This document shows, one piece after another, positions 1 to 64,000 of a DNA stretch of 64,000 nucleotides (its first letter is position 1; each line of letters begins with the position of its first letter). Below the pieces are notes generated by a model. That model made no database searches, was not told the origin of the DNA, and saw only the letters and a program-made list of their open reading frames with translations. Both the position numbers and the translations under genes were made by a program. The stretch comes from a virus. Where the stretch lies: positions 96,001-160,000 of the IMG/VR virus record IMGVR_UViG_3300049218_000295. The stretch is one strand, 5' to 3'.

Positions 1-1
1 G

Positions 2-403
2 GAAGAGTACGCTATCAGGGTCGTAAAGCAGGTTCATGTCGTACAGGGAGCAACCACCAAAATGGGCGGTAAGTCCCAGGTCTATTATCCCCGCAAAAAC
101 TGGTCGAGCGTCATGTTTATGAATTGTGAGAAGCTCCGGTACTGGAGCAAAGACTACGTCTGTGAGTCAGTGGGACTGGACCTCCACCAATTCAAGGGCC
201 TAGAAAAGTCCGATATTGGCGTTTTGCCCCTGGAATGGAACCATCTTGATCATCGGAATGCTAAAACCAAAATGCTGCATTACACTTCGGGCGGACCTTG
301 GTTGCCGGGGTGTGAAAACCACCCCCAAGAGGCACTTTGGCATTCCTATGAGCAAGAATTTCGCCAGGGGGAAGCCACGCCTCCCCCCGCAGAAAAGCTT
401 TAA
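2..403 (+). CDS. Glycosyltransferase (GT8-like phage family), 5'-truncated by the window edge
   Basis: Frame open from base 2; YPRKNWSSVMFMNC, LPLEWNHL and HYTSGGPW motifs are typical of this phage GT family. Confidence 0.75.
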   Translation, partial: EEYAIRVVKQVHVVQGATTKMGGKSQVYYPRKNWSSVMFMNCEKLRYWSKDYVCESVGLDLHQFKGLEKSDIGVLPLEWNHLDHRNAKTKMLHYTSGGPWLPGCENHPQEALWHSYEQEFRQGEATPPPAEKL

Positions 404-621
404 GCGGCTTTACGATGAACCTTTGCTTTGCGCAGCTTGGCTGCGGCGGCCCGTCTTTCTCGCTGGGCGTCGCGCCGCCGCGCACGCTCCGCTACCTTCT
501 GATGTTCTTTGCAGCGTTTGGCGTGATGCTCGTCTTGCGGCATGACCCAACGTCCCTTTCCGCAATCCACGCATTTGATTAAGACACTGTATTCTGGACC
601 TGGTTTTTTTGGCCTTGCCAT
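400..621 (-). CDS. Small basic Zn-ribbon protein
   Basis: CxxC plus CxxH; AAGGAG SD upstream. Confidence 0.6.
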   Translation of the reverse strand: MARPKKPGPEYSVLIKCVDCGKGRWVMPQDEHHAKRCKEHQKVAERARRRDAQRERRAAAAKLRKAKVHRKAA

Positions 622-762
622 AGACTGTTACTCCTTAGAACCAGTATAACATAATTGTGCAAACGCGTCAAGTACTATTATAGAACGGGACCGGGTTTCC
701 GTTCCTTGGTTCACAGGCTTATCTTCGAAGGTGATGCAACTATATTCATCACCGGTGACCAA

Positions 763-3700
763 ATGAGCTTAACCGCGATATTCCAGTGGGACAATTCAGA
801 CTCGACGGCTGACCTAAACCAGCGGTTCTCCTCAATATATGCCAAAGGCATCATCAGCAATACTGGTGGACTGCTTTCGCCTGTTTCGGGACAACTGCAA
901 GTAACACTTTCTCCTTACATCGCTGTTGGCTTCGACGGAATGATGGTGCAAGAAAGTGCCGCCCAGACCTTCAATCTCGTCATCAATCAAACTAACGTCA
1001 TTGCACTTCGAGCTGTACACAATATTGGTGCGGCCCCTACTTTAACCTATGGCGTCTTCGAGATTACTGCTTTCAACAATCTCGTCAATCGGGACCAGTA
1101 TATTGCTTTCGGAGCGGTAACCGTTAGCAGTCCAGCCACCCAAGCTACTACGAATGATATCAGTTATAGCGGTCGAGATCAAAATGATCAAATTCAGCGC
1201 AATCCCTTTCGCGGACGGGTTTCTTCCCAAACCATTACATGTACCGAAGTGGAAGGCAGCCCGGTCCTGGCCACCACCCAGCTTTCAGATTTGAGTGTTG
1301 GTTTAGCAGTCTCGGGCATTGGTATCGCTTCGGCTTCCTACATTACAGCTATTAATAGCCCGGTTTCCACTACTGCCTCCTTTACAACTAGCTCAACGGC
1401 GATTACGGTAAATAGTGTAACCGGAATTTACCCTGGAATGTTGGTTACCGACACGACCAACAGCAACTATATCCCAGCGGGAACTACTGTAACCTCAATC
1501 GTTTCTACTACAGTTTTCATTAGTCAGGCAACTATTGGTACCGCAGCGAATGATACTGTATCCTTCCAGGGAAGCTTTGTTATCAATAACAACGCCATTT
1601 CTCCTGGTGGCTCACAAAGTCTCACTTTTGTCAACCTTCCCGTTCTTACCCCGAACCAAAATTTGCCTGGCGATTTCTACATGGTCAACCAAGGGACCGG
1701 CGATTTGGCGTCCATTTGGGCCTGGAATGGCGAAGTTTGGATTAACATCACGGATTCCCAAAGTATTGAATCTGAACTTACACAACATGAAGAAAATTTC
1801 TTCCAAAACCAAATCCATTTAACTAGTACCCCTGGCGTCAGCGACCAGGCAAGTGCTGCTCTCGGTTCCTATGGTATCCCCGGTTTACTGAACCGATACG
1901 TAACTCAGACTGACCCACAGTTCCCCTCGACTGATGAGGCGGAGGCACTAGTTGGTTTTCCGACATCCCCCGCTCCAAGCGCATCCAACGCCTATATTAC
2001 ACAACAGTATCCAGTAGCCGCCACTACGCAGGTTCTTTTCGCGCTGCCGCCCGGCGGACCAATCCAAATTCAGGCTTCTGAAGGTCCAATCTATGTCGGA
2101 ACCGGACCGGTCAACTCGGCCAATGTTTTCTTTATGCTTATGGACTTTAGCCTCAAAAGGGGCTATGTCAATAATGAGGGCGTGGCCCCTCAAATTGTTG
2201 GGGTCTTCACAGATGGCCTTCTTACTCAGCCATTAGTACCATCGTCCAACGCTAACGTGGACGCCAACGGTTTCTTCACTGGTGACCTCTTCCTTCAAAC
2301 CAGCACGGTTGTGGATACTGGTTTCCGCTTGGTTTATGGCTGCCGTCAAATTCTTTCCTCGGTAGTTAAAGACTTTACAGTAAACACCACCCCCGGAGAC
2401 GACACCATTCCTTCCTTGGTGGTCCAACAGGTGGCCAACATTAAAGGCCGCTCCTTCGATACCTCGACTCCCACCGATGAACAAAATATCAATCTCCGTA
2501 TTGACCTCAACGGTGTTCATTCTTACCTCGGTTCGGTTCTTGATACCAACACCGTGGCTGACGCCGCCGACTTTAAACGTCTAGCCGACGAGCCAACCAT
2601 CGGAAGCTACTTTGACTATAACGTTGGCATCGAGCCAATCTACACCTATTTGAACTCGTCCTTGACGGGTTACACCTACGCATTGGTATCCGGAACGGGG
2701 ACGATCACCTACACCAGTGGTGTCATTCCAGTAGGGGTCCAGGCGGGCAACCTTTTTATTGATGGTGACAATAATCAATATGTCATCCAATCTGTAATCT
2801 CGACCACCCAATTGACTATTGTTTTGCCTAGTACTGGTCTTGCTCCAAGCGCAAGCACTGTTATTACTGCTCCATCAGGAGCTGGAACCGCCCAGAGTGG
2901 CGCGTGCCAAGTAAATAACAACCCACGAAACGTCTTGATTTCTGAAATGAAGATCGATGGCCTTTCTGAAGTCATCGCAGTTCCCTCAATCCAGGCGAAC
3001 AACGCAGAGTTTTCACAACCATTGGGCCAAGTGGCTTATGCACCGGTCCGTCCAGACCAGCGCCTCGAACCGCGCCTCGTTTTCTATGGTGACGCCTGGG
3101 AGAATTTTCAGGACCCAGTAACTGGTGAACAATACGTTAGGAATGCTGGCACAGGCAGCTTTATGATTACCAGCATCTTCACTGATGTTGCGGTAATTGT
3201 CCGTCGCCGTGCTGGGTCTCCACCGCTAAGTGTTTCTATCAACGGCACCACTCCTTTCAACGTCAGTATCTCGGGTGGCGGACTAATCGCGGACGCCGTG
3301 ACCACAGCTTTCGGACCAAAATACGAAGCAGTTCCTATTGCTAAGAACTTGCAAAGTAGAGCAGATTGGAGTGCCACAACACCATCCACTATCACTGCTA
3401 CTATCGCTGCCGCTTCTTCTGAATCCTTTGATATTTATGGCATCTTGTTGATGAAGACCAATGATACCACAGCGGGTACTGTGGTATTGGAGTCTGGGGT
3501 CGCTTTCGCCCAAGCACAAATCATCCAGAATGATGTTGTCAATTCCACCGTCCCCATTCCGCCTCTGACCCCCTATCAACGCGGTGGACGAGTAAGTTAT
3601 GCCGCCAACAACGGCAGCTTTAACACCGCGATCTCGCAGCTTGCGACTCTGGATGGTGCTCCCAATACGAGCGCATCACCTAATGGTACTCTCACAAATT

Positions 3701-6700
3701 CTGGTTCGACGTCGCAGTTGGTTCTGTCGAATTCCAACTATGCCAGTTTGCTTGTTGGCTATCAAGTCAACGATATTGTCCAACTGATAAACACCACTTC
3801 GTTACTTTCTGACATCCACCGTATCACTGCTATCAACAACAATACGGTGACCTTCGAGAGCACTTCAAACACCAATGGCTCTACCTGCAATATGAGGCAT
3901 ATTTGCAGTACGAATAGCCCGGTAGTCAACCCAATTGACGCAGAAGTTGCACGTTATAACCTTGTCACGGACTTTACCAACGGAACTCCAACAGACTTCT
4001 CCGGTCCTGCGACTGCAAATCGCTACGCTTTAGGAAAAGACAAATACACCTTGGTCGCAGGGACCAACCTCAGTGTTCAATTCGAACCCGTCGTTACTGG
4101 CAGCTCAGCCGCAGTCCGTATTGAATCCGGCGGAACCCTAAGAATTAAAGTTTTAGCTACAAGACTTGACATTTTGGTAAACAGCCCATCGGCTGTTTCT
4201 TTTAATGTCTCCATCGACGGTTCGCCTGCCTACACCTGGGGTCCGACGATTGGTGGTGGACAACTTGTTAATTTGTTCTACAATGCTCGTTATCAAGACC
4301 ATGAAGTGGTCATCACAAATGCCACCGGTCTTGCTATTAGTGAAATCATCATTTTTGCGCCAGCAGCAGCTTCGCTTCCGGTTGATACTGTTGCGGTAGC
4401 GGACCTTTACCAGCCCGCATTCTATTTGCCTTCGCTATCCTATTTGTCGTCCGCCCCAAATACCTATCTGGTCGGTGGTTGGTTCCACGAGGCGCTTCAC
4501 TACATAGCAACATTGCTGGGTACAGGTGTAAATCCTGACTGGACACTCACGCAGAGCTGGTCGGACGCCGGTGGCAAATCACCATACGGCCAATACATGA
4601 GTACTGCGAACAACGGTTCCGCCGCCGAATTTTGGGTTCTCGGCACTGGGTTCGAATTGCAGTACATCATGGGTCCGAATCACGGGTATTTCAATGTTTC
4701 GGTTGATGGAACTGACCTCGCTTCCGTTTCCGGAACCCTTGTCGGTTCTAATCCAACAGGTGGGGCCTATTCCGGTGGCGTAGTCGATGCTTACAGTGCA
4801 GGCTACACTCGTAGGAACATTGGCGTTTATGGCTTGGCTTTTGGTCTCCATCATGTGGTTGCCAAAATTCCATCGACTTTGGCCAAAAACTCGGCGTCGA
4901 CCGGTTATTACATGGCATTCACCGGCTACTATGCTATCAACATGTCGAGCGGAACCACTGCTACACTTTCTATCGGCATCGACCAATATGGCAACTACAA
5001 TGGAGTAGTTGATACTCGCACTTTTGCACCTCTGCCTGTTATTGCGGGTGTTACGCCCCAAACTTACGAGCTTCTTGGAAGTAATGTCACCGCTCTCACG
5101 TCAAACCCGAACTACGCAGGTCGTGGCGCTCCACTTCGCACGGTTGGAAACAGTCAGGGTTTTGCCGATGCAATTGCTAGCATGGACAACCAGATTAGTC
5201 TGTTCTTTGACCAGCTCCGAATGTTACCAAGTCCACAAGCAGGTGGCACAATTTATTCTAACCGAGTAGCAATGCTTGGCTCAGACGTAACGATGCTCGA
5301 TGGAACAACCCGCAGCCAGATCATCAAGACGTTCTTGATGAACTTTAGTGGGGCACAGTTCTCGTTTGGAACCAGCGATGCTGGGACAATTTACGACCAG
5401 ACTGGATTAACGAGCATTGGTTCTTTTGCTGCAGTTAATCCTGGACCCGGAAACTTCCTTTGGTACTCGATCACAGCGCAGTCCAACACCCTCGGCTCCG
5501 ATAATCGGATGTCGATTGAGTTTACTGTCACAGCGGCGACTTCAACAGGGACAACTCAGGCTACAGCACCACGAGCTACTTTTGTCAGCGGCTTCCCAAT
5601 TGGCGAAGTATGCGTAGCAGGGACTACAGGTTCAGCGACCGTCAACGTCCTGCCTATTACTGCGGGCCAAATTGTCCAGTTGGGGATTGGGGCCGGAGCA
5701 GGCTCCTCAGGTTCGGGGGGCGGAGCGCCTACACAACCTGCTGATGGATTCTCACTAGTAGTTTCGGACACTTTCCAAGAATCACCCTCTGCTGTTGGCT
5801 CTTTCGTTAACCCGACGTACACCACGGGCTCATACAATCCGGCAAGCAACATCTACTCCTTGCTTTGTGACAAGACACCAACGATCACAACGCTGGGCGT
5901 AGATTTCACATTGAGTCAAGCCCCATCGGGTTTCTCACTCGCAGTCGGTAACGTTATCTGGGTGAACTCACTTGGTACTTTCTCCAAAGTCGCTACAGTC
6001 ACTTCCACAACCACAGGGACTCTGGACGTTGCTTTCTCTGCTGATCAGACTGCTGCGGCTGGGATGGTTGCTCAGGCTCTTTGGACTCTGGATTTGGCCA
6101 ACGTTGGGGACCCTGCCCACCAAACACGCCCTTGCGACTTCTACCCGAATTTCAACAGTCCGCAAATCAACATTGACTACGAAGACAGTTTGGCTTCGGG
6201 AGATGCAGTAGCCGACCTTGTGGCTCAAGCCCGCGTGGTAGTTGCGGCTTCGAACTACGGCTTCTACAATGATACCTCTTCAATCGCTCTATCGAGCCAG
6301 TATGCCCCAATCTTCACGCGGCCATCAGCTCCAAACCAAATCAACAACTACGTGCTTGATACTATTACTGGTATCGTGAGTGCCACTACCTCGAACACAA
6401 TCACGCTTTCACCGATTAACACCAACTTCTTAGCTGCGGCGGGTGAGCTTACCTACAGTACTTCTCTCACAACCACTGGAACTTTTTCATCAGGTTCTTT
6501 AACTATAACGGTAGCAAGTGCGGCGGGAATTGTAGTAGGAATGTACATCTCGGACACGAGCAATACGAGCTACATTCAGCCCAACACGATTGTAACATCA
6601 ATCGTTGGAACTACAATCGGAATAAACCAGCCAACAATGGGCGCAGCTTCTGGTGACGGACTTTCTATTCAAGGCAATACTCCTTTCACCTATACGAGCT

Positions 6701-7614
6701 ATGACAGCACCTCCGGGGTTTTCTCTGGAGTTAGCCCAAGCCCAGTTGGCACTGTAGTCAACGGCTATTCTATTATTCAAGCTCAACAACGTTGTTTCTT
6801 GGTGTTCTTCCCGAACCCGAACAATTCAACAGTGACTTCGCTTGCTAACATCATTACTTATGATTGCAGCGTTTACCCCACGCAAGTACTCTCCAACGGT
6901 GGCTATCTCAATGCAAGTTACTGCCAGTCCGACGGTAGTGGCACTCCTATCAACTGCTCGAACCCGACAGTGGTCGGTGGCCTCTCGCAGCTTGTTCTAG
7001 GCTTCACTTATGTACCAGGATTGAACCAGTTGCCCCTATCTCCGGATGGCGACCTAGAAGTCATTGTGGAAGGGGAAGTGATTCCTCGCTACTTCCCCGG
7101 AGTGGTCGGAGCTTACTACACCGAAATCAACTTTAACACTATCGGTTTCTGGTCGAACCTTTCTGGAAGTTCACTCAGCATCCACGTTCGCCAGCGCCAG
7201 GGTTCAATTGATTCAAACAGCAATAACGCTCTAAAGCTTACGGCCTTAGTGGACATAGTGGTTGGTAGCACTGCACAGGTAGCTGCTGGTATAGCCAGCT
7301 ACAGTTCGCTCCAAGCTGCGGTCAGTGTGGCTTCTCCCGGTCAAAAGATTGTGTTCTTGGCCGGTGCTACAGTGACTGAAAGCGTGACAATCAGTGTTCC
7401 TGTCATTATAACGGGACACGGGACCTCATCTATAATTAACGGAAACCTTACGTTGGCCGCAGGCTCCGATGGTACTTCTATTGAGTTAATGTACATCAGT
7501 GGTTCCATCACACTCAACTCCAACTATAACTTCCTGTGGAAAAACTGGCAACTAACGGGTCAAAGTTTCACCGATGCGGGCACTGAGAACCATTACTTAA
7601 TTATCCCAGACTAA
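763..7614 (+). CDS. Very large virion structural protein (tail fibre/baseplate-associated)
   Basis: S/T/G/V-rich beta protein with repeated 'G(I/L)xxG(M/L)xV(S/T)...IPxxTxVTSI' modules; ATG at 763 preferred over the TTG at 655; followed by tail-collar genes. Confidence 0.7.
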   Translation: MSLTAIFQWDNSDSTADLNQRFSSIYAKGIISNTGGLLSPVSGQLQVTLSPYIAVGFDGMMVQESAAQTFNLVINQTNVIALRAVHNIGAAPTLTYGVFEITAFNNLVNRDQYIAFGAVTVSSPATQATTNDISYSGRDQNDQIQRNPFRGRVSSQTITCTEVEGSPVLATTQLSDLSVGLAVSGIGIASASYITAINSPVSTTASFTTSSTAITVNSVTGIYPGMLVTDTTNSNYIPAGTTVTSIVSTTVFISQATIGTAANDTVSFQGSFVINNNAISPGGSQSLTFVNLPVLTPNQNLPGDFYMVNQGTGDLASIWAWNGEVWINITDSQSIESELTQHEENFFQNQIHLTSTPGVSDQASAALGSYGIPGLLNRYVTQTDPQFPSTDEAEALVGFPTSPAPSASNAYITQQYPVAATTQVLFALPPGGPIQIQASEGPIYVGTGPVNSANVFFMLMDFSLKRGYVNNEGVAPQIVGVFTDGLLTQPLVPSSNANVDANGFFTGDLFLQTSTVVDTGFRLVYGCRQILSSVVKDFTVNTTPGDDTIPSLVVQQVANIKGRSFDTSTPTDEQNINLRIDLNGVHSYLGSVLDTNTVADAADFKRLADEPTIGSYFDYNVGIEPIYTYLNSSLTGYTYALVSGTGTITYTSGVIPVGVQAGNLFIDGDNNQYVIQSVISTTQLTIVLPSTGLAPSASTVITAPSGAGTAQSGACQVNNNPRNVLISEMKIDGLSEVIAVPSIQANNAEFSQPLGQVAYAPVRPDQRLEPRLVFYGDAWENFQDPVTGEQYVRNAGTGSFMITSIFTDVAVIVRRRAGSPPLSVSINGTTPFNVSISGGGLIADAVTTAFGPKYEAVPIAKNLQSRADWSATTPSTITATIAAASSESFDIYGILLMKTNDTTAGTVVLESGVAFAQAQIIQNDVVNSTVPIPPLTPYQRGGRVSYAANNGSFNTAISQLATLDGAPNTSASPNGTLTNSGSTSQLVLSNSNYASLLVGYQVNDIVQLINTTSLLSDIHRITAINNNTVTFESTSNTNGSTCNMRHICSTNSPVVNPIDAEVARYNLVTDFTNGTPTDFSGPATANRYALGKDKYTLVAGTNLSVQFEPVVTGSSAAVRIESGGTLRIKVLATRLDILVNSPSAVSFNVSIDGSPAYTWGPTIGGGQLVNLFYNARYQDHEVVITNATGLAISEIIIFAPAAASLPVDTVAVADLYQPAFYLPSLSYLSSAPNTYLVGGWFHEALHYIATLLGTGVNPDWTLTQSWSDAGGKSPYGQYMSTANNGSAAEFWVLGTGFELQYIMGPNHGYFNVSVDGTDLASVSGTLVGSNPTGGAYSGGVVDAYSAGYTRRNIGVYGLAFGLHHVVAKIPSTLAKNSASTGYYMAFTGYYAINMSSGTTATLSIGIDQYGNYNGVVDTRTFAPLPVIAGVTPQTYELLGSNVTALTSNPNYAGRGAPLRTVGNSQGFADAIASMDNQISLFFDQLRMLPSPQAGGTIYSNRVAMLGSDVTMLDGTTRSQIIKTFLMNFSGAQFSFGTSDAGTIYDQTGLTSIGSFAAVNPGPGNFLWYSITAQSNTLGSDNRMSIEFTVTAATSTGTTQATAPRATFVSGFPIGEVCVAGTTGSATVNVLPITAGQIVQLGIGAGAGSSGSGGGAPTQPADGFSLVVSDTFQESPSAVGSFVNPTYTTGSYNPASNIYSLLCDKTPTITTLGVDFTLSQAPSGFSLAVGNVIWVNSLGTFSKVATVTSTTTGTLDVAFSADQTAAAGMVAQALWTLDLANVGDPAHQTRPCDFYPNFNSPQINIDYEDSLASGDAVADLVAQARVVVAASNYGFYNDTSSIALSSQYAPIFTRPSAPNQINNYVLDTITGIVSATTSNTITLSPINTNFLAAAGELTYSTSLTTTGTFSSGSLTITVASAAGIVVGMYISDTSNTSYIQPNTIVTSIVGTTIGINQPTMGAASGDGLSIQGNTPFTYTSYDSTSGVFSGVSPSPVGTVVNGYSIIQAQQRCFLVFFPNPNNSTVTSLANIITYDCSVYPTQVLSNGGYLNASYCQSDGSGTPINCSNPTVVGGLSQLVLGFTYVPGLNQLPLSPDGDLEVIVEGEVIPRYFPGVVGAYYTEINFNTIGFWSNLSGSSLSIHVRQRQGSIDSNSNNALKLTALVDIVVGSTAQVAAGIASYSSLQAAVSVASPGQKIVFLAGATVTESVTISVPVIITGHGTSSIINGNLTLAAGSDGTSIELMYISGSITLNSNYNFLWKNWQLTGQSFTDAGTENHYLIIPD

Positions 7615-7622
7615 GGAGCAAC

Positions 7623-8183
7623 ATGGCAATATGCAGCTTGGTTCCTGCGGGAACAATCAGAAGTTTCGGTGGCGCTCTTCCTACAGGGCATTTGCTTTGT
7701 GATGGTAGCTCCTATTTGACTACGGCTTATCCTGTCCTATTTGCAGCCATCGGCTACACTTGGGGTGGCAGTGGTAGCAATTTCAATGTCCCAGACTTTA
7801 GAGGAAAAGTCCCGATGGGATCAGGACAAGATTCGGCCAATGGTCTTTCAAATAGGACACTGGCGGAATTCACTGGAAATGAAACCCATGCTCTTTCGGT
7901 GGGAGAGTTAGCTTCACACTCACACATCGATGCGGGGCATAGTCACACCGATGCGGGGCATAGTCACAACATGTCCCCTTACGATTACAATACTTATGTG
8001 ACCTCAGGTAGCGGCGGTGGCATTGTCCATTTCAACGTTCGGACCAATTATGGGAATCTCCTTACGGAGAACTCCTCGGCTTCAATTGAGACCTCTTATG
8101 CAAGCCTAGAAAACACCGGTTCCGGTGTTGGTCATAACAATGTTCAGCCATCACTGGTAGTCACGTGTTGTATTAAGTACTAA
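7623..8183 (+). CDS. Phage tail-collar domain protein
   Basis: LLCDGSSY...YPVLFAAIGYTWGG...FNVPDFRG collar motif, HxH repeats, HNNVQPSLV C-terminus. Confidence 0.9.
   Translation: MAICSLVPAGTIRSFGGALPTGHLLCDGSSYLTTAYPVLFAAIGYTWGGSGSNFNVPDFRGKVPMGSGQDSANGLSNRTLAEFTGNETHALSVGELASHSHIDAGHSHTDAGHSHNMSPYDYNTYVTSGSGGGIVHFNVRTNYGNLLTENSSASIETSYASLENTGSGVGHNNVQPSLVVTCCIKY
7928..7968 (+). repeat. 21-bp tandem duplication encoding DAGHSH twice
   Basis: cgatgcggggcatagtcaca occurs twice in tandem. Confidence 0.85.
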
Positions 8184-8191
8184 GGACAAAT

Positions 8192-8944
8192 ATGAAGCAG
8201 ACGCAAGTAGCAACCGGAATTGTAATGCAACAAAAACAGCAAGGTCCAAATGTGGTCTTGCCACAGCAGAGCATCGACATTTCCATGTTGCAATCCGGAG
8301 TTCTGCAGTATTTTCTTCCCCCAGGAGCACTGGTGCATTACTGCGGAATCACGATACCAAATGGCTATTTGGCTTGTGACGGCTCGCTTTATGAAGAGAC
8401 TGCTTTTCCAGCTCTTTATGCCGCTATTGGCACTACTTTTAACCTGATCGGGGATGCTGCTGGCTACTTTCGAGTGCCAGACGCTCGCGGTAAGGCTATG
8501 ATTGGGGCTGGTCAGGACACAGCCCGAGGCCTAAGTGCAAGAACACTTGGAGAAATTGTTGGCGAAGAAACTCACACACTTCTGGATACAGAATCGGGGG
8601 TTGCAGCGCACACCCATACTGCTACTGATTCTGGTCACGTCCACGGGGTCACCGACCCTTCGCACAACCATTCCCAAAACAGCCACGGCCACGACTATGG
8701 ACTTGCCCCTTACACTGGGAGCGCAGGCGGGAACCAAGCTTATTATACCCCAACTAGCTCGGGATATAGTCAGGGCATTCCCACAACTTCGGCCACGGCT
8801 TCCAACAACGCAAATGTTACTGGGGTTTCTGTTAACGCTGGTGAGGCCAATGTAACCGTGGCTAATGCTGTCGCGGCACCTGCCGCAAATGCTCATAACA
8901 ACATGCAGCCATCACTTGTAATTCAGCTCATAATTAAATATTAA
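8192..8944 (+). CDS. Phage tail-collar domain protein
   Basis: GYLACDG...FPALYAAIG...FRVPDARG, HxH repeats, HNNMQPSLV. Confidence 0.9.
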   Translation: MKQTQVATGIVMQQKQQGPNVVLPQQSIDISMLQSGVLQYFLPPGALVHYCGITIPNGYLACDGSLYEETAFPALYAAIGTTFNLIGDAAGYFRVPDARGKAMIGAGQDTARGLSARTLGEIVGEETHTLLDTESGVAAHTHTATDSGHVHGVTDPSHNHSQNSHGHDYGLAPYTGSAGGNQAYYTPTSSGYSQGIPTTSATASNNANVTGVSVNAGEANVTVANAVAAPAANAHNNMQPSLVIQLIIKY

Positions 8945-8951
8945 GGAACAA

Positions 8952-9818
8952 ATGCCATTCACGGATACGCCAGACCCAATTACTGCGACACTCACCGACC
9001 TCGGTAGGATGAACTTTGCACGCGTCGCGCATGGGGAAATTTCTTTCGAAGCCACTGGCTTTGCGGTTGGGCAAGGTGGCTACAATATGTCAAACCCTGT
9101 CCAGATCACCGCTATCGACTCCACCCAAACAGGTCTCATTGCTCAATTCTTTCCCGCGCCCCCACCAGTGCAGACTCTTTCTTGTACTCTGACTGTTGGG
9201 AGCAATGCGGTCGTCACAACCAGCACCGCAAACCTCAGCCCTGGATTTATTATTGGCGGGATTGGTATTCCACCAAATACTACAGTGACGGCAGTGACAT
9301 CGATAACTACCTTCTCGATGAGCAAAACAGTAATACCCCAATACAGCTTCACGGTCGTTGCGGCCAATGCTACTGCGGGGGCCATTTACACCAGCAACTC
9401 CAACTCCTTTACAGTAGTGTCCTCCATTATCGGTGCCACAACACTTGTTTGTAATGGTACCGGAGCACCTACACCACCAACCGGTACACTCACTAAGGTC
9501 TCCGGTCTGGGAGACGCTACCATCACCTATTCTGCTGTCAATGCAGCTAGTGGGTCGCAAACTCTAACTTTTTCCAACTTACAGCCCCTCGCCGACATCG
9601 AATACCCAACACCGAAGACTGCGGTGATGAATTGCCGTCTATCAAGTAGCCAAGCAGTGACGGCTCTTGGCGAACTAGGAATTTGGGCCACGATAGTTAG
9701 CTCCAACACTACGCCAGCGGAAATCGGAACAACATTCTTAATGGCAGTGGCGCATTTTCCGATTATGACCAAAACTTTAAAGCAGGTAATCGTCTATCGA
9801 GTGGTCATACAATTCTAA
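8952..9818 (+). CDS. Probable tail/baseplate structural protein
   Basis: LTDLGR N-terminus and 'GELGIWA...AVAHFPIMTKT' C-terminus resemble baseplate/fibre-attachment proteins; structural context. Confidence 0.6.
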   Translation: MPFTDTPDPITATLTDLGRMNFARVAHGEISFEATGFAVGQGGYNMSNPVQITAIDSTQTGLIAQFFPAPPPVQTLSCTLTVGSNAVVTTSTANLSPGFIIGGIGIPPNTTVTAVTSITTFSMSKTVIPQYSFTVVAANATAGAIYTSNSNSFTVVSSIIGATTLVCNGTGAPTPPTGTLTKVSGLGDATITYSAVNAASGSQTLTFSNLQPLADIEYPTPKTAVMNCRLSSSQAVTALGELGIWATIVSSNTTPAEIGTTFLMAVAHFPIMTKTLKQVIVYRVVIQF

Positions 9819-9828
9819 GGAATAGTCT

Positions 9829-11238
9829 ATGGGTCTTTTGCGCGACATCGAAAATATCGTCAACAACAGCATTAACACCTATTCGCATGTCAAGGTTTTC
9901 CCCAGAGGCTTGCCTTTCTTCCAGGACTCTCTACTCCGAGGAACCGTCCGCTTCGGAAAGCGAACTGGCAACAGCATCGCTACTATCAACCCTGACAACA
10001 CTCAATATTTTGGAGCGGCAGCAAGCGTCAATGATACCCAAATTACGCTTTTATATCCCTCCCAATGGTTTGATGTGGCTTGCATTTTGTCGCTTGGTCC
10101 AGGTGAAGAACTGGCTCAGATTGTGGATGTCAGCGATGAGCAGATTCTCACACTTCAAGATCCGATTGGAAATTCCTACACCACGGACCTAGACAATCAA
10201 ATTCTGCTCTGGGCTTTCCCACTCGTCATGCACACCGACGCCGCCGAGGGTGCAACAAGTATCACGGTAAGATCGCACTATCCTCTTGGCAACGGTGAAG
10301 TATTTACATACATGCAGACTCCCGGACTACTGGAATCACTGTTTGAAATTGACGTTCTCACCGCCACTTACAATGGGACTTCTGCGGATCTCTACTATAC
10401 TTCAATTTATACTTTGACACTGGCCAAACCTCTACCTAGTGCTCTCATTCAAGAGAGTCAAGTTTATCACCGTGCTTATCCAGCTTACTTCTCCCAGCCC
10501 GTCCCAGTTCCTTTATCGATTAACTCTGCGGAACCAGTTGGACCGTTTCTTCTCGACTTGCTTAGCGGTAAGATTATTGAGGGTTCCAGCGTTAAAGAGA
10601 CTTTTGCAGTTTGCACCTTGAATGCTTCTGGTGATTACGTCCTAGGAAACTCCGACGGCTTCGTCACTGTCCCCAAGAATACAGTGATCCTAGAGAGGCA
10701 AGTCTCTTCCGATTTCCCAATGTTCTGGGAGCTAGCGGAAGGGACGATGCGGCTCACTCCAAACAGCAGCGTCTTTATTGTAAACCAGGATGTTAACCGA
10801 CTCTTTTTCTGTTGTGGGACTCGTTGTATTCCAAATTGGCAGGCCAATGGCAATAGCTGGCGGCTAACTCTACAGGCAACCGATAGCTGCACGGTAAATT
10901 TCTTTTTCCATCCTTACCCCGTTCAATCTTTTTCGTGTCCGGCGGGTGCAACAGTGAACGCGATTGTCACAATACCGGTTGGTACTGATCCTGTTACCGA
11001 AATAGAAATCAATGTTCTTGGTCAATCCGAAATTTGCCAAGTTGAAATGTCTGATTGGACGCCTGTAGGTAATACGGTTACCCAAATTCAGTACAGCCTA
11101 GTCGCCCAGGCCACCGGAATTGCGACGTATCAATCGACTGGTTTGGTAGTTAAACCCTTTTTCCTAAGCGTCGACTTCTTGCAGGCAACTTACGACCAGG
11201 AAAATACCACCTATGACGGTGGCAAAGTCTACTTCTAA
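9829..11238 (+). CDS. Hypothetical protein, probably virion structural
   Basis: 469-aa beta-rich ORF with SD, in the structural operon. Confidence 0.55.
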   Translation: MGLLRDIENIVNNSINTYSHVKVFPRGLPFFQDSLLRGTVRFGKRTGNSIATINPDNTQYFGAAASVNDTQITLLYPSQWFDVACILSLGPGEELAQIVDVSDEQILTLQDPIGNSYTTDLDNQILLWAFPLVMHTDAAEGATSITVRSHYPLGNGEVFTYMQTPGLLESLFEIDVLTATYNGTSADLYYTSIYTLTLAKPLPSALIQESQVYHRAYPAYFSQPVPVPLSINSAEPVGPFLLDLLSGKIIEGSSVKETFAVCTLNASGDYVLGNSDGFVTVPKNTVILERQVSSDFPMFWELAEGTMRLTPNSSVFIVNQDVNRLFFCCGTRCIPNWQANGNSWRLTLQATDSCTVNFFFHPYPVQSFSCPAGATVNAIVTIPVGTDPVTEIEINVLGQSEICQVEMSDWTPVGNTVTQIQYSLVAQATGIATYQSTGLVVKPFFLSVDFLQATYDQENTTYDGGKVYF

Positions 11239-11250
11239 AGGAGAGAGTCT

Positions 11251-11538
11251 ATGAAGATTTATCAAATTGGTGATGAAATTCCGGATGAGGAAGTTAAAGC
11301 CCCTGATGCAGATAAGGTCCTTACTGTGGACTCGCTGCGAGCCAAGCTTCACGAAATGAGCATTATGGCAGATATTGAGACTCGGTCCAATGACGTTTTG
11401 GTGCGGGTCCTCGATAACATCGGTACCGGACAATTTTTGGCCAACGCCGTGGATGACCACTTCTGGCTCAAAAGCAAAGCTTACAAAACAGAGCGCCGTG
11501 GAACTTCGGTGGTTTATTTCCTGAAAATGGATAAGTGA
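11251..11538 (+). CDS. Hypothetical protein
   Basis: AAGGAG SD; abuts neighbouring genes. Confidence 0.6.
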   Translation: MKIYQIGDEIPDEEVKAPDADKVLTVDSLRAKLHEMSIMADIETRSNDVLVRVLDNIGTGQFLANAVDDHFWLKSKAYKTERRGTSVVYFLKMDK

Positions 11539-11846
11539 ACAGCAAATTCATTCCGACCATTATCATCGTGCAGGAGCTTCACACCGAGTATCGCGGCTAT
11601 ACTCTGCAGGGCCGAGAATTTGTTCTGAAGCACCCTCAGCCTCGTAAAGATGAGGGCATCTTTATGGATGGGGCCAAGGTGGTTGATGAATACTGGGTTG
11701 TCAGCAAAGAAGAGTACATGCGGGTGGTTCCTGAAGCTAGGAACCAGGATTTCGATTCGGAAGAAATTTATATACCAACTTTCGTAGCAAGGCTTTCATT
11801 CCGCCCGTGCTACGTAAAGTCTTCGGCTCAAACACTCCTGGAGTAG
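11535..11846 (+). CDS. Hypothetical protein
   Basis: GTGA overlap with the upstream stop codon. Confidence 0.55.
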   Translation: MNSKFIPTIIIVQELHTEYRGYTLQGREFVLKHPQPRKDEGIFMDGAKVVDEYWVVSKEEYMRVVPEARNQDFDSEEIYIPTFVARLSFRPCYVKSSAQTLLE

Positions 11847-12173
11847 AGCGGACCACCTGCCATACTCCTGGTTCGCGTGTTTCATGAGCTTCTAGACTGA
11901 AACCGCACTTGGAACAATTCACATGCTCTCGGAGCAGGACAGAACAATTCTTGCGTTTCAAGGGTTCTCCGCAAACGCAAACACTAGGATTAAATTTGTA
12001 AGCTTCGCCGTTGTGAATTATCGTGTCCATGTCCATCCGTTCTTTTATGGTGTTATGCGTCTGCTGCAAAATAGCATGATGGGAGCACGGTGTCAATAAA
12101 TGTAGTCTACAGCGAAACTCATATTTATCTTTAAGCTTGAGTTACACAGAGTAATATTCTAAGGAGTCTATAC

Positions 12174-13412
12174 ATGAGCTTTGATATTGATGTGCCGGAG
12201 AACACTTCTCAACCACAACAGGCAGCGCCAGTCACTCCTGCCGCAACCCTTCCAGCCCAAGGGACGTCAGTGGACCTACCAGACTTAGAAATGGCGGGAC
12301 CCCGCACCAAAGCGGCCTATGTGGTTGAACCCGACCAGAAAGAACTAGCTGTCAAATTTGGAATCATTGGTTCTGGTCAAGGTGGTTCTCGCTTAGCTGA
12401 TACTTTCTACCAACTTGGCTATCGTCGGGTGTGTGCAATCAATACAACTCACCAAGATTTTTTGGGGCTTGAAATTCCAGTTAAGAACCAAAAAGTTCTT
12501 GAAGAATCTGAAGGCGGAGCGGGTAAGGACATTAAGAAGGGCGAAGAAGCACTTTCTCATGCTACCGAGGAAGTGATGAACCTTATGCGCCACTCTTTCG
12601 GTGAAGATATTGAACACATTATGGTCTGCGTCGGCGCAGGCGGCGGCACAGGAACTGGCACGGCTCTTGGCCTTGTCAAACTCGCACGCTACTACATGAG
12701 ACAGCTTAACAAACCCGAAAAGGTTGGGATGATAGTTTCCCTCCCCAAATTTATTGAAGGCGGTAAAGTCCAGGCTAATGCTCATGAACTGCTTACTGCT
12801 TTGGCTCCGGAAGCCGCTTTGGCCAAATTGGGTCCAGATGCCTCAGGCAGTCGCCTCTCCCCTTTTGTCTTGGTAGACAACGAAAGCATTCACCAAATGT
12901 TTCCCGATGTCTCGGCCAAAAAATTCTGGCAGACCGCCAATCGCAATGCCATTGGACTCTTTGACATTTTCAACGTTCTTGCGGCCCAGAAGTCGGCATA
13001 CCACACTTTTGACCGAGCAGACTACCGTAACATGTTGGACTCTGGGGTCCTCATTTTCGGGGCAACAAAGCTCGACTCTTACAAAAGTGACACCGACATT
13101 TCGGATGGCCTGCGCACCAACTTAAAGAGGACTCTCCTCGCGGATGTTGACATCACCACGGCAACCCACGTTGCTGGGATTTTGGCAGCCCCAGATGCAA
13201 TTCTTGAAATTTTGCCACAATCACACATTGACCTTGCTTTTGCTACCTTAGAGCGCATCTTAAGTGGCGAGGGTAGAAATCTAACTGTTCATCAAGGTGT
13301 CTACGAAGCCTCCCCCAACAAGATGGGACTTTTTCTCTACACCATGGTGGGCGGATTGACAATACCACAAAAACGGCTTGCCATTATGAAGGCCCGATCC
13401 GGTACAGTGTAA
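12174..13412 (+). CDS. Tubulin/FtsZ-family GTPase (PhuZ/TubZ/CetZ-like)
   Basis: IIGSGQGG, GGAGKD, GAGGGTGTG tubulin signature, VDNE, FDRADY (T7-loop-like); AAGGAG SD. Confidence 0.92.
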   Translation: MSFDIDVPENTSQPQQAAPVTPAATLPAQGTSVDLPDLEMAGPRTKAAYVVEPDQKELAVKFGIIGSGQGGSRLADTFYQLGYRRVCAINTTHQDFLGLEIPVKNQKVLEESEGGAGKDIKKGEEALSHATEEVMNLMRHSFGEDIEHIMVCVGAGGGTGTGTALGLVKLARYYMRQLNKPEKVGMIVSLPKFIEGGKVQANAHELLTALAPEAALAKLGPDASGSRLSPFVLVDNESIHQMFPDVSAKKFWQTANRNAIGLFDIFNVLAAQKSAYHTFDRADYRNMLDSGVLIFGATKLDSYKSDTDISDGLRTNLKRTLLADVDITTATHVAGILAAPDAILEILPQSHIDLAFATLERILSGEGRNLTVHQGVYEASPNKMGLFLYTMVGGLTIPQKRLAIMKARSGTV

Positions 13413-13435
13413 GCTTACTCTCTTAGGTGGATTAA

Positions 13436-15973
13436 ATGAACCTTGAAGGCCTAAATTACGATAGCAAGTTGAGCATTGATGACCTAACCTTCAATGCAAG
13501 TGTTCAGGAGCAAGCTATTCTTGACCGAACCACCATCATTTTTGGTGGTGGAACACAAGAAGGCGCTCCGATTCTCCCGACTCCGCAGTACGGGATCAAC
13601 CCCGCCAAAATCATCGCGAGTGATACAACCAGGCCACTACTAGTAACGGCTGATACCAACACTGCCCTTACAATTGATGTCAATCCAGGAACAACTGTCT
13701 CACCTAACGGGTGCATTTGTACGGTCCCCACGGCGATCCAGGCTTTACAGCTCGCAAGGACCCTGGTGGGTGATATCATAGTTGTCTACACTCAAAACCA
13801 AATTGTAGATAGCGCCCCAGTTCGAATTACTCGGTATGGCGTAGCCGAGCCTGTGCGCAGAACGCAGAATACACAAATCGTGAACTCAGCCCTGCTTTCA
13901 GACTTCACCAACCCCGTTTTATTTCCGCCTTCGGTCATGCAGAACATCGTGAGTTTGGCGGTGGTTACGGTGGTGCAGACTCAGACTGGCTTAGAACTGC
14001 AAATCGACCTTTCGGCTTCAACCTATGTTTTCAACCGCCCCTGGTATTCACCGGTGGATGTCCAACATCGTTCTTATCTCGGTACTGGTGTTGCCACAGA
14101 GAACAACCCTCACGCCACTTCATTTAATGACTTGTCTTCCGGGAACTTGACCTTATATCAAGAAGTCCTGCCCTATGGAATGGTACAATCTCGGGATGAT
14201 GCTTTCAAGGGAATGCCGGGCTATTCCTGTACAGAAACTGTAACTCCTTCCCGCATTCTGACCGACACTGGCGGCACGATCACCGCACAATCTCGCTTTG
14301 GTGGGGTGGGAGCACAATATGTTGTGCTTTCGGCTTACCCATGGGCCATGGGCTCCATGTATTCGATCTCTTCGCTATCGAGAGAAATTGCTTTTGATTG
14401 GATCAAAGGCACCAGAATTTTGGTGCTACCAGCAAGTGAAGTTCTTACTGAAGATGCCATTATTGCATACACACGTGTCACTGCACTCGAACCACCGGCC
14501 TCTCTTCTATCAAACACCATTACGCTCGGACAGCCTAATATTTCCGAAGAGCTTATTTACACAGGTGGACTAGCCGTTTCCACCCTCACCAACCCAAGTA
14601 TTGCTTATGACGGCTCTGGTCCTGTTCCTAGGAACTTCACTATTTATGCGAATAGTGACGGCTCTTTACTCAGTTCCCCTGGAATCCTTCAGCCAACGGT
14701 GACGTTAGATGCCATTGGAACTAATATTAATGCACTCACAATTGCACAGTTTGGACCTGCACACCTTTCTGTTGGTCTTGCCAATGCTGTTTCTGGCCCC
14801 AACCTATCTGTAGTTATCACTCTGTACGGTGTGGATAACGACAACAACAATATCCAAGAAACTGTGACTTTCGGTTCTTCCTGGGTGCCAGCCTCTTTGC
14901 CAGGCACCGAAAATCTTAACCAGTACATCGTGACCAACAATGTTTTTGCAAGCTTAACGGGCTACCAGGTCGTTTCCCGCGCTAACGACGGACCAAACTC
15001 CCAAATCATCATTTACGCTGAGTACCAATCCGAGATTACTCCGGCTCTAAACAATTTGGCACAAGCTGTTGGTGTTGCTTGGAGTGGCCTTTCTATTTCT
15101 TCGGTTGTCGATCTCCGCCATGTGGTTAGGGCAATTCCCGAAATTCCCAACCGTTATCAAGCCATTGGGGAAGCTTATGGAATCGGTGGAACCAGCCCCA
15201 CTTTCTTATTAAGCGAAGATTTTGCTGCTCCTCAACACCAAGAGACAACTACGGGAAGCCAAGCCGCTACATCCGCCACTTTCAATATTGACATCAACGA
15301 TTTCAGTCTGATTCAGACTAGCGACACCATCACCTTACCAAATGGTTCAACACTATCTCCCGTCTTAGCTCCGTCCATCCCAAATCGGACGCTTGGTCAG
15401 TTTCTTGCTTCGGTCTCAAATCAATCAACTCGGGACGACATGATTGCGACTCTGAATTACTCTGGTTTTAGCAGCGGGGTTACTGCCGTCGCTGACATAA
15501 ACTCCAACGTGGCCCAGGTCGACTGCACTTCCACGACAAAGGGCTCTGCTGGTAATGGTACAGTTACAACTTCCTTGGCAAACCCCAATTGTATTACGAC
15601 CTCCGGGGCGGCAGTTGGTGGTTACGACACTTTCGGCCAAATTCACCTGGTGCGCCACTGGGATTACATCAATAGCACTATTCCTTCTTCATCCGTTTAC
15701 GAAGTGTCTTACTTGCAGTCTCGTTACCAATCACGAGCTATTGCTACTGACGGAATGAATAATTTGATGCTCGTGGCCTACGGTGTTCCACAACCCTACG
15801 CCAGCAAACTTCAAGTAAGAATGCGGGTCGCACAGGGAACCTTCGACTGGAACCCTTGGCAAGTGGTTACAGGCAATGGAAACAGCTATACTTTGAGCGC
15901 TCCTGGGGTAACAAAGGTCCAAATAGAACTATTTGGTCGCTGCTCCGGGTTCTCTTTATATGAGTGGAACTAA
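13436..15973 (+). CDS. Large virion structural protein (baseplate-like)
   Basis: 845-aa S/T/N-rich ORF containing GTGVATENNPH; structural context. Confidence 0.6.
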   Translation: MNLEGLNYDSKLSIDDLTFNASVQEQAILDRTTIIFGGGTQEGAPILPTPQYGINPAKIIASDTTRPLLVTADTNTALTIDVNPGTTVSPNGCICTVPTAIQALQLARTLVGDIIVVYTQNQIVDSAPVRITRYGVAEPVRRTQNTQIVNSALLSDFTNPVLFPPSVMQNIVSLAVVTVVQTQTGLELQIDLSASTYVFNRPWYSPVDVQHRSYLGTGVATENNPHATSFNDLSSGNLTLYQEVLPYGMVQSRDDAFKGMPGYSCTETVTPSRILTDTGGTITAQSRFGGVGAQYVVLSAYPWAMGSMYSISSLSREIAFDWIKGTRILVLPASEVLTEDAIIAYTRVTALEPPASLLSNTITLGQPNISEELIYTGGLAVSTLTNPSIAYDGSGPVPRNFTIYANSDGSLLSSPGILQPTVTLDAIGTNINALTIAQFGPAHLSVGLANAVSGPNLSVVITLYGVDNDNNNIQETVTFGSSWVPASLPGTENLNQYIVTNNVFASLTGYQVVSRANDGPNSQIIIYAEYQSEITPALNNLAQAVGVAWSGLSISSVVDLRHVVRAIPEIPNRYQAIGEAYGIGGTSPTFLLSEDFAAPQHQETTTGSQAATSATFNIDINDFSLIQTSDTITLPNGSTLSPVLAPSIPNRTLGQFLASVSNQSTRDDMIATLNYSGFSSGVTAVADINSNVAQVDCTSTTKGSAGNGTVTTSLANPNCITTSGAAVGGYDTFGQIHLVRHWDYINSTIPSSSVYEVSYLQSRYQSRAIATDGMNNLMLVAYGVPQPYASKLQVRMRVAQGTFDWNPWQVVTGNGNSYTLSAPGVTKVQIELFGRCSGFSLYEWN

Positions 15974-15976
15974 TCG

Positions 15977-16876
15977 ATGACACAAAGTAGAATTCAGGAT
16001 TATGGCTCGCCGGTAGTAGCCCAAACTTTGAAAACGATGAACAAGTCGTTCGTCACTTCTGCCATTCTTTCTGGCAATCAATTCCTCGTTAATGGGGTCA
16101 ACCGCCTTCAAATCAACCCTGGAACTGCGGTCACCGACCAAGGTGTGCTCATCATTGAGAGTGAGATTAAGTATCTATCAATTCCAACTTCGGCAAACCC
16201 CGTCAGTTACACGGTTTACTACTACCATGTTGACCAACAGGTTACCGGTGGCGTGGCAGCGGTTTTGACCCTCGATTCCGGGATTTTGACCCCCGCTGTG
16301 GTCCAGGGTGTAATCCTCGGCTACATCATTTACCCTGGTGGCGGTGTGAACCTTGATGCCACAATGTTTATTCAGCCTCCGGCGCTGCAAATTGGGTCTT
16401 CGGCACCAACCGAAAACAGCGCTAACTGGATTATTCCCATTAAAAACCAGGGCTATCTCATTACTGCCCAAACGGGCGGCTCCATCACTTTCACAGACGT
16501 TTTTGATACATCGGCAACAATTCCGCAAGTATATTCGCGCATCATTAACAACACAACCACAGTTGGCACGATTACTATTGTTTATCCTTTCAAAGTTTAC
16601 GACATTCCCTACTACAAACTCCAAATAAACATGGGAGTGGATGTAAACGCAACCGTTAACCCATCGTTCATTGACTCTGGCGGCACATCAACAGTTTTGA
16701 CTCTGACCCCAATTACCGGAACCACAAACCTGACCTTCCAGGAGTACACGCTTCCCGCAGGTTCGGTCCAAACACCAAATTCGTTAGTTTATATCATGTT
16801 TGAAATTCAGGAATCACCAGGAAGGCAAGTTATTCTACAGTCTCTAGGACTGTCGCAGTATAACATACCATCCTAA
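15977..16876 (+). CDS. Probable virion structural protein
   Basis: Beta-rich 299-aa ORF starting 3 nt after the previous stop. Confidence 0.55.
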   Translation: MTQSRIQDYGSPVVAQTLKTMNKSFVTSAILSGNQFLVNGVNRLQINPGTAVTDQGVLIIESEIKYLSIPTSANPVSYTVYYYHVDQQVTGGVAAVLTLDSGILTPAVVQGVILGYIIYPGGGVNLDATMFIQPPALQIGSSAPTENSANWIIPIKNQGYLITAQTGGSITFTDVFDTSATIPQVYSRIINNTTTVGTITIVYPFKVYDIPYYKLQINMGVDVNATVNPSFIDSGGTSTVLTLTPITGTTNLTFQEYTLPAGSVQTPNSLVYIMFEIQESPGRQVILQSLGLSQYNIPS

Positions 16877-16896
16877 CAGTCTAGTGAGGAAAGTCT

Positions 16897-17388
16897 ATGT
16901 CTGATCGTTCTCCTTTTGAAGGGCTCTACGTTATCGCCAAGTTCTACATGTCAAAGGCTCCGGATGGGACTATCCATTGCATCTCCCGAAGTCTCGGGAA
17001 GCTGAGTATTGTTGAACCGGCCCAGGAAAGCAAAGTCAAACATAAAGAGGTTTGGCTCTGTCGAATCCAAAAAGAAATCAAGCCCGGACTGAATCGCGGA
17101 GCTTTTATCTTGGATGCGATTAAAAAAGTCGAGGACCCAGAGGCCCAAATTAAGAAGATCATTCCAGGTTTCTATGACCTTCAAGCGGTAGGCAAGGCAG
17201 CAATGGTTCGGCCAAACTCCGACCCCGATGCTTATTGGATGCTCTCCAAAGTGACCCGCCAGATTTTCTCGAGCAAATACTACGCCGTGGTGGTCCCTAT
17301 CCAGTACCAACCTGATGGAACAGTTTTTGATATTGAAAATGAGGAAGAAACAGAAAATGCCCTGCATAAGGTTCCGGAGCAATTATGA
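16897..17388 (+). CDS. Hypothetical protein
   Basis: GAGG SD, 163 aa. Confidence 0.6.
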   Translation: MSDRSPFEGLYVIAKFYMSKAPDGTIHCISRSLGKLSIVEPAQESKVKHKEVWLCRIQKEIKPGLNRGAFILDAIKKVEDPEAQIKKIIPGFYDLQAVGKAAMVRPNSDPDAYWMLSKVTRQIFSSKYYAVVVPIQYQPDGTVFDIENEEETENALHKVPEQL

Positions 17389-17672
17389 GGGTACGTGAGA
17401 AGAAAACTGGCGGCATCTACGAAGTTTACCCCCAGGGGCGACCTGAGGGCATTCGTTTCGTTTGTGCAACCAATTCTAAACTAGTGTTCAAATGGGAAGA
17501 ACTAGAAGCCTACATTGAAATTAAAAAACCTGCCAAGTCCGTCCAAAAGCACATCGGAGTGAAAATACCTATTGGTGCTTCGGCCTCCGTGAATTCAAGT
17601 TCTGAAGTTGCGACCCCGCGACGCGCAGTACAGCAAAATAGGTCAGCAAGGCTGGGCGGTAAGAAGATTTAG
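17385..17672 (+). CDS. Hypothetical basic protein
   Basis: ATGA overlap with the upstream gene. Confidence 0.55.
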   Translation: MRVREKKTGGIYEVYPQGRPEGIRFVCATNSKLVFKWEELEAYIEIKKPAKSVQKHIGVKIPIGASASVNSSSEVATPRRAVQQNRSARLGGKKI

Positions 17673-17673
17673 T

Positions 17674-17750
17674 TGGTTGCGAGTGAAGGAATTGCGCCTT
17701 CCGTGATCTTGGTTATGAGCCAAGCAAGCCTCTTTTGCTCCATTCTCGCG
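17674..17750 (-). tRNA. tRNA-Met(CAT), initiator-like
   Basis: CGCGAG.../CTCGCA-A-CCA with C1:A72 mismatch; CTTGG-CTCATAA-CCAAG; atypical T-loop CGCAATT. Confidence 0.75.
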
Positions 17751-17802
17751 TTAAATAAAGTAACATGGTGCTTACTTTTAGAAGAGATAAACGGGGGCAT
17801 TC

Positions 17803-18510
17803 ATGCGCAAAGTCAAAGTTACTCAGGAACAGATCAGGGAATTGGTAACAGCTTCTGAGGGCAACCCGGCTCTTGAAGAATTAGCTGGTGAATTACCTGG
17901 TTTGTCTCTTCGCATCACTAAGGATAAAGGCCAATTCAGCAAGAAGGGCGACATTCTAGAAGTTCAGCACTGCGAAGACAACAAAATTGACTTCCATTCT
18001 CCCTTTCGTTGCACTACCACCAACCCGGAAGTTGACAAGGATGATATCTGGCAACTTGACTGGATTATGGAAGGTCTCGGCAGCCAGAAGTATCTTGAAA
18101 TTGTGGATGAACCGCACAAAGCCGAGGAGCTTCTTGCTCTTTGGGAAGAAGCAGAGCAGCTCGAAGACGATGACAACGACGACTATGAAGAAGAAACTGC
18201 ATCTGTAATCGCTGCGTCTGGACCTTCTGAAGAGCAAAAAGAAGTTATGGAAGAAGTAGGTATGGATACCTCCGACCTCAAAATCATTGAAGGTAAGAAC
18301 TACAACCATCACGGGCAAGCCTATACCGATGGAAACTATTTAGCTTTTGTCGGAATGTCCTCGAAGGCGTGTGACAAGTTTCTTTACTACATGGGTGCTG
18401 AAAATGAAGCGGAGATAGTAGCCCTCTGGAAAGAGGTTGCTATTTATGAGGGCATCAGTGAAAGTCGATTGGAAGTGGACAGCGATGAAGAGGAAGATTC
18501 GGAAGACTAA
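17803..18510 (+). CDS. Highly acidic hypothetical protein
   Basis: 235 aa, D/E-rich. Confidence 0.65.
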   Translation: MRKVKVTQEQIRELVTASEGNPALEELAGELPGLSLRITKDKGQFSKKGDILEVQHCEDNKIDFHSPFRCTTTNPEVDKDDIWQLDWIMEGLGSQKYLEIVDEPHKAEELLALWEEAEQLEDDDNDDYEEETASVIAASGPSEEQKEVMEEVGMDTSDLKIIEGKNYNHHGQAYTDGNYLAFVGMSSKACDKFLYYMGAENEAEIVALWKEVAIYEGISESRLEVDSDEEEDSED

Positions 18511-18515
18511 TCCTC

Positions 18516-20069
18516 ATGAAAACCACGGCCAATGAACAGCATTTTCAATCCGTCTATCTCGACCTTGGTGCCAAGGATTGGAAAAAGCGTATCGTTTTTC
18601 ATGACCCAGTTTATGAGCAGGAGACCCCCGGAGTTGTCGCCCTGAAATCGCTCCGTCTTGAAGAAACCTTTGGTTTTGTGGTCAGTGCACCAAAAGAGAC
18701 ACTAAAGCAGTACCGCGACAGAGTTAAAGCAATGGACAAGGACCTGGAACTGGGCAAACAGGACCCGGAAAAAATCCTTTCCAAGCTCCTTGAAACCGCC
18801 AAAAGCATGGGCATGACCCTTAACTACGTGCAAAGTGGTAAAGAAGGCGCTCCTGCGAAAGAAACGGCTCTCGATGATAAAGCTATTGCACACATCAATC
18901 GACTCTACGTTTCGAAAAAAGCACTTGCGATACCGGACCTTTCGGATACTGCCTGGACCCCAAGCAAAGTCCAAGACAAGCTCGTGCGAGTTCTGGAGCT
19001 TATCAATAAAGTCTTTCCAGCCGACAAATTTCTACATCAAACCGCTGAGAAAGAAGATGATGTTCCCATCGTCCGCGTGCTTACCGGCCCTCGCGATCCT
19101 TATACTGCGGAACGCATCGGTTCTTTAGCTTTCTTTTCTACGCAGCGTGGTATGGAGTGGTACACCAAACAATTTGGCTCGACCGACTTCAGGCCACACG
19201 AAGGTTGGGTATTTGTCACCTATTTCGATGACGCCAAAATGCTTGAAGAGCCTGTTGGCAAGCTCAATTTAAATGACTCCGATGAACACTGGTCCGATTA
19301 TCTCTGTGGCCTCTTTAATTTGACTGAGAAACTGCCTTGTGGATGTTTAAAGACTTGCCCTTGCGGCTGTGCCACTCTCGCAAACTGCCCCTGCAGTCCG
19401 TTAGCTAAAGCAAGCGTTGTTACTGCGGGCGTCGCGATGACTGCAAAAAGGCCCGACCCCCAAGTCACTCGTCAAATTCTGAACCATAACTGTGTTTGGA
19501 TTGGTCACGACTCTGGTCGCACACTTGCCATGCAGCCAATAGCCCAAACCAAGAAATTTCTGATTTATCGGGCCGGTGCAACAGCCACCGCTACGGCGTC
19601 CACAGACATTGACAAAAGACTCCGGAGATTGAAAGCAAGACAGGAAGGCCGACCGTACAATTACGCCGACCTTTTCGAGCGTGAACTTGCGGATCTCGAT
19701 GACCCAGATTTTCTACCAGCGGTCCGGGAGGCACGAGCCCGGCTCCGGTCCCTCGGCTTATCTTCTCGTCTAGTGCTCGACAAGATTGTTGCTGGACAAA
19801 ATGGTTATTCGGTAAGTCTGGTACTGGATGGCAAACTGCCCGAGCAGGTAATTACCACAGCCGGGTTCACGTCTATCCGTCCCGATTTCCATGAAACCGA
19901 GCTGAACGACCGAGCCAAACTATCTATTGCCTCACTGGATGGCTCGACCAGGGTATTCCTTAGTTATGAAACTGGGTTATCCCCATCCAAAGTTAGTGAA
20001 GCAGCGGTGGTCCGCCACTATTTCCGGAGCCTCAAAGGAGCCCTCCGGAAACCACGAGCACCGCATTAA
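18516..20069 (+). CDS. Hypothetical protein with central Cys cluster
   Basis: 517 aa; CGCLKTCPCGCATLANCPC. Confidence 0.65.
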   Translation: MKTTANEQHFQSVYLDLGAKDWKKRIVFHDPVYEQETPGVVALKSLRLEETFGFVVSAPKETLKQYRDRVKAMDKDLELGKQDPEKILSKLLETAKSMGMTLNYVQSGKEGAPAKETALDDKAIAHINRLYVSKKALAIPDLSDTAWTPSKVQDKLVRVLELINKVFPADKFLHQTAEKEDDVPIVRVLTGPRDPYTAERIGSLAFFSTQRGMEWYTKQFGSTDFRPHEGWVFVTYFDDAKMLEEPVGKLNLNDSDEHWSDYLCGLFNLTEKLPCGCLKTCPCGCATLANCPCSPLAKASVVTAGVAMTAKRPDPQVTRQILNHNCVWIGHDSGRTLAMQPIAQTKKFLIYRAGATATATASTDIDKRLRRLKARQEGRPYNYADLFERELADLDDPDFLPAVREARARLRSLGLSSRLVLDKIVAGQNGYSVSLVLDGKLPEQVITTAGFTSIRPDFHETELNDRAKLSIASLDGSTRVFLSYETGLSPSKVSEAAVVRHYFRSLKGALRKPRAPH

Positions 20070-20163
20070 GACACCCACCCGCTACTTCAAGCCATTATAA
20101 AGGAAGAGCGGCTTCCCGTGTCTCCCGTTACCTATCTATCTCGGCTCACAGAGAAGCCTCTAC

Positions 20164-20192
20164 TTGACAAGTATCGTACACTGTGCTATAAT
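20164..20192 (+). promoter_or_regulatory. Consensus sigma70-type promoter for the MoxR operon
   Basis: TTGACA-17 bp-TATAAT with extended -10 TG. Confidence 0.85.
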
Positions 20193-20215
20193 AGAATTAC
20201 GAGGTACAAGGAAAC

Positions 20216-21316
20216 ATGAAAAAGCTGCAAGACCTGAAAAAAGCCCTGAACGAAGCCTGCCTGGAACGGTCCGACGTTATCGATGGCGCACTGACGGCGT
20301 TGGCCGCTCGTGAACATATGCTCATCATCGGCACCCCTGGTAGCGGAAAAAGCATGCTCTCCCGGTTGATTGCCAAGGCCACTCATGGCGAATATTTCGA
20401 GACGCTTTTTCACCCACTTATGAAGCCCGAGGAAATCTTTGGACCATTCTCTGCCAAGGGTATGCTCGAAGACAAGTTCGTTCGCAAAGTCGACGGCTAC
20501 CTCCCGACCGCTGATATCGCTTTCGGCGATGAAGTCTTCAAAGCATCAGTAAGTCTTCGCCAGACCGTGCTTGGTATCCTCAATGAGCGCCACTATAACA
20601 ACGGCGGCAAAACCTTGGCTTGCCCTCTCCGCACCTTTTTTGCAGCTTCGAACGAACTGCCGACTAGCCCCAACGACGCCGCTTTCTTTGACCGTTTAGC
20701 TCTGCGCTTTGAAGTCTCTCAAATCCAGGACGACGACAATGCTATCCTCCTTTTCACGGGTTTGCCCGAAGTCAAAATCCCAGACCTCAGCAAGGCTGAC
20801 CTCGCTCAGATTGACCAGGAAGTTCCACAAATCAAGATCACTAAAGACGTTGCCGACCTTCTAGTTGAAATCCGCCGCGAAGTCGCGAATGCTAATATCT
20901 TCGTTTCTGACCGCAAATGGCGGCAAGCAGCACGGTTGCTCCAAGCTGCAGCTTACCTCAATGGCAAGACCGAAGTGGAGCAGGACCACTTTGATATCCT
21001 GAACGCGGTTATCTGGAACACTCCGGACGAACGACCTCGCGCTCGCAAAATCATTGGTAAGCATGGCAACCCACTCGGTGAGAAGATTTTTGCCCTACAA
21101 GATGCCTTTGCCGAAATAGTCAGAAACATGAAACTTCCTAAAGGCGATGAAAACCACATCGAAATGGCAGAAGGTGTGACTAAGATGCGTGGCACGATGG
21201 AAAAGTTCTCTGAAATGAAGAAGGAACACCCAAAGAACGAAAAAGTGGCGCGGGCTTTCGAAATCTGCAAATCAGACTACAACAAGTATCTCACCAAACA
21301 TCTTGGCGTGAAATAA
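20216..21316 (+). CDS. MoxR/RavA-family AAA+ ATPase
   Basis: Walker A GTPGSGKS, PEEIFGP, FGDEVFKA, ASNELP, FFDR, SDRKWR. Confidence 0.92.
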   Translation: MKKLQDLKKALNEACLERSDVIDGALTALAAREHMLIIGTPGSGKSMLSRLIAKATHGEYFETLFHPLMKPEEIFGPFSAKGMLEDKFVRKVDGYLPTADIAFGDEVFKASVSLRQTVLGILNERHYNNGGKTLACPLRTFFAASNELPTSPNDAAFFDRLALRFEVSQIQDDDNAILLFTGLPEVKIPDLSKADLAQIDQEVPQIKITKDVADLLVEIRREVANANIFVSDRKWRQAARLLQAAAYLNGKTEVEQDHFDILNAVIWNTPDERPRARKIIGKHGNPLGEKIFALQDAFAEIVRNMKLPKGDENHIEMAEGVTKMRGTMEKFSEMKKEHPKNEKVARAFEICKSDYNKYLTKHLGVK

Positions 21317-21319
21317 GGA

Positions 21320-22162
21320 GTGACTATGACTAAGAGCGACCTTCCCATTATCGGCTGGCTAGTGAACTACAATACGACCACGAAATTCAGCATTAAGCGC
21401 GATGACTTACTCAAGCTCATGGCAAAACACGACATTCCTGGCAACATCGCCAAGAAGGTACTCGACCGCAATGCTGTCATTCGCTCGGTGCGCAATACTG
21501 CTAAAGGCATTCTCGGTAAGAAGCTACGTTTCATCGTCACTGATGAAAAAGACGTGATGGTCATGGCGATTGCGATGGTGGACTCGACAGCCAATAACGA
21601 TGCCAAAGTCAAGCAAGTTACCAAGGTGGTTTACGACAAGAAGACTACGGAATTGACAGTCGAGGGTGAACACCAAGATGCTATCAAGCAAGGCTATGAA
21701 AATGCCAAAGACAGCTACGAGTCGGACCAGTTTCGTTCCATCGTGCTCCGCTACCTCAAAAAGGAGTGCATGGCAGTCAACTACCTTGAAACCGGTAACA
21801 TCTACGTGGTGGCTACCGCGAAAGAGGACAAGCTCCAAAATATCGCCGCCCTATTCGAAGACCTTGGCAAAGACAACTGTGTTCTTCGCCGCAAAGAGGA
21901 GTACGACACCACTGCCAATCGCACCGTGATGTTGGACGTGGCAGTAGGGGAACTCCAGAAGGAAATCGAACACCACCGCAAGGATTTCGAAAACCAGGAA
22001 GACCTCACTGAGCGTGGTCTCGCCGCACGAGTTCGCAAGTATAAGGAAACCGAGCTTAAAGCCCACATGTGGGGTTCGGTTCTGCAGGAGAAGGTAGACA
22101 ACCTCGCCAAAGAACTGGATGGCCTGACTAAAGCGGTTCGCAAAAAGCTGATAGTGGAATAA
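21320..22162 (+). CDS. Hypothetical protein of the MoxR/VWA locus
   Basis: 280 aa with coiled-coil C-terminus; AAGGAG SD. Confidence 0.65.
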   Translation: MTMTKSDLPIIGWLVNYNTTTKFSIKRDDLLKLMAKHDIPGNIAKKVLDRNAVIRSVRNTAKGILGKKLRFIVTDEKDVMVMAIAMVDSTANNDAKVKQVTKVVYDKKTTELTVEGEHQDAIKQGYENAKDSYESDQFRSIVLRYLKKECMAVNYLETGNIYVVATAKEDKLQNIAALFEDLGKDNCVLRRKEEYDTTANRTVMLDVAVGELQKEIEHHRKDFENQEDLTERGLAARVRKYKETELKAHMWGSVLQEKVDNLAKELDGLTKAVRKKLIVE

Positions 22163-22592
22163 GGAGACAATATGCAAATCTCGATAATGCTCGATCTACT
22201 TGACTCTTGTGACCAAGAAAACGAACTCAAGGTTGCACATAAACTCGTCAGCGCGGAGTGCGAATTGGTGGCGAAACGAGACCCCGCAGCAATGAAGCCG
22301 CTCGAATACATCGCGTGCAGTTGGGCTTTCCGATATCTTTGCCATTCGGCTCTAAATTCTGGTATCAATCATTAGGAACAATATGAAAAAGTGGACCGCC
22401 CCGATAACTATCCAAGAACTAACAGACGAAGAGAAGCTGGAAGTCATCGACCAGTTGCTGAAGCACTCCGGGTTCTTTCTTGTGTCCGAAGAGGACCGAT
22501 CTTTACCCCGCGCCCGCAAAATCCTTTTGCTGCCGGAACCGCCCTTCTCCGGGGTTCCGGAGCGTGGTTGAGCCGGGTCAACCGGGACACAC

Positions 22593-22621
22593 TTGTGCAC
22601 CATAGCACAGTGTGCTATAAT
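22593..22621 (+). promoter_or_regulatory. sigma70-like promoter with internal palindrome; probably leaderless
   Basis: TTGTGC-17 bp-TATAAT; TAGCACA-G-TGTGCTA palindrome; ATG 6 nt after the -10. Confidence 0.6.
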
Positions 22622-22627
22622 AGAAGT

Positions 22628-22894
22628 ATGAGTAAGCCAACAATAAGTTACCCACTCTATCTCTTCAAGAAGTCGGGCTCCGTGGTCGAACTGGTCGCGG
22701 ATTGGGCACCGAGGTTCGCAGGTAAGCCCGGTGCGGTTGTCAAGCGTTATGACACCGGCAAAGAAATGTTCGTCCTAAAGGAGGCGCTCGTGCCTCTCGT
22801 CCAGCTTTCGGCCTGCCATGGCGAGCTGGTCTGGGTCACCGACGACGCCGACCAAACCGAAATCACCGTTCCAAGTAGGAAGGTGTCCAAATGA
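22628..22894 (+). CDS. Hypothetical protein
   Basis: ATG directly after the promoter; ATGA overlap with the VWA gene. Confidence 0.55.
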   Translation: MSKPTISYPLYLFKKSGSVVELVADWAPRFAGKPGAVVKRYDTGKEMFVLKEALVPLVQLSACHGELVWVTDDADQTEITVPSRKVSK

Positions 22895-24291
22895 GCAAAT
22901 CTAAAGCCCCAAAGCCCCAGCCAACTATTGAACCCGCTATCGTTAAGGATGCTTATGACCAGATTTTGTATGACGGCGTCCGGGAGAACGCGGGCAACCT
23001 GCAGGACCTAGTCAAGAATGACCCCGACCGCGACATTTTGACATCCGACATTTTCAGCGCTTTATATAAGAGCAAACCCACGCTGCGCTCGGAGTCCCGT
23101 GGACTTTCGCGCAAACTCATGGAGACGATGATGGGCCTGCCGGAGTACCAGACACTCCGCGCACATACCAAGTTCGATGATATTACGTCCGCACTCGGAA
23201 CCATTAAGCTCGCCCCTCGGGTGCTAGAGTCCTATGAAGAAGCCCGCAAGAAAATGGAGCAAAAGCAGCAGGAACAAAAGGGACAAAACCCAGGCCCAGA
23301 TGGTAATGACCCTGAAAACCAAATTGATGACGACATCATGGACGGTCTGCGCCAGGGTATCCGTTCCGGCCTGAAAGCTGCACAGGAAAGTTCCGAAGAG
23401 TGGGGCGACGTCGCTAAAGGCTGGGGAGTCGGCAGAGACGAACTCGGCTCAGTTCCTACCGAAGCCAAGTTCGTGCTAGCAGAGAAACTCCTTAAATCGT
23501 CCAAGCTCCGGAAAATCGCCGATATGGCTGGGCGTCTGATCCAAGTAGCCAACGCTGCGGCAGCACAGACTCCGGTGCGCGGCATGGACGAAGTCACGGA
23601 TGTTATCACCGGTAGCGACCTGTCCGACATTTTGCCTTCCGAATGGCTTAAACTTAAAATGACTCCAGCGCTCTTTATGAAGGACCTCATGGAGGACAAC
23701 CTCATGATGTACAATTTGCGCGGCGTGGAAAATCAAGGCTACGGTCCAATCATCATGTGCCTGGACATTTCACCATCGATGCAAGGCGAACGCGAAGTAT
23801 TCGCTAAAGCCTTGGCCATAGCCCTCATGTTTATGGCGGAAAAGCAAAAGCGAGCATTCGGATTGGTGACTTTTGGTACTCAAGTGCACGAGACGATGTA
23901 CGTGCCAGCAGGCCAGAAGTCTTCTATCGAGAACAAGATGCAGATTGCGGAGATTGTCTGCAATGGTGGTGGCACTGATTTCTATGTCCCGCTTAAAGCA
24001 GCCTTTGTAATCCGCCAGCAAGAGAAAGCCCAACTCAATCCTGCTGATATTGTGTTCCTGACTGATGGCGAATGCGAGATGGACGAGGAACAGCACGAAG
24101 AGATCGCCGAACTCAAAAAGGAAACCTCGGTTCGCATCCAAGGGATTGCGATTTGCGATGGCAGTAGTGACGAAGTCTGTGAAGGCTCCACGCTTGAGCG
24201 GTTCTCGGATAACCTCGCCACCGTGGACAAGCTTGGTGAAGTTCACATGGTAAAGGGCATCCTGGCAAATGCGGCAGCAGGAAAGCGATAA
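22891..24291 (+). CDS. VWA-domain protein (ViaA-like partner of MoxR)
   Basis: MIDAS DISPSM, GGGTDF, DIVFLTDGE; GSDLSDILPSE. Confidence 0.9.
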   Translation: MSKSKAPKPQPTIEPAIVKDAYDQILYDGVRENAGNLQDLVKNDPDRDILTSDIFSALYKSKPTLRSESRGLSRKLMETMMGLPEYQTLRAHTKFDDITSALGTIKLAPRVLESYEEARKKMEQKQQEQKGQNPGPDGNDPENQIDDDIMDGLRQGIRSGLKAAQESSEEWGDVAKGWGVGRDELGSVPTEAKFVLAEKLLKSSKLRKIADMAGRLIQVANAAAAQTPVRGMDEVTDVITGSDLSDILPSEWLKLKMTPALFMKDLMEDNLMMYNLRGVENQGYGPIIMCLDISPSMQGEREVFAKALAIALMFMAEKQKRAFGLVTFGTQVHETMYVPAGQKSSIENKMQIAEIVCNGGGTDFYVPLKAAFVIRQQEKAQLNPADIVFLTDGECEMDEEQHEEIAELKKETSVRIQGIAICDGSSDEVCEGSTLERFSDNLATVDKLGEVHMVKGILANAAAGKR

Positions 24292-24520
24292 TGTTCGATT
24301 TCATCAAAAAGAACTCGTTTTGAGGAGAGGTTATGCCCAAAACCAAAGAACCCGAAATCCCAATCCACAAACTATCGCCTCAACCCTTTCAAGACCAGGC
24401 CCTTGCTGACTGGAAACCAGGCAATGTCTGTGGTCAGAAGGGTCATGGTTCTTCGAGTTGGGACCATGTGAATTGCAAGGAGTGCAAAAGGCTCCGGCGT
24501 CGGGACCCCGCAGCGAAGAC

Positions 24521-24550
24521 TTGACAAATTGTACCATATTGTGCTACATT
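24521..24550 (+). promoter_or_regulatory. sigma70-type promoter
   Basis: TTGACA-18 bp-TACATT; shares GTGCTA with the 20164 promoter. Confidence 0.65.
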
Positions 24551-24581
24551 CGGCATTCAACAGTCTTTAGGAGGACTACAC

Positions 24582-24965
24582 ATGTCGAATGAAAAACCGA
24601 CCGCCGTAGAGCGGAAGCAGCAGTCACGTGATTACGTAAACGCAATCGAAACGCTCCGCAAAGCCGAGAAGCTCACCATCGAAGCCGCTGCCAAAAAGGC
24701 AGGTAAAACGGTTACGGGCTATTACTACCATAAACGTGTAGCCGCTGGACAAAAGACCAAAACAGGCAAAACCATTAAAGTGAAAGCGACTCGCAAATAT
24801 CGCAGGACCAATACGTTGCCAGTCACTACCGGATTCACCGAACTCCCAGCAAATCTGCGCACGTCGACTACTGGAAATGGTAAAATGCTGCTTGCGGTCG
24901 CAGTGGGTGATGGTGCCGAAATCACCAAAGCACTTGAGACCACGCTTAATCGTTTCTTCAACTAA
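24582..24965 (+). CDS. Basic protein, possibly DNA-binding
   Basis: AGGAGG SD; K/T-rich with an HTH-like segment (TIEAAAKKAGKTVTGYYY). Confidence 0.6.
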   Translation: MSNEKPTAVERKQQSRDYVNAIETLRKAEKLTIEAAAKKAGKTVTGYYYHKRVAAGQKTKTGKTIKVKATRKYRRTNTLPVTTGFTELPANLRTSTTGNGKMLLAVAVGDGAEITKALETTLNRFFN

Positions 24966-24975
24966 GGGGCACTAA

Positions 24976-25467
24976 ATGCAAAACGAACTGTTGAACTTTA
25001 AGGGCAAGGCTCGCAATGAGCGCGAGCAAGCTTATTACGATTCACTCCAAACTACCTACGCACAACCTCGCCGTGCCGATAACAGCTTGGTAGGCTATCA
25101 TGGTGAGTTCGACTTCCGACTTGGTATTGACGGCATCCGCGAGTTCTTTAAGAAGAAACGCATTTACATCGACAACGGCAAAAGGAAATTGGAGTTGGAT
25201 AACTTGGAACCAGGCGAATTTATTGCTCTGGTCAATCGCGACCAAACAGGTGTTAAGCTAGTTGGACGATCCAACATCGTCGTTTATCAGAAAACACCCA
25301 AGGGACAGAAATTGCACCCCGGAGCGATTGTGTTGATTCCGCGTTACTTCAATGGCAAGGAAATTGACCTGACTCGGGCACAGGAACAGGCAATCCGCGA
25401 GGACTTTGCCAAGTATCTATCGCGCCAATCGAAAAAAGTCAAGGAAATCGACCCAGAACTTCATTAA
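24976..25467 (+). CDS. Hypothetical protein
   Basis: 163-aa ORF co-oriented with the upstream gene. Confidence 0.6.
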   Translation: MQNELLNFKGKARNEREQAYYDSLQTTYAQPRRADNSLVGYHGEFDFRLGIDGIREFFKKKRIYIDNGKRKLELDNLEPGEFIALVNRDQTGVKLVGRSNIVVYQKTPKGQKLHPGAIVLIPRYFNGKEIDLTRAQEQAIREDFAKYLSRQSKKVKEIDPELH

Positions 25468-25497
25468 TACACGCGGCAGCATCAGCTAAAAAACTGA

Positions 25498-26043
25498 ATG
25501 CTGCCTTATGTACTATCGAAGACTGGATGCCGGATTTATACACCCAAGAAGTACACGGACCATCGAGGATGGTTCATGGAAGTCTTGAAGGAAAGCACAA
25601 TTGATCTGCGATTTCAGCAGGTCAATCTTTCCTATTCAGACCCTGGTGTCGTGAGAGGTTTGCATTTCCAGACCAAGAACCCACAAGGCAAACTGATTGG
25701 GGTAATTGCTGGGCATGTAATCGACGTGGTAGTCGATTTACGAATCGGTTCTCCCACATACGGTATTCTGGAGTCTTTTGAACTGCGGGAAATGAACCAA
25801 ATGGTTTTCGTTCCTGAAGGGTTCGCGCATGGATTTTGGGCCGTAGACAAGAGCTATTTCTATTATCAATGCACCACGGAATACAACGCCGGGAGCGATG
25901 GTGGCATCAACCCGATGGATAACGATTTAGATTTGCCTTGGTCGGCCCATATAGGTAAGGGAGATCTTCTCGTTACTCCTAAAGACATTGCTCTCCCTTA
26001 CCTAAAGGATTTTGTTTCGCCGTTTATATACAACGGGTCATAG
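25498..26043 (+). CDS. rmlC: dTDP-4-dehydrorhamnose 3,5-epimerase
   Basis: DHRGWFME, VRGLHFQ, QGKLI, DVVVDLRIGSPT, VPEGFAHGF. Confidence 0.93.
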   Translation: MLPYVLSKTGCRIYTPKKYTDHRGWFMEVLKESTIDLRFQQVNLSYSDPGVVRGLHFQTKNPQGKLIGVIAGHVIDVVVDLRIGSPTYGILESFELREMNQMVFVPEGFAHGFWAVDKSYFYYQCTTEYNAGSDGGINPMDNDLDLPWSAHIGKGDLLVTPKDIALPYLKDFVSPFIYNGS

Positions 26044-26088
26044 CATATACTATCTTGACGCGTAAGGTATACTTATTTTCCTATCCGG

Positions 26089-26367
26089 ATGCTAGGATAT
26101 TTACGGCGGATTGCATCTAAAGTCTTCGCCCGCCCACCACTTGTTCCAGAAGTCGTGGCCTGGTATGGTATCCAGGCTTCGGCGGGTAAAAATCCGATTG
26201 GTTGGGTAGACCCCAGCCCCTATATTGACCGCGAACAGCTTTACTTGGAGGGACTTATTCCGTTGGAAGGACAGCAGTTATCAGAATTGAAACAGTACCC
26301 GGAGTTGGTGGCTCTACTACAGAGCCATGGAGAAAGCCAACTTCCCGACCGTCGCATTCTTATCTGA
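26089..26367 (+). CDS. Small protein resembling a degenerate tail-collar domain
   Basis: GLIPLEGQQLS...YPELVALL...LPDRR aligns by eye to GWLxCDGQ...YPELFA...LPDLR. Confidence 0.5.
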   Translation: MLGYLRRIASKVFARPPLVPEVVAWYGIQASAGKNPIGWVDPSPYIDREQLYLEGLIPLEGQQLSELKQYPELVALLQSHGESQLPDRRILI

Positions 26368-26368
26368 A

Positions 26369-26902
26369 ATGCGAATCACTGTCATTCTGATAGTACTCAT
26401 GCTGTTGTCCACGCCCGCTCGCGCTGCGACCCAATGGGATGGTTTCATCAAACAAACCGAGAAAATCCTCAATCTCCCGCAACGACTCCTTGCTGCCATA
26501 ATCAAGTTTGAATCGAGCTTTAACTTCAATGCTGTTAACACCCAGAAGCCCGGAGTTGCAGTGACGAGTCACGGGCTTGGGCAACTCACCCTAGCCACCG
26601 CTCAATCTCTTTGCAACATGAGCCTGTCTGATCTCTATAACCCCATTAAAAACATTCGATGCTCGGCTAAGGTACTCCGTTACCAACTCGATCGATATGA
26701 CAATCTGGACTATGCCATTGCAGCTTATAACGCTGGCACCCCTTGTGTATGCGACGGCCATTTCTACCGTTACGAGGGTTGGCACGACGGCGAGGTTTGC
26801 AAAAAACCCCAAAGCAAGCAAGCTTTTACCTGTAATGGACGCGATAAGGGTCGGTTCCTCAATCAGTCGTACGTCGATGGCGTTAAGGACCTCATGCTGT
26901 AA
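26369..26902 (+). CDS. Lytic transglycosylase (SLT family) with N-terminal signal peptide
   Basis: ESSFN catalytic motif, GLGQL, AIAAYNAG; hydrophobic leader ending ARA. Confidence 0.88.
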   Translation: MRITVILIVLMLLSTPARAATQWDGFIKQTEKILNLPQRLLAAIIKFESSFNFNAVNTQKPGVAVTSHGLGQLTLATAQSLCNMSLSDLYNPIKNIRCSAKVLRYQLDRYDNLDYAIAAYNAGTPCVCDGHFYRYEGWHDGEVCKKPQSKQAFTCNGRDKGRFLNQSYVDGVKDLML

Positions 26903-27232
26903 CGTGGTTACGCCTAAAAGAGGTTGTGCAAGAAAAGCCAACTAAAGACCTAGAGTCTACAATTCGCTGGAAAAAAGCACGCTGCGGTGAAGTCTACAAT
27001 GTACTCAAAACAATCCTAAGTGCAACTATCAAAAATCAGACCTCTGAGTTTACTGAAGTAATTGAGGGCCTCGACCACTCCTATAAGTGCTTCGAGGCCC
27101 TCCTCATTTCTGAGGAGGTCCTGAACTTCGAAGAGGAGTGGCATAAAGGTGAATCTAAGATACCATTGCATGAGTTCCTAGGCTGGAACCGTGAACAGTA
27201 TGCCAGGTACGTAGAAAGCGGAAAGACGCCCT

Positions 27233-27541
27233 ATGAACCTTGATTTGAAACAAGCGGTGTTGGCCGAAGTTTTGGAAGAACGAATCCGCCAAGATGAAAA
27301 ATGGGGAGAGCAAAACCCTCCCGATGGCACTGGCGGTCCAGGTCGTGCCGACGACGCTGATCAGGCCCGTCGCTTTTGCGACGAATCATTTAAGAATGGT
27401 ACTGGTACTTGGGCCGCAATCCTAGGGGAGGAAGTTGCTGAAGCTCTAGCAGAATCCGACCCCAACAAACTTCGCGCTGAACTAATACAATGCGCAGCAG
27501 TCTGCACTTCTTGGGTGGAAGCCATAGACCGCAGGTCATAA
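27233..27541 (+). CDS. MazG-like NTP pyrophosphatase
   Basis: ERIRQDEKWG, EEVAEA, ELIQCAAV. Confidence 0.7.
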   Translation: MNLDLKQAVLAEVLEERIRQDEKWGEQNPPDGTGGPGRADDADQARRFCDESFKNGTGTWAAILGEEVAEALAESDPNKLRAELIQCAAVCTSWVEAIDRRS

Positions 27542-27553
27542 AAACTACGCATC

Positions 27554-28372
27554 ATGGAATTCGAACATTTTGCAAGCATTGCCATTCTAGAGTCCCATTG
27601 TGTAATTTCCGAAAAGATTCATGGGACCAACGCACAAATTGCCATTCCGGATGACCTCAGTACCATCTTCGCGGGCTCCCGCGAGCGCTGGGTTACGCCT
27701 GAGGATGATAACGCGGGTTTTGCTCGCAAGGTTTACGCAGAGAAGGAAGCCCTCTTTAAAGCTCTCGGCCCTGGTCGCCACTTTGGTGAATGGTACGGCT
27801 CTGGGATTGGGTCGGGTTATGGGTTGAAGGAAAAGCGGTTTGCGCTCTTCAACACGCATCGCTGGACTCAGCCCAAGAAAGATGGCCTGTTGCCAGCATG
27901 GGTCGACGTAGTTCCGATTTTGTATGAGGGCAATTTCACCCCAACAATTGTTGATGAGACAATGGCCAAGCTCAAGGAGAGCGGTTCTGCCGCTGTTCCC
28001 GGCTTCAAAAAACCGGAAGGTATTGTGGTCTACTTCTCACGCTCCAACACCATGTATAAGAAGGTATTCGAAAGCGAAGACACGCGTTGGGACCAAAAGG
28101 ATAAGAAAGAAAAGGCCCCACCTGACCCTGTATTTGAAGCCAAAGTGGATTCTTATCTGCACCCTATCCGTCTAGAGAAACTACTAATGCGGGATGAGCG
28201 CTATTTGCGCGAGTATCCCAAGTCGATGCCTGAGATTTGTAAGGCCTATATCGATGACCTCGTGAAAGAGGCCAATCCACCCATTGAGAACTTAGTTTTG
28301 GACGCTGTCAAGAAAAAAGCCTTTAAGATGGTTAAGACCATCGCAGATTCTTGGAAAAATGGTAGCCCTTGA
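27554..28372 (+). CDS. ATP-dependent RNA ligase (Rnl2-like)
   Basis: Motif I EKIHGTN, FGEWYG, FALFN, VVPILYEG, PEGIVV. Confidence 0.85.
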   Translation: MEFEHFASIAILESHCVISEKIHGTNAQIAIPDDLSTIFAGSRERWVTPEDDNAGFARKVYAEKEALFKALGPGRHFGEWYGSGIGSGYGLKEKRFALFNTHRWTQPKKDGLLPAWVDVVPILYEGNFTPTIVDETMAKLKESGSAAVPGFKKPEGIVVYFSRSNTMYKKVFESEDTRWDQKDKKEKAPPDPVFEAKVDSYLHPIRLEKLLMRDERYLREYPKSMPEICKAYIDDLVKEANPPIENLVLDAVKKKAFKMVKTIADSWKNGSP

Positions 28373-28796
28373 GGCAACAGCAAGACAGAAGCAGTGGCTG
28401 AGTGAGAACAGAGTTGTTGCCCTTTACACGCTGGACCCACTAGCTTTTCTGAGGCTGACCTGTAATTCATACTTTACCCTTGGTTTCACCGAGGTCGATT
28501 GGTTTCTTTGGTCTACTCGGCCTTTGAGCTTCTATCAGTCAACCAAGGTTCAGGACTCTATGGTTGAACATCCTTTCCTAGAGTTGGACAGAGAGGGTAG
28601 AGTGGTTAGACATGAGGGACGTCATCGAGCGGCAGCCATTAAGAAGGCCGGTGGAGATACTTATGAGATTGCTATTCTTTCTGAGTACGGGGTTCCAGAC
28701 CGGATTGTGGCCCAGTCCGATACGAGCATAGTTCACGAAGTAAACCATGAGGCCCTTAGGTATGAATTTGACGGTGGAGCCAGGAGCGAGAATTGA
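28359..28796 (+). CDS. ParB/Srx-like small protein
   Basis: HEGRHRAAA motif; 3' end overlaps the antisense tRNA-Thr. Confidence 0.55.
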   Translation: MVALEATARQKQWLSENRVVALYTLDPLAFLRLTCNSYFTLGFTEVDWFLWSTRPLSFYQSTKVQDSMVEHPFLELDREGRVVRHEGRHRAAAIKKAGGDTYEIAILSEYGVPDRIVAQSDTSIVHEVNHEALRYEFDGGARSEN

Positions 28797-28848
28797 ACTC
28801 GCGTTTAGAGCTTACCATGCTCTCGTTCTGCCACTGAACTATCCCGGC
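28775..28848 (-). tRNA. tRNA-Thr(GGT)
   Basis: Cloverleaf; AGAGC-ATGGTAA-GCTCT; CCA encoded. Confidence 0.9.
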
Positions 28849-28861
28849 ATAAAAGGAAACT

Positions 28862-29356
28862 ATGAACTTGCAAGACACGATTAAAACTTATAATTGGGTT
28901 ACTGCTGATGGGGGCCGTCTTAAACTAAGTGAGATGACAACCCTGCATTTGGGTAACGTCCTCAAAATGATTTGGAACCACGTTTGTCACCGCTATAATG
29001 GCACAAAAGTAGATTTCAGCAACACCTATGGCCGGTTTACCCAGATGGCGGAAGAAGAGCCTGACAAGATGCTGGACCTCTGCATTATACTCCGTCATGC
29101 TATTGATAAGCGTCCCGATGTTTACACTCTCGACCCGTGGTACCCACAAATTGCCGCGCAACTTGCTAGTGGTCGACCAAGAGTCCGCCATGGTCAACTA
29201 CTCAATGGTGCGCACACGCGGTTCAAGCCCGTGTGTGAATTCTACCGAAGTACTCGACGTGCTTTTCACGCGCATCTGGACGCAACCATAGGTGGTACCA
29301 ACGGTCTCGACCTTGACAGCGAAGAATATGAAGATGAGTTCGACGGCCCTTATTGA
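28862..29356 (+). CDS. Hypothetical protein
   Basis: AAGGA SD; WVTADG...MTTLHLGN motif. Confidence 0.6.
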   Translation: MNLQDTIKTYNWVTADGGRLKLSEMTTLHLGNVLKMIWNHVCHRYNGTKVDFSNTYGRFTQMAEEEPDKMLDLCIILRHAIDKRPDVYTLDPWYPQIAAQLASGRPRVRHGQLLNGAHTRFKPVCEFYRSTRRAFHAHLDATIGGTNGLDLDSEEYEDEFDGPY

Positions 29357-31032
29357 AGCTGCATGATGAACAAAGTCTGGACACTGCTTGGGGTGACTTC
29401 TTGTCCGTGGACAAAAATGGTGTCCCCATACGAAGTCATTTGACTCGTTGCATAGTAAACCGTATCGCCACTGATGTAGCCCGGTGGCAAGATCGGGTAA
29501 ATGGTGCCGCTAGTACCGAAGCTGGTAACGACCTGAACAACATGACTAGCATTATTTAGCACTTGCACTTTGGTCATGTAATATTTCAAATCCGAGAAAT
29601 CAAAGTTCGAATATACTACAATAAAAGTGTCCAACGAAAGCGGAACAAACTTGGGGAAAACATTTGATGGAAGTACTGTTGATTCGTAATTAACCGACAA
29701 CGTCGGGTCATAAACATAAAAATTGCCAGTATTGCTGACAAGGGTCATGTAGCCAGTGCTGGTAACATAGTAATCAGTTACCATCAGTCCACTTGCTCCC
29801 ACTTCGAGCGAGTAAATTTGACCACCGATAGTCGGGCTATTCAGCACATACTGTAGGTTGGCACCGGTATTGTTTTGCACTACCGCCGCCGAACCGTACC
29901 AACCCTGAGAACCAACATAAAAACGCGGTGACCAATAGATTGAGAACGGGCTACTAACTTGGCCCGCTTGCATTGAGAAAGGAGCTTGCAAAGTGTTGGC
30001 CGAACCATCAGCATTCAGTGTTGCAAACACCAAGTCAATCGAGGTGTCGGCGTTCTGTCTGTAGCCACCTTGGTAAACGATGCCATTGTATTCAGCGATG
30101 ACATTGGCGACCCAAACTGCCCCATAAGACTGGAAGGCCAATCCATTCGTGCCGAACCCTGATAGCGGGTTGCCGTTCAGATCACAGGCGTAGACAAAGG
30201 AATTTGCAGCCTGCCAGTCCCCGAAGCTGTCAATCGAAATTGCATAATTTCCAAGGACATAAACGTTGCCGTCCGAACCCACCGTAAATGACTGGATATT
30301 AACCCAGTTGTTAACAAAGTCAAGTCCCGCAGGGTTCGGAGAGAATGAATTCAGCAAATTTCCAGAGCTATCATAAACCTGGAAGTTGATAGCTTGAACG
30401 CCTGGTGGTGCATTAGGTGGAGCACCATTAACACCGCTGCCGTTGGTGTTTTCCATAGCAATAATTCCGCCGGAGGGCGCGGGAAGAGCCAGGTTGATGA
30501 CACCCGAGCCGCTGGCTGTATAGTTAATACGGCCACCGGTCCCCCAAGCAGTATTGGGGGTCCCTGCAAAAGGAGAATATGCGGGAACAGGATGGGAGAG
30601 TTGGGTGCCGTTGTTGCCGGTGTAGATAATTGGAACCAAATATTGAGTGCCCTGAATAGTGGCATTCAGAATGTATAGGTTCAGGTTTGGAATGTTTGAA
30701 AATTGAAGAAGTACCCAGGACTGAACCTGAGTCTTAAAGTTGTCGAAGCTCGAGAGGTCCCAGCCGAGGCCGGTCCATGCCGAGGCCGCGAAATCGCTCG
30801 CTGCCTGCAAAGGCTGAGTTGTGTCCTGCATAAGAACACTGGACATAAGCTGTCCTTGACTAATAGCCGTGTTCGGGCCGCCACCGTTATTATTCAATCC
30901 AATCGGATCGAGAATGCAATAATCATTACCAGACTGTGGCCCCGTTTCTAGCCCGACGACAACGAACACGTCGCCAGAAATCGACCAGTTATTAGGCTCA
31001 AGGTCACGGTAGAAAATATTTGTCACAGACAT
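29350..31032 (-). CDS. Probable virion-associated beta-rich protein
   Basis: About 560 aa, N/G/S-rich, with FGTNG/FGTSG repeats; GAGG SD before the ATG at 31032. Confidence 0.55.
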   Translation of the reverse strand: MSVTNIFYRDLEPNNWSISGDVFVVVGLETGPQSGNDYCILDPIGLNNNGGGPNTAISQGQLMSSVLMQDTTQPLQAASDFAASAWTGLGWDLSSFDNFKTQVQSWVLLQFSNIPNLNLYILNATIQGTQYLVPIIYTGNNGTQLSHPVPAYSPFAGTPNTAWGTGGRINYTASGSGVINLALPAPSGGIIAMENTNGSGVNGAPPNAPPGVQAINFQVYDSSGNLLNSFSPNPAGLDFVNNWVNIQSFTVGSDGNVYVLGNYAISIDSFGDWQAANSFVYACDLNGNPLSGFGTNGLAFQSYGAVWVANVIAEYNGIVYQGGYRQNADTSIDLVFATLNADGSANTLQAPFSMQAGQVSSPFSIYWSPRFYVGSQGWYGSAAVVQNNTGANLQYVLNSPTIGGQIYSLEVGASGLMVTDYYVTSTGYMTLVSNTGNFYVYDPTLSVNYESTVLPSNVFPKFVPLSLDTFIVVYSNFDFSDLKYYMTKVQVLNNASHVVQVVTSFGTSGTIYPILPPGYISGDTVYYATSQMTSYGDTIFVHGQEVTPSSVQTLFIMQLQ

Positions 31033-31103
31033 TTGAACACCTCGCAAAAGAAAGATAACATGATGTGACGCGTAATGGCATCACATTGTAGTACCTAAAG
31101 TCA

Positions 31104-31580
31104 TCACAGCAAAATAAACGCCATCTGCCGAGTGTAACGATTTGCAAACTCGTTGTGCCAACGGCACTTGAATTCTGATATTGTGAGTTTGAGGTACCGG
31201 GCTACAAAAGGGTCCATAAAGTAGACATGAGTGTCTGTGACCTTCATCGGGTTAATGTAGTGCCCAGAATCAAAGGAATTGCAGTTCAAATAAGGAAACT
31301 CTTCTTCGCCCCAAAGCTGCACTGCTGCGATCACCTGGCACCCATTTTCGAGACATTCTTGCATCTCTTCGAGTTCCAAAGGGCTCCGATAAAGATAAGG
31401 AATTTTGTAGTGGTTGCACGCTGCAACAATCCCCGAGGACGAGGTACCAATTCCGGGACGAGTCCCCATAAGTACCATGAGTTCCTTCTGATCCGCCACA
31501 ATACCCCGGTCCGCAACTGCTGCCTGAAATGCAGCGGCGGCACATGCGTAATCCGTGATTTGTTGGATGGGAGGTATCAT
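31104..31580 (-). CDS. Stand-alone C39-family cysteine peptidase
   Basis: QQITDYAC, GTS, GHY, MDP catalytic pattern. Confidence 0.8.
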   Translation of the reverse strand: MIPPIQQITDYACAAAAFQAAVADRGIVADQKELMVLMGTRPGIGTSSSGIVAACNHYKIPYLYRSPLELEEMQECLENGCQVIAAVQLWGEEEFPYLNCNSFDSGHYINPMKVTDTHVYFMDPFVARYLKLTISEFKCRWHNEFANRYTRQMAFILL

Positions 31581-31593
31581 AATGGAAAGATAA

Positions 31594-31617
31594 GGGTCCC
31601 GAAATTACTCGGGACCC
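31594..31617 (-). terminator. Hairpin downstream of the HNH gene
   Basis: GGGTCCCGA-aattac-TCGGGACCC; followed by TTATCTTT on the minus strand. Confidence 0.55.
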
Positions 31618-31625
31618 CAAGCTAC

Positions 31626-32165
31626 CTACCCAAATTCCAGTTCAGCATCCCAGTAGAGATAGTTTCTCCAGGATTCCGGGGTGTTGTTCTTGATTCGGAT
31701 AATCATATTCGGTGACCACTTCGGCTTGATAGGCTCCTTGATGAGCCTCATTCCAGCCTCAGCGGGAGTACGGCCACCCTTTTTGCGATTGCACGGTACG
31801 CAAGCCGTCACGATGTTTTCCCATGACTTCTTGCTGGCCGGAGTGTTGGTACACTTCGGAATGACGTGGTCGAAAGTGAGTTCTTCGGACTTTTTCTTCT
31901 TGCCACAGTATTGACATTTCCACTTGTCGCGGAAGAAAATATTGTAGCGCGAGAATTTCACCTTATTCTTGTTACGGACCATGGATACAAGAAGTCTCAG
32001 AACGCTCGGGAGCTTGAAGCTCATCTTTTCCGAACGAATGAGCACGTCATCATACTCATGCACGATTTCCGCTTCTCCGGAAAGGAGATAGCCTACGGCC
32101 TTCGTCCAGTCAACTACACTATGCGGTTGGAACCCTTGGTCCAACACTAATACTTGCCACGACAT
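31626..32165 (-). CDS. HNH endonuclease (McrA-like)
   Basis: RDKWKCQYCG, LTFDHVIP, WENIVTACVPCNRKK; GGAGG SD. Confidence 0.92.
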   Translation of the reverse strand: MSWQVLVLDQGFQPHSVVDWTKAVGYLLSGEAEIVHEYDDVLIRSEKMSFKLPSVLRLLVSMVRNKNKVKFSRYNIFFRDKWKCQYCGKKKKSEELTFDHVIPKCTNTPASKKSWENIVTACVPCNRKKGGRTPAEAGMRLIKEPIKPKWSPNMIIRIKNNTPESWRNYLYWDAELEFG

Positions 32166-32180
32166 ACACCCTCCTTTCAA

Positions 32181-32771
32181 CTAGAGTTTGGCAAATTCCT
32201 CTGAGGCTTTTTTCCAGTTAAGAAAAGTCCAGAGGTTCAACAGATAAGATTTACGGTCAGCGGGGTAGTCCCCATTATATGCATGTTCCCAAGCGTCGAC
32301 AACAAGCAGAGGGTAGAAACCCTCAATAAGCGGGTTCATCGCGTTCATTGTGGTCTCGACATAAAGACGGCGTTCCGAGTCGGCAAAGAACCAGAGCCAA
32401 CCGGAGCCAAAGAGCTTGCTCCCTTTATCAAGATAGGCCTGGCGTAAGTCGCCGGGGAACTCTTTAATGGCCTGTACCAGGGGTCCGGTTGGAATCGAAG
32501 GCTCCGGTGAGAGGCTTTGCCAATAGAAATCGTGGTTCCAAACTTGGGCCGCCTGATTGAAGATGGCATGTTCTTCGGGCCGAGGAGCCGTGCAGGTGGT
32601 GAGCATAATGGTTTCGAGAGTTTGGTTCTCCAACGGAGACCCCACCAACAGCTCGTTGAGTTTCTTGATGTAGCCCGCGTGGTTCTTGTGGTAATGGTAG
32701 TCCACCGTCTGCTTGCTGATGGCAGGTTCCAGGGCATCTTTGGGATAGGGCAAGGGTTTAAGTTCGAACAT
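32181..32771 (-). CDS. sod: Fe/Mn superoxide dismutase
   Basis: LPYPKDALEP, HYHKNH, FNQAAQVWNHDFYW, FGSGW, DAWEHAY. Confidence 0.93.
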   Translation of the reverse strand: MFELKPLPYPKDALEPAISKQTVDYHYHKNHAGYIKKLNELLVGSPLENQTLETIMLTTCTAPRPEEHAIFNQAAQVWNHDFYWQSLSPEPSIPTGPLVQAIKEFPGDLRQAYLDKGSKLFGSGWLWFFADSERRLYVETTMNAMNPLIEGFYPLLVVDAWEHAYNGDYPADRKSYLLNLWTFLNWKKASEEFAKL

Positions 32772-32789
32772 AGTATTAAGATAAGAAAG

Positions 32790-32867
32790 TGGTGCCTCCG
32801 GTCGGAATCGAACCGACAACACACAAGGTTTGAGCTTGCGTCCTCTACCAAATTGGGATACGGAGGC
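32790..32867 (-). tRNA. tRNA-Leu(CAA), short variable loop
   Basis: GCAAG-CTCAAAC-CTTGT; TTCGATT T-loop; CCA. Confidence 0.9.
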
Positions 32868-32877
32868 GCTGATAAAA

Positions 32878-32955
32878 TGGTACTCCCCGGTCGGATTCGA
32901 ACCGACAACTCTCAGTTCTTAAGACTGATGCCACTACCAGTTAGGCTACGGGAGC
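32878..32955 (-). tRNA. tRNA-Leu(TAA), short variable loop
   Basis: TCAGT-CTTAAGA-ACTGA; CCA. Confidence 0.9.
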
Positions 32956-32963
32956 ATAGGAAA

Positions 32964-33881
32964 TTATAATGACCCGAAGTTGACTTGAGTAAGTAGGGTG
33001 TTAATTTCACTGTAGTCAATCACCCAGTTCGACGTCGAGACCGAGTAGCTCGCCGAGCCACTGAAAGTAAAAGCGCCAGGGCTTGCTGCTGCGGTTGCCG
33101 CCGAGGACAAAGTGAAACTACTTGCACTTGTGATGGCAGAAACGGTGGTACTGTTGGCAATCTGCGAGCCTGAAACACCTAAACCAACAAAAAGACTAGA
33201 AAGGTTGGACGGAGTCACACCGGTTACTTGATAGGCGGAGGGGTTGGTACTGAATGTGATGGTAGTAGAGCCGCTGGTGGTCGCAGCACCAGAAAGTACT
33301 ATGTTGTTGTTATCTACGATGTTGAGAATAGCAGCTCCCGAAGGCAAGCCTACTCCGTTGGCTGTCATACCAACTTCCAAAGAAGCAGTAGATGAAAGGC
33401 CTGAAACCGTTGACGTTCCGTTTAAGGTCCCAGTTAGCACAATCGTTGGTGAACTCAATATTCCGTTGTAAGTCCGGGTTTGGTTCGCAGACAGTTGTAA
33501 ACTGCTACTGCTCGGGATGGAGAGGACAGTGGTGCCAGAAGTAATACCTACCCCAGTAAGCGCCATACCTACCAAAACTGAGGCTGTTGAAGTAATTCCT
33601 GTAAGCAAATTCGAACCATCGGTCCCCGTGGCGGTAAACGTCGAATCATATTTTGTTGCTAAAGCCGTGGAAATTACTCCTATAAGAAAGTCGTAGTAAT
33701 CACTGCCAGGCAGAAACGACTTTGCAGTTTGGACCAAAGTGTAATCAACGGACCCAGAACTTGTAAGAACCGGTTCCCCAGTCCCCGCACCAGCCAGCCA
33801 GCCATTGATGACAATGTTGGTGTCATTAGGTGCTTGTTCTAGCTTAAAATCTTTGATTCGCCAGGTGTAACCTGTTGACAT
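32964..33881 (-). CDS. Ser/Thr-rich virion protein with three beta repeats
   Basis: Three 'LxVG(M/L)xxxG..I...TT(V/I).SI...LS..AT' modules shared with the genes at 763 and 8952. Confidence 0.65.
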   Translation of the reverse strand: MSTGYTWRIKDFKLEQAPNDTNIVINGWLAGAGTGEPVLTSSGSVDYTLVQTAKSFLPGSDYYDFLIGVISTALATKYDSTFTATGTDGSNLLTGITSTASVLVGMALTGVGITSGTTVLSIPSSSSLQLSANQTRTYNGILSSPTIVLTGTLNGTSTVSGLSSTASLEVGMTANGVGLPSGAAILNIVDNNNIVLSGAATTSGSTTITFSTNPSAYQVTGVTPSNLSSLFVGLGVSGSQIANSTTVSAITSASSFTLSSAATAAASPGAFTFSGSASYSVSTSNWVIDYSEINTLLTQVNFGSL

Positions 33882-33884
33882 ACT

Positions 33885-34304
33885 TTAGCCTATTCTAATT
33901 CTAAGAGATTCGAGAATTGCATCCAGACTCGCCAGGACCTGTTCCTGAGTTTCGATAAAACCATCTCGGCTATCGACCGAGGCCTGGGTTGGGAATTGAG
34001 TAGATTGTGCGGCTTTAGCTAAGACTTGTGCGTTAGCCTGCATCTTAGCAACATCCTTTCGGATTTGTTCGCGGAGGTCAAGATTTTGTTTGACCAAAGA
34101 AGCAAGCTTTGGGTTCCGAGCGCACCATTCAGAATATTCTAGAATCGAAGTTCCGAGAGTATTAGGTCGCTGAATAGTTTCAAGCTCGACTTGAAGAATT
34201 GACTCCACGTCCGATTTGTTCGCTTTACCATCCTTAAAACGGACCCCAAGCTCCTCAAGAGCTGCCACTACCCGCTGCTTTTTGAACCCTACGGTACGTG
34301 CCAT
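33885..34304 (-). CDS. Hypothetical coiled-coil protein
   Basis: 139-aa ORF ending 3 nt before the next start. Confidence 0.6.
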   Translation of the reverse strand: MARTVGFKKQRVVAALEELGVRFKDGKANKSDVESILQVELETIQRPNTLGTSILEYSEWCARNPKLASLVKQNLDLREQIRKDVAKMQANAQVLAKAAQSTQFPTQASVDSRDGFIETQEQVLASLDAILESLRIRIG

Positions 34305-34570
34305 ATGGGGAGAAAATAACCTTGTCTTATCCAGGACTAAAAATTTGGATGGCCTATTTTCGCATCAGGATTAGCCTCCAGCCGCTCGAAACAATACCCA
34401 AACAATACAAAATGTATTACGCGCGGCTTCCTGATTTTGGCGAAGCCCAAAACTTGGCTCTACACACTGCATCCTCATTCAATGGGGGAACGGTGCATGA
34501 CGTGGCAGAAGTTTCCTTTGACGATTTGGTCGAAGAGGTTAAAGAAGCAAGCTTTATCTACCTCGAATAA

Positions 34571-34645
34571 TGGTCCGCCAGACAGGAATTGAACCTGTTA
34601 ATAGTAGCTCCGGAAGCTATTGCCGATCCATTTGGCTTCTGGCGG
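34571..34645 (-). tRNA. tRNA-Arg(CCG)
   Basis: TAGC-TTCCGGA-GCTA; CCGCCAG/CTGGCGG acceptor; CCA. Confidence 0.85.
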
Positions 34646-35227
34646 TCAGATATAGGCGATGCCGAACCGGACGACAGTGACTGGGTGGATGGTGTTGTGG
34701 CCAGCACCGGCAACTCCGCTGCTACTGCCATTATCGGTAGTGAAAGAATGGTAGTGGTTTGCGGTTTGGCCTGAAGTATAGTTATATGTGGCATTGCCAC
34801 CATCACGACCAAAACCTGGTGGCGGCTGGTTGTTGCTCAAATTGGCATAGTCATCTTGGTAGGTGACAAAATAGTGGGTGTGGTCGGCAGACTCGTACCC
34901 GGTGTTACCGCTGTGGGTGTGCAAGGCCAATTCACCTGCACTTAGAGTATGGTCCTCTTCTCCGAGAAGCTGCGCCAAAGTTCGAGCGCTAAGGCCCGAC
35001 CCTTGGCCATCACCCATCGGGGAGCGGCTTCTAAGGTCGGGGACGTTAAAATTACTACCGCTTCCGCCCCAGGTGTAGCCAATCGCCGCGAAAAGATAGG
35101 GGTAGGCCGTAGTCAAATAGGAACTACCATCGCAGAGAAGAACCCCTGGAGGCAAAGCATCTTGGCCAATCTTTATGATTTGCCCGATAGCAGAGCCCGA
35201 ATTATCTATTCCTCGAATGCGTGGCAT
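34646..35227 (-). CDS. Phage tail-collar domain protein
   Basis: LLCDGSSY...FNVPDLRS, HxH repeats, HNTIHP. Confidence 0.9.
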   Translation of the reverse strand: MPRIRGIDNSGSAIGQIIKIGQDALPPGVLLCDGSSYLTTAYPYLFAAIGYTWGGSGSNFNVPDLRSRSPMGDGQGSGLSARTLAQLLGEEDHTLSAGELALHTHSGNTGYESADHTHYFVTYQDDYANLSNNQPPPGFGRDGGNATYNYTSGQTANHYHSFTTDNGSSSGVAGAGHNTIHPVTVVRFGIAYI

Positions 35228-35251
35228 GCAACTAAAATAAGATGGTCCTGG

Positions 35252-35827
35252 TCAAATGTAGACAATTCCGAAATGTACTATAGCTACTGGATGGACTGTA
35301 TTGTGTGCCAACCCATCCACTCCGTCCCCGCTACCAGTGGTGAATGAATGATAGTGGGGTGCCGATGGCGGCGAAGTATAGTTATAGACCGCTGGTGCTC
35401 CATCACGACCGAAACCAGGCGGTGGCTGATTGTTGGTAAGGTTGGCATAATCATCCTGATATGTTACAAAATAGTGAGTGTGGTCCGCCGATTCGTACCC
35501 AGTACTACCACTGTGAGTATGGTACTCAAGCTCAGAAGCTGCTAAAGTGTGGCTTTCCTCTCCTGAAGTTTGGCCTAGGGTGCGCAGACTGAGACTTGCA
35601 CCTTGGCCATCACCCATCGGAGTCCGGCTGCGAAGATCTGGGACGTTAAAATTACTACCGCTTCCGCCCCAGGTGTAACCAATCTTGGCAAAGAGATAAG
35701 GATAGGTTGCAATCGAGTAAGAACTTCCATCGCAAAGTATTACTCCCGGAGGCAGGTCGCTTTGCCCTACCTGAATTATCTGTCCGATAGTTAATCCAGT
35801 CCGGTCGATTTTGGGAATCCGTGGCAT
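35252..35827 (-). CDS. Phage tail-collar domain protein (close paralogue of 34646)
   Basis: Same motifs; shares long identical DNA blocks with the neighbouring gene. Confidence 0.9.
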   Translation of the reverse strand: MPRIPKIDRTGLTIGQIIQVGQSDLPPGVILCDGSSYSIATYPYLFAKIGYTWGGSGSNFNVPDLRSRTPMGDGQGASLSLRTLGQTSGEESHTLAASELEYHTHSGSTGYESADHTHYFVTYQDDYANLTNNQPPPGFGRDGAPAVYNYTSPPSAPHYHSFTTGSGDGVDGLAHNTVHPVAIVHFGIVYI

Positions 35828-35840
35828 ACTCCAAAAATAA

Positions 35841-35911
35841 TGGTGCCCCCACCCGGAGTCGAACTGGGCGCTAACGCCTTAGAAGAGCATGGCGGCATCC
35901 TTGCTGGGGGC
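35841..35911 (-). tRNA. tRNA-Arg(TCT) with degenerate D-arm
   Basis: GCCCCCA/TGGGGGC acceptor; ATGCT-CTTCTAA-GGCGT; TTCGACT T-loop; CCA. Confidence 0.65.
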
Positions 35912-35928
35912 AAAGTTATTTTGTCAGT

Positions 35929-36495
35929 GTGCCAAAGATTAAAGGTATTGATATTTCTGGCTACGCAGTGGGGCAAATGATTGACATTAGCTCAACTACT
36001 TTGCCGTTTGGAACTCTCGCTTGCGATGGTTCAGCCTATTCAACAGCAGCCTATCCCTCACTGTTTGCTGCAATACAGTACACCTATGGTGGTTCAGGCG
36101 GGAGCTTCAATGTGCCGAATTGCCAACGCAAAACGCTAGTTGGTTCTGGCGGCACCGGAACTTCGGAGCTAGGAAGCACCGTCGGAAGTTCGGGCGGCGA
36201 GGAATCTCATCTGCTGTTGGCAGCGGAATCCGGAATGCCAAGCCACTACCATACCATTACCGATCCTTCACATGGGCACAGTCTCTCTAACTCGGTCTCG
36301 GGGAACACTGGGAATACAAACGACAACACGGCCAATGTGACGGCAGTTAATAGGTACGGTCTCATCGAGAACATTGTTGCCAACAACAACTATACGGGAA
36401 TTACCGTGAATTATGCTGCGGCGGAAAATGCTAGTTCCTATCACAACAACATTCAGCCATCTTTGGTAGTTACCAAAGCTATTGCCTATATCTAA
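35929..36495 (+). CDS. Phage tail-collar domain protein
   Basis: LACDGSAY...YPSLFAAI...FNVPN, HxH, HNNIQPSLV. Confidence 0.9.
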   Translation: MPKIKGIDISGYAVGQMIDISSTTLPFGTLACDGSAYSTAAYPSLFAAIQYTYGGSGGSFNVPNCQRKTLVGSGGTGTSELGSTVGSSGGEESHLLLAAESGMPSHYHTITDPSHGHSLSNSVSGNTGNTNDNTANVTAVNRYGLIENIVANNNYTGITVNYAAAENASSYHNNIQPSLVVTKAIAYI

Positions 36496-36503
36496 AAACT
36501 CTT

Positions 36504-37274
36504 ATGGTCTACGGTAATCAACCACTATTCAACCCCGGTGACCTTTTCGCTATTGGTGATGTTCATGGTGACGCCGATAAACTCAGGGACCTGCTCGCGA
36601 TTATTGAACCAAAGTTCACTTCAACCACACATCTTGTTTTCTGTGGTGACCTTTTTGATGTTGGTCCAAATGTTATTGGAGTCTGGGAAATAGTAATTCG
36701 GCTTCGCAAGCAATATCCCGGACAAATCTATATTGTCATGGGGAACCATGAAATTATGCTCATGATGTACCTGGCTGGTCGAGATATGGTTTGGTCATGG
36801 GGGCAGCGATGGGGCAAGACTTTCCTGGCGCAAACTTTAGCACAGTGGGGTTCTGGTGAGCAAGCCTTCATCGCCGATGAGTTTAAAAAGCGCGGGTATG
36901 GCGAAGTCCTAGTGGACCTGCTACCCTATTACGAAACTCCCGAAGTTCTAGTTACCCACGCTGCCTTGGAAAAACACCGAGTTGACAGTGTTGGTGGTCT
37001 GGATGAAGAGACCCAAGAAGGCTTTCTGGCTCGCATGAGCGAAGATAGTCTTTATTGGAACTTTGTGGATGAAGTTACCAGTTGGAGCGGCCCCCCTCGT
37101 ATTCCGGAACTCAAAAAATATCTTATTAATGGGCATCAGCGCAGTCATGGCAATCGACCACGGCAATACGCTGGTCGTTGCTTTTTGGATACGGGATGTG
37201 GATACAAACCCACTTCGCCGTTAGCGGCGGTTCATTATCCGACCAAGAAAATTTTCTTATCAAGTGATAAATGA
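36504..37274 (+). CDS. Metallophosphoesterase (PPP/lambda-phosphatase-like)
   Basis: GDVHG, GDLFDVG, MGNHE, THA, GH, LDTG. Confidence 0.9.
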   Translation: MVYGNQPLFNPGDLFAIGDVHGDADKLRDLLAIIEPKFTSTTHLVFCGDLFDVGPNVIGVWEIVIRLRKQYPGQIYIVMGNHEIMLMMYLAGRDMVWSWGQRWGKTFLAQTLAQWGSGEQAFIADEFKKRGYGEVLVDLLPYYETPEVLVTHAALEKHRVDSVGGLDEETQEGFLARMSEDSLYWNFVDEVTSWSGPPRIPELKKYLINGHQRSHGNRPRQYAGRCFLDTGCGYKPTSPLAAVHYPTKKIFLSSDK

Positions 37275-37276
37275 GG

Positions 37277-37352
37277 TGGTACGGGTGGAGTGACTCGAAC
37301 ACTCTGTCTTTGCCTTATGAGAGCAACGCTTTGCCAGTTAAGCTACACCCGC
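37277..37352 (-). tRNA. tRNA with CAT anticodon (Met or Ile2)
   Basis: TTGCT-CTCATAA-GGCAA; CCA. Confidence 0.88.
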
Positions 37353-37918
37353 ACATTACGGGTCTCAAAAGAGACCCAAGCAGTAATGATGTATTTGTCG
37401 GTCTTTGGCGGCAAGCCAGTATGAAGATGGGTCCAAAAAGGCGGAAAGAAAAGAAGTTTTCCAGATTCAGGCTTGACCTTTAACTGTTGGTACCGGAATT
37501 CGGTTTCGCCCTCTTCCACATCATTTAGATAAAAAATGATAGAAAGCTGGCGACTGTGGCCAGCCATATAGTCCGCATGCTCCACATATCCAATCGCTCC
37601 GGGTTTGGTATGCTGGATTTGGTAGCCGGTGTCACCGAGCTTATAAGAATTCAAGCCCCGAAATCGTTCTGTAAAGCCATAGACCCTCGGAGCAAGGATT
37701 TCGTGAAGCTTCTTATCGATATCACCCCAACCAGACTGCTGCGAAACACACAAGTCAGTAGAATCTTTAATAGAGGCGTCATTCTTATAGTTTAGACCAA
37801 CAAACCCCTGATGTTTTCGAGGGTCCATTTCAAAGCGTCGAATGATGTCGCTGCACAATTCAGCGGACAGTACCTTCTCTTCGGCAAAAATAAACGAACC
37901 CGGTTGTATCTCTTCCAT
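37343..37918 (-). CDS. 2OG-Fe(II) oxygenase
   Basis: HAD, YLNDVEEGETEF, FPPFWTHLH, KYIITAW. Confidence 0.9.
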   Translation of the reverse strand: MEEIQPGSFIFAEEKVLSAELCSDIIRRFEMDPRKHQGFVGLNYKNDASIKDSTDLCVSQQSGWGDIDKKLHEILAPRVYGFTERFRGLNSYKLGDTGYQIQHTKPGAIGYVEHADYMAGHSRQLSIIFYLNDVEEGETEFRYQQLKVKPESGKLLFFPPFWTHLHTGLPPKTDKYIITAWVSFETRNVRV

Positions 37919-37985
37919 TAGTCCTGCCTAGTGCATCATGTATACGTTCAATTGCGGTGTGACTCACATTTGGTTTTTTAAGAGA

Positions 37986-38078
37986 TGGTACTCCCGGAGA
38001 GAGTTGAACTCTCAACCAACACCCATCTAGTGCTTGAAGGATTTATAAGATCCTGGCTCGGAACCACCGAACGGGAGT
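37986..38078 (-). tRNA. tRNA-Ile(TAT)-like with long variable arm and miniature D-arm
   Basis: ACTCCCG/CGGGAGT; AGGAT-CTTATAA-ATCCT; about 24-nt variable region; GAGAG-TTCAACT-CTCTC; CCA. Confidence 0.75.
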
Positions 38079-38264
38079 AGACTATATACTTGCGCAGGGC
38101 GCAAGCGAGTGCTAAAAGGGATTATCGCGTACGGGTGAAGGTACCATTTTGGCCCTATCCGAACGCTCCATACATTGGTTGCCGAGCTACGGCTTGGTGT
38201 CGTCCCTTCCTGAGGATGTTAGATCTCACGATACCGTGGCAACCTACAACAATGAAGGGTTTAT

Positions 38265-38492
38265 ATGTTCCGGCTCGTTTCCTTACAACCTGAAGACCTA
38301 GAAATAACACCTTACACATCTTCCAGCGGTCAGAGTTCACTCCGCATTTTCCACAAACCTACTACGCTACTTGTGCAAGATGAAAGTGGGGCAGACTACC
38401 ACAAGACGCGGGACCGTCTCTTGAAAGAACTCGACCAAAAAGTCCAGGAGCGGCAACGACAGCAAAGCTGTGGTGATATAGTTGCAGGATGA
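38265..38492 (+). CDS. Minimal peptide-release-factor domain-3-like protein (SGQ in place of GGQ)
   Basis: LQPEDLEITPYTSSSGQSSLRIFHKPTTLLVQ...HKTR resembles RF 'DLRIDTxRSSGxGGQ...SAVRITHLPTGIVV...QHKN'. Confidence 0.55.
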   Translation: MFRLVSLQPEDLEITPYTSSSGQSSLRIFHKPTTLLVQDESGADYHKTRDRLLKELDQKVQERQRQQSCGDIVAG

Positions 38493-39019
38493 GACACGAT
38501 ATCAAGGCCCTTCATAGGAGTAGAAACTCTAAGCAAATTAGCGCAATTGGTGAATCGGCTGTGATGAGCTATTTCATCGCATTGGGCTACCCTGTATTCA
38601 GAGAAGTCGCCGACGCAAGTCCCGTTGATTTCATCCTTGACTATCAAGACAAACTAGTCAAAGTCCAGGTAAAGACATTGCAACCCGCAGCTCACGATAC
38701 TTATCAAGTGCGGCTGAGAAAAGAAGAACGCGGAAGGGACTTTCAGTACACTTCCAAGATGGTGGACTTGCTGGCTGTATACTTGATAGACAAAGACAAA
38801 ATCTGTTTCTTTAGAATGGGCGATTTTGAAGGTAGAGCCAGCTTTTCTGTTCGAGACACACCAACTAAGAACAACCAAAACCTATTAGTCAGGCGTGCTG
38901 ATGACCATTTAGATTTCAGGCGGTGTTTGGAGCGGGTGGAGGGAATTGAACCCTCGGCCTCGATCTTGGCAAGATCGCGCTCTACCACTGAGCTACATCC
39001 GCACTTTAGAACAGACTGA
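38489..39019 (+). CDS. PD-(D/E)XK homing-type endonuclease
   Basis: GESAV, VDFILD...KVQVKT, Y...VDLLAVY. Confidence 0.8.
   Translation: MRHDIKALHRSRNSKQISAIGESAVMSYFIALGYPVFREVADASPVDFILDYQDKLVKVQVKTLQPAAHDTYQVRLRKEERGRDFQYTSKMVDLLAVYLIDKDKICFFRMGDFEGRASFSVRDTPTKNNQNLLVRRADDHLDFRRCLERVEGIEPSASILARSRSTTELHPHFRTD
38928..39002 (-). tRNA. tRNA-Gly(GCC)
   Basis: CGATC-TTGCCAA-GATCG; U73; CCA. Confidence 0.93.
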
Positions 39020-39224
39020 TGTCTTCCTCTTTTAGCAGTTCATGCAATTGGTCGCGTGTATCTTGAAAGGCCTTACTAGTTTCGTCAGTAAGGTTTTCGT
39101 ATTTCAACTTCGCACGCAGCCAATTATCAAGTTCTTGCAAGGCACTCTTATACACGCCGCCATTAAGGCAAGTTTGATGTTCTTCGGACTCCTCTGGCAA
39201 TTTGAAGGAGAGAGTTGCTCGCAT
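39006..39224 (-). CDS. Small phage hypothetical protein
   Basis: MRATLSFKLPEE...WLRAKLKY; TATCTT-N6-ATG start. Confidence 0.65.
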   Translation of the reverse strand: MRATLSFKLPEESEEHQTCLNGGVYKSALQELDNWLRAKLKYENLTDETSKAFQDTRDQLHELLKEEDISLF

Positions 39225-39240
39225 GTTTCGAAGATAAAAT

Positions 39241-39314
39241 TGGTAGCCCCGGACAGAATCGAACTGTCGTTCTTCGGGTGTAGGCCGAATCTCTTTCCAT
39301 TAGAGGACAGGGCT
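39241..39314 (-). tRNA. tRNA-Val(TAC)
   Basis: TTCGG-CCTACAC-CCGAA (C33); CCA. Confidence 0.85.
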
Positions 39315-39713
39315 ATCTATAAAATGCTGCATGGATGATATCAAGATCCCAAATGCTGGTGAAGCTTATCTCAGAAGTTCCGCTTTTTCGAGTCCCGCGC
39401 GCAAGAGGCGGGAAGAAGCTTATGAACAAGACTTTAAGAGTTGCCTGGCAAAATGTACGTCCAATATCCAAACCGCAATCCCAGAAGGACGGTATGACAC
39501 CTTTGTTTGTTATGACTTCAAAGGTCCCGCTTGGGCAGACTTTGAGAAGGATATTTCAAAGCATTTGATGGGTCTTGGCTATAAGGTGACCGCCGGGAAA
39601 GCGTATCGAAGTGTACATTTTCGCATTCGCTGGGGCCTTAGTCTCTGGGATAGACTTCTACGCCGTGAACCGCCAATGCTGGCTCTTCCACTTTTGCCGC
39701 CTAAAGAATTCAT

Positions 39714-40307
39714 GTGAGAACTGTAGAAGAACAAATCGCATCATGCATTATTGAGTATGAAAAAGTTCTGTCACCGGAGTTCTGTCAATCGACCATTGAG
39801 AAATTCGAAAACGAGAAGCGGATTTTTCGAACCAATACCGCCTGGATTAACCCCGACGGCAGCCGGGACAGCAAAGAAGCCTACAACCTAGAGCTTTCCA
39901 AATACCGAGAATGGCATGATGTGGACCGCGCACTTTTTGCAACCGTGGCGGACTACGCTAAGGCCTACCAAAACACTTACAAAACCTCGTTCCCAATTCT
40001 ATGTTCAGGTTTCAGCATGGCCCGCTACAATATAGGGGACTTTTGCCATGAGCACAAAGATGCGTGGTTCGGACGGCCAAACAAACCAGTGCTCAGCCTG
40101 GTCTATTATCTTAACGACGTTCAGGAAGGTGGCGAACTTTATTTCCCAGCCCAGCAGGTGGCTGTGAAACCCCAACAGGGGAAACTTGTAATTTACCCAT
40201 CGGACTACACCCATCGACATTCCGTCCATAAGGTGATTAGCAACCCAAGGTACATCGCGATGACTTTTCTGAGCTACCTGTCTAACCGTGAATGGGAGCT
40301 AAAATGA
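39714..40307 (+). CDS. 2OG-Fe(II) oxygenase
   Basis: HKD, YLNDVQEGGELYF, THRHSV, RYIAMT. Confidence 0.9.
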   Translation: MRTVEEQIASCIIEYEKVLSPEFCQSTIEKFENEKRIFRTNTAWINPDGSRDSKEAYNLELSKYREWHDVDRALFATVADYAKAYQNTYKTSFPILCSGFSMARYNIGDFCHEHKDAWFGRPNKPVLSLVYYLNDVQEGGELYFPAQQVAVKPQQGKLVIYPSDYTHRHSVHKVISNPRYIAMTFLSYLSNREWELK

Positions 40308-40616
40308 AGTTGGTTGTCTCTGCGGAAGTCTTGAAGATTTTAAACGACCCTTCCATTACCTGGAAGGTGCGGCGGGCCTTACTCCGCCTGAAAACTGACC
40401 TCACCGAAGATGCAATCGAAGAGCTTGTGCCTTCAGAATCATACGATGCGCCCGTAAGCGTCTTCCAAACGCATGACATCGTCGAGATGCGGTGTTGACA
40501 CTTCGAATAAAAATAAGACTTGGTCCGCCCAGCCGCGTTTGAATCGGCTTCTTAGAGTTATCATCTCCATGCTCTACCACATAAGCTATGGGCGGGTACA
40601 ACGACACGAGGGCAGA

Positions 40617-40691
40617 TGGTGGGTTGCCGGAGAGTCGAACTCCGTTCTTCTGGGTAAGAACCAGAAGCTTCACCACTAAAGCTTGCAACCC
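40617..40691 (-). tRNA. tRNA-Lys(CTT)
   Basis: TCTGG-TTCTTAC-CCAGA; CCA. Confidence 0.9.
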
Positions 40692-40704
40692 AATAAAAGT
40701 ATGT

Positions 40705-41097
40705 ATGACTAAACAAGTAATCGTCCTTAGAACCGACCTCAAAATGCCAACGGGAAAAGCCGTTGCCCAAGGTGCCCACGCCTCTCTCAAAGTCTTTTTT
40801 GACCGAATCAACCGGGCGGCCTCTGTCGGTGGAAAGCTTGTTATCGAGAACATCCAATCCGAAGAGTACGACTGGATTCATGGGATTTTCACGAAAATTG
40901 CTTTAGGGTGCGATTCTGAGGCGGATTTGGTGGCCTTATATGAGAAGGCCAAAGAGGCCAATCTTCCTCATTCCCTGATCCAGGATGCTGGCAAAACTGT
41001 CTTTAACGAAGTGACCACCACTTGCATTGCTATCGGCCCTGGACCTGTTGAGGCCATCAATGCAATTACCGGTCATCTCAAAATGTACAAGTACTAA
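40705..41097 (+). CDS. pth2: Peptidyl-tRNA hydrolase, Pth2 family
   Basis: KQVIVLRTDLKMPTGKAVAQGAHA, TKIAL, IQDAGKT, TCIAIGP, ITGHLK. Confidence 0.92.
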   Translation: MTKQVIVLRTDLKMPTGKAVAQGAHASLKVFFDRINRAASVGGKLVIENIQSEEYDWIHGIFTKIALGCDSEADLVALYEKAKEANLPHSLIQDAGKTVFNEVTTTCIAIGPGPVEAINAITGHLKMYKY

Positions 41098-41633
41098 TGG
41101 ACAAGCTGGTTCAATTACGGAAGTTCATGGAAGTGCTCTTTGAACATGGTGAAAAGACTGGTTTCGGGACCAAGAAAGATGTGCAGTTTCTGGACCAAGA
41201 AGCTCTTACGGTAACGGACCTTTCTTACGAAAAATTCTGTATCAACCCACTGCGTGGCTCGCGCTTGGACGAAAACGTAACTGCTTTCCGAAATATCCTG
41301 ATTGAGTCGGACGTCCTGAGTCTCGGGGAGCAGAAGGAATACATCGAGGGGTTGGAACTGCCTTATTCTACCTGCTGCTATAGCGGGGGCAAGTCCTACC
41401 ACTTTATCATTGCTCTTACCGAGTCTTTGCCTTCCGCCACCGAATACACGCGTTTGGTGCGCAGGGTCCTCTCAGGTGTCCCTTTGGCGGACCAATCTAA
41501 GGCCAATCCCAGTCGAGTGTCGCGCTTTCCTTTTCATCTCCGGGCCTCGGGGCAAGAGCAGACTTTGCAGGAGGTGCGTCCGCGTGTTCCTCTACGAGTC
41601 CTCGAGCAATGGCTTAGCGTGAAAAGCCCTTAA
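41097..41633 (+). CDS. Putative AEP-like primase/polymerase catalytic domain
   Basis: ILIESD, SGGKSYHFII, ADQS...SRVSRFP. Confidence 0.55.
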   Translation: MDKLVQLRKFMEVLFEHGEKTGFGTKKDVQFLDQEALTVTDLSYEKFCINPLRGSRLDENVTAFRNILIESDVLSLGEQKEYIEGLELPYSTCCYSGGKSYHFIIALTESLPSATEYTRLVRRVLSGVPLADQSKANPSRVSRFPFHLRASGQEQTLQEVRPRVPLRVLEQWLSVKSP

Positions 41634-41880
41634 TCTTCGTTCTCGTCTTCCGGAACCGTCGGCACCATCCAAATCAGAATTACCAAAATAAATAGCCCCA
41701 GGGACAACAACGCCCAGTCACCGTTGATTTCCGGAGCCGGTTCCGATTCCGGAACGGCTACGATTGTTGCATGGTCGCTTGATAGCGGCTTAATAAAATC
41801 CTGGGCTCGAGCGGGCTGCCAGTATTCTTGTTGTGGAGTATCCATCCATGGCCCTCCTTTTCAAGGTAGGACTGGAAAAA

Positions 41881-41956
41881 TGGTAGGTGCTGCAGGAGTT
41901 GAACCTGCGACCTTCTGCGAGTCATGCAGAAGCTCTACCAACTGAGCTAAGCACCC
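41881..41956 (-). tRNA. tRNA-Val(GAC)
   Basis: TCTGC-ATGACTC-GCAGA; CCA. Confidence 0.9.
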
Positions 41957-41976
41957 ACGTGCCGACGCAGACGAGT

Positions 41977-42366
41977 CTATTTGTTAAAGTGTTTGTAGAA
42001 ACCTTCGAGGGAACTGCGCTGCTTCACGACTTCGTCAATCATTTTGTGGAGTTCCTGGTCTTTCTCTTTACTGCCTTTATCAAGCAAGCCCAGCAAGTAT
42101 GTTTTGAGGCCGTCAAAGCGTTCAGCTTCGGTCATATAAGACTTTTTGGCCGCTTCAGCAGACTTGCCGACTTTGAGGACGGCCTTTAGGACGTCAAGCC
42201 ACGGAGCATTGGGACCGACGGGGAGCTTGTCCATCGTGGAGACAACCAGCGAGTCTTCCTTCATGTCCCCGTTCGCATCGAGTGCGTAAACTTGAACTTC
42301 TTTTCCGTCCACAATAACGCGCCAGGTAGCGCCTTGGTACTTGACTGAGTTTTCCGCTGATGCCAT
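41977..42366 (-). CDS. Hypothetical protein
   Basis: TATATT-N6-ATG start at 42366. Confidence 0.55.
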   Translation of the reverse strand: MASAENSVKYQGATWRVIVDGKEVQVYALDANGDMKEDSLVVSTMDKLPVGPNAPWLDVLKAVLKVGKSAEAAKKSYMTEAERFDGLKTYLLGLLDKGSKEKDQELHKMIDEVVKQRSSLEGFYKHFNK

Positions 42367-42391
42367 GGCTATAATATAACTCACGAGCGTA

Positions 42392-42465
42392 TGGTGGGGC
42401 CACAGAGAATCGAACTCTGATCTTCCGGTTAAAAGCCGGAAGCTCTACCGTTGAGCTATAACCCC
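42392..42465 (-). tRNA. tRNA-Lys(TTT)
   Basis: TCCGG-CTTTTAA-CCGGA; CCA. Confidence 0.93.
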
Positions 42466-42476
42466 ATAAAAGAAAC

Positions 42477-42507
42477 TTGACAAACTACGGACAATATGCT
42501 ATAAGGT
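42477..42507 (+). promoter_or_regulatory. sigma70-type promoter for the small-ORF cluster 42514-44047
   Basis: TTGACA-17 bp-TATAAG with extended -10 TG. Confidence 0.7.
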
Positions 42508-42513
42508 ACATCA

Positions 42514-42861
42514 ATGAAAAAAGCAGTTGCGATAGTTAGCCAGGATTCAGAATTAGAACAGATGGTAAAGGCGCTCACCGAGGTCGATGAGCACTATGAC
42601 CAAAAGCAGGAATTTCTGGTGAAACAGGCCAAAGACCTCAAAAAAGAGCGCAAGGCTCGGTCCGAGCCTATTCTGAATAGCATACTTAACCATCTCCGCG
42701 ACCATAACAAACTTCCGCCCGGCTTTGATGAAAAAACCCACCACTTGCACGTTGATGAAGATGCTGATGCCGTCATGGTTTGCGACGGTTCTGAGCACTC
42801 AGGGCATCCAATTCTGCAATTCCTGGGCGGGCTTGGTTTTAATCCAGAAAGTCTCGAATGA
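42514..42861 (+). CDS. Hypothetical protein
   Basis: First ORF after the promoter; followed by small ORFs at 42858, 43351 and 43656. Confidence 0.6.
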   Translation: MKKAVAIVSQDSELEQMVKALTEVDEHYDQKQEFLVKQAKDLKKERKARSEPILNSILNHLRDHNKLPPGFDEKTHHLHVDEDADAVMVCDGSEHSGHPILQFLGGLGFNPESLE

Positions 42862-43879
42862 TGTTCATTACCGAAAAGCCCGAAGCCTTTATTAGTGGCA
42901 TCTTTGCACAAAAAGGCGACTGTCTAGAATACGCGGTCAAGAACTTCGCCAAGGGGGACGGCCACAAAGTCCGCGAACTGCGCGAAATCAATCACTACCC
43001 ATTCTTTATCATTGAGCGTCCCAAAGGCTCATTCAAGTTCTTGCAATACAAGAAAGACTTGCCCAAAAAGTGGCAGAAGAAAAAGGGCTACACGGTTTAT
43101 ACGATTACTAAGGATTGGCAACCGCCGACTCCAAAGACCGACTATATGGGTGCACTCGAACATGAACACAGCGATGAGGAAGTCTAATGCTTGGTGAGGG
43201 CTATCGGAGCCTACAAAGACTCGTTCTGGCTAGTCGTTACTGGAGTTGGCTCCTGTACTTTTGTCGGGGTTTGCTACCTCTATCTTACTCTGCGTTGCAT
43301 GCACAAAGGTTACGTGCAGCCGCCAGGAGTAGTTTCATTAGCCCGTTATCGTGACCAAAGGAGATTCAGTGGCCTCAAAAATTGAACACATCGTGAAGCA
43401 TGATGCTTATACCGACGCCTTGCTTTGGGCCATGGATGTTGACCATGAAAGCACTGTCAAGTGGCTCGCGGAAAAAGCTGACGCTCACAAAAAGTATTTA
43501 GAAGAAATTCGCACCAAGAAGGCGGCCTATTACGCCACTGCCCCCAAGAACCGATTTCTAAACTGGCTCGGTCACAAATGTTTGGCCTGGGCCTGGGGCG
43601 GGAATTCTTATATGGCAATTACACTGAACCAAACCAATGAACCTAGGGAGACTATATGACCGATTATCAACTGTTAGTAGAAACTTTCACTAAACTGGGC
43701 ATCAAATTCGAAGAATGCGATGAGCGCGTGATGACCACGCCAATTCCAGTTCTTGGTGCGACTAAGTTTCTTTCAGTACTAGTTGCCCATTATCATTTCG
43801 CCGCTGACGGAACCTATCTCGGCACCGAGTGCAACGGCGACGGCACTTTCGTTAAGTCAACCAAGCTGTAATAAGTACC

Positions 43880-44047
43880 GTGGGGGAACTTATCGAGCTG
43901 GAACAGTACGAATGCGTGTCTGTATGCAAAAAGCGCTTCACGCTTGTGGTCAATGACGACCTAAAAATCTGCCCGCAGTGTGGTGACGTGCTGTATTGCA
44001 TCGGTAAATACTCCGTCATGAGGAAGATTAAAAAGCGCTTTGGCTAA
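43880..44047 (+). CDS. 55-aa Zn-ribbon protein (not in the ORF track)
   Basis: GTG start; YECVSVC...ICPQCGD. Confidence 0.5.
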   Translation: MGELIELEQYECVSVCKKRFTLVVNDDLKICPQCGDVLYCIGKYSVMRKIKKRFG

Positions 44048-44052
44048 AAATG

Positions 44053-44127
44053 TGGTGGAGATGTGGGGAATCGAACCCCAACTCGCTGCGTGCAAAGCAG
44101 CAGTGCTACCACTATCACTACATCCCC
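44053..44127 (-). tRNA. tRNA-Ala(TGC)
   Basis: GCTGC-TTTGCAC-GCAGC; G3:U70; CCA. Confidence 0.92.
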
Positions 44128-44131
44128 AATT

Positions 44132-44207
44132 TGGTGGAGCCAGTCGGGTACGATCCGACGACCTTTAGACTGCCAGCCTAACGCTCTACCAACTGAGCTA
44201 TGACCCC
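44132..44207 (-). tRNA. tRNA-Ala(GGC)
   Basis: TTAGG-CTGGCAG-TCTAA; G3:U70; CCA. Confidence 0.9.
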
Positions 44208-44216
44208 ACAAACGAA

Positions 44217-44304
44217 TTGAGCGCCCCGCCTTCGCGCTGACTAGTATGCACCTACGCGGGTTAATCCTCGTGCGTGCGTAGTGCACGAGTTGGAAAGCGC
44301 TCAA
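44217..44304 (-). ncRNA. Candidate structured RNA between tRNAs
   Basis: TTGAGCGC/GCGCTCAA closing stem; inner TGCACTACGC/GCGTAGGTGCA stem. Confidence 0.45.
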
Positions 44305-44307
44305 AAT

Positions 44308-44384
44308 TGGTGCCCATCGTCGGATTCGAACCGACACTGTCTACTTACTCAAAGTAGCGACTCCTGCCGTTGGTCTAGACGGGC
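44308..44384 (-). tRNA. tRNA-Leu(GAG), short variable loop
   Basis: CTACT-TTGAGTA-AGTAG; CCA. Confidence 0.88.
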
Positions 44385-44398
44385 GCATTAAACAAAAA

Positions 44399-44475
44399 TG
44401 GTGCCGCCCGAGGGACTCGAACCCTCAACGCCTACGGTCTAAACGTAGTGACTCTACCAATTGGTCTAGAGCGGC
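44399..44475 (-). tRNA. tRNA-Leu(TAG), short variable loop
   Basis: CTACG-TTTAGAC-CGTAG; CCA. Confidence 0.88.
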
Positions 44476-44487
44476 ATAAAACACTTG

Positions 44488-44958
44488 ATGGCTAAAGTTT
44501 ACGCAGGTATTGGTTCTAGGTCGACTCCCGAAACCGTCTTACAAAAGTTTATTTCGATTGCCTCGCTTCTTGAAATTCGAGGCTTCCACCTCCGTTCGGG
44601 TGGAGCGGTGGGAGCAGACCAGGCCTTTGAAAAGGGCGTCGCGCAACCCCACATGAAAGAAGAGCTGCGGCCAAGGGATGCCACCGAGGCTGCAATGGAA
44701 ATCGCGGCCCGTATTCACCCTGCCTGGCACATGTGCGATGAGCCTGCTCGTCGATTGCACGGTCGCAATGTCCAAATCATTCTGGGTCGCGACCTTCAAG
44801 ACCCAGTGATGTTTGTCCTGGCTTATACCGAATCACCCGACCGGGGTGGAACTCGTACTGGTCTAGTGCTGGCCAAAGACTACAGCAAACCGGTGTTCAA
44901 TTTCGCAGTCCCAGGAACCGAAGAAGCCTTCATGAAATACTATACTGAGTCTCTGTAG
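44488..44958 (+). CDS. SLOG/DprA-like Rossmannoid protein
   Basis: YAGIGSRSTP, LRSGGAVGADQAFE, HGRN, GGT. Confidence 0.8.
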   Translation: MAKVYAGIGSRSTPETVLQKFISIASLLEIRGFHLRSGGAVGADQAFEKGVAQPHMKEELRPRDATEAAMEIAARIHPAWHMCDEPARRLHGRNVQIILGRDLQDPVMFVLAYTESPDRGGTRTGLVLAKDYSKPVFNFAVPGTEEAFMKYYTESL

Positions 44959-45033
44959 TGGTGGTCCCTGCGCGAATCGAACGCGCATTCTCACTTTAGG
45001 AAAGTGTAGTCCTGTCCATTGAACGAAGGGACC
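44959..45033 (-). tRNA. tRNA-Arg(CCT)
   Basis: CACT-TTCCTAA-AGTG; CCA. Confidence 0.85.
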
Positions 45034-45048
45034 GGTTATCTTGTAACC

Positions 45049-45465
45049 ATGACCAGGAAACTACTTGCGGCGCTTCAAAAAGTGGTTGCTTCCAAAATTA
45101 TCAACTTACAGTCTTTGGGCCATGGCGACATCGATATTCTATCTAGCCTCCTCAAACTCGAAGAGGAAATGGGACTAGAAATTTCCGGACAGGTGCCCTT
45201 ATTTGGTATGATCGATGGGGTTCATGTTGCTGCGGCTATTTGGGTTGAGCCCGAGGGTGGCTTCTTCACTGTTGCGGTCGACCCCAAATACCAGAGCAAA
45301 GGCTACGCACGCAAGTTGCTTGAAAAATTGATTAAGTATGGCAAAGAGCAAGGATGGGAATTCCTCTGCTGTGACGCCATTCATCCAGCTACCAAGCATT
45401 TGGCCCAAGATTTGGGCTTTGTTCATCGCGGCAACATTGAGTGGTACCTTAGCCTGGAAGAGTAA
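45049..45465 (+). CDS. GNAT acetyltransferase
   Basis: VAVDPKYQSKGYARKLL acetyl-CoA motif A; LGF. Confidence 0.85.
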   Translation: MTRKLLAALQKVVASKIINLQSLGHGDIDILSSLLKLEEEMGLEISGQVPLFGMIDGVHVAAAIWVEPEGGFFTVAVDPKYQSKGYARKLLEKLIKYGKEQGWEFLCCDAIHPATKHLAQDLGFVHRGNIEWYLSLEE

Positions 45466-45477
45466 AATTCGGGTACT

Positions 45478-46890
45478 ATGCAAACCTTTGGTGCCCAGTA
45501 TGTTGTTTACGAAGATAGTGGTTTTCTTAGAGAGTCAGTGCACCGCGTCTACCCCTTCCTAAAGAAGATACTGTTCCTGGTTGGGTTCGAGCCCTGGAAT
45601 GGCAAGGGCGATGTTAAGTACCCACTGCAATCCATTGAACGCATCTTCTCGATGCCCGACCCGGATAAGAAGTTTGTCGTTGTCCAAAAGTACTGGGCTA
45701 CCGAGGAAGAGCAACGCAATGAAGGTCTAAAGATTCTTCACGAACTGGGTTGCGACTGGGGCGTGGTCATCGACGATGACGAACTATACAATCGCCAGGA
45801 GTTCTACAACACTCTAAACAGAATTTCCAACTGGAGCCACAGTAATGGTCACCCGTCGGCTTTCACAGTCCCTCAGCAAATTTATTGGAAAAACCGCGAT
45901 ACCGTGATCGCCCATATTTCAAGTTCTCTACCGACCTTCGCATTTACGACTCCGGGCTATGTGCATTTCACTAAGCACCGAGCATATTACGTCGACATTG
46001 GGGTCTGGAATAACTTAGATCAGAGCGAAATTGTTTGTCACCATATGTCCTATGTGCGTTCCGATGAACAGATGCTTCGCAAGATTTCGACATTCTCCCA
46101 TGCCGATGAAATCCGCAATGATTGGTACCAGAACAAATGGCTCGGTTGGAATACAACTGTTTGGAATACAACTGTTACTAACTTGCATCCTATTAATCCC
46201 CAAGATTTTCACTATGCAATGAATGCCTGCTTCTCGTCACATATTCTTGAAGCCATTCCTCACGAATTGACTTTCACGCCGGAAAAGACTTTGTTTGACT
46301 CCTATGTTGACTACCGTAATTCACAACTGGTAGATTTCAAATCCCATGAAAGCGAAAACACAGTATGGTCCGACGGTCAGAAGCGTTTTATTGACGAGTT
46401 CATGCACTATCCGCTCGATGCCCAAATCCTCGACATTTCTTGTGGCGATGGTATCGGACTCCGACAGTTCAGAGACAAAGGGTTCACCAAAGTCGAAGGC
46501 TTCGAATGGGACACTGATAAGACCGAACGCGCCCGCCAGTACGGTTATCGTGTACATCAGGGCGACATGCACGACCTGCACAATTTCCCGCCGCAGAGTT
46601 TCGATGTAGTTTATTCTTCGCATACTTTGGAGCACGCTTTGAAACCAAAAAAGGTCTTGCAGCAGTTCCGACATGTGCTTCGGGCGGACGGTGATTTGGT
46701 ACTTGTGTTGCCTTTCCCAGACACCGGACCTGATAAGGCTCATTGCGGAAAATATGAACTCGGGACCGACCGCGACGATGGCGGCCAGAAACTTACTCAG
46801 TTTCTAGAAGAGCTTGGTTTCAAAGTTATTGAGAAACGCTTTGATAACTTCCGCGAACCGGAAATCTGGTTGCGCTGCAAACCTCTATAG
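45478..46890 (+). CDS. Glycosyltransferase (GT-A) fused to a class I SAM methyltransferase
   Basis: QRN...IDDDE...HHMSYVR in the N-half; ILDISCGDG, GDMH, FDVVYSSHTLEH in the C-half. Confidence 0.8.
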   Translation: MQTFGAQYVVYEDSGFLRESVHRVYPFLKKILFLVGFEPWNGKGDVKYPLQSIERIFSMPDPDKKFVVVQKYWATEEEQRNEGLKILHELGCDWGVVIDDDELYNRQEFYNTLNRISNWSHSNGHPSAFTVPQQIYWKNRDTVIAHISSSLPTFAFTTPGYVHFTKHRAYYVDIGVWNNLDQSEIVCHHMSYVRSDEQMLRKISTFSHADEIRNDWYQNKWLGWNTTVWNTTVTNLHPINPQDFHYAMNACFSSHILEAIPHELTFTPEKTLFDSYVDYRNSQLVDFKSHESENTVWSDGQKRFIDEFMHYPLDAQILDISCGDGIGLRQFRDKGFTKVEGFEWDTDKTERARQYGYRVHQGDMHDLHNFPPQSFDVVYSSHTLEHALKPKKVLQQFRHVLRADGDLVLVLPFPDTGPDKAHCGKYELGTDRDDGGQKLTQFLEELGFKVIEKRFDNFREPEIWLRCKPL

Positions 46891-46913
46891 CCATTTCCAG
46901 TTATTTTTGAGAC

Positions 46914-47447
46914 ATGAATACGTTGATGCGCGCCCTGGCTCGTGTTCTCGCTGAGGAACAGCCCCAAGAGTTGCCTAAACCCGTTCTCAATTTCTTCCGT
47001 GCTTGGGATAACTGGGTGAAAGATAAAGCACTCGAATACTCTAGGGAACCGGCGGTCAAAGACTTTTTGAGCAAATATCAGCCAAAGCATGCTATGAAAC
47101 TATATCGTGGACTAAAGTACGAGACAGAACATAAATCCCTCTTTGAAAAATTTCTAGGTACAGAGGTCAAAGAAGGCGTGGTTTTTGACTATAGCGACAA
47201 GCAGCTCTCTTCATGGACCACGGACATCAGTCACATTGAATATGGTGATTTTCATTGTGATGAGGTTTGCAAATATGGGGTGATTCTAGAGGCGACTGTC
47301 CCACAGAATCTCCTTCTCGTTGATTTTTCCCTAATTCCGGAAGACTTAGCAAAGCTACTAGCTCTCCGAAATGAGGGAGAAGTTATTGTACAGCCTGGGA
47401 AGTTTCAGGCAAAGATAAAGTCTTTATCGACTTACAAGTCTGAGTAA
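46914..47447 (+). CDS. Putative ADP-ribosyltransferase (R-S-E type)
   Basis: LYRGL...SSWTTD...NEGEVIV. Confidence 0.65.
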   Translation: MNTLMRALARVLAEEQPQELPKPVLNFFRAWDNWVKDKALEYSREPAVKDFLSKYQPKHAMKLYRGLKYETEHKSLFEKFLGTEVKEGVVFDYSDKQLSSWTTDISHIEYGDFHCDEVCKYGVILEATVPQNLLLVDFSLIPEDLAKLLALRNEGEVIVQPGKFQAKIKSLSTYKSE

Positions 47448-47449
47448 AG

Positions 47450-47526
47450 TGGTAGCCCCAGGGAGATTCGAACTCGCCGTCTGTAGATTCGTAGTCTACT
47501 GTCCTATCCTATTGAACGACAGGGCC
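47450..47526 (-). tRNA. tRNA-Arg(ACG)
   Basis: GTAGA-CTACGAA-TCTAC; CCA. Confidence 0.88.
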
Positions 47527-47530
47527 ACAT

Positions 47531-47604
47531 ACAGATGAGGGATGGTGGAGGCGTCGCATTCCGGACTCCCCGGTTAGCGACTAGCATCCTTTCCATCCCT
47601 CTGT
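47531..47604 (-). ncRNA. Candidate rod-shaped small RNA
   Basis: GAGGGATGG/CCATCCCTC, GTCGC/GCGAC and CCGG/CCGG nested stems; promoter-like motif immediately upstream. Confidence 0.55.
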
Positions 47605-47605
47605 C

Positions 47606-47638
47606 TTTAAAGATGGTTATGTTTTGGTCTTTGTCAAG
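47606..47638 (-). promoter_or_regulatory. Promoter-like motif, copy 1
   Basis: CTTGACAAA-N8-CATAACCATCTTTA; repeated at 48009. Confidence 0.6.
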
Positions 47639-47989
47639 TTAGGAAGCTTGCTCGATTTGCTTGGTAGAACCGCCGGTAATCGAGATCGCTCGCACCTTTG
47701 GCTGCACTCGCGGTAGCGAGATTTCAAGCAGTCCATTTTGCAGTGAAGCATCGATTTTTTCGTAATCGATGTTCTCTGGCAAAATGAAGTCCTGTTTGAA
47801 GTCCGAACCGCGTTTACGGTACTCGACTCGTAGAGCATGTTCTTGTTCCAACACTGAAACTTTGCACTGCTCCGAAGTTACGCCAGGTAGTTCCATTGTG
47901 AGCTTGCCATCGCTATAAGTTACTCCGGCTGGAGCTGTTGGAACATTCCAAGCAGGAAACGTAAAGGGAAAGAAAAGGTCATTAATCAT
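47639..47989 (-). CDS. Small heat-shock protein (Hsp20)
   Basis: MELPGV, FKQDFILPENID...IDASLQNGLLEISLP; AAGGAGG SD. Confidence 0.9.
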   Translation of the reverse strand: MINDLFFPFTFPAWNVPTAPAGVTYSDGKLTMELPGVTSEQCKVSVLEQEHALRVEYRKRGSDFKQDFILPENIDYEKIDASLQNGLLEISLPRVQPKVRAISITGGSTKQIEQAS

Positions 47990-48008
47990 AACTACCTCCT
48001 TGTACTTC

Positions 48009-48040
48009 TAAAGATGGTTATGATTAGGCCATTTGTCAAG
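48009..48040 (-). promoter_or_regulatory. Promoter-like motif, copy 2 (upstream of Hsp20)
   Basis: CTTGACAAA-N9-CATAACCATCTTTA. Confidence 0.6.
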
Positions 48041-48042
48041 TA

Positions 48043-48117
48043 TGGAGCCTCGTGCTGGAATCGGACCAGCCGAAACGGTTTTGCAAACCGCTACCTTAGC
48101 CACTTGGTTAACGAGGC
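48043..48117 (-). tRNA. tRNA-Cys(GCA)
   Basis: GCGGT-TTGCAAA-ACCGT; U73; CCA. Confidence 0.9.
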
Positions 48118-48127
48118 GTGTTATTAG

Positions 48128-48201
48128 TGGAGCCCGCGAGGAGAATCGAACTCCTGACACCACGTTGGAAGCGTGAGATTTTACCACTAAATTACACGGG
48201 C
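48128..48201 (-). tRNA. tRNA-Gly(TCC)
   Basis: TCACG-CTTCCAA-CGTGG; U73; CCA. Confidence 0.9.
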
Positions 48202-48515
48202 ACCAAACTTGTTAAACCTTTTCGAACTTGTCACCCCGCCAGACGTAGAGACCGTCGGCCACGGCGATGAATTCAGAGTCTGGGCTTCTCCACGTGTTCT
48301 CCGTGACCAGAATGGTAAGGAGAGTACCCCGATATTTGTAAATTCGATAACCCAAATCCTTATTGACGTCTACCAATTTCTTAGCTTCCTTGTGGTCAGC
48401 ATCACAGATTTCCACAATCACGCAGTTAAAACGGCTCATACTATTCTCCCTTGGATATACACCTGCACTATACAGGTGTTCAATTAGCTAGTAATTGATA
48501 GTATGAGCTTTTGGC

Positions 48516-48896
48516 TCATTCTGGGAGATGCGGTTCTTCGAGGTCCTGGGGTTCGCCCATTTCGTCTGCCGGAGGCAGGTGCTCTTCCTCTTCGCCTTCG
48601 AGTTCTTCTACATGATGGGAATACTCGTGCGCAATCATCAGGGCTTCTTTTTGACTAATTCCGTGTTGTACTAGTTTGTCAACCAGTTCACCAATTGAGT
48701 TACCAGCAAGAGGTTTAAGTTGCTTGATTAACTCTTCGTCTTTCATTTCACAGTAAGGCTTCAATTCGCCAAGACCCTTGGTCATGAACTCCTTTACGCA
48801 TTCCTTCAACTCCTGGATTCCGGAGTTCTCGGCGTAATCGTCGACCAAAAGGTCAATGAGTTTATCCCGGTCTTCTTTAGCGAGCTTGAATGCCAT
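48516..48896 (-). CDS. Acidic hypothetical protein
   Basis: GAGGGG SD before the ATG at 48896. Confidence 0.6.
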   Translation of the reverse strand: MAFKLAKEDRDKLIDLLVDDYAENSGIQELKECVKEFMTKGLGELKPYCEMKDEELIKQLKPLAGNSIGELVDKLVQHGISQKEALMIAHEYSHHVEELEGEEEEHLPPADEMGEPQDLEEPHLPE

Positions 48897-48941
48897 GGTA
48901 GTCCCCTCTGTGACAAAATTATAAGATAACACATAGCGAGT

Positions 48942-49016
48942 TGGGGTGACCGACCGGTACTGGCCCGGCTTGACCCGATTCACAATCGGGTGCATTACCT
49001 TTATGCTACGGCCACC
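48942..49016 (-). tRNA. tRNA-His(GTG)
   Basis: CCCGA-TTGTGAA-TCGGG; encoded G-1:C73; atypical T-loop GCCAGTA; CCA. Confidence 0.8.
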
Positions 49017-49303
49017 ACAGTAAACTAATTCCTAATTTCCGTAAGAAGGTACTCGCAAAACCACATCCAGTTTGAAGCGGTCCAGCGAGAGAAATCGAAA
49101 AGAACTGCCCCCATTGGGGCTTCCGGCCTCAGCGGTTGGCCAAAATGACTCGATGCGTGGTCCCGCATCTTCTGTATAATAGCAGCGTGATGAGCGATTC
49201 TATAAACACGAGCTTGGCTTAAGATTTTTTGCCTGTGGTAGGGTATTAGTTCTGAAAGGGTGACTTCGCTCACAGCATGCTATACCATGCGAAGTCACGC
49301 CTG

Positions 49304-49975
49304 TCAAATCTTGAATATAGGCGGCTTTCCGGCCACAATATTGGTTGGTGGGCCGTCGTCGTGGAAATCCTTAGGATCAATCTCGCCGTTGGGACCACGA
49401 GGTTTCTTCCCATAGCCTTTCCAACGGGCCTGAATGCACATATCCCGCTCGGGAAGATACTCGCGAATCCAGTCAAAAGGCACTACTAGCTTCCTATCCC
49501 TCAGCCAGCCTTCCAGAACAAAACGGAGGTCAAGGAGAACGTCCGAGCCGGTATCCGGAACTACTAGATAGCGGTCGAGCATCCCATACTCGTTGAGGAT
49601 TTCCTGTTGGGCCAGGGAAGGCGGACTATCTTCGATAAGGAGCCATTCGGTCCCTTCTTTGACGCCACCAGTCACCTGGATGGCTTGTAATTTATGGGCT
49701 TCATTTGCTCGGGGGTGCCAATCTTGATAGACAGGCATCATATACCCCCGCTCGTCTGCCGCTCTGGGCCAATAGTCCATAATGACCGAACCATGAGCAT
49801 AGATGGACTCAACGACATTTTTTCGGTTTGAGTTATCACTTACCCAGTAAATGTCAAAGTAGTGCCGCGCCCAGCCGGTGAGAGTGACGACATAAGGGCG
49901 AACTTGCCATTCTCCGCCATACTCGGCGTAAACCACGCCATCAAGATCAATATACAGTCGTGGTTTAGTGCTCAT
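49304..49975 (-). CDS. HAD-superfamily hydrolase
   Basis: LYIDLDGV, VRP, K...LLIEDS. Confidence 0.7.
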   Translation of the reverse strand: MSTKPRLYIDLDGVVYAEYGGEWQVRPYVVTLTGWARHYFDIYWVSDNSNRKNVVESIYAHGSVIMDYWPRAADERGYMMPVYQDWHPRANEAHKLQAIQVTGGVKEGTEWLLIEDSPPSLAQQEILNEYGMLDRYLVVPDTGSDVLLDLRFVLEGWLRDRKLVVPFDWIREYLPERDMCIQARWKGYGKKPRGPNGEIDPKDFHDDGPPTNIVAGKPPIFKI

Positions 49976-50184
49976 GGTCCCCTCAAGGGTTGCGTTTCGC
50001 TAGTCTTTAGTAATTTTTTCGATTTGCTCTGGCGTACAGCCCTTATCCAGGGCCTTCATCTTGAGAGCGCTCTTTTCATGGGAATCGTAAGCCATCATGG
50101 CGTATCCCGCCAACATGATCAGGGCCATCGCTCCCATTACTCCAATTTCAAATTCGCCTTTGTTATTCATAAGACCTTTTAAAG

Positions 50185-50270
50185 TGGAGCCGAGGGTGAG
50201 ATTCGAACTCACGTGGGGTTGCCCCTCCGCTTTACAAAAGCGGTGCTATCGACCACTAAGCGACCTCGGC
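50185..50270 (-). tRNA. tRNA-Thr(TGT) with long variable arm
   Basis: CCGCT-TTTGTAA-AGCGG; V-arm GGGG-CAA-CCCC; CCA. Confidence 0.8.
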
Positions 50271-50475
50271 AGCAAGAATTTTTCTGGCTTTCTTTCCTGG
50301 TTTGTAGCCTAAATCGGTTTCTGAGAAATCTTCAACAAAAGGACCGCAAGGTCTATCTGGAAAGAAGCCAACTGCAAAGTAAGTTTCTGGGTCAGCGTAA
50401 AACTGCAGAGCCTTACGTAAACGTCGAACTTCTTTTTCCAACTCTTTGACTCTGGGGTCTTTCATATTTCACTAA

Positions 50476-50549
50476 TGGAGCCGAGACCGAGAATCGGACT
50501 CGGGTTTATAGTTTACGAAACTATTGTTCTGCCACTGAACTATCTCGGC
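50476..50549 (-). tRNA. tRNA-Thr(CGT)
   Basis: ATAGT-TTCGTAA-ACTAT; CCA. Confidence 0.88.
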
Positions 50550-50551
50550 GC

Positions 50552-50698
50552 TTAAAGCCGACGGCCTTGAATAACCCGGATGAGAACAACTACCACTGCG
50601 ACCACAAGTAACAGATGGATAAGACCCCCGGCAACGTGCCCAAGACCTAAACCTAGAGCCCACATAATCAACAAAACGACGACAATTGTTTCTAACAT
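50552..50698 (-). CDS. lmo0937-family small membrane protein (not in the ORF track)
   Basis: MLETIVVVLLIMWALGLGLGHVAGGLIHLLLVVAVVVVLIRVIQGRRL. Confidence 0.8.
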   Translation of the reverse strand: MLETIVVVLLIMWALGLGLGHVAGGLIHLLLVVAVVVVLIRVIQGRRL

Positions 50699-51110
50699 AC
50701 CGTGTTTTACAGGTGGCTAGTTGGCTGGTCGCGGCAAAACCACATCCAATATCTTCTGCCGATATTCTAGTCGAACCCGCTCGCGGTTCATCCAGTCAGA
50801 GGCGTCAACATCTGAGGTCTCAATACTTGCCACGCCGCGAATCATGAGCACCGCGTTCTTGATGGCCTCAAAGTCATCATCGCGAAGGTCCTTTTCTAGC
50901 ACAACTGTAAAGCCTTTAATCCGGTCAGTCATTTCAGGCACTCCGGTTTCACCAGTTCGCGGACCGTTTCCGAGACCTGCGACTCGTAGCCAAACTTGTA
51001 ATGATACCACCGTTGGAGCCGCCAGCCGCCGTAAGCGACGGCAGAAAACACACCAACAATAATCAAAAAGGTGGCAGCGGTGCCGAAAATTTCTAGCCGA
51101 GTTACTTTAC

Positions 51111-52169
51111 TCACAGTACAACCTGCCTTTCGGTATCGGTTGGCAATTGTGGGAGGTCGAGATCATCTTCATCGGCGTTGAAGGAAGTGATTTCTTTGTG
51201 CTCCGGAAGATGCCCAGATTTGAGTTTGTGGTTCAAGACCTCAATGATCATATTATAAATGAGACCATGGTTCATGGTGCTGGCACTCAGCATTTCTTTC
51301 ATGCGTGAATTGCGGAGTAGACCATGCAAGCCTTCAATTTTGTTTTCAAACTTACCGAAATCGAAGGTGCCCTTGGTATCAAGGAAGTTGTTAATTACCA
51401 CATGAGACCAAGCCAGGAAGAAACCCCGGCGATAGGCGGTCGCTTTATGATCGTAGTCGCCGAAGATTTCAGCGGTCTGCTTGAGAAAGTTCCGCACTGC
51501 GAAGTCGATGAGCAAAATCTGGCGCGGGTCATGGTCTTCTTGCAGGAAGTTTTTCAGGCGACGTCCAGTAGGTACTGATTCCAAAAAGGCCCCAGAACTT
51601 AACTTGCGCGAAATCCAGAGCACCACTGGGCAGTAAGTGCTCAGAGTCAACCCATTGGCGGTGCTGTTCACCGAAAGTGGGAGAGCCATGTTTTTGCGAC
51701 CGGTCGTCATTTGCTGTCGAATAAGGTCTGCAATAGGCCCGGTGTAAGACTTGGCCAACTCACCGAAAGTGAGCTTTGAAGGCTCCGAGTTGAATTGGTG
51801 GAATAGCCGAATTTCTTCATTGAGGTCGATGTTTACATAGAGTTCGACCGGTAGCTTATAGTCGAGCACGCCGCTGTCTTTCAAAGCCCAAATGCGCTGT
51901 TGACCGTCGATGACGTGGAATTCGCCATCCAGAACGAAGTCATCGGTGCCGCGCTGGGTTTTGCCAATTAGATTAAGCTTCACGCTGTCGATGGGCAAGC
52001 CTTTGCGATAAATGTCGACCAGAGCATTAATCTTTTTCCGCCGTAGAATGCGTTCGCGCTGATAAGCGGGAATCCACTCTTCCTTAAAGCCCTGAATAAG
52101 CTCCTTGGAATTGATGTACCCAATCATCCGGTCCTTGCCGAAACTCACTCCATAGAAATAGTAAAGCAT
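51111..52169 (-). CDS. ParB/DGQHR(DndB)-like domain protein
   Basis: YQRE, VIDGQQR, EEIRLFHQFN; AGGAGG SD. Confidence 0.7.
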   Translation of the reverse strand: MLYYFYGVSFGKDRMIGYINSKELIQGFKEEWIPAYQRERILRRKKINALVDIYRKGLPIDSVKLNLIGKTQRGTDDFVLDGEFHVIDGQQRIWALKDSGVLDYKLPVELYVNIDLNEEIRLFHQFNSEPSKLTFGELAKSYTGPIADLIRQQMTTGRKNMALPLSVNSTANGLTLSTYCPVVLWISRKLSSGAFLESVPTGRRLKNFLQEDHDPRQILLIDFAVRNFLKQTAEIFGDYDHKATAYRRGFFLAWSHVVINNFLDTKGTFDFGKFENKIEGLHGLLRNSRMKEMLSASTMNHGLIYNMIIEVLNHKLKSGHLPEHKEITSFNADEDDLDLPQLPTDTERQVVL

Positions 52170-52234
52170 CGCTCACGCCCTCCTGGTATAGCGCATTTTT
52201 ACAGGAGTTTCTATGAGTGCAGCGCGTTAAGAAA

Positions 52235-52309
52235 TGGCGGGGGTACGGGGAAATCGAACCCCGAATCGCTGATAGACAATCAGCCGTTATACCATTTAAC
52301 TATACCCCC
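52235..52309 (-). tRNA. tRNA-Asp(GTC)
   Basis: GCTGA-TTGTCTA-TCAGC; G73; CCA. Confidence 0.9.
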
Positions 52310-52349
52310 AAACTTTTCGATATCATTTTGGTAAAAAGGGAGTACCAAA

Positions 52350-52772
52350 ATGGTGTGTTCCATCAAAGGTTGCAGTAAGCCGAGTGTGAACAGTGAATTC
52401 TGCGAGTATCACTACGCTTGTATTTATTCCACTAAGGGTGCTAAGCGTGGCGACCGGAAACCAAAAAAGCCAAAACCGGTAGCCATGGTAGTACCGGAGC
52501 CAGTTGTTAAAGTTGCTCCGCCGACTAACTCCATCTATTCAAAATTCCTGCCAGTCAATAGCGTCATCAAGGAAATCCCGAAAATTGGGACCTTTGAAGA
52601 AGAGGAATTCGAGGCGAGTCTCGCAAAAGAGAAGAATTCAGCGGCGGGTCAGGAAATCCGAAATTGCCGAAAATGCGGCAAGGTGATAATTGAACGTTTA
52701 CGCCATTGCCGGACCTGTGAACCCCACCACAGTAGTTTGTTCCACAGCGACGGCAATTGGGTCTACTCCTAA
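52350..52772 (+). CDS. Cys-rich hypothetical protein
   Basis: CSIKGC...FCEYH and CRKC...HCRTC. Confidence 0.55.
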   Translation: MVCSIKGCSKPSVNSEFCEYHYACIYSTKGAKRGDRKPKKPKPVAMVVPEPVVKVAPPTNSIYSKFLPVNSVIKEIPKIGTFEEEEFEASLAKEKNSAAGQEIRNCRKCGKVIIERLRHCRTCEPHHSSLFHSDGNWVYS

Positions 52773-52957
52773 GAGTAAATTCCTTCTTCAATTCGGCCAA
52801 GAACAGCAAGAATGTGCTCGCGGCCATGCTCTGTTTCAAGTAGGTCAAGCGGCTTTTTGTCGTCAAGTTCAGGGCGTGCGCGGTCCAACCAGCCATAGGC
52901 TGTGCGGCTACTACCAAAGATTCGAATAGCTTCGTTGATGACGAATTCTTTTGTCAT
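52769..52957 (-). CDS. Xre/MbcA/ParS antitoxin C-terminal domain, stand-alone
   Basis: AIRIFGS..TAYGWLDR...LDDKKPLDLLETEHG...LGRIEEGIYS. Confidence 0.8.
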   Translation of the reverse strand: MTKEFVINEAIRIFGSSRTAYGWLDRARPELDDKKPLDLLETEHGREHILAVLGRIEEGIYS

Positions 52958-52958
52958 C

Positions 52959-53156
52959 CTATCCCCGAAACTTCTTAGGTGTAACTGAAGCGCTATTGTC
53001 ACCCCTAATCTTATAGCTGCCATGTGCAACAATGGCCTTGGGCGATTCAGTACCACACTTCTCGCAGGGCACCGTTTCGCGGACTGCGCTAATGCGCTGA
53101 GTAAGCTCTTCAGTCTCGGCTTCACATTTCGGGCAACGATAGACGGTAATTGGCAT
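52959..53156 (-). CDS. FmdB-like zinc-ribbon protein
   Basis: MPITVYRCPKC...PCEKCG. Confidence 0.75.
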   Translation of the reverse strand: MPITVYRCPKCEAETEELTQRISAVRETVPCEKCGTESPKAIVAHGSYKIRGDNSASVTPKKFRG

Positions 53157-53172
53157 ACTATTCAATATAATT

Positions 53173-53247
53173 TGGTGGGGGAGCTTGGGCTTGAACCAAG
53201 GTGAGAAGGATTGCTCCAACTGAGTAAGTCTGCTACTCTACTCCCCC
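53173..53247 (-). ncRNA. tRNA-like RNA without an anticodon loop
   Basis: GGGGGAG/CTCCCCC-A-CCA; D-stem GAGT/ACTC; T-arm CTTGG-TTCAAGC-CCAAG; GGA-GCAA-TCC where the anticodon arm should be. Confidence 0.65.
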
Positions 53248-53252
53248 ATAAA

Positions 53253-53382
53253 TGCCACTGTAAGTGAAGAACCCTTTTACGTGCTTTAACCGCTAAGCTA
53301 CCTGCCGACAAGCGGCAGGGCCAGGATTCGAACCTGGCGTCCCGATCTCCAAAAGATGAAAGATTCTACGGAGAGTGGCGAA
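53253..53382 (-). ncRNA. YrlA/Y-RNA-like element 1 (Gln-type loop, then permuted T, acceptor and D arms)
   Basis: GCCACT/AGTGGC stem; TTCATC; ATC-TTTTGGA-GAT; CCAGG-TTCGAAT-CCTGG; CCTGCCG-CTTGT-CGGCAGG; GCTT-AGCGGTTA-AAGC. Confidence 0.75.
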
Positions 53383-53410
53383 ACAAAATCCTTTTACAGA
53401 AAACTGGAGG

Positions 53411-53474
53411 TGCCACTGTAAATCTCGAAGCGGTTTTATCGTTGCAAGATGAACGCTTCAAATAGAGTGGCGAA
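53411..53474 (-). ncRNA. Y-RNA-like element 2 (Cys-type loop only)
   Basis: GCCACT/AGTGGC; TTGAAGCG/CGCTTCGA; ATC-TTGCAAC-GAT. Confidence 0.7.
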
Positions 53475-53485
53475 TAGAAAATTGT

Positions 53486-53547
53486 TGCTACTGTAGAATC
53501 CTAAGCTTGTTTATCCCCAAGATGAAGGCTTAAGAAAGAGTAGCGAA
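53486..53547 (-). ncRNA. Y-RNA-like element 3 (Pro-type loop only)
   Basis: Compensatory GCTACT/AGTAGC; TCTTAAGC/GCTTAGGA; AT-CTTGGGG-AT. Confidence 0.7.
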
Positions 53548-53561
53548 TTAAAATTTTATGG

Positions 53562-53765
53562 TCAACTGTTGTTATCTTCAGCGATCTGTTCTAGGTCCTT
53601 TTTGTTGAGGGGCTCTTTTGAAAAGATGAAGCCATACATGTCGGAACCCTCAAAAGTCGGGTCCTCATACACGTGGCCTCCAAAGAACTTTGCGACTGTC
53701 TTTAGATCGCCAATCTCTGGTTGTTCTTTCCAATCCCAACTAATTGCTACAGTGTCTTTTGCCAT
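53562..53765 (-). CDS. Hypothetical protein
   Basis: AAGGA SD; 67 aa. Confidence 0.6.
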   Translation of the reverse strand: MAKDTVAISWDWKEQPEIGDLKTVAKFFGGHVYEDPTFEGSDMYGFIFSKEPLNKKDLEQIAEDNNS

Positions 53766-53781
53766 ATCCTTTTATAAATTA

Positions 53782-53906
53782 TGGTCGGGGGAGAAGGAGT
53801 CGAACCCCCATCTTCGCTCAACTGCTAAGAGCGTGTTCTCATGCACCAACTCGGACGATGCGGGCAGTCGCATCTCGCTGTTGCATTACCGTTAAACTAT
53901 CCCCCG
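53782..53906 (-). ncRNA. 125-nt tRNA-like RNA with expanded multi-hairpin interior
   Basis: CGGGGGA/TCCCCCG-A-CCA; TTCGACT T-loop; interior GATGCG/CGCATC and CGCTC/GAGCG hairpins. Confidence 0.65.
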
Positions 53907-53911
53907 AAAAA

Positions 53912-53977
53912 TGCCACTGTAGAACCCACGAGCCGGTTTTCATTTAACAGATGAAAGCTCGCAGAAAGAGTGGCGAA
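53912..53977 (-). ncRNA. Y-RNA-like element 4 (Asn-type loop only)
   Basis: GCCACT/AGTGGC; CTGCGAGCT/GGCTCGTGG; TTTCAT-CTGTTAA-ATGAAA. Confidence 0.72.
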
Positions 53978-53980
53978 AAG

Positions 53981-54532
53981 TTATTGGATATGGCCGAGCC
54001 TTTTGGCCTCAGCCATTACTAAAGCGATGCGTGGGTCATTCCAGTACTGTTGATAAAGCACAGGCCCAAGCAACCTTTTAATGTTTACGAATTCTTGTTC
54101 AAAGGAATGCGACTGAGCATTGAAGAACCAACCAATTTTAGAAACATTTAGTTGACCGGCTAGAAACTTAAAGCCATTTATAGTGGGTCGATACTTGCCC
54201 AGTTTAGCGACTTTCAAAGGCACTTGTGGTTCAACTAATTCCCAGTGATTCAATTGGGCGAAGGTGGTTCCGGCGGTATCTTTACGGCGTTTGGCTATGC
54301 ACATGTTTGCTGGAATAAACTGCGCAGGAGTTTGTTGATTTTGCACTACAATAAATAGGCCTTCCGCCATGGCTTTCGTAAATCGGTGCGGGTATAGACC
54401 TTCATCTCTGCCGGTACTGGAAATCACACGTTTATGACTAAGGATATTGGCTCTCTGCTCTAAAACCACATCTTTGTATAGTCTATGCCCGTTCATCTGA
54501 ATGTCCAAATCGGAAAGTGTATGGTCTATCAT
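53981..54532 (-). CDS. Hypothetical protein
   Basis: 183 aa; GGAG SD. Confidence 0.55.
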   Translation of the reverse strand: MIDHTLSDLDIQMNGHRLYKDVVLEQRANILSHKRVISSTGRDEGLYPHRFTKAMAEGLFIVVQNQQTPAQFIPANMCIAKRRKDTAGTTFAQLNHWELVEPQVPLKVAKLGKYRPTINGFKFLAGQLNVSKIGWFFNAQSHSFEQEFVNIKRLLGPVLYQQYWNDPRIALVMAEAKRLGHIQ

Positions 54533-54663
54533 CTTGGTTCTCCCAAATGTCTTTTATAGCATATAATACCCAAATCGACTTCTTACAACCACCACATGAA
54601 CATGAGGCCTTTTCCTGCCATCAGAGGACAACATTGACATTACACCTTTTATGGAGCACTCAG

Positions 54664-54737
54664 TCTAGCTGGCTGGATTCGAACCAGCGCTCCCTTCGTC
54701 CCAAACGAAGTGCGATACCAGACTTCGCCACAGCTAG
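54664..54737 (-). tRNA. tRNA-Pro(TGG), no adjacent CCA, nested in a longer stem (54652-54750)
   Basis: CTTCG-TTTGGGA-CGAAG; C1:G72, A73. Confidence 0.88.
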
Positions 54738-54772
54738 ACTCAGTGCTCCAGAAAATGGTTCCCGTGGAAATG

Positions 54773-54928
54773 TTGTGACCCTCGGGACAGGTTGTGAGCC
54801 TCCCAGTTAACTAGCCATTCGGGACTTTCAGAGGACTTCTCAGTCAGGTTTCCCTGCATTGCCCCTTACGATCTTGTTCCGAACCCCCTAGTTCAGTTCA
54901 CTACCGTTTAAAAATCACGGCGGTCACG
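54773..54928 (-). ncRNA. Candidate multi-stem structured RNA (about 155 nt)
   Basis: GTGACC/GGTCAC, AACTAG/CTAGTT and TTCGG/CCGAA stems; GNRA hairpins CAGG-GAAA-CCTG and GACT-GAGA-AGTC. Confidence 0.55.
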
Positions 54929-54933
54929 AAGTT

Positions 54934-55053
54934 TGCTACTATAATCTCAAAACCCAGACCTTGCGGTTTTCATGGGTGCGGAATCGAACCGCCCCGGCCT
55001 CTGCCGGTGCCGCCAATAGGCCCCGTGATGAAGGGTTTCAAAAGAGTAGCGAA
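54934..55053 (-). ncRNA. Y-RNA-like element 5 (anticodon-less mini-tRNA payload)
   Basis: GCTACT/AGTAGC; GAAACCC/GGGTTTT; GCC-TATTGGC-GGC; CCGGC-AGAG-GCCGG; GCGG-TTCGATT-CCGC. Confidence 0.7.
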
Positions 55054-55060
55054 TTGGCTT

Positions 55061-55285
55061 TTATAGCTTCAATCGTTTATGGACCTCGTCCCAGTAGACT
55101 CGTCCATGAACTTCGACTACAGCCTCTTCTAGGCGTGAGAGAATTGTCTTCTCTTTCCATCCCGACTTGAGGCCTTCCTTCACAAACTCGCCGTAAGCGA
55201 CGACGTAGCCCTGTGAGTGTAAAGTGTCCAACAGAACAGCTAATGGTAAGCCATGTGTGTCGTAGAGCTTAAAGAGCCCTGACAC
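55061..55285 (-). CDS. Small protein resembling a helical segment of alanyl-tRNA synthetase (start uncertain)
   Basis: LFKLYDTHGLPL...GYVV..GEF compared with AlaRS AFKLYDTYGFPLD...GLxVDxxGF. Confidence 0.6.
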   Translation of the reverse strand: MSGLFKLYDTHGLPLAVLLDTLHSQGYVVAYGEFVKEGLKSGWKEKTILSRLEEAVVEVHGRVYWDEVHKRLKL

Positions 55286-55368
55286 TACCGGTCGCTGATC
55301 CTCGGTGATCCCGATTTGATTTAATAACTTGCCCCCATATGAGTACCCTCCTTAAAGATACTGTTGTT

Positions 55369-55485
55369 TGCCACTGTAAAGATGGAACCCGCATTTGTAC
55401 TGGCGTCCTATCCAATTAGACTATTTTCACGGGATTCGAACCCGATTTCCAGTTGGATTGATGAAAGATTCCTAGAGAGTGGCGA
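55369..55485 (-). ncRNA. Y-RNA-like element 6 (Trp-type loop, T-arm, D-arm, acceptor stem absent)
   Basis: GCCACT/AGTGGC; GGAATCT/GGGTTCC; CGGG-TTCGAAT-CCCG; TAGTCTAATTGGATAGGAC; ACTGG/CCAGT. Confidence 0.72.
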
Positions 55486-55678
55486 TACTTAAAAAAGTGT
55501 ATGGGCTGTACGCAAGAACAAGAGCTTAAAAGCTGTTTCGGTCGACTACGAATAGACTATGAGCAAGTCCTCCCAAATAGAGGAATTGCGCTAGTACCCG
55601 GTTCCACTTCGGGCATCCGGGTCGGTGATGTGGTCTTCTGCTTCTCGGGGTCGACCTTTATTGGGTATGTCAACATCA

Positions 55679-56272
55679 ATGGTGACTAATGCTGACTTCA
55701 TTCAACTGCTTGGGCAATCCGTCGACAAGGCCATTGTCAATGGAGGCGGCGGGGCTGGTGGCCAGATTGTGGCTGTTTACGACGGCTTTGCCCTCACCAG
55801 TCACGGCGAGAGGGTGCCATTGCCGCCAGAGACGGGTCTCACCGTGAGTATTTGCGAAATCACTGGCCGCCCTGATAAAGTGATTTATGGTATCACTGAC
55901 CGACCAACAATGATCATACGTATGAACTATTCAGGGGGTTTCAATCTACTGATTGAGGACTATGCCCGGTTTCCAAATCACATTGAATTGCACGGCGACA
56001 TTGAGGAAGGTCGCTACCGGATTGTCCAAGCCGATACCCAGGAAGAGCTTGATGAGTATGGGCGTAGCCTAAATGTTGCTGTAAGTCGTAGTCTATCTGA
56101 GCTTCTAAAGTCACAATGCCCAAACGGCCATAAGTGGCACTACTGCCCAACCCATAATACGCTACAAATGAATTCAGGCCACGATAAAGTTACCCAAAGC
56201 GAGGGCGGGAAATGCCTGGGAGCGACGGTGGCTCCTTTCGAAGGCGACCAGGACCGAAGCGATAATTGCTGA
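55679..56272 (+). CDS. Hypothetical protein
   Basis: About 197 aa; C-terminal CPNGH...CPTH. Confidence 0.5.
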   Translation: MVTNADFIQLLGQSVDKAIVNGGGGAGGQIVAVYDGFALTSHGERVPLPPETGLTVSICEITGRPDKVIYGITDRPTMIIRMNYSGGFNLLIEDYARFPNHIELHGDIEEGRYRIVQADTQEELDEYGRSLNVAVSRSLSELLKSQCPNGHKWHYCPTHNTLQMNSGHDKVTQSEGGKCLGATVAPFEGDQDRSDNC

Positions 56273-56344
56273 AGTAGAAGGTCTGTGTTATTTTACGCCC
56301 ATTGGCTCACGGAAACGTGGTTGCCGGTCTCACATAAGTAAAAA

Positions 56345-56433
56345 TGGGCGGAGCCCTCACATTGCATGACAGCTCCGCCCGTTGTCAAGGCCCGAGGAAT
56401 TCTTGGTGGATATTCCTCGGGCCGTTTGACAAG
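56345..56433. terminator. Two tandem strong hairpins
   Basis: GGGCGGAGC/GCTCCGCCC and TTGTCAA-GGCCCGAGGAAT/ATTCCTCGGGCC-TTGACAA. Confidence 0.55.
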
Positions 56434-57148
56434 CGCCAAAAACTATGTTCATGAGTTGGATCAGGTGGATTTGACCTCTGGAATTTCCGCACCGCAAGGG
56501 CCTGTGGCCCCCTATTGGTTTAGCTTATCCCCGTCTGTCCACCCGGCCAGGGTATCGGACTCGATAGGGTCTCAGCGGATTTTCCACTCACTGCTTGTAA
56601 ATTCAAAAACTCTTCTGCAAACTTAGTCCCCCAATACGTTTGAGGCCGGTGTTGGATCTCTCCAAACCGGCCTCGAATTCCTTCAAAACTTTTTAATCTT
56701 GTTGATTAAGTTTTGAGATCCTCCAAAGCCGATTCGTTCCCGAGTTTACCGGGGCGACGATCCAGGCACATAATCGCGACTGCCACTGCTGGCAACGCGT
56801 GCGTCTTATGTAATCTGGTTGTTAGCTTTATCGATCCCATTTGTTTTACCTAATCTCCTGTGGCCTTTTATGGTCCACTGGATTGTTCTAACATGAAATC
56901 TAATATCGAGTCAATATTTCTATTTGCTCGTATATCTCGCTGCTTGTACTGTGAGTTCTTCTAGCCGCTCGCAGAGACCCAATAATTGCTGATGCTCTTC
57001 TGAGGTGAGAGGCAAATTCTGATAAACTTTTTCTCGGAGAGGGAAAATTTTGTTTCTGAGTTGTTGAGAACGACGGAGCAGCACTTCTTGATAGGGCAGC
57101 ACTCCGATTTGGGCCAGAACTCTCCTTACCGATTCTGGACAAGAAGTA

Positions 57149-57484
57149 TCACTCATCAGTAGTAGCTCCATTCTTGTATTCGAGATACGCGTTGAGGATG
57201 GCTTCAATATTCTCTCGGCCCACCGGATTAGCTGAGTGCACGTTGAACTGAAAATCATCCGGAATTCGTACTTTTCCATCAAGATCAGCATCCACCAGCC
57301 ATTTCGCAAAGCCATAACCGGATTCACTTTCAATATCGGAGCCTAAATCGTGATCAAATGAGATATAAGAAGGGCACCCTGATTCCAGGACTACGGTCTT
57401 CGCTTCATCAACATTACGAACCACTACCCAGGAACGCTTGGTCTTAGGAACACGCTCGTCATCGATATAAAGTGACCAACTCAT
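57149..57484 (-). CDS. Cyclic-phosphate-processing receiver-like domain protein
   Basis: LYIDDER.P, ISFDHDLG, GY, VHSANPVG. Confidence 0.8.
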   Translation of the reverse strand: MSWSLYIDDERVPKTKRSWVVVRNVDEAKTVVLESGCPSYISFDHDLGSDIESESGYGFAKWLVDADLDGKVRIPDDFQFNVHSANPVGRENIEAILNAYLEYKNGATTDE

Positions 57485-57711
57485 TTTCGGTACCTTAATC
57501 GTAAACCTTGAATTGAGCCATAGCACGATGGCTTGTTCCAGTGTTTCCAGGGCTTACACATCCCACAACCACACGAAAAATTAGACTTCCGCATTCGACC
57601 CAACTGCTTGGGATCATTTTTCCATTCTTTGACCATCGCGCCCCAAATACGCATACGCTTTTTTGAGACACGTTCTGACTGCTGCCTTCGATAAGCACGA
57701 GACCGAGACAT
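57481..57711 (-). CDS. Small Arg/Lys-rich protein with CxCxxC
   Basis: MSRSRAYRR...SCGCGMCKPWK; AAGGAG SD. Confidence 0.7.
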   Translation of the reverse strand: MSRSRAYRRQQSERVSKKRMRIWGAMVKEWKNDPKQLGRMRKSNFSCGCGMCKPWKHWNKPSCYGSIQGLRLRYRK

Positions 57712-57791
57712 TTATACTCTCCTTGTTGTCGACGGGCGCAACCCGCACGAACTTGAAGAGTATCAGAAAGTTTATCATGGCCATAAAATAA

Positions 57792-58406
57792 CTACACCCA
57801 GCGGAAAATATACCCGCCTGCTGACTTGTACCCGTTTTTACCCCGCAGGCAATTTCTAATATGCCCTCGGTCCACATTCAGTTTGTGCGCAGCATCACGT
57901 ACCATTAAGAATTCGCCCACTTTCTCACCTGTCTCTTTATTGAAAACCTCAAAAGGCTTTGCGCCATTACTCAAAGCGATTTTGGTCCTGTGTTCAGCGC
58001 TGTTGACATGACCGTGGCGTCGTTGGTTAGCAGCGACAATCGCAGCTATTACTTTTGGCTGTTTCATTCTCAGTCGAACTACGTCGGAGATTCTTTGCTT
58101 GGTGATGAGGTTATGGGTGGCTTTCTCACCACCTTTAGTCAAATTGAAGCCACTGGTGGGATCTGTTGAGTCATAATGGTCAATCCAGAAAATCTCGCGT
58201 CGGCAGGCTTCTTCCCAGGTTGCACATTCCTCAATTATAGACCAAACAAACGCAGCCTTACCATACTTTCCTAAAGCTCTAGAAAAGTGCGAACTTTGTT
58301 TCCCAGCTTTGCTTTCGTGGTGCCATCTCCTATCTTTCAATCCCCTGCTTGTGATTCCGATATATACACGTCCGTCTGCATGAGTAGCCTTATAGACAAC
58401 TATCAT
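57792..58406 (-). CDS. GIY-YIG homing endonuclease with C-terminal NUMOD-type DNA-binding region
   Basis: VVYKAT...VYIGIT...R, E..WI, GFN; F..VRDAA...I..CL...SAGGYIFR. Confidence 0.9.
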   Translation of the reverse strand: MIVVYKATHADGRVYIGITSRGLKDRRWHHESKAGKQSSHFSRALGKYGKAAFVWSIIEECATWEEACRREIFWIDHYDSTDPTSGFNLTKGGEKATHNLITKQRISDVVRLRMKQPKVIAAIVAANQRRHGHVNSAEHRTKIALSNGAKPFEVFNKETGEKVGEFLMVRDAAHKLNVDRGHIRNCLRGKNGYKSAGGYIFRWV

Positions 58407-58427
58407 ACAATAAAGGTAAGACTGGGA

Positions 58428-59084
58428 TTAATCGTAGTCCCAAGGGTCAAGCCAAAGGCGCAATAGGCTTTTTTGGTCGGCAAAAGCATCCCAATCGCCC
58501 TTGGCAATCATACGTTCTTCCCAGCGTCGCATGCCACGGTTTCCGAGAGTACGACAGTACTTGCGTGCGCCCACACCCCGACGCCAATTACCGTAGTCTC
58601 GGCGGCGACTACGGGTGAAGCCCTTTTTGTCGCGCCAGTCCTTCTTCTTTTGCTTTTCGGCCTCGACTTCGGGGTCACGCTCTTTAGCGGAATAGTCCAC
58701 TGGGATTTTTTGGCGGTAGTGCGCACCGTTGCGAGGGTACCAATGGGAATAATCGTCGCGGAGACAGCTACAGTAGCGACGATAACGGTGATGTCTTTCG
58801 CAAACACGTGGCAGGCCGCCATTAAGAACGGCGGTCTCGAACTCTTTATAGGAGAGTTTGAGTTGCCCACCACCGCGACCAAGGTGGTAGAGATAGGTAA
58901 GAGTATCAAGTCGGATTTGATGGCTGGGCTTTACAGGCTCGGGTTCGGGGTCACGCCAAGGGGCGTAGTAGCGATATGGGGGTGCCCAGCAGGGGTCACC
59001 GTGCTGAGATTTGTAGAATTCATAAGCGGATGCTATGAACTGACGTTGAACGTCTTCGGTCCAAGGGGATGATACAGAATGCAT
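58428..59084 (-). CDS. Arg/Trp/Tyr-rich basic hypothetical protein
   Basis: 218 aa; AAGGAG SD; ends DPWDYD. Confidence 0.65.
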   Translation of the reverse strand: MHSVSSPWTEDVQRQFIASAYEFYKSQHGDPCWAPPYRYYAPWRDPEPEPVKPSHQIRLDTLTYLYHLGRGGGQLKLSYKEFETAVLNGGLPRVCERHHRYRRYCSCLRDDYSHWYPRNGAHYRQKIPVDYSAKERDPEVEAEKQKKKDWRDKKGFTRSRRRDYGNWRRGVGARKYCRTLGNRGMRRWEERMIAKGDWDAFADQKSLLRLWLDPWDYD

Positions 59085-59145
59085 AGTTTATAGGCTCCTT
59101 TACTAATGACCTATAAACATATAGTCCTCCCTTTGTGTGTCAAGT

Positions 59146-59210
59146 GATGAAAGATTGCGCCGAGAGCGGTGAACAAGTCCCCAAGACCAGCCGCTATAAT
59201 TGGACAACCC
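59146..59210 (-). ncRNA. Circularly permuted copy of the Y-RNA-like scaffold in a 5' leader
   Basis: GGGTTG..ATTATAGCGG-loop-CCGCTCTC..CAATCT-TTCATC. Confidence 0.5.
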
Positions 59211-59272
59211 TTTGAGGCCTTTTTGGGGCCTCACATCAAAGGTAACACAGGTTGTGGACCATGTCAATCCAT

Positions 59273-60025
59273 TTATTTGAATTGCTTGATTTGCTTGGAC
59301 AGTTCTATGGCTTGCTTTACGCGTTTTATTGCTTCTTCACAATATTTGGGTTCAATTTCAATCCCAATGGTTCTGCGCCCTTCAAGGATCGCAGCAATAC
59401 AGGTAGAGCCGGTACCCATAAAGGGATCGAACACGATTTCATTTTGTCCAGTAGACATTTCAATGAGCTGTGTAAGCAAGGCGATTGGTTTTTGAGTGGG
59501 GTGAGTACGTGAAGTTTCTCCCGACCGACTTACGCGCAGTACTGTGCCTTTACGCAGTCGGGCAGCAAGCTGCCCAGTCTTTTCAGAACGCTTGCCAGTA
59601 TAACGTTTAACACCAAACCAAATTGGTTCATGGCTCTTGCCCCAAGGAATTGTAAGATCTCCCGCAGACATTGAGGATTTATCCCAAATTAAATCTGTCA
59701 CACCGCCCACTTCATTTGGAATTGTCTGACTAGGAGTAATCGGGCCAAAAACGTACCCATGACGGTTGATTTTGAGTTCTCGCCACGACTTGTTCAAAAT
59801 TTCCAAGACTTTAGTATAATCGTCATCGCCTGTAATGCCATCAAATTGTTCGAGCACGTCTCGACTATTGGTCTTATAACCGTTGCAATACGGTGGATCG
59901 GTGAGCAACAAGTCATAGACTCGTCTTGCTGCCCCAATACCCTCTGCTGGCAGTTCAGGAATAACTTCGAGAGCGTCACCGCAATAGAGAATGACGCCCT
60001 CAGATTCAAATATTGGTTTAATCAC
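59273..60025 (-). CDS. DNA N6-adenine/N4-cytosine methyltransferase (beta class)
   Basis: TDPPY, HPTQKP, FDPFMGTGST, IGIEI. Confidence 0.92.
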   Translation of the reverse strand: MIKPIFESEGVILYCGDALEVIPELPAEGIGAARRVYDLLLTDPPYCNGYKTNSRDVLEQFDGITGDDDYTKVLEILNKSWRELKINRHGYVFGPITPSQTIPNEVGGVTDLIWDKSSMSAGDLTIPWGKSHEPIWFGVKRYTGKRSEKTGQLAARLRKGTVLRVSRSGETSRTHPTQKPIALLTQLIEMSTGQNEIVFDPFMGTGSTCIAAILEGRRTIGIEIEPKYCEEAIKRVKQAIELSKQIKQFK

Positions 60026-60542
60026 TTAATCCCATCACCCAATCTGCAAGCTCCTCAACTTCGGAGTCTCTGGGTATTTGTGTCATAATTTTGACCTTAA
60101 TATCATAAGATTCCAGATCTTCTTTGAGGCTATAATGTTCAGAACCCGAAGTTGCAAAACCGTTCATATCTTGAACCAGATCCAGATGTAACAAGAAATT
60201 TTTAACCATTCCATGTTTTGGGTCCGAACGACGTTGGAGCATAGCCGATCCCAATGCATCCTTGTAACCTTTTTTACAATTTTTGTGATCGTGTTTTCCT
60301 GTTATCTCGTGGTGCTTGGTGGTGTTCACTTTTATTTCAACACAGTGTATCACACCATCTTTATCCAAATAAGCATCAGTGTTTGACTTTAAACCCGGAT
60401 GAACTCTACCAGCTATTAAACCACGCTGAACAAAAATTCTGACCAGTTTGTCAGCTAAAAATCTTCCAGTATCTGCGGCTGCGTAAATCTTGTGCTCGGT
60501 TAGGCTAATTGCTTTTTTAGCGGGATTCTTTGATTTGCTCAT
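60018..60542 (-). CDS. Putative PD-(D/E)XK nuclease overlapping the methylase start
   Basis: TDAY...CVEIK; 8-nt overlap with the MTase gene. Confidence 0.45.
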   Translation of the reverse strand: MSKSKNPAKKAISLTEHKIYAAADTGRFLADKLVRIFVQRGLIAGRVHPGLKSNTDAYLDKDGVIHCVEIKVNTTKHHEITGKHDHKNCKKGYKDALGSAMLQRRSDPKHGMVKNFLLHLDLVQDMNGFATSGSEHYSLKEDLESYDIKVKIMTQIPRDSEVEELADWVMGLSD

Positions 60543-60728
60543 TTGGTATTTTATGACCTTTTCAGAATCGCCCAGGCCACCGCCAGAAATTTATGGTTAA
60601 CCAATATTACCGTTTATAAAAGAACAAAGGAGGCACTCTATGACTTATCACTAGGTATCACTTGATAAACCACCCTAATTCTTCTTGGTCCCCGAATTGT
60701 ATCCCAACAATCAACCAAGGAGAAATCA

Positions 60729-61121
60729 ATGCGTACTTACAAATCTGCTACCCTCAACCGTCTGAAATCTGAACTCAAAAATCTCACAGCCACCATCAAA
60801 GTGGAAAAACCTGCTTATCGCACCGCTTACAGTGAAGCTGCCCGCGATATTGGGCCGTGGTCCGCCGTAACTACTCACGGTAGTGAACTCGGCAATGCTC
60901 AATACGAATTTCGCCATAAGCATATTGTATATTGCTTATTGCGAGGTCGTACTATGGAGCAGATTGAGAACAAGCCTCGCTGCGCCAATGAGAAGGGTTA
61001 TTGCTACAAATGTAATCATCCCAACAAGAAGCGTATCGAGACTGAGTTGGCTGAATGTCAAGAGGCAATGGAAAAAGAGAAGGCTGCTGCTTTGAATGAG
61101 GCCCAACGTGCCGTGGGTTGA
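60729..61121 (+). CDS. Phage hypothetical protein
   Basis: FRHKHIVYCLLRGRTMEQIE; AAGGAG SD. Confidence 0.7.
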   Translation: MRTYKSATLNRLKSELKNLTATIKVEKPAYRTAYSEAARDIGPWSAVTTHGSELGNAQYEFRHKHIVYCLLRGRTMEQIENKPRCANEKGYCYKCNHPNKKRIETELAECQEAMEKEKAAALNEAQRAVG

Positions 61122-61635
61122 ACTAAAGAAATATCCTTTTCACCAAGATGAGCGGGCTTCATGCCCGCTCTACTTGAGTGAGAAATCGTTTAAAGAAGTC
61201 GAGTCGGAAATGGCCGATATTCGTGAGGAATTCGCACATCTCGGCGTTTCCGACGTTCGGTTCAACAGTCATTTCAAGAGCCATGGCTATGGGGCCTACA
61301 CAACCTGGTGGACTCTGGAAGGATGGTACGATGAGTAACTATTAGGAATGCGTTGGTTGTGCGGGGGATAAAGTTTACCTTCTTGTGAAAGATGGTAAGG
61401 TTTATCGTGCTACTTTCAGTTTTTCACTGGCTGAACACCTTTCTCAGGGCCATTATGAGATTCGGCGGGTAGGGCTCAAATTAGGAAAGGTGCTTTCTTC
61501 CGGGGAAACAAGCTCATCTGGATTGTATGCGGTTGTCGCTCATCGGAGAGACCGTATCTTGCGGGTGAGTTTAATCAAGGACGTGGCCAACATGTTAGTA
61601 GATGGAACAAGGTACATAGCGGAGGTATGGGTATC

Positions 61636-62061
61636 ATGAGTGAAAAGAAATTGACGCCAAAAGAGCGAGCGGAGCAAAGCTATCAAACGATGCAAAGAAC
61701 CTATGAGTTGAACCAAAAGCTCAAAGAAATTGGTGTTATCGACGAGGACGCCCTGGGCAAAGTACTTTATGAACAAGGTACCGTCGACCGAGTGAACGAT
61801 AAACTCTACTGCGTGGTTGATGCCACTCTTTCTAAGTCACAGCAGGGCGTACAGGCAGCGCACGGAGTGGCTCAGTATTTGCTTGAACACCGAGATACAA
61901 AATGGAACAATGGCACGCTCATTATCCTGAAGTCTTATGACCTTAGCCAGTGGGAAGATTGGGCGGAATCAATGTTCCGGGAACCAGACCTCGATAATCG
62001 AGTTACTGCCTGTGTATCCTTTGGAAAACCAGACCCGTCTAGTTACTGCCCGCTGATGTGA
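61636..62061 (+). CDS. Pth2-like peptidyl-tRNA hydrolase (phage type)
   Basis: KLYCVV..LSKSQQGVQAAH, WNNGTLIILK, FREPDLDNRVTA. Confidence 0.7.
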   Translation: MSEKKLTPKERAEQSYQTMQRTYELNQKLKEIGVIDEDALGKVLYEQGTVDRVNDKLYCVVDATLSKSQQGVQAAHGVAQYLLEHRDTKWNNGTLIILKSYDLSQWEDWAESMFREPDLDNRVTACVSFGKPDPSSYCPLM

Positions 62062-62473
62062 ATGCTTGCAAAGGTGAATTCAATTTTGCGAGTTCTAATT
62101 CCAGCTCATGAAGCCTGGTTTGTGATTGAGCCAATTCCTTTTCTTTGGCAGCCAGCGCGGTTGCGGTGTCTTTAAGTGCTGCTTCGTATCGGGTTTTGGC
62201 GTTTTTGACGTCAAGTTGGATACGTTCTTCTGCAGTCATCACTGCGACCTCGAAGTTGTCTTGGGTGCCCATGACCTTCTTTTCATTGTAACCGTCATAT
62301 TCTTCGTAGTAATATGTCGCTCGCGGTTTTGGATGTCGACCGGTAATAACTAGCTCATCAATGATGTGATGCATGCAGTTGTATCTACTGGTGAGCCCCA
62401 TAGTGACTACTCGGTCTCGAAGAGCTTTATGGATTGTTTCGACTGCTTTGTGAAATTCGTCTGGAGTTACCAT
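62039..62473 (-). CDS. Hypothetical coiled-coil protein
   Basis: 144-aa ORF. Confidence 0.5.
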   Translation of the reverse strand: MVTPDEFHKAVETIHKALRDRVVTMGLTSRYNCMHHIIDELVITGRHPKPRATYYYEEYDGYNEKKVMGTQDNFEVAVMTAEERIQLDVKNAKTRYEAALKDTATALAAKEKELAQSQTRLHELELELAKLNSPLQAFTSAGSN

Positions 62474-62489
62474 ACGAATGTTTTATAAC

Positions 62490-62521
62490 CGTGAGCCAGC
62501 ACCCGTCGATGCTGGCTCACG
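62490..62521 (-). terminator. Hairpin downstream of the protease gene
   Basis: CGTGAGCCAGC/GCTGGCTCACG stem. Confidence 0.6.
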
Positions 62522-62548
62522 AATCTCCTTCTACCATAGGTAGATGAG

Positions 62549-64000
62549 TTAAAGAGCTTTTAGGACCTTAAGGAGAGCGGCAGCCCTCATGCTACCCCAT
62601 CCGGTTACGGCGTCCCACCCCGGAGCTGCGGTAAATGCGCCATTGCTGCCGGAGACGACATCGTCAAAGCAGCTCGCTTTCTGGGCGTCCGAAACATTGA
62701 GGTAAATTCCATGCATGTCGAAGGATTTGCTGGCCCGAGCAGCATTTACAAGAGCAGCAAAACCTGACCACTGAGGTGCCGCAATGCTAGTTCCCCCGAT
62801 GACGATATAGCTTGCGTCTTTCATCACGTTACCATTGGCGTCGTAGTAATGAAGCCAAGTTGGTTGACCCGAATTTGGGTCAGCATTGAAGGCCACGTCG
62901 GGATAAGCGCGTTTAGGATAGGTCGTAGCGCTCAATTCCGATTGGTAACTTGGTTTCGCATACAAGGTGCTGATACCGCCACCACTACCGGACCAAGCAG
63001 TCTCGGAAGCGAGACCTGAAGGAAGAAGAGCTAAAGTGGTTCCACCAACCGCCACCACATTCGGGCTAGAAGCTGGATAGTCCGCCATTACCGATCCGTC
63101 CTGCAAACAATCAGAGCCGCTGTCACCAGATGCAACGAAAATGTTAATGCCTTGGGCGACCGCTTGGGCAAATACCTTATCCATCGCCGTTTTGTGGTCC
63201 GCAGCAAGCTGGCTTTCGCAGCTACCCCAACTGTAGTTAACGACTTTAGACTGATTGTTATCCACGATGGCGGTAAACATTGCAAGTTCCCCGGCGTCAC
63301 TGTTTTCAGCCGAGGTATAAACGTGAATAGAGGCTCCGTGAGCAATCATTCCGGAAAATTCGGCATCAGTTTGGGTTTCGGCAGCGGAGTCGGTGTTGTA
63401 GACCGCAGTACCATTGAAATTCACCTGTTCCACTGTGGGAGCTGGACTCACACCATTTTTGGTATAGTAGTCCTTAACGTCTTGAACGTAGAAACTGTCG
63501 TAAGTTGCAATCGAGATATTTTGTCCTTTAGCCGAAAGACCGCTTGCGTAAAGAGTGTCAAATCCGTAGGCTTTCTGAATTTGCGCGGGTAAAAAGCCAC
63601 TGAAATCTTTTGGTGCAGACGTCAAGAAGCGAAGATGCGGCTTACGCTTAACACTTGGAGATAGACCAAGTACTTTAACCGGAGCGGCGTTGGTATCTAA
63701 AGCACGCATGTTTTGTTGGAACCCTTGAAGCACTTTACGGTCGGCGCGAACCATAATAACCAAGTGAGAATTTGAGACTTTAACAATTGCGATTTTTTGT
63801 GTTTTGAGTTGCGCTACCACTTGGTTGAATTGGGCATCGGTAGGACCAGCAAGCTGGCGGATTTCTTCCGGAGAATAGAACTTTTGGTAACGCGGTGATT
63901 GGGGGTCAGTTACTGATTGAGCCAAAGATTGAAGTGAAACGCGCTCTTTTAGTTGGATTGCCGCAGTGATGACCTCGGCGTGCGCGATTGATGGAAGAAG
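62549..64000 (-). CDS. S53 (sedolisin/kumamolisin) serine protease with prodomain; start near or beyond the window edge
   Basis: ETQTD, SWG, ASGDSG, AVGGT, GSGGG, PDVA, GGTSIAAP, GWDAVTGWGS. Confidence 0.93.
   Translation of the reverse strand, partial: LLPSIAHAEVITAAIQLKERVSLQSLAQSVTDPQSPRYQKFYSPEEIRQLAGPTDAQFNQVVAQLKTQKIAIVKVSNSHLVIMVRADRKVLQGFQQNMRALDTNAAPVKVLGLSPSVKRKPHLRFLTSAPKDFSGFLPAQIQKAYGFDTLYASGLSAKGQNISIATYDSFYVQDVKDYYTKNGVSPAPTVEQVNFNGTAVYNTDSAAETQTDAEFSGMIAHGASIHVYTSAENSDAGELAMFTAIVDNNQSKVVNYSWGSCESQLAADHKTAMDKVFAQAVAQGINIFVASGDSGSDCLQDGSVMADYPASSPNVVAVGGTTLALLPSGLASETAWSGSGGGISTLYAKPSYQSELSATTYPKRAYPDVAFNADPNSGQPTWLHYYDANGNVMKDASYIVIGGTSIAAPQWSGFAALVNAARASKSFDMHGIYLNVSDAQKASCFDDVVSGSNGAFTAAPGWDAVTGWGSMRAAALLKVLKAL

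What the first reader, a model, noticed from the sequence alone, without database searches (positions are those of the whole stretch)
53253..55485. Family of six Y-RNA-like scaffolds, each carrying a different tRNA fragment: a candidate anticodon/tRNA decoy library
Seen in sequence (minus strand): six elements share GCYACUCU-[P2]-UUCAUC-[payload]-[P2']-UAYAGURGC. P1 covaries (GCCACU/AGUGGC in four copies, GCUACU/AGUAGC in two), and P2 differs in sequence yet pairs in every copy. Payloads differ. Three are bare 7-nt loops that read as anticodon loops: UUGCAAC (Cys), CUUGGGG (Pro), CUGUUAA (Asn). One is a UUUUGGA (Gln) loop followed by T-arm, loop-closed acceptor stem and D-arm, i.e. a circularly permuted tRNA. 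One is an AUCCAAC (Trp, weakest call) loop plus T- and D-arms without acceptor. One is a mini-tRNA without anticodon. Established: the permuted T-acceptor-D layout on a terminal stem is the architecture of bacterial YrlA Y RNAs, which bind Ro60/TROVE proteins and co-occur with RNA repair genes. Inference: a modular set of non-chargeable tRNA mimics acting as decoys or sensors for host anticodon nucleases, or as Ro60 tethers. No Ro60 gene is visible in this window, and no canonical Gln, Asn or Trp tRNA either.
Basis: partly seen in the sequence, partly recalled or inferred. Interest (0 to 1): 0.95.

Follow-up and report, generated by a model that had tools for sequence, protein, structure and literature searches.

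The report
Phage Y-RNA gene array, Ro60 missing
Six small folded RNA genes inside a large phage's tRNA cluster are real and form a diverged branch of Y RNAs, the partner RNAs of the ring protein Ro60; they are not a library of anticodon decoys, and no Ro60 gene is visible in this incomplete phage genome.

Summary
Six minus-strand elements (55370-55483, 54935-55050, 53913-53974, 53487-53544, 53412-53471, 53254-53379) share a handle: P1, an internal loop, P2 and UUCAUC. A covariance model finds exactly these six in the 169-kb record.

The same handle occurs in three other large phages: four copies in G001, at least five in L250 and three in L247. In a 14-sequence alignment P1 is 100% paired and P2 90% paired, and 12 of their 15 pairs change on both sides.

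In all three other phages the copies are co-oriented with a diverged Ro60/Rsr gene, 74 nt to 2.2 kb away. That protein hits Pfam vWA_Ro60, and the top 12 PDB matches of its model are all Ro60. The L250 and L247 copies carry CGAAG, CGAGG or similar at the handle position where this phage has CUCU; CGAA is the known Ro60 contact motif.

These are therefore Y RNAs, both YrlA-like tRNA mimics and YrlB-like hairpins, of a variant that Rfam's YrlA model misses (24 bits against a threshold of 69).

The anticodon-decoy reading is not supported. Homologous loops are 7 to 20 nt long and share CUUG.AA and CGGC.AAA themes.

This record (66% complete) shows no Ro60 by five probes.

Earlier notes of this scan report similar phage Ro60/RNA arrays on other DNA.

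The parts
55370..55483 (-). E1: handle plus cargo made of a T arm (55430-55444) and a D arm (55405-55421), with no acceptor hairpin
   Evidence: (R2 46.4 bits)
54935..55050 (-). E2: handle whose UUCAU/AUGAA stem encloses a long hairpin (54996-55022) and a T-arm-like hairpin with a UUCGAUU loop (54974-54995)
   Evidence: (R2 27.7 bits)
53913..53974 (-). E3: hairpin-only copy (YrlB-like), P3 loop CUGUUAA; followed after 6 nt by an aberrant tRNA-like gene
   Evidence: 62.5 bits
53487..53544 (-). E4: hairpin-only copy, loop CUUGGGG
   Evidence: 65.1 bits
53412..53471 (-). E5: hairpin-only copy, loop CUUGCAACG
   Evidence: 77.9 bits
53254..53379 (-). E6: handle plus a YrlA-type tRNA mimic: T arm 53321-53337, loop-closed acceptor hairpin 53301-53319, D arm 53283-53298; followed after 6 nt by a tRNA-like gene
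   Evidence: Rfam YrlA 24.1 bits, aligned through T arm, acceptor and D arm; R2 31.4 bits
59103..59235 (-). Circularly permuted copy of the handle (P2' strand, UAUAGCGG, loop, CCGCUCU, P2 strand, UUCAUC) ending at the ribosome-binding site of ORF 58428-59084
53176..53247 (-). tRNA-like gene A with a CCA end and a degenerate anticodon arm, 6 nt downstream of E6
   Evidence: (tRNA 31.7 bits); not called by ARAGORN
53785..53906 (-). tRNA-like gene B with a 49-nt structured insertion in the D region and a 9-nt 'anticodon' loop, 6 nt downstream of E3
   Evidence: (tRNA 34.3 bits)

Best explanation
The six elements are genes for Y-RNA-type non-coding RNAs. Each has a constant docking handle: a 6-bp terminal stem P1, an asymmetric internal loop (5' CU..., 3' U-rich then ACA), an 8-10-bp stem P2, and a junction with invariant UUCAUC and an A-rich 3' strand. 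The handle is the binding site for a Ro60/Rsr ring protein of the diverged clade found in other large phages. The variable top is the effector module. In E6, and partly in E1 and E2, it is a tRNA-elbow mimic as in YrlA. In E3 to E5 it is a small loop as in YrlB. By analogy with characterised Ro60-Y RNA particles, the RNAs would tether Ro60 to an exoribonuclease such as host PNPase, or to tRNA-recognising enzymes, or gate that access. The RNAs are probably cut out of the long tRNA-operon transcript: no terminators lie in the region, and tRNA-like genes start 6 nt after E3 and E6. Shown here: the family, its covarying structure, its homology across four phages, its linkage to Ro60 genes in three of them, and the Ro60 identity of that protein. 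Inferred: Ro60 binding by the handle, the effector role of the cargo, the processing, and the source of Ro60 for this phage (its unsequenced third, or the host).
For: A model built from only E4 and E5 (R1) recovers copies in G001 and L250 at E of 1e-4 to 1e-9. R2 finds 6 copies in G000, 4 in G001, 4 in L250 and 3 in L247, and a fifth, YrlA-like handle copy in L250 was read by eye. In G001 the four copies end 74 nt upstream of a co-oriented 544-aa ORF. That ORF hits Pfam vWA_Ro60 at 30.4 bits against a cut-off of 27.7 and phrog_850 over nearly its full length. Its relatives carry TROVE plus vWA_Ro60, and JGI names it Ro ribonucleoprotein. An AlphaFold model (pLDDT 76) has Ro60 structures as its top 12 PDB hits, aligned over the full length. 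The L250 and L247 copies lie 85 nt upstream and 1.6-2.2 kb downstream of their Ro60 genes, on the same strand. They carry CGCGAAG, CGAGG or similar at the exact handle position where G000 and G001 have CUCU. CGAA is the published Ro60-contact motif (PMC4201824, PMC12135203). Each phage has both tRNA-mimic and hairpin-only copies, the pattern reported for bacterial Y RNAs (PMC4201824). G000 and G001 share almost no proteins (14 scattered hits) yet have near-identical handles, which argues for a shared protein partner.
Against: No Ro60 gene was found in the 168,948 bp of this record with TROVE, vWA_Ro60, phrog_850, the profile of the phage clade, or tblastn. In the other three phages the gene is within about 2 kb. 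The G000 handle lacks the CGAA motif. Rfam YrlA scores only 24.1 bits against a gathering score of 69. P3 shows no covariation and is only 71% paired. There are no expression, binding or processing data. The host is unknown.
Confidence: 0.75

Rival explanations
1. Orphan handle RNAs work with a partner other than Ro60. Candidates are a host factor, RNase P, PNPase or tRNA-modifying enzymes bound directly (an RNA sponge), or a phage protein such as the basic 218-aa product of ORF 58428-59084, whose leader carries a permuted handle (autoregulation).
For: No Ro60 was found in 169 kb. The CGAA motif is absent. A permuted handle lies directly before the ribosome-binding site of ORF 58428-59084. The elements are dispersed among ORFs rather than forming a tight array before a Ro60 gene.
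Against: G001 has the same CUCU handle and does have an adjacent Ro60. The 218-aa protein has no homologue in G001 and only two known relatives, so it cannot be the partner common to all handle-bearing phages. The record is only 66% complete.
Confidence: 0.12
2. One reading: a library of non-chargeable anticodon or tRNA mimics that act as decoys or sensors for host anticodon nucleases.
For: Four or five of the ten hairpin-only loops are 7 nt long on a 5-bp stem, with U at position 2 and usually a purine at position 6. The RNAs lie in a tRNA cluster. A cREC_REC gene, predicted to process cyclic phosphates, is 1.7 kb away (PMC7824862).
Against: Loop length ranges from 7 to 20 nt. The leading C is scaffold. 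Two loops have G at the U33 position. The loops fall into two homologous themes rather than diverse anticodons. In E6 and the G001 tRNA-mimic copy the local hairpin loop is 5 nt. In the tRNA-mimic copies the handle occupies the anticodon-stem side, so the small loop of the hairpin-only copies sits where the tRNA body would be, not where an anticodon would be.
Confidence: 0.05
3. Mere punctuation of the tRNA operon: RNase III or RNase E processing hairpins, or attenuators, with no function in trans.
For: The elements lie between tRNA genes and ORFs on the transcribed strand. No terminators or promoters were detected nearby.
Against: Invariant unpaired motifs are conserved across otherwise unrelated phages. 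tRNA-elbow cargo is present. Ro60 genes are linked in three phages.
Confidence: 0.05
4. Circularly permuted tRNA genes that mature into decoding tRNAs.
For: E6 has the order T arm, acceptor 3' strand, loop, acceptor 5' strand, D arm.
Against: E6 has no anticodon arm of tRNA dimensions, three copies have no tRNA parts at all, and the architecture equals that of YrlA.
Confidence: 0.01

Closest known systems
Bacterial and mycobacteriophage Y RNAs YrlA and YrlB with Ro60/Rsr (Rfam RF02553; Chen et al. 2014, PMC4201824)
   Same: A terminal 5'-3' stem with an internal loop. One RNA per genome carries T arm, loop-closed acceptor and D arm on that stem. It is accompanied by simple long hairpins with small loops. 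In the homologous loci the RNAs are encoded on the same strand within 2.2 kb of Ro60.
   Different: The handle sequence differs (GCYACUCU ... UUCAUC ... ACAGURGC). There is no GNCGAAN0-1G motif. There are 6 copies rather than 2. The genes are embedded in a tRNA gene cluster. Rfam scores 24 bits against a gathering score of 69. No Ro60 gene is present in the available record. An extra hairpin or junction (UUCAUC) lies between the handle and the tRNA-like domain.
Thermus phage phiLo Ro60 with Yrl1 and Yrl2 (PMC12135203; PDB 9KOP, 9L5Y)
   Same: Phage-encoded Ro60 with Y-like RNAs beside the gene, each a stem-bulge-stem. The G001 Ro60 model matches 9KOP and 9L5Y.
   Different: The phiLo RNAs carry CGAA in the bulge and number two. 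Here the motif is replaced by CUCU, and the family is expanded with tRNA-mimic cargo.
Circularly permuted tRNA genes of the red alga Cyanidioschyzon merolae (from my own knowledge)
   Same: The 3' half precedes the 5' half, with the acceptor ends joined by a short linker.
   Different: Those mature into real tRNAs through a bulge-helix-bulge splicing motif. Here there is no anticodon arm and no such motif.
Phage tRNAs that counter anticodon nucleases (T4 and T5 type; from my own knowledge)
   Same: Location in a phage tRNA cluster.
   Different: Those are complete, chargeable tRNAs. These RNAs are not.

Membership tests
Y RNA (YrlA/YrlB type, Ro60 partner) | Encoded within a few kb of a Ro60/Rsr gene and on the same strand | tested here: not met
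   No Ro60 was found in the 169-kb record, which is 66% complete. The feature is met for the homologous copies in G001 (74 nt), L250 (85 nt) and L247 (1.6-2.2 kb).
Y RNA (YrlA/YrlB type, Ro60 partner) | Stem formed by the 5' and 3' ends, interrupted by an internal loop or bulge | tested here: met
   P1 is 100% paired and P2 90.5% paired, with covariation in 12 of their 15 pairs.
Y RNA (YrlA/YrlB type, Ro60 partner) | GNCGAAN0-1G / CGAA motif near the 5' end (Ro60 contact) | tested here: not met
   G000 and G001 copies have CUCU at that position. L250 and L247 homologues have CGCGAAG, CGAGG or CGUAG there.
Y RNA (YrlA/YrlB type, Ro60 partner) | At least one RNA per genome with a tRNA-like domain (T arm, closed acceptor, D arm) | tested here: met
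   E6 aligns to the YrlA model through this domain. E1 has T and D arms only.
Y RNA (YrlA/YrlB type, Ro60 partner) | Score at or above the Rfam RF02553 gathering threshold | tested here: not met
   24.1 bits against 69. The phage homologues next to Ro60 also fail, at 24-41 bits.
Y RNA (YrlA/YrlB type, Ro60 partner) | Physical binding to Ro60 | not testable with these tools
   Needs EMSA or co-immunoprecipitation.
Anticodon stem-loop decoy | A 7-nt loop with U33 and purine 37 on a 5-bp stem, kept in homologues | tested here: not met
   Loops are 7-20 nt long, 2 of 10 have G at position 2, and the loops share homologous themes.
Permuted tRNA gene | All tRNA parts present, including the anticodon arm, so that a decoding tRNA can be made | tested here: not met
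   E6 has no anticodon arm of tRNA dimensions. ARAGORN and the Rfam tRNA model do not call it.
Ro60/Rsr (the protein next to the G001 copies) | TROVE HEAT-repeat ring plus a C-terminal vWA domain with MIDAS | tested here: met
   vWA_Ro60 above the cut-off. The DSSGS motif is present in the sequence. Full-length fold matches to 2NVO, 1YVP, 9KOP and human Ro60. The Pfam TROVE model itself does not reach significance.

The most novel reading that the evidence does not exclude
The CUCU/UUCAUC handle marks a re-specified Ro60-RNA interface. It has spread among otherwise unrelated large phages as a modular kit (one handle, exchangeable tRNA-elbow or loop cargo, and even a permuted copy wired into an mRNA leader). 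In this phage the kit works without a phage Ro60 gene, either by capturing a host Ro60 or through a different handle-binding protein.
Probability: 0.2. Interest if true: 0.6.

Novelty: new variant of a known kind. Interest (0 to 1): 0.45.

Why it matters
Ro60 and Y RNAs are conserved from bacteria to humans, yet their roles in bacteria and phages are poorly understood. This family shows three things. Large tRNA-rich phages carry expanded sets of 4-6 Y-like RNAs built on one handle. The supposedly diagnostic CGAA contact motif can be replaced while the Ro60 gene linkage is kept (G001). Current Rfam models miss these RNAs. The family offers a natural series (CGAAG handle against CUCU handle, each with its own Ro60 clade) for testing how Ro60 recognises Y RNA, and a set of cargo modules for testing what Y RNAs recruit during infection. 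It also removes a more exciting but unsupported reading, the anticodon-decoy library.

Tried and rejected
After filtering, just one true relative (G001) emerged.
- Single-protein scans with ORF 58428-59084 and with the 558-aa VWA protein found no kin.
- The profile scan of 185,579 bacterial and archaeal genomes for the phage Ro60 clade found nothing. It is a pattern-limited search, so this is weak evidence that the clade is phage-specific.
- The 558-aa VWA protein at record positions 65,823-67,499 (lead from earlier notes) has an N-terminal VWA domain and no likeness to Ro60. It is rejected as a hidden Ro60.
- G000 and G001 share no synteny, so the missing Ro60 cannot be placed by gene order.
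- Neighbouring ORFs of the array have no homologues near the arrays of the other phages, apart from a weak cREC_REC-like hit in L250.
- Hammerhead, C/D-box and permuted-tRNA readings were considered by eye and dropped, because the core motifs are absent.
- RtcB is absent from the record.
Full report
**What is there.** The window is bases 96,001-160,000 of a 168,948-bp IMG/VR phage record that CheckV rates 66% complete. It carries 24-27 tRNA genes, all on the minus strand.

On that strand six elements share GCYACUCU, a variable strand, UUCAUC, a variable interior, an A-rich stretch, the complementary strand, and (U)AYAGURGC. Their coordinates are 55370-55483 (E1), 54935-55050 (E2), 53913-53974 (E3), 53487-53544 (E4), 53412-53471 (E5) and 53254-53379 (E6). 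The 5' half of the motif occurs 6 times against 0.2 expected by chance.

E3 to E5 are 58-62-nt hairpins. E1, E2 and E6 are 114-126 nt long and have extra helices in the interior.

**Homologues and structure.** A pattern scan found one related record, G001 (182 kb, complete). It has four tandem copies.

A covariance model built only from E4 and E5 (R1) recovered E3, E1, three G001 copies and two copies in a metagenome contig, L250, at E-values between 1e-4 and 1e-10. The rebuilt model R2 gave these results:
- exactly the six copies in the whole G000 record;
- exactly four in G001;
- four in L250;
- three in the 459-kb phage L247/G002, at 24.3, 14.8 and 7.8 bits.

A further YrlA-like copy with the same handle is visible in L250 at about 1779-1910.

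On the 14-sequence alignment A5:
- P1 is paired in 100% of cells, and 4 of its 6 pairs change on both sides.
- P2 is paired in 90.5% of cells, and 8 of its 9 pairs change on both sides.
- Sliding the partner strand drops pairing to 35-48%.
- No shuffle of 500 reaches the covariation score.
- P3 (UUCAU with AUGAA/AUAAA) is invariant on its 5' side, shows no covariation and is only 71% paired.

The alignment was fitted to the model, so these counts lean towards the structure, but the margins are large. Frequent G-U pairs show that the minus strand is the RNA strand.

**What it is.** In G001 the array ends 74 nt upstream of a co-oriented 544-aa ORF. Several results identify that protein as Ro60:
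- It passes Pfam's vWA_Ro60 cut-off.
- It matches phrog_850 ('RNA-binding protein') over almost its whole length.
- JGI names it '60 kDa SS-A/Ro ribonucleoprotein', and its more distant relatives carry TROVE plus vWA_Ro60.
- A predicted structure (pLDDT 76) has D. radiodurans Rsr, Xenopus and human Ro60 and Thermus phage phiLo Ro60 as its top 12 PDB matches, aligned end to end.

Relatives of this Ro60 (29-33% identity) lie 85 nt downstream of the L250 copies and 1.6-2.2 kb upstream of the L247 copies, on the same strand.

At the handle position where G000 and G001 read C-U-C-U, the L250 and L247 copies read CGCGAAG, CGAGG or CGUAG. This is the CGAA-type motif that Chen et al. (PMC4201824) and the phiLo study (PMC12135203) assign to Ro60 contact, and it sits in the same place, the 5' side of the internal loop next to the terminal stem.

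Rfam's YrlA model aligns E6 through T arm, loop-closed acceptor and D arm, but scores only 24.1 bits against a gathering score of 69. The copies that sit next to Ro60 genes in other phages also stay below threshold, at 24-41 bits.

Every lineage has both tRNA-mimic and hairpin-only copies. This is the YrlA-plus-YrlB pattern described for bacteria (PMC4201824).

I therefore read the six elements as Y RNAs of a diverged, expanded phage subfamily.

**The cargo and the anticodon idea.** E6 and the G001 copy at L124 12495-12621 carry a T arm (UUCGAAU loop), an acceptor hairpin closed by 4-5 nt, UA or UC, and a D arm with GG. E1 keeps the T and D arms only. E2 has a T-arm-like hairpin plus a second hairpin inside UUCAU/AUGAA.

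In these copies the handle joins the tRNA-like body on the anticodon-stem side, as in YrlA. The UUCAUC segment either closes the junction or forms a short local hairpin with a 5-nt loop in E6 and G001. That hairpin would correspond to a variable arm rather than an anticodon arm. The data cannot decide between the two pairings.

For the ten hairpin-only copies the P3 loops are:
- CUUGCAACG, CGGCAAAA, CUUGGGG and CUAUACA(C);
- CACUUGAAACG, CUGUUAA, CGGCUAAA and CUUGUAA;
- CUUCCAC and a 20-nt insert.

Only half are 7 nt long. The first C is part of the invariant UUCAUC, and two loops have G where U33 would be. The loops group into CUUG.AA-like and CGGC.AAA-like themes shared between phages. The 'Cys' (E5) and 'Thr' (L250) readings are thus one homologous loop differing at one base and read in different registers.

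**The open point.** G000 shows no Ro60 with Pfam TROVE, vWA_Ro60, phrog_850, the clade profile A1, or tblastn with eleven Ro60 proteins. A 558-aa VWA protein elsewhere in the record has an N-terminal VWA domain and is not Ro60. RtcB is also absent.

G000 and G001 share only 14 scattered protein matches and no synteny, so gene order cannot predict where a Ro60 gene would be. The near-identical handle in two otherwise unrelated phages argues for the same protein partner.

A pattern-limited scan found no member of this Ro60 clade in 185,579 prokaryote genomes. The partner gene therefore most likely lies in the unsequenced third of the phage. Loss of the gene with use of a host Ro60, or a different partner, cannot be excluded.

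This suggests the handle is a portable protein-binding module. That ORF's product has only two known relatives and none in G001, so it is unlikely to be the common partner.

**How it probably works.** This paragraph is inferred from the characterised systems in PMC4201824 and PMC12135203. The RNAs would be excised from the tRNA-operon transcript. No terminator or promoter consensus lies inside the region, and tRNA-like genes begin 6 nt after E3 and E6, so RNase P would create those 3' ends. The handle docks on the outer surface of Ro60. The tRNA-elbow or loop cargo recruits or occludes partners such as PNPase, RNase P, the CCA-adding enzyme or tRNA-modifying enzymes. This would redirect RNA quality control or decay during infection. 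A cREC_REC gene 1.7 kb away belongs to a family proposed to process cyclic phosphate ends in phage RNA repair (PMC7824862). That fits an RNA-damage context but proves nothing.

**Novelty.** Phage Ro60 and phage Y RNAs are already known (22 phages in PMC4201824, phiLo in PMC12135203, and TROVE in some jumbo phages in PMC7824862). Four features were not found in Rfam 15 or in the papers searched:
- this handle (UUCAUC junction, with CUCU in place of CGAA);
- the expansion to 4-6 copies;
- the interleaving with tRNA genes;
- an array with no Ro60 gene in reach.

I classify the finding as a new variant of a known kind.

Earlier notes of this scan describe comparable handle-plus-cargo arrays beside Ro60-like genes in other phages (e1-5935525, e1-5706455, e1-5790169, e1-5642347, e1-5924251). 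I did not test those.

**Limits.** There is no experimental evidence of any kind, and the host is unknown. Only four lineages were compared.

Noticed in passing
window 53176-53247 (-): tRNA-like gene with a normal acceptor stem, T arm and CCA end, but a 6-bp hairpin in place of the D arm and a degenerate anticodon arm (3-4-nt loop). It starts 6 nt after E6. Rfam tRNA scores 31.7 bits; ARAGORN does not call it.
   Followed up: partly
window 53785-53906 (-): tRNA-like gene with a 49-nt structured insertion in the D region, a 9-nt 'anticodon' loop (UUAGCAGUU) and a CCA end. It starts 6 nt after E3.
   Followed up: partly
window 59103-59235 (-): Circularly permuted copy of the Y-RNA handle. P1 is closed by a loop and UUCAUC runs into the ribosome-binding site of a basic, Trp/Arg-rich 218-aa ORF (58428-59084) of no known family.
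   Followed up: partly
window 57149-57526 (-): ORF with a cREC_REC domain (PF20274, 80 bits), a predicted cyclic-phosphate-processing receiver domain linked to phage RNA repair. A weak tblastn match (E 0.002) to it lies inside the tRNA/Y-RNA cluster of L250 at 3347-3556.
   Followed up: partly
window 55061-55285 (-): 74-aa ORF between E1 and E2 with a sub-threshold match (17.8 bits, E 0.0013) to the LyDThGlP segment of alanyl-tRNA synthetase (PF01411 positions 387-424), and a match to phrog_22967. It may be a small tRNA-binding protein.
   Followed up: no
window 52769-52957 (-) and 51111-52169 (-): Xre/MbcA/ParS-type antitoxin C-terminal domain (46 bits) with no obvious toxin beside it, followed by a protein similar to the GmrSD N-terminal domain (DUF262).
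   Followed up: no
record 160856-161011 (just beyond the window's end); L125 4918-4995 in G001: Two adjacent tRNAs with a CUA anticodon (amber-reading; ARAGORN labels them 'Pyl') in this phage and one in G001. This may be suppressor tRNAs or TAG recoding.
   Followed up: no
L250 4400-4600 and L255 4400-5000: Other phage Ro60 genes (L250, L255, L258) also sit directly after tRNA arrays, with further tRNA-like or YrlA-like RNAs that all score below the Rfam thresholds. Rfam's YrlA model seems to miss most phage Y RNAs.
   Followed up: partly
window 57792-58406 (-): GIY-YIG/NUMOD homing-endonuclease gene between the cREC gene and the ORF with the permuted handle.
   Followed up: no

Follow-up and report, generated by a model that had tools for sequence, protein, structure and literature searches.

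A circularly permuted Y-RNA-like scaffold in the leader of a phage gene located upstream of a cyclic-phosphate-processing domain gene

The stretch of DNA analysed here (the window, 64,000 nucleotides) corresponds to bases 96001-160000 of the 168,948-bp IMG/VR phage record IMGVR_UViG_3300049218_000295, whose completeness according to CheckV is 66%. The minus strand of the window carries about 25 tRNA genes and six copies (E1-E6) of an RNA scaffold, all showing the order P1a, CUY.., P2a, UUCAUC, payload, A-rich run, P2b, ..UAY, P1b. A further copy lies in the leader of a gene coding for a 218-aa protein, in a region where every gene is on the minus strand (Table 1). The 218-aa protein gave no match in Pfam, in PHROG, among PDB folds or to any named Atlas entry, and searches of IMG/VR with the single protein or with an alignment yielded no relatives; among 5.8 billion proteins, only two close homologue clusters were observed, with 64% and 54% identity. 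No relatives were found for the 183-aa neighbour of E3. Downstream of the 218-aa gene there is a cREC gene, which is also present downstream in L190. Processing of 2',3'-cyclic ends is the predicted function of the cREC domain, which has links to RNA ligases (PMC7824862). The operon had been described in a first-pass annotation of this DNA as leading on to the cREC gene, which does lie downstream on the same strand, but a GIY-YIG endonuclease gene and a 76-aa gene intervene.

Table 1. Position of the leader features and of the related genes in the window
Feature	Sequence	Position	Strand	Remarks
-35-like hexamer	TTGACA	59262..59267	minus	TTGACG at the same place in L190 and L194
-10-like hexamer	TACCTT	59239..59244	minus	17 nt after the -35; predicts RNA start near 59232
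5' hairpin	GAGGCC-CCAAAAA-GGCCUC	59232-59214	minus	From predicted folds; occupies the payload-hairpin place of the normal scaffold
A-run	AAA	between 5' hairpin and P2b	minus	From the sequence
P2 3' strand (P2b)	GGGUUGUCC	59210-59202	minus	Pairs with 59152-59161, one bulged base
Internal loop, 3' side (6 nt)	AAUUAU	59201-59196	minus	Family modal: AUUCAC, AUUUAC, AUUUAU or UUCUAC
P1 3' strand (P1b)	AGCGG	59195-59191	minus	Pairs with CCGCU 59165-59169
P1 cap (21 nt)	CU, small hairpin GGUCU/GGACU, then UGUUCA	59190-59170	minus	
P1 5' strand (P1a)	CCGCU	59169-59165	minus	
Internal loop, 5' side (3 nt)	CUC	59164-59162	minus	Family modal: CUC, CUU or CUA
P2 5' strand (P2a)	GG(C)GCAAUCU	59161-59152	minus	Counterpart of the Y-RNA CGAA reads CGGC
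UUCAUC	UUCAUC	59151-59146	minus	Directly after P2a; unpaired in predicted folds; the mRNA continues here
Mini-uORF SD	GGGAGG	59131-59126	minus	14 nt after UUCAUC
uORF		59120-59103	minus	MFIGH-stop; 5' arm of a 9-bp hairpin at its first codons (59110-59118)
Main SD	AAGGAG	59095-59100	minus	In the loop of the 9-bp hairpin
Hairpin 3' arm	CCUAUAAAC	59086..59094	minus	One base before the main AUG
Main AUG	AUG	59084	minus	Start of the 218-aa gene
218-aa gene		58428..59084	minus	All-alpha; very basic C-terminal half, conserved; no known family
cREC_REC gene (cyclic-phosphate processing receiver domain)		57149..57526	minus	Pfam PF20274, E 2.1e-22
Six normal-order scaffolds E1-E6		53253..55485	minus	Taken as free Y-RNA-like genes, presumed trans partners

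In the leader, the two halves of the scaffold occur in reversed order, the 3' half (P2b, loop and P1b) coming first and the 5' half (P1a, loop, P2a and UUCAUC) following it; this copy is truly permuted. The reversed order on the minus strand had been proposed by the first-pass annotation, and we found every modal scaffold feature between 59146 and 59232. The pairing of the two helices named there (AGCGG/CCGCU and GGGUUG/CAAUCU) is reproduced by both the MFE and the centroid structures calculated with RNAfold, and the sequence and the coordinates confirm that the element lies ahead of the SD of a mini-uORF and of the 218-aa gene. The span originally assigned to the element, 59103-59235, contains it but also includes the uORF. 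The leader element consists of a P1 closed by CU/AG, a 3x6-nt internal loop (CUC/AAUUAU), a 9-bp P2 and UUCAUC, and this fold corresponds to the MFE and the centroid in the window and in both orthologues. The fold z-scores of the leaders range from -0.9 to -1.7 and are not significant by thermodynamics alone. A payload-like hairpin and an A-run precede P2b in the window and in L190, which indicates that the permutation is complete, the new ends falling between UUCAUC and the payload.

The leader element was compared with 18 free copies of the scaffold. It shares with them the asymmetric internal loop (modal CUY facing six bases that end in UAY or CAC), a P2 of about 9 bp that covaries between copies (7-11 bp in most of them, 9 bp plus one bulge in the leader) and the UUCAUC immediately 3' of the 5' strand of P2. 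The P1 closure typical of the clade is also present, as CCGCU-CU / AU-AGCGG in the leader versus YACU-CU / AY-AGUR in the free copies; nevertheless, the leader P1 (CCGCU/AGCGG) departs from the YACU/AGUR end seen in 18/18 free copies, and the A-U pair beside the P1 closing pair is replaced by G-C. Two features of the free copies are changed by the permutation. The normal order of 5' half, payload and 3' half is reversed, and the long stem, which in E1-E6 is made by the 5' end together with the 3' end of the molecule itself, is capped at P1 in the leader, with the ends at the P2/payload side; stem and internal loop are intact despite the cap. A CGAA-type motif (GNCGAAN0-1G, GGUCCGA) is absent, the corresponding sequence being CUCUCGGC in the leader and CUCUUGGU in the orthologues, so that the CGAA position reads CGGC and UGGU, respectively. 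As an example of the comparison, member L256c has CU followed by CUC, GAAUAAUCU and UUCAUC, and then AGGUUGUUC and AUUUAU followed by AG; the leader has CU followed by CUC, GG(C)GCAAUCU and UUCAUC, and GGGUUGUCC and AAUUAU followed by AG. A third helix, in which UUCAUCA would pair with an upstream UGAUG, was considered and dropped, because the predicted RNA start falls after UGAUG and L194 has no partner for it.

The identity of the scaffold was approached through its relatives in other phages. An early pattern match (L111) led to the complete 182-kb phage G001 (L199), where four tandem scaffolds come after a tRNA array and are succeeded by a terminator and by a gene coding for a 544-aa Ro60 protein, which spans 1501-3132 of L199. 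Of these scaffolds, three are short and the other contains a domain with T-arm, closed acceptor and D-arm. The 544-aa protein matches Pfam vWA_Ro60 above threshold, gives a feature score of 0.97 and a TM of 0.80 when compared to TROVE/Ro60 clusters and is annotated by JGI as 60 kDa SS-A/Ro ribonucleoprotein, while no sequence match at E<=0.01 was obtained among solved chains. Ro60 homologues with 64-71% identity to the G001 protein are encoded in L256, L257 and L258. In these three contigs, as in G001, the Ro60 gene is directly preceded by two to four tandem scaffolds, which share its strand. In a fifth contig, L259, the Ro60 protein is 38% identical, and the upstream variant of the scaffold keeps CU, the P2 helix and UUUCAUC. 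No Ro60/TROVE gene was found beside the leader element or anywhere else in the record of the window phage, which is 66% complete.

The free copies differ considerably in sequence. P2 is represented by 17 distinct sequences among the 18 copies and is paired in every copy; an automated count gave 7-11 bp in 15 copies and 5-6 contiguous pairs in the other three, and cognate P2 helices have a mean length of 8.4 bp, as compared to 4.5 bp for non-cognate combinations. When the copies were aligned with MAFFT, the outer P2 pairs of different copies were placed in different registers. P1 is variable apart from its last pairs. The CGAA motif of Y RNAs has been described (PMC12135203; PMC4201824); exact CGAA is found in L256c and L256d, and the other Ro60-adjacent copies have CGAU, CGAC, CGGC or UGGA. 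Judging from these sequences, the clade uses a relaxed YGR in the place of the canonical CGAA, in a CUCU-YGR stretch at the border between loop and P2.

YrlA has been described as a Ro60-binding stem that carries a circularly permuted tRNA (10.1101/312249). Three of the window copies contain YrlA-like permuted tRNA domains. In E6 and in Sc the T-arm, the closed acceptor and the D-arm follow each other in YrlA order. E6 matches the Rfam YrlA model (RF02553) over its full length with 24.1 bits, below the threshold of 69. For Sc, the scan of L111 at E<=1 gave no YrlA match, and E7 had none when 52900-59400 was scanned at E<=5; at the leader element, the Rfam scans of 52900-59400, at the gathering threshold and at E<=5, gave nothing. 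According to the literature, bacterial and phage Y RNAs are marked by a Ro60 neighbour, a stem interrupted by an internal loop and an effector of the permuted-tRNA type (PMC4201824; 10.1101/312249; PMC12135203). Since Ro60 adjacency, the internal-loop stem and the permuted-tRNA domain are all found here, we interpret the scaffold as a Y-RNA stem module, belonging to a clade with Rfam YrlA scores below threshold in the copies tested. Its link to Ro60 is suggested by gene adjacency in other phages and by the YrlA-like design. The clade is newly defined by this analysis; it is linked to Ro60 in five contigs and is characterized by modular payloads and an invariant UUCAUC.

The conservation of the leader element was evaluated on three distinct sequences only, namely the window, L190 (L190-L193 have identical leaders) and L194. 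In L190-L193 and in L194, the element is located directly upstream of the gene coding for the homologue of the 218-aa protein and is nearly invariant, the proteins themselves being only 64% and 54% identical, respectively, to that of the window. GGUUG, UUAU, GCGGCU, UGUUCACCGCUCU, GG and CAAUCUUUCAUC are identical in all leaders, and UUCAUC is invariant in 18/18 scaffolds and 3/3 leaders. The positions that define the scaffold are unchanged in the L190 and L194 leaders, which argues against a chance resemblance. The internal loop is CUU/UUUUAU in L190 and CUU/UCUUAU in L194. The cap hairpin is kept, as GGUCC/GGACC in L190 and GUC/GAC in L194, and is accompanied by an invariant UGUUCA. The 5' hairpin has a different stem (AUGCAGG/CUUGCAU, loop CUAAAAA) in L190 and is absent in L194. 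The orthologues differ by indels of 2, 4 and about 20 nt, which exclude a coding reading of the element; for the same reason, a 54-aa ORF that crosses it (59103-59267) was rejected as coding.

With regard to the secondary structure, 95% of the pair cells are paired in the three leaders, as compared to 32-54% with slid partners. For P2, 96% of the cells are paired in the three orthologues, with one U-G to G-U swap. Because the leader helices hardly vary, and only one pair shows a two-sided (covarying) change, the leader structure is derived mainly by analogy with the free copies. The element and the SD are separated by 13-14 nt, versus about 30 nt in L194, where an extra GC-rich hairpin follows the element; this variation between orthologues speaks against the SD being sterically blocked in a precise manner. 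The leader of the 218-aa homologue in G001 has no such element, despite the presence of Ro60 and four Y RNAs in that phage, and the permuted module is therefore not a general feature of the 218-aa gene family.

Upstream of the element, a promoter-like site of the type TTGACR-N17/18-TAYYYT is common to L190, L194 and the window, whose upstream contexts all differ. It reads TTGACA-17-TACCTT in the window, where the gene upstream codes for a methylase and is co-directional, TTGACG-17-TATCTT in L190, where the upstream gene is divergent, and TTGACG-18-TATTCT in L194. The window site, whose -10 matches TATAAT at 3/6 positions, is not listed by a consensus scanner, which reports instead a TTGACA-16-TATGTT site at 59143-59116, downstream of the element; this second site is specific to the window and is not conserved in L190 or L194. 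On the basis of the conserved promoter-like site, the RNA would start at the first base of the 5' hairpin of the element. In L194, where this hairpin is absent, the predicted start would fall at P2b. Since the methylase gene is co-directional, the element of the window may also be contained in a longer transcript. The first-pass annotation had regarded a transcript start downstream of the motif as evidence against its interpretation: the conserved site places the start at the element itself, but the window-specific site lies downstream of it.

A uORF and a hairpin equivalent to those that precede the 218-aa gene, although with different sequences, are found in L190, L194, L196, L197, L198 and L200. 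These homologue leaders include some without the Y-like element, and the uORF together with the main-start hairpin is a second device, independent of the element.

On these grounds, the leader may contain a cis-acting copy of a Y-RNA protein-binding module that brings the corresponding protein, probably Ro60, to the 5' end of the message, a proposal to which we give about an even chance. In the free Y RNAs of the clade, the 5' and 3' ends close P1, and the payload, an anticodon-like hairpin or a YrlA-type permuted tRNA domain, follows UUCAUC. In the permuted copy P1 is capped, the 5' end of the RNA would enter through the payload hairpin and P2, and the remainder of the mRNA would leave after UUCAUC, that is, at the position of the payload in the free Y RNAs. 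The module would be placed in this way at the extreme 5' end of the message of the 218-aa gene. A protein that recognizes the Y-RNA stem, most probably a ring of the Ro60/Rsr type encoded by the phage or by the host, would bind the leader in cis and be tethered to the message, altering either its stability, through a PNPase-type partner or through protection of the 5' end, or how readily ribosomes reach the uORF. When the uORF is translated, the conserved hairpin containing the main start site would have to be opened. Competition for the Y-RNA-binding protein would come from the six free Y RNAs. A tentative and more doubtful extension is that the mRNA represents the payload of an inside-out Y RNA, and that Ro60 (perhaps with host PNPase), titrated by the Y RNAs, acts as a switch on an operon linked to RNA-end repair. 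The first-pass annotation had proposed that a protein-binding site is reused in cis; for this idea, Ro60 is now a concrete candidate, given the scaffolds upstream of Ro60 genes in four contigs and the variant in a fifth. As a whole, that earlier interpretation is partly supported.

The Y RNAs described so far are small and free, and either gate Ro60 or tether it to partners such as PNPase. A conserved Y-RNA stem within a message would name a direct mRNA target. To our knowledge, no bacterial or phage mRNA with an embedded Ro60 site is known, and the leader described here, if the interpretation is correct, would be the first cis-acting Ro60 site in such an mRNA. The leader, Ro60 and the competing Y RNAs would then represent a simple test system.

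Threonyl-tRNA synthetase and ribosomal proteins repress their own messages by means of leader mimics: the thrS operator imitates the anticodon arm of tRNA-Thr, and the operators of ribosomal proteins imitate rRNA sites. The arrangement proposed here is similar, in that a copy of an RNA site is found in a 5' leader near the translation start, and free ligand and mRNA would compete for the protein. However, those mimics are convergent or loosely similar to the original site, whereas the phage leader is a literal, permuted homologue; moreover, the binding protein is apparently not encoded by the regulated gene.

Among known Y RNAs, YrlA/YrlB (RF02553; Chen et al., 2014, PMC4201824; 10.1101/312249) share with the free copies the long stem, the internal loop and the effector end, which in some of the free copies is likewise a permuted tRNA with T-arm, closed acceptor and D-arm. 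The scaffold family also occurs in small tandem sets beside Ro60, and the leader keeps the stem module. On the other hand, GNCGAAN0-1G is replaced in the stem of the scaffold by CUCU-YGR on the 5' strand, a 3x6 loop and the invariant UUCAUC, and the copy in the leader, a permuted one without payload, belongs to an mRNA. For Yrl1 and Yrl2 of the Thermus phage phiLo, whose genes precede that of Ro60, binding to the phage Ro60 and to the host PNPase has been shown (NAR 2025, PMC12135203). They resemble the scaffolds in being phage Y-RNA-like genes directly upstream of a phage Ro60 gene and in their stem-bulge-stem shape; unlike the scaffold family, they were chosen by the exact CGAA motif, and no cis mRNA copy is described there (PMC12135203).

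In Salmonella, the rsr-yrlBA-rtcBA transcript is the source of YrlA and YrlB (PMC7790460). Both there and here Y RNAs or their module are found together with genes related to cyclic-phosphate RNA ends, the cREC gene being located downstream in the window. The Salmonella Y RNAs, however, have the normal order, lie between rsr and rtcB and are released, whereas the leader module is permuted and heads the transcript. No rsr, rtcB or rtcA genes were seen in the annotated stretch at about 50.5-64 kb. Animal Ro60 binds Y-RNA-like motifs in longer transcripts, such as Alu retroelement RNAs (as cited in PMC12135203). This case is comparable in that a Y-RNA-like Ro60 site, which in the leader is putative, is contained in a longer RNA; unlike the phage leader, it is eukaryotic and involves repeat-derived RNAs.

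The element might also be a seventh Y RNA, that is, a stable molecule of some 90 nt whose ends are paired, cut from the head of the operon and acting in trans. The formation of Y RNAs from operons beside RNA-repair genes is established (PMC7790460; PMC4201824), and one of the downstream genes is here the cREC gene, which has a connection to RNA repair. In its fold, the element forms a closed domain whose 5' end is paired; in L194 it is followed by the GC-rich hairpin, and its distance from the SD is not conserved. However, neither a terminator nor a U-tract follows it in the window or in L190, and it has no effector payload except the mRNA itself. In addition, in three contexts it is strictly tied to the 218-aa gene rather than to a Y RNA array or a Ro60 gene. 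We consider this explanation unlikely, but not so much as to be set aside.

If the element were just the relic of a tandem Y-RNA junction, acting as a 5'-terminal stabiliser against 5'-end-dependent decay without a specific protein partner, its unpaired motifs would be dispensable. Instead, the unpaired CUY, the UAU-ending loop, UGUUCA and UUCAUC are invariant between leaders whose proteins are 54-64% identical, although a stabiliser needs none of them, and the same unpaired motifs are kept in the Ro60-linked copies. The base-paired 5' end that is predicted, the plausible origin from a tandem junction and the drift of P1 and of the CGAA position from the family consensus are consistent with a relic, which we nonetheless judge quite improbable.

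A third explanation is an autoregulatory operator, in which the basic 218-aa protein would bind the scaffold of the free RNAs and repress its own message through the leader mimic. The element is indeed always directly upstream of the 218-aa gene, in the L190-L194 leaders as in the window, and the C-terminal half of the protein is strongly basic and conserved. The homologue is present also in G001 with its four scaffolds, but most of the family members, among them G001, L196, L197 and L198, keep the uORF and the hairpin without the element. Moreover, the protein does not show any recognizable RNA-binding fold or family, and the genomic partner of the scaffold elsewhere is Ro60. This explanation is therefore regarded as very unlikely.

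The possibility that an unrelated structured leader resembles the scaffold by chance was evaluated by sequence and structure searches. Half-HMMs were built from the 18 free copies of six contigs, leaving out the leader copy. The 5' half of the leader was found with an E value of 0.17, first among non-members (the next had 2.8), and the 3' half with an E value of 4.8, above one true member; each half alone is thus not significant by sequence, as would be expected from a chance resemblance, with which the weak fold z-scores also agree. The two matches, however, are 25 nt apart on the same strand and in reversed order, and the joint chance of finding both is about 1e-4 by a rough estimate. When the half-HMMs were built from the six window copies alone, the leader halves were not significant. 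A structure descriptor made of P2b, a loop ending in UAY, P1b, cap, P1a, CU, P2a and UUCAUC, with all pairs required, was composed after the site had been seen and is not fully independent of it. It gave one match, the leader site, in the 168,948 bp on both strands, and its normal-order form recovered 5/6 copies, whereas no match to the permuted form was obtained in 200 second-order Markov genomes in which the trinucleotide content was kept. Halves that occur together with matching architecture, absent from all 200 simulated genomes, and conserved positions that are exactly those defining the family make a chance resemblance highly improbable. Hardly credible at all is a scaffold of normal order split by a 1.4-kb insert, in which the partner of 59146-59169 would be GGGUUGCGCC at 57735-57744, on the far side of the 218-aa and GIY-YIG genes, since this 10-bp complement with G-U pairs is followed by no P1 3' strand or UAY loop, no distant partner exists in 3.8 kb of downstream sequence in L190, and the local P2 partner is conserved in 3/3 leaders.

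Public collections were also scanned with exact patterns. One scan gave at least 118 loci, of which only those of G001 were real, a second gave 71 loci, none real, and another gave 5 loci, with G001 alone real. A scan of genomes returned 41 loci, close to the chance expectation; the most promising of them (L211) falls inside a glucose-6-phosphate dehydrogenase gene. A pattern specific to the leader had no match in viral contigs; a single metagenome match (L195) was judged to be due to chance, considering its AT-rich context and the lack of other scaffold parts.

The origin of the permuted module, which we propose to be a cis-acting binding site at the 5' end of the message, may be indicated by the tandem arrays. 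In G001, the permuted descriptor matches only at the junctions between tandem copies. Most likely, the module derives from the junction of two tandem Y-RNA genes, the first of which contributed its 3' half and the second its 5' half, with the spacer in between; such junctions are a plausible route to the circular permutation of RNA modules. The leader cap ends with UUC before P1a, like the spacers of the tandem arrays.

When the leaders of the 218-aa gene and its homologues were read, a Shine-Dalgarno (SD) sequence, a uORF of 4-6 codons and a hairpin were present in all seven (the window, L190 and L194, which carry close homologues, and the further homologues in L196, L197, L198 and L200; see the table). 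The encoded peptides are MFIGH, MFIETY, MFIGI, MIVFH, MIGI, MSIVL and MIIGRL, and the uORF ends with TAG in five leaders, with TAA in one and with TGA in one. The hairpin pairs the uORF start with the bases immediately 5' of the main AUG, and the main SD sits in its loop. The sequence of the arms varies among homologues while their complementarity is kept (GUUUAUAGG/CCUAUAAAC, AUGAUAGU/ACUAUCAU, GAUAGG/CCUAUC, GAGUAUAGUA/UACUAUAUUC and GAUUAUAG/CUAUAAUC). This arrangement looks like a device by which the main start site is unmasked in a uORF-dependent manner.

Coordinates of the uORF/hairpin regions in 218-aa-family leaders, and of scaffold-type copies with the Ro60 gene that follows
Feature	Sequence	Position	Strand	Ro60 gene
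uORF/hairpin region	window	59082-59131	-	
uORF/hairpin region	L190	456-497		
uORF/hairpin region	L194	226-274		
uORF/hairpin region	L196	5960-6003		
uORF/hairpin region	L197	2373-2422		
uORF/hairpin region	L198	5955-6003		
uORF/hairpin region	L200	1440-1491	reverse	
scaffold-type copies	L199	1047-1427		1501-3132
scaffold-type copies	L256	2020-2344		2364-3986
scaffold-type copies	L257	2102-2383		2501-4153
scaffold-type copies	L258	2290-2434		2501-4159

Between the Y-like element (the permuted scaffold copy) and the uORF, the window contains a promoter-like TTGACA-16-TATGTT (59116-59143, minus strand), which has no conserved counterpart in L190 or L194. An RNA starting from this site would be devoid of the uORF start and of part of the 5' arm of the hairpin. 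In L194, an additional GC-rich hairpin, GGGACC-UUUG-GGUCCC (194-225), lies between UUCAUC and the uORF SD; it is absent from the window and from L190, and might serve as a weak terminator or as a signal for processing.

Downstream of the 218-aa gene, a GIY-YIG/NUMOD homing-endonuclease gene is found in the window (57792-58406, minus strand) and in L196 (6712-7323), and not in L190; two of the homologous loci carry this insertion in the same place. Just past this gene, GGGUUGCGCC (57735-57744, minus strand) forms a 10-bp complement, G-U pairs included, of GGCGCAAUCU in the leader, 1.4 kb upstream. L190 does not conserve this complementarity, which probably arose by chance. The listed ORF of the cyclic-phosphate processing receiver (cREC) gene has a GTG start and shares 46 nt with the preceding 76-aa gene (57481-57526, minus strand). 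An alternative ATG at 57484, which would give an ATGA overlap with the stop of the 76-aa gene, is consistent with the beginning of the cREC Pfam match (residue 18).

Scaffold-type Y-RNA-like genes, in two to four tandem copies, precede the phage Ro60 genes of L199, L256, L257 and L258, with a TATAAG-like -10 located 12-20 nt ahead of the first copy. The copies tested scored below threshold with the Rfam YrlA model. A tRNA array or tRNA-like gene precedes them, and a terminator-like hairpin separates them from the Ro60 gene, in L199, L257 and L258; L256 has neither. A variant scaffold (L259:2290-2400) lies ahead of a Ro60 gene whose product is only 38% identical to G001 Ro60, with the layout AACCGCG-CU-GGGGGAAGG-UUUCAUC ... 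CUUCUCCC-GAUC-CGCGGUU. Since it keeps CU, P2 and UUUCAUC though P1 and the 3' loop differ, UUCAUC may be the feature that is best conserved in the scaffold clade.

Among the window scaffolds, a 74-aa ORF between E1 and E2 (55061-55285, minus strand) gave a weak match to the alanyl-tRNA synthetase family (PF01411, E 0.0013; profile positions 387-424, FKLYDTHGLPL), and may represent a stand-alone fragment of a tRNA-binding region among tRNA-like RNAs. Directly 3' of E6 and E3 we observed two tRNA-like genes (53176-53247 and 53785-53906, minus strand), which scored 31.7 and 34.3 bits with the Rfam tRNA model and were not called by ARAGORN. The anticodon arm is very short in one of them, and the other carries an insert of about 50 nt.
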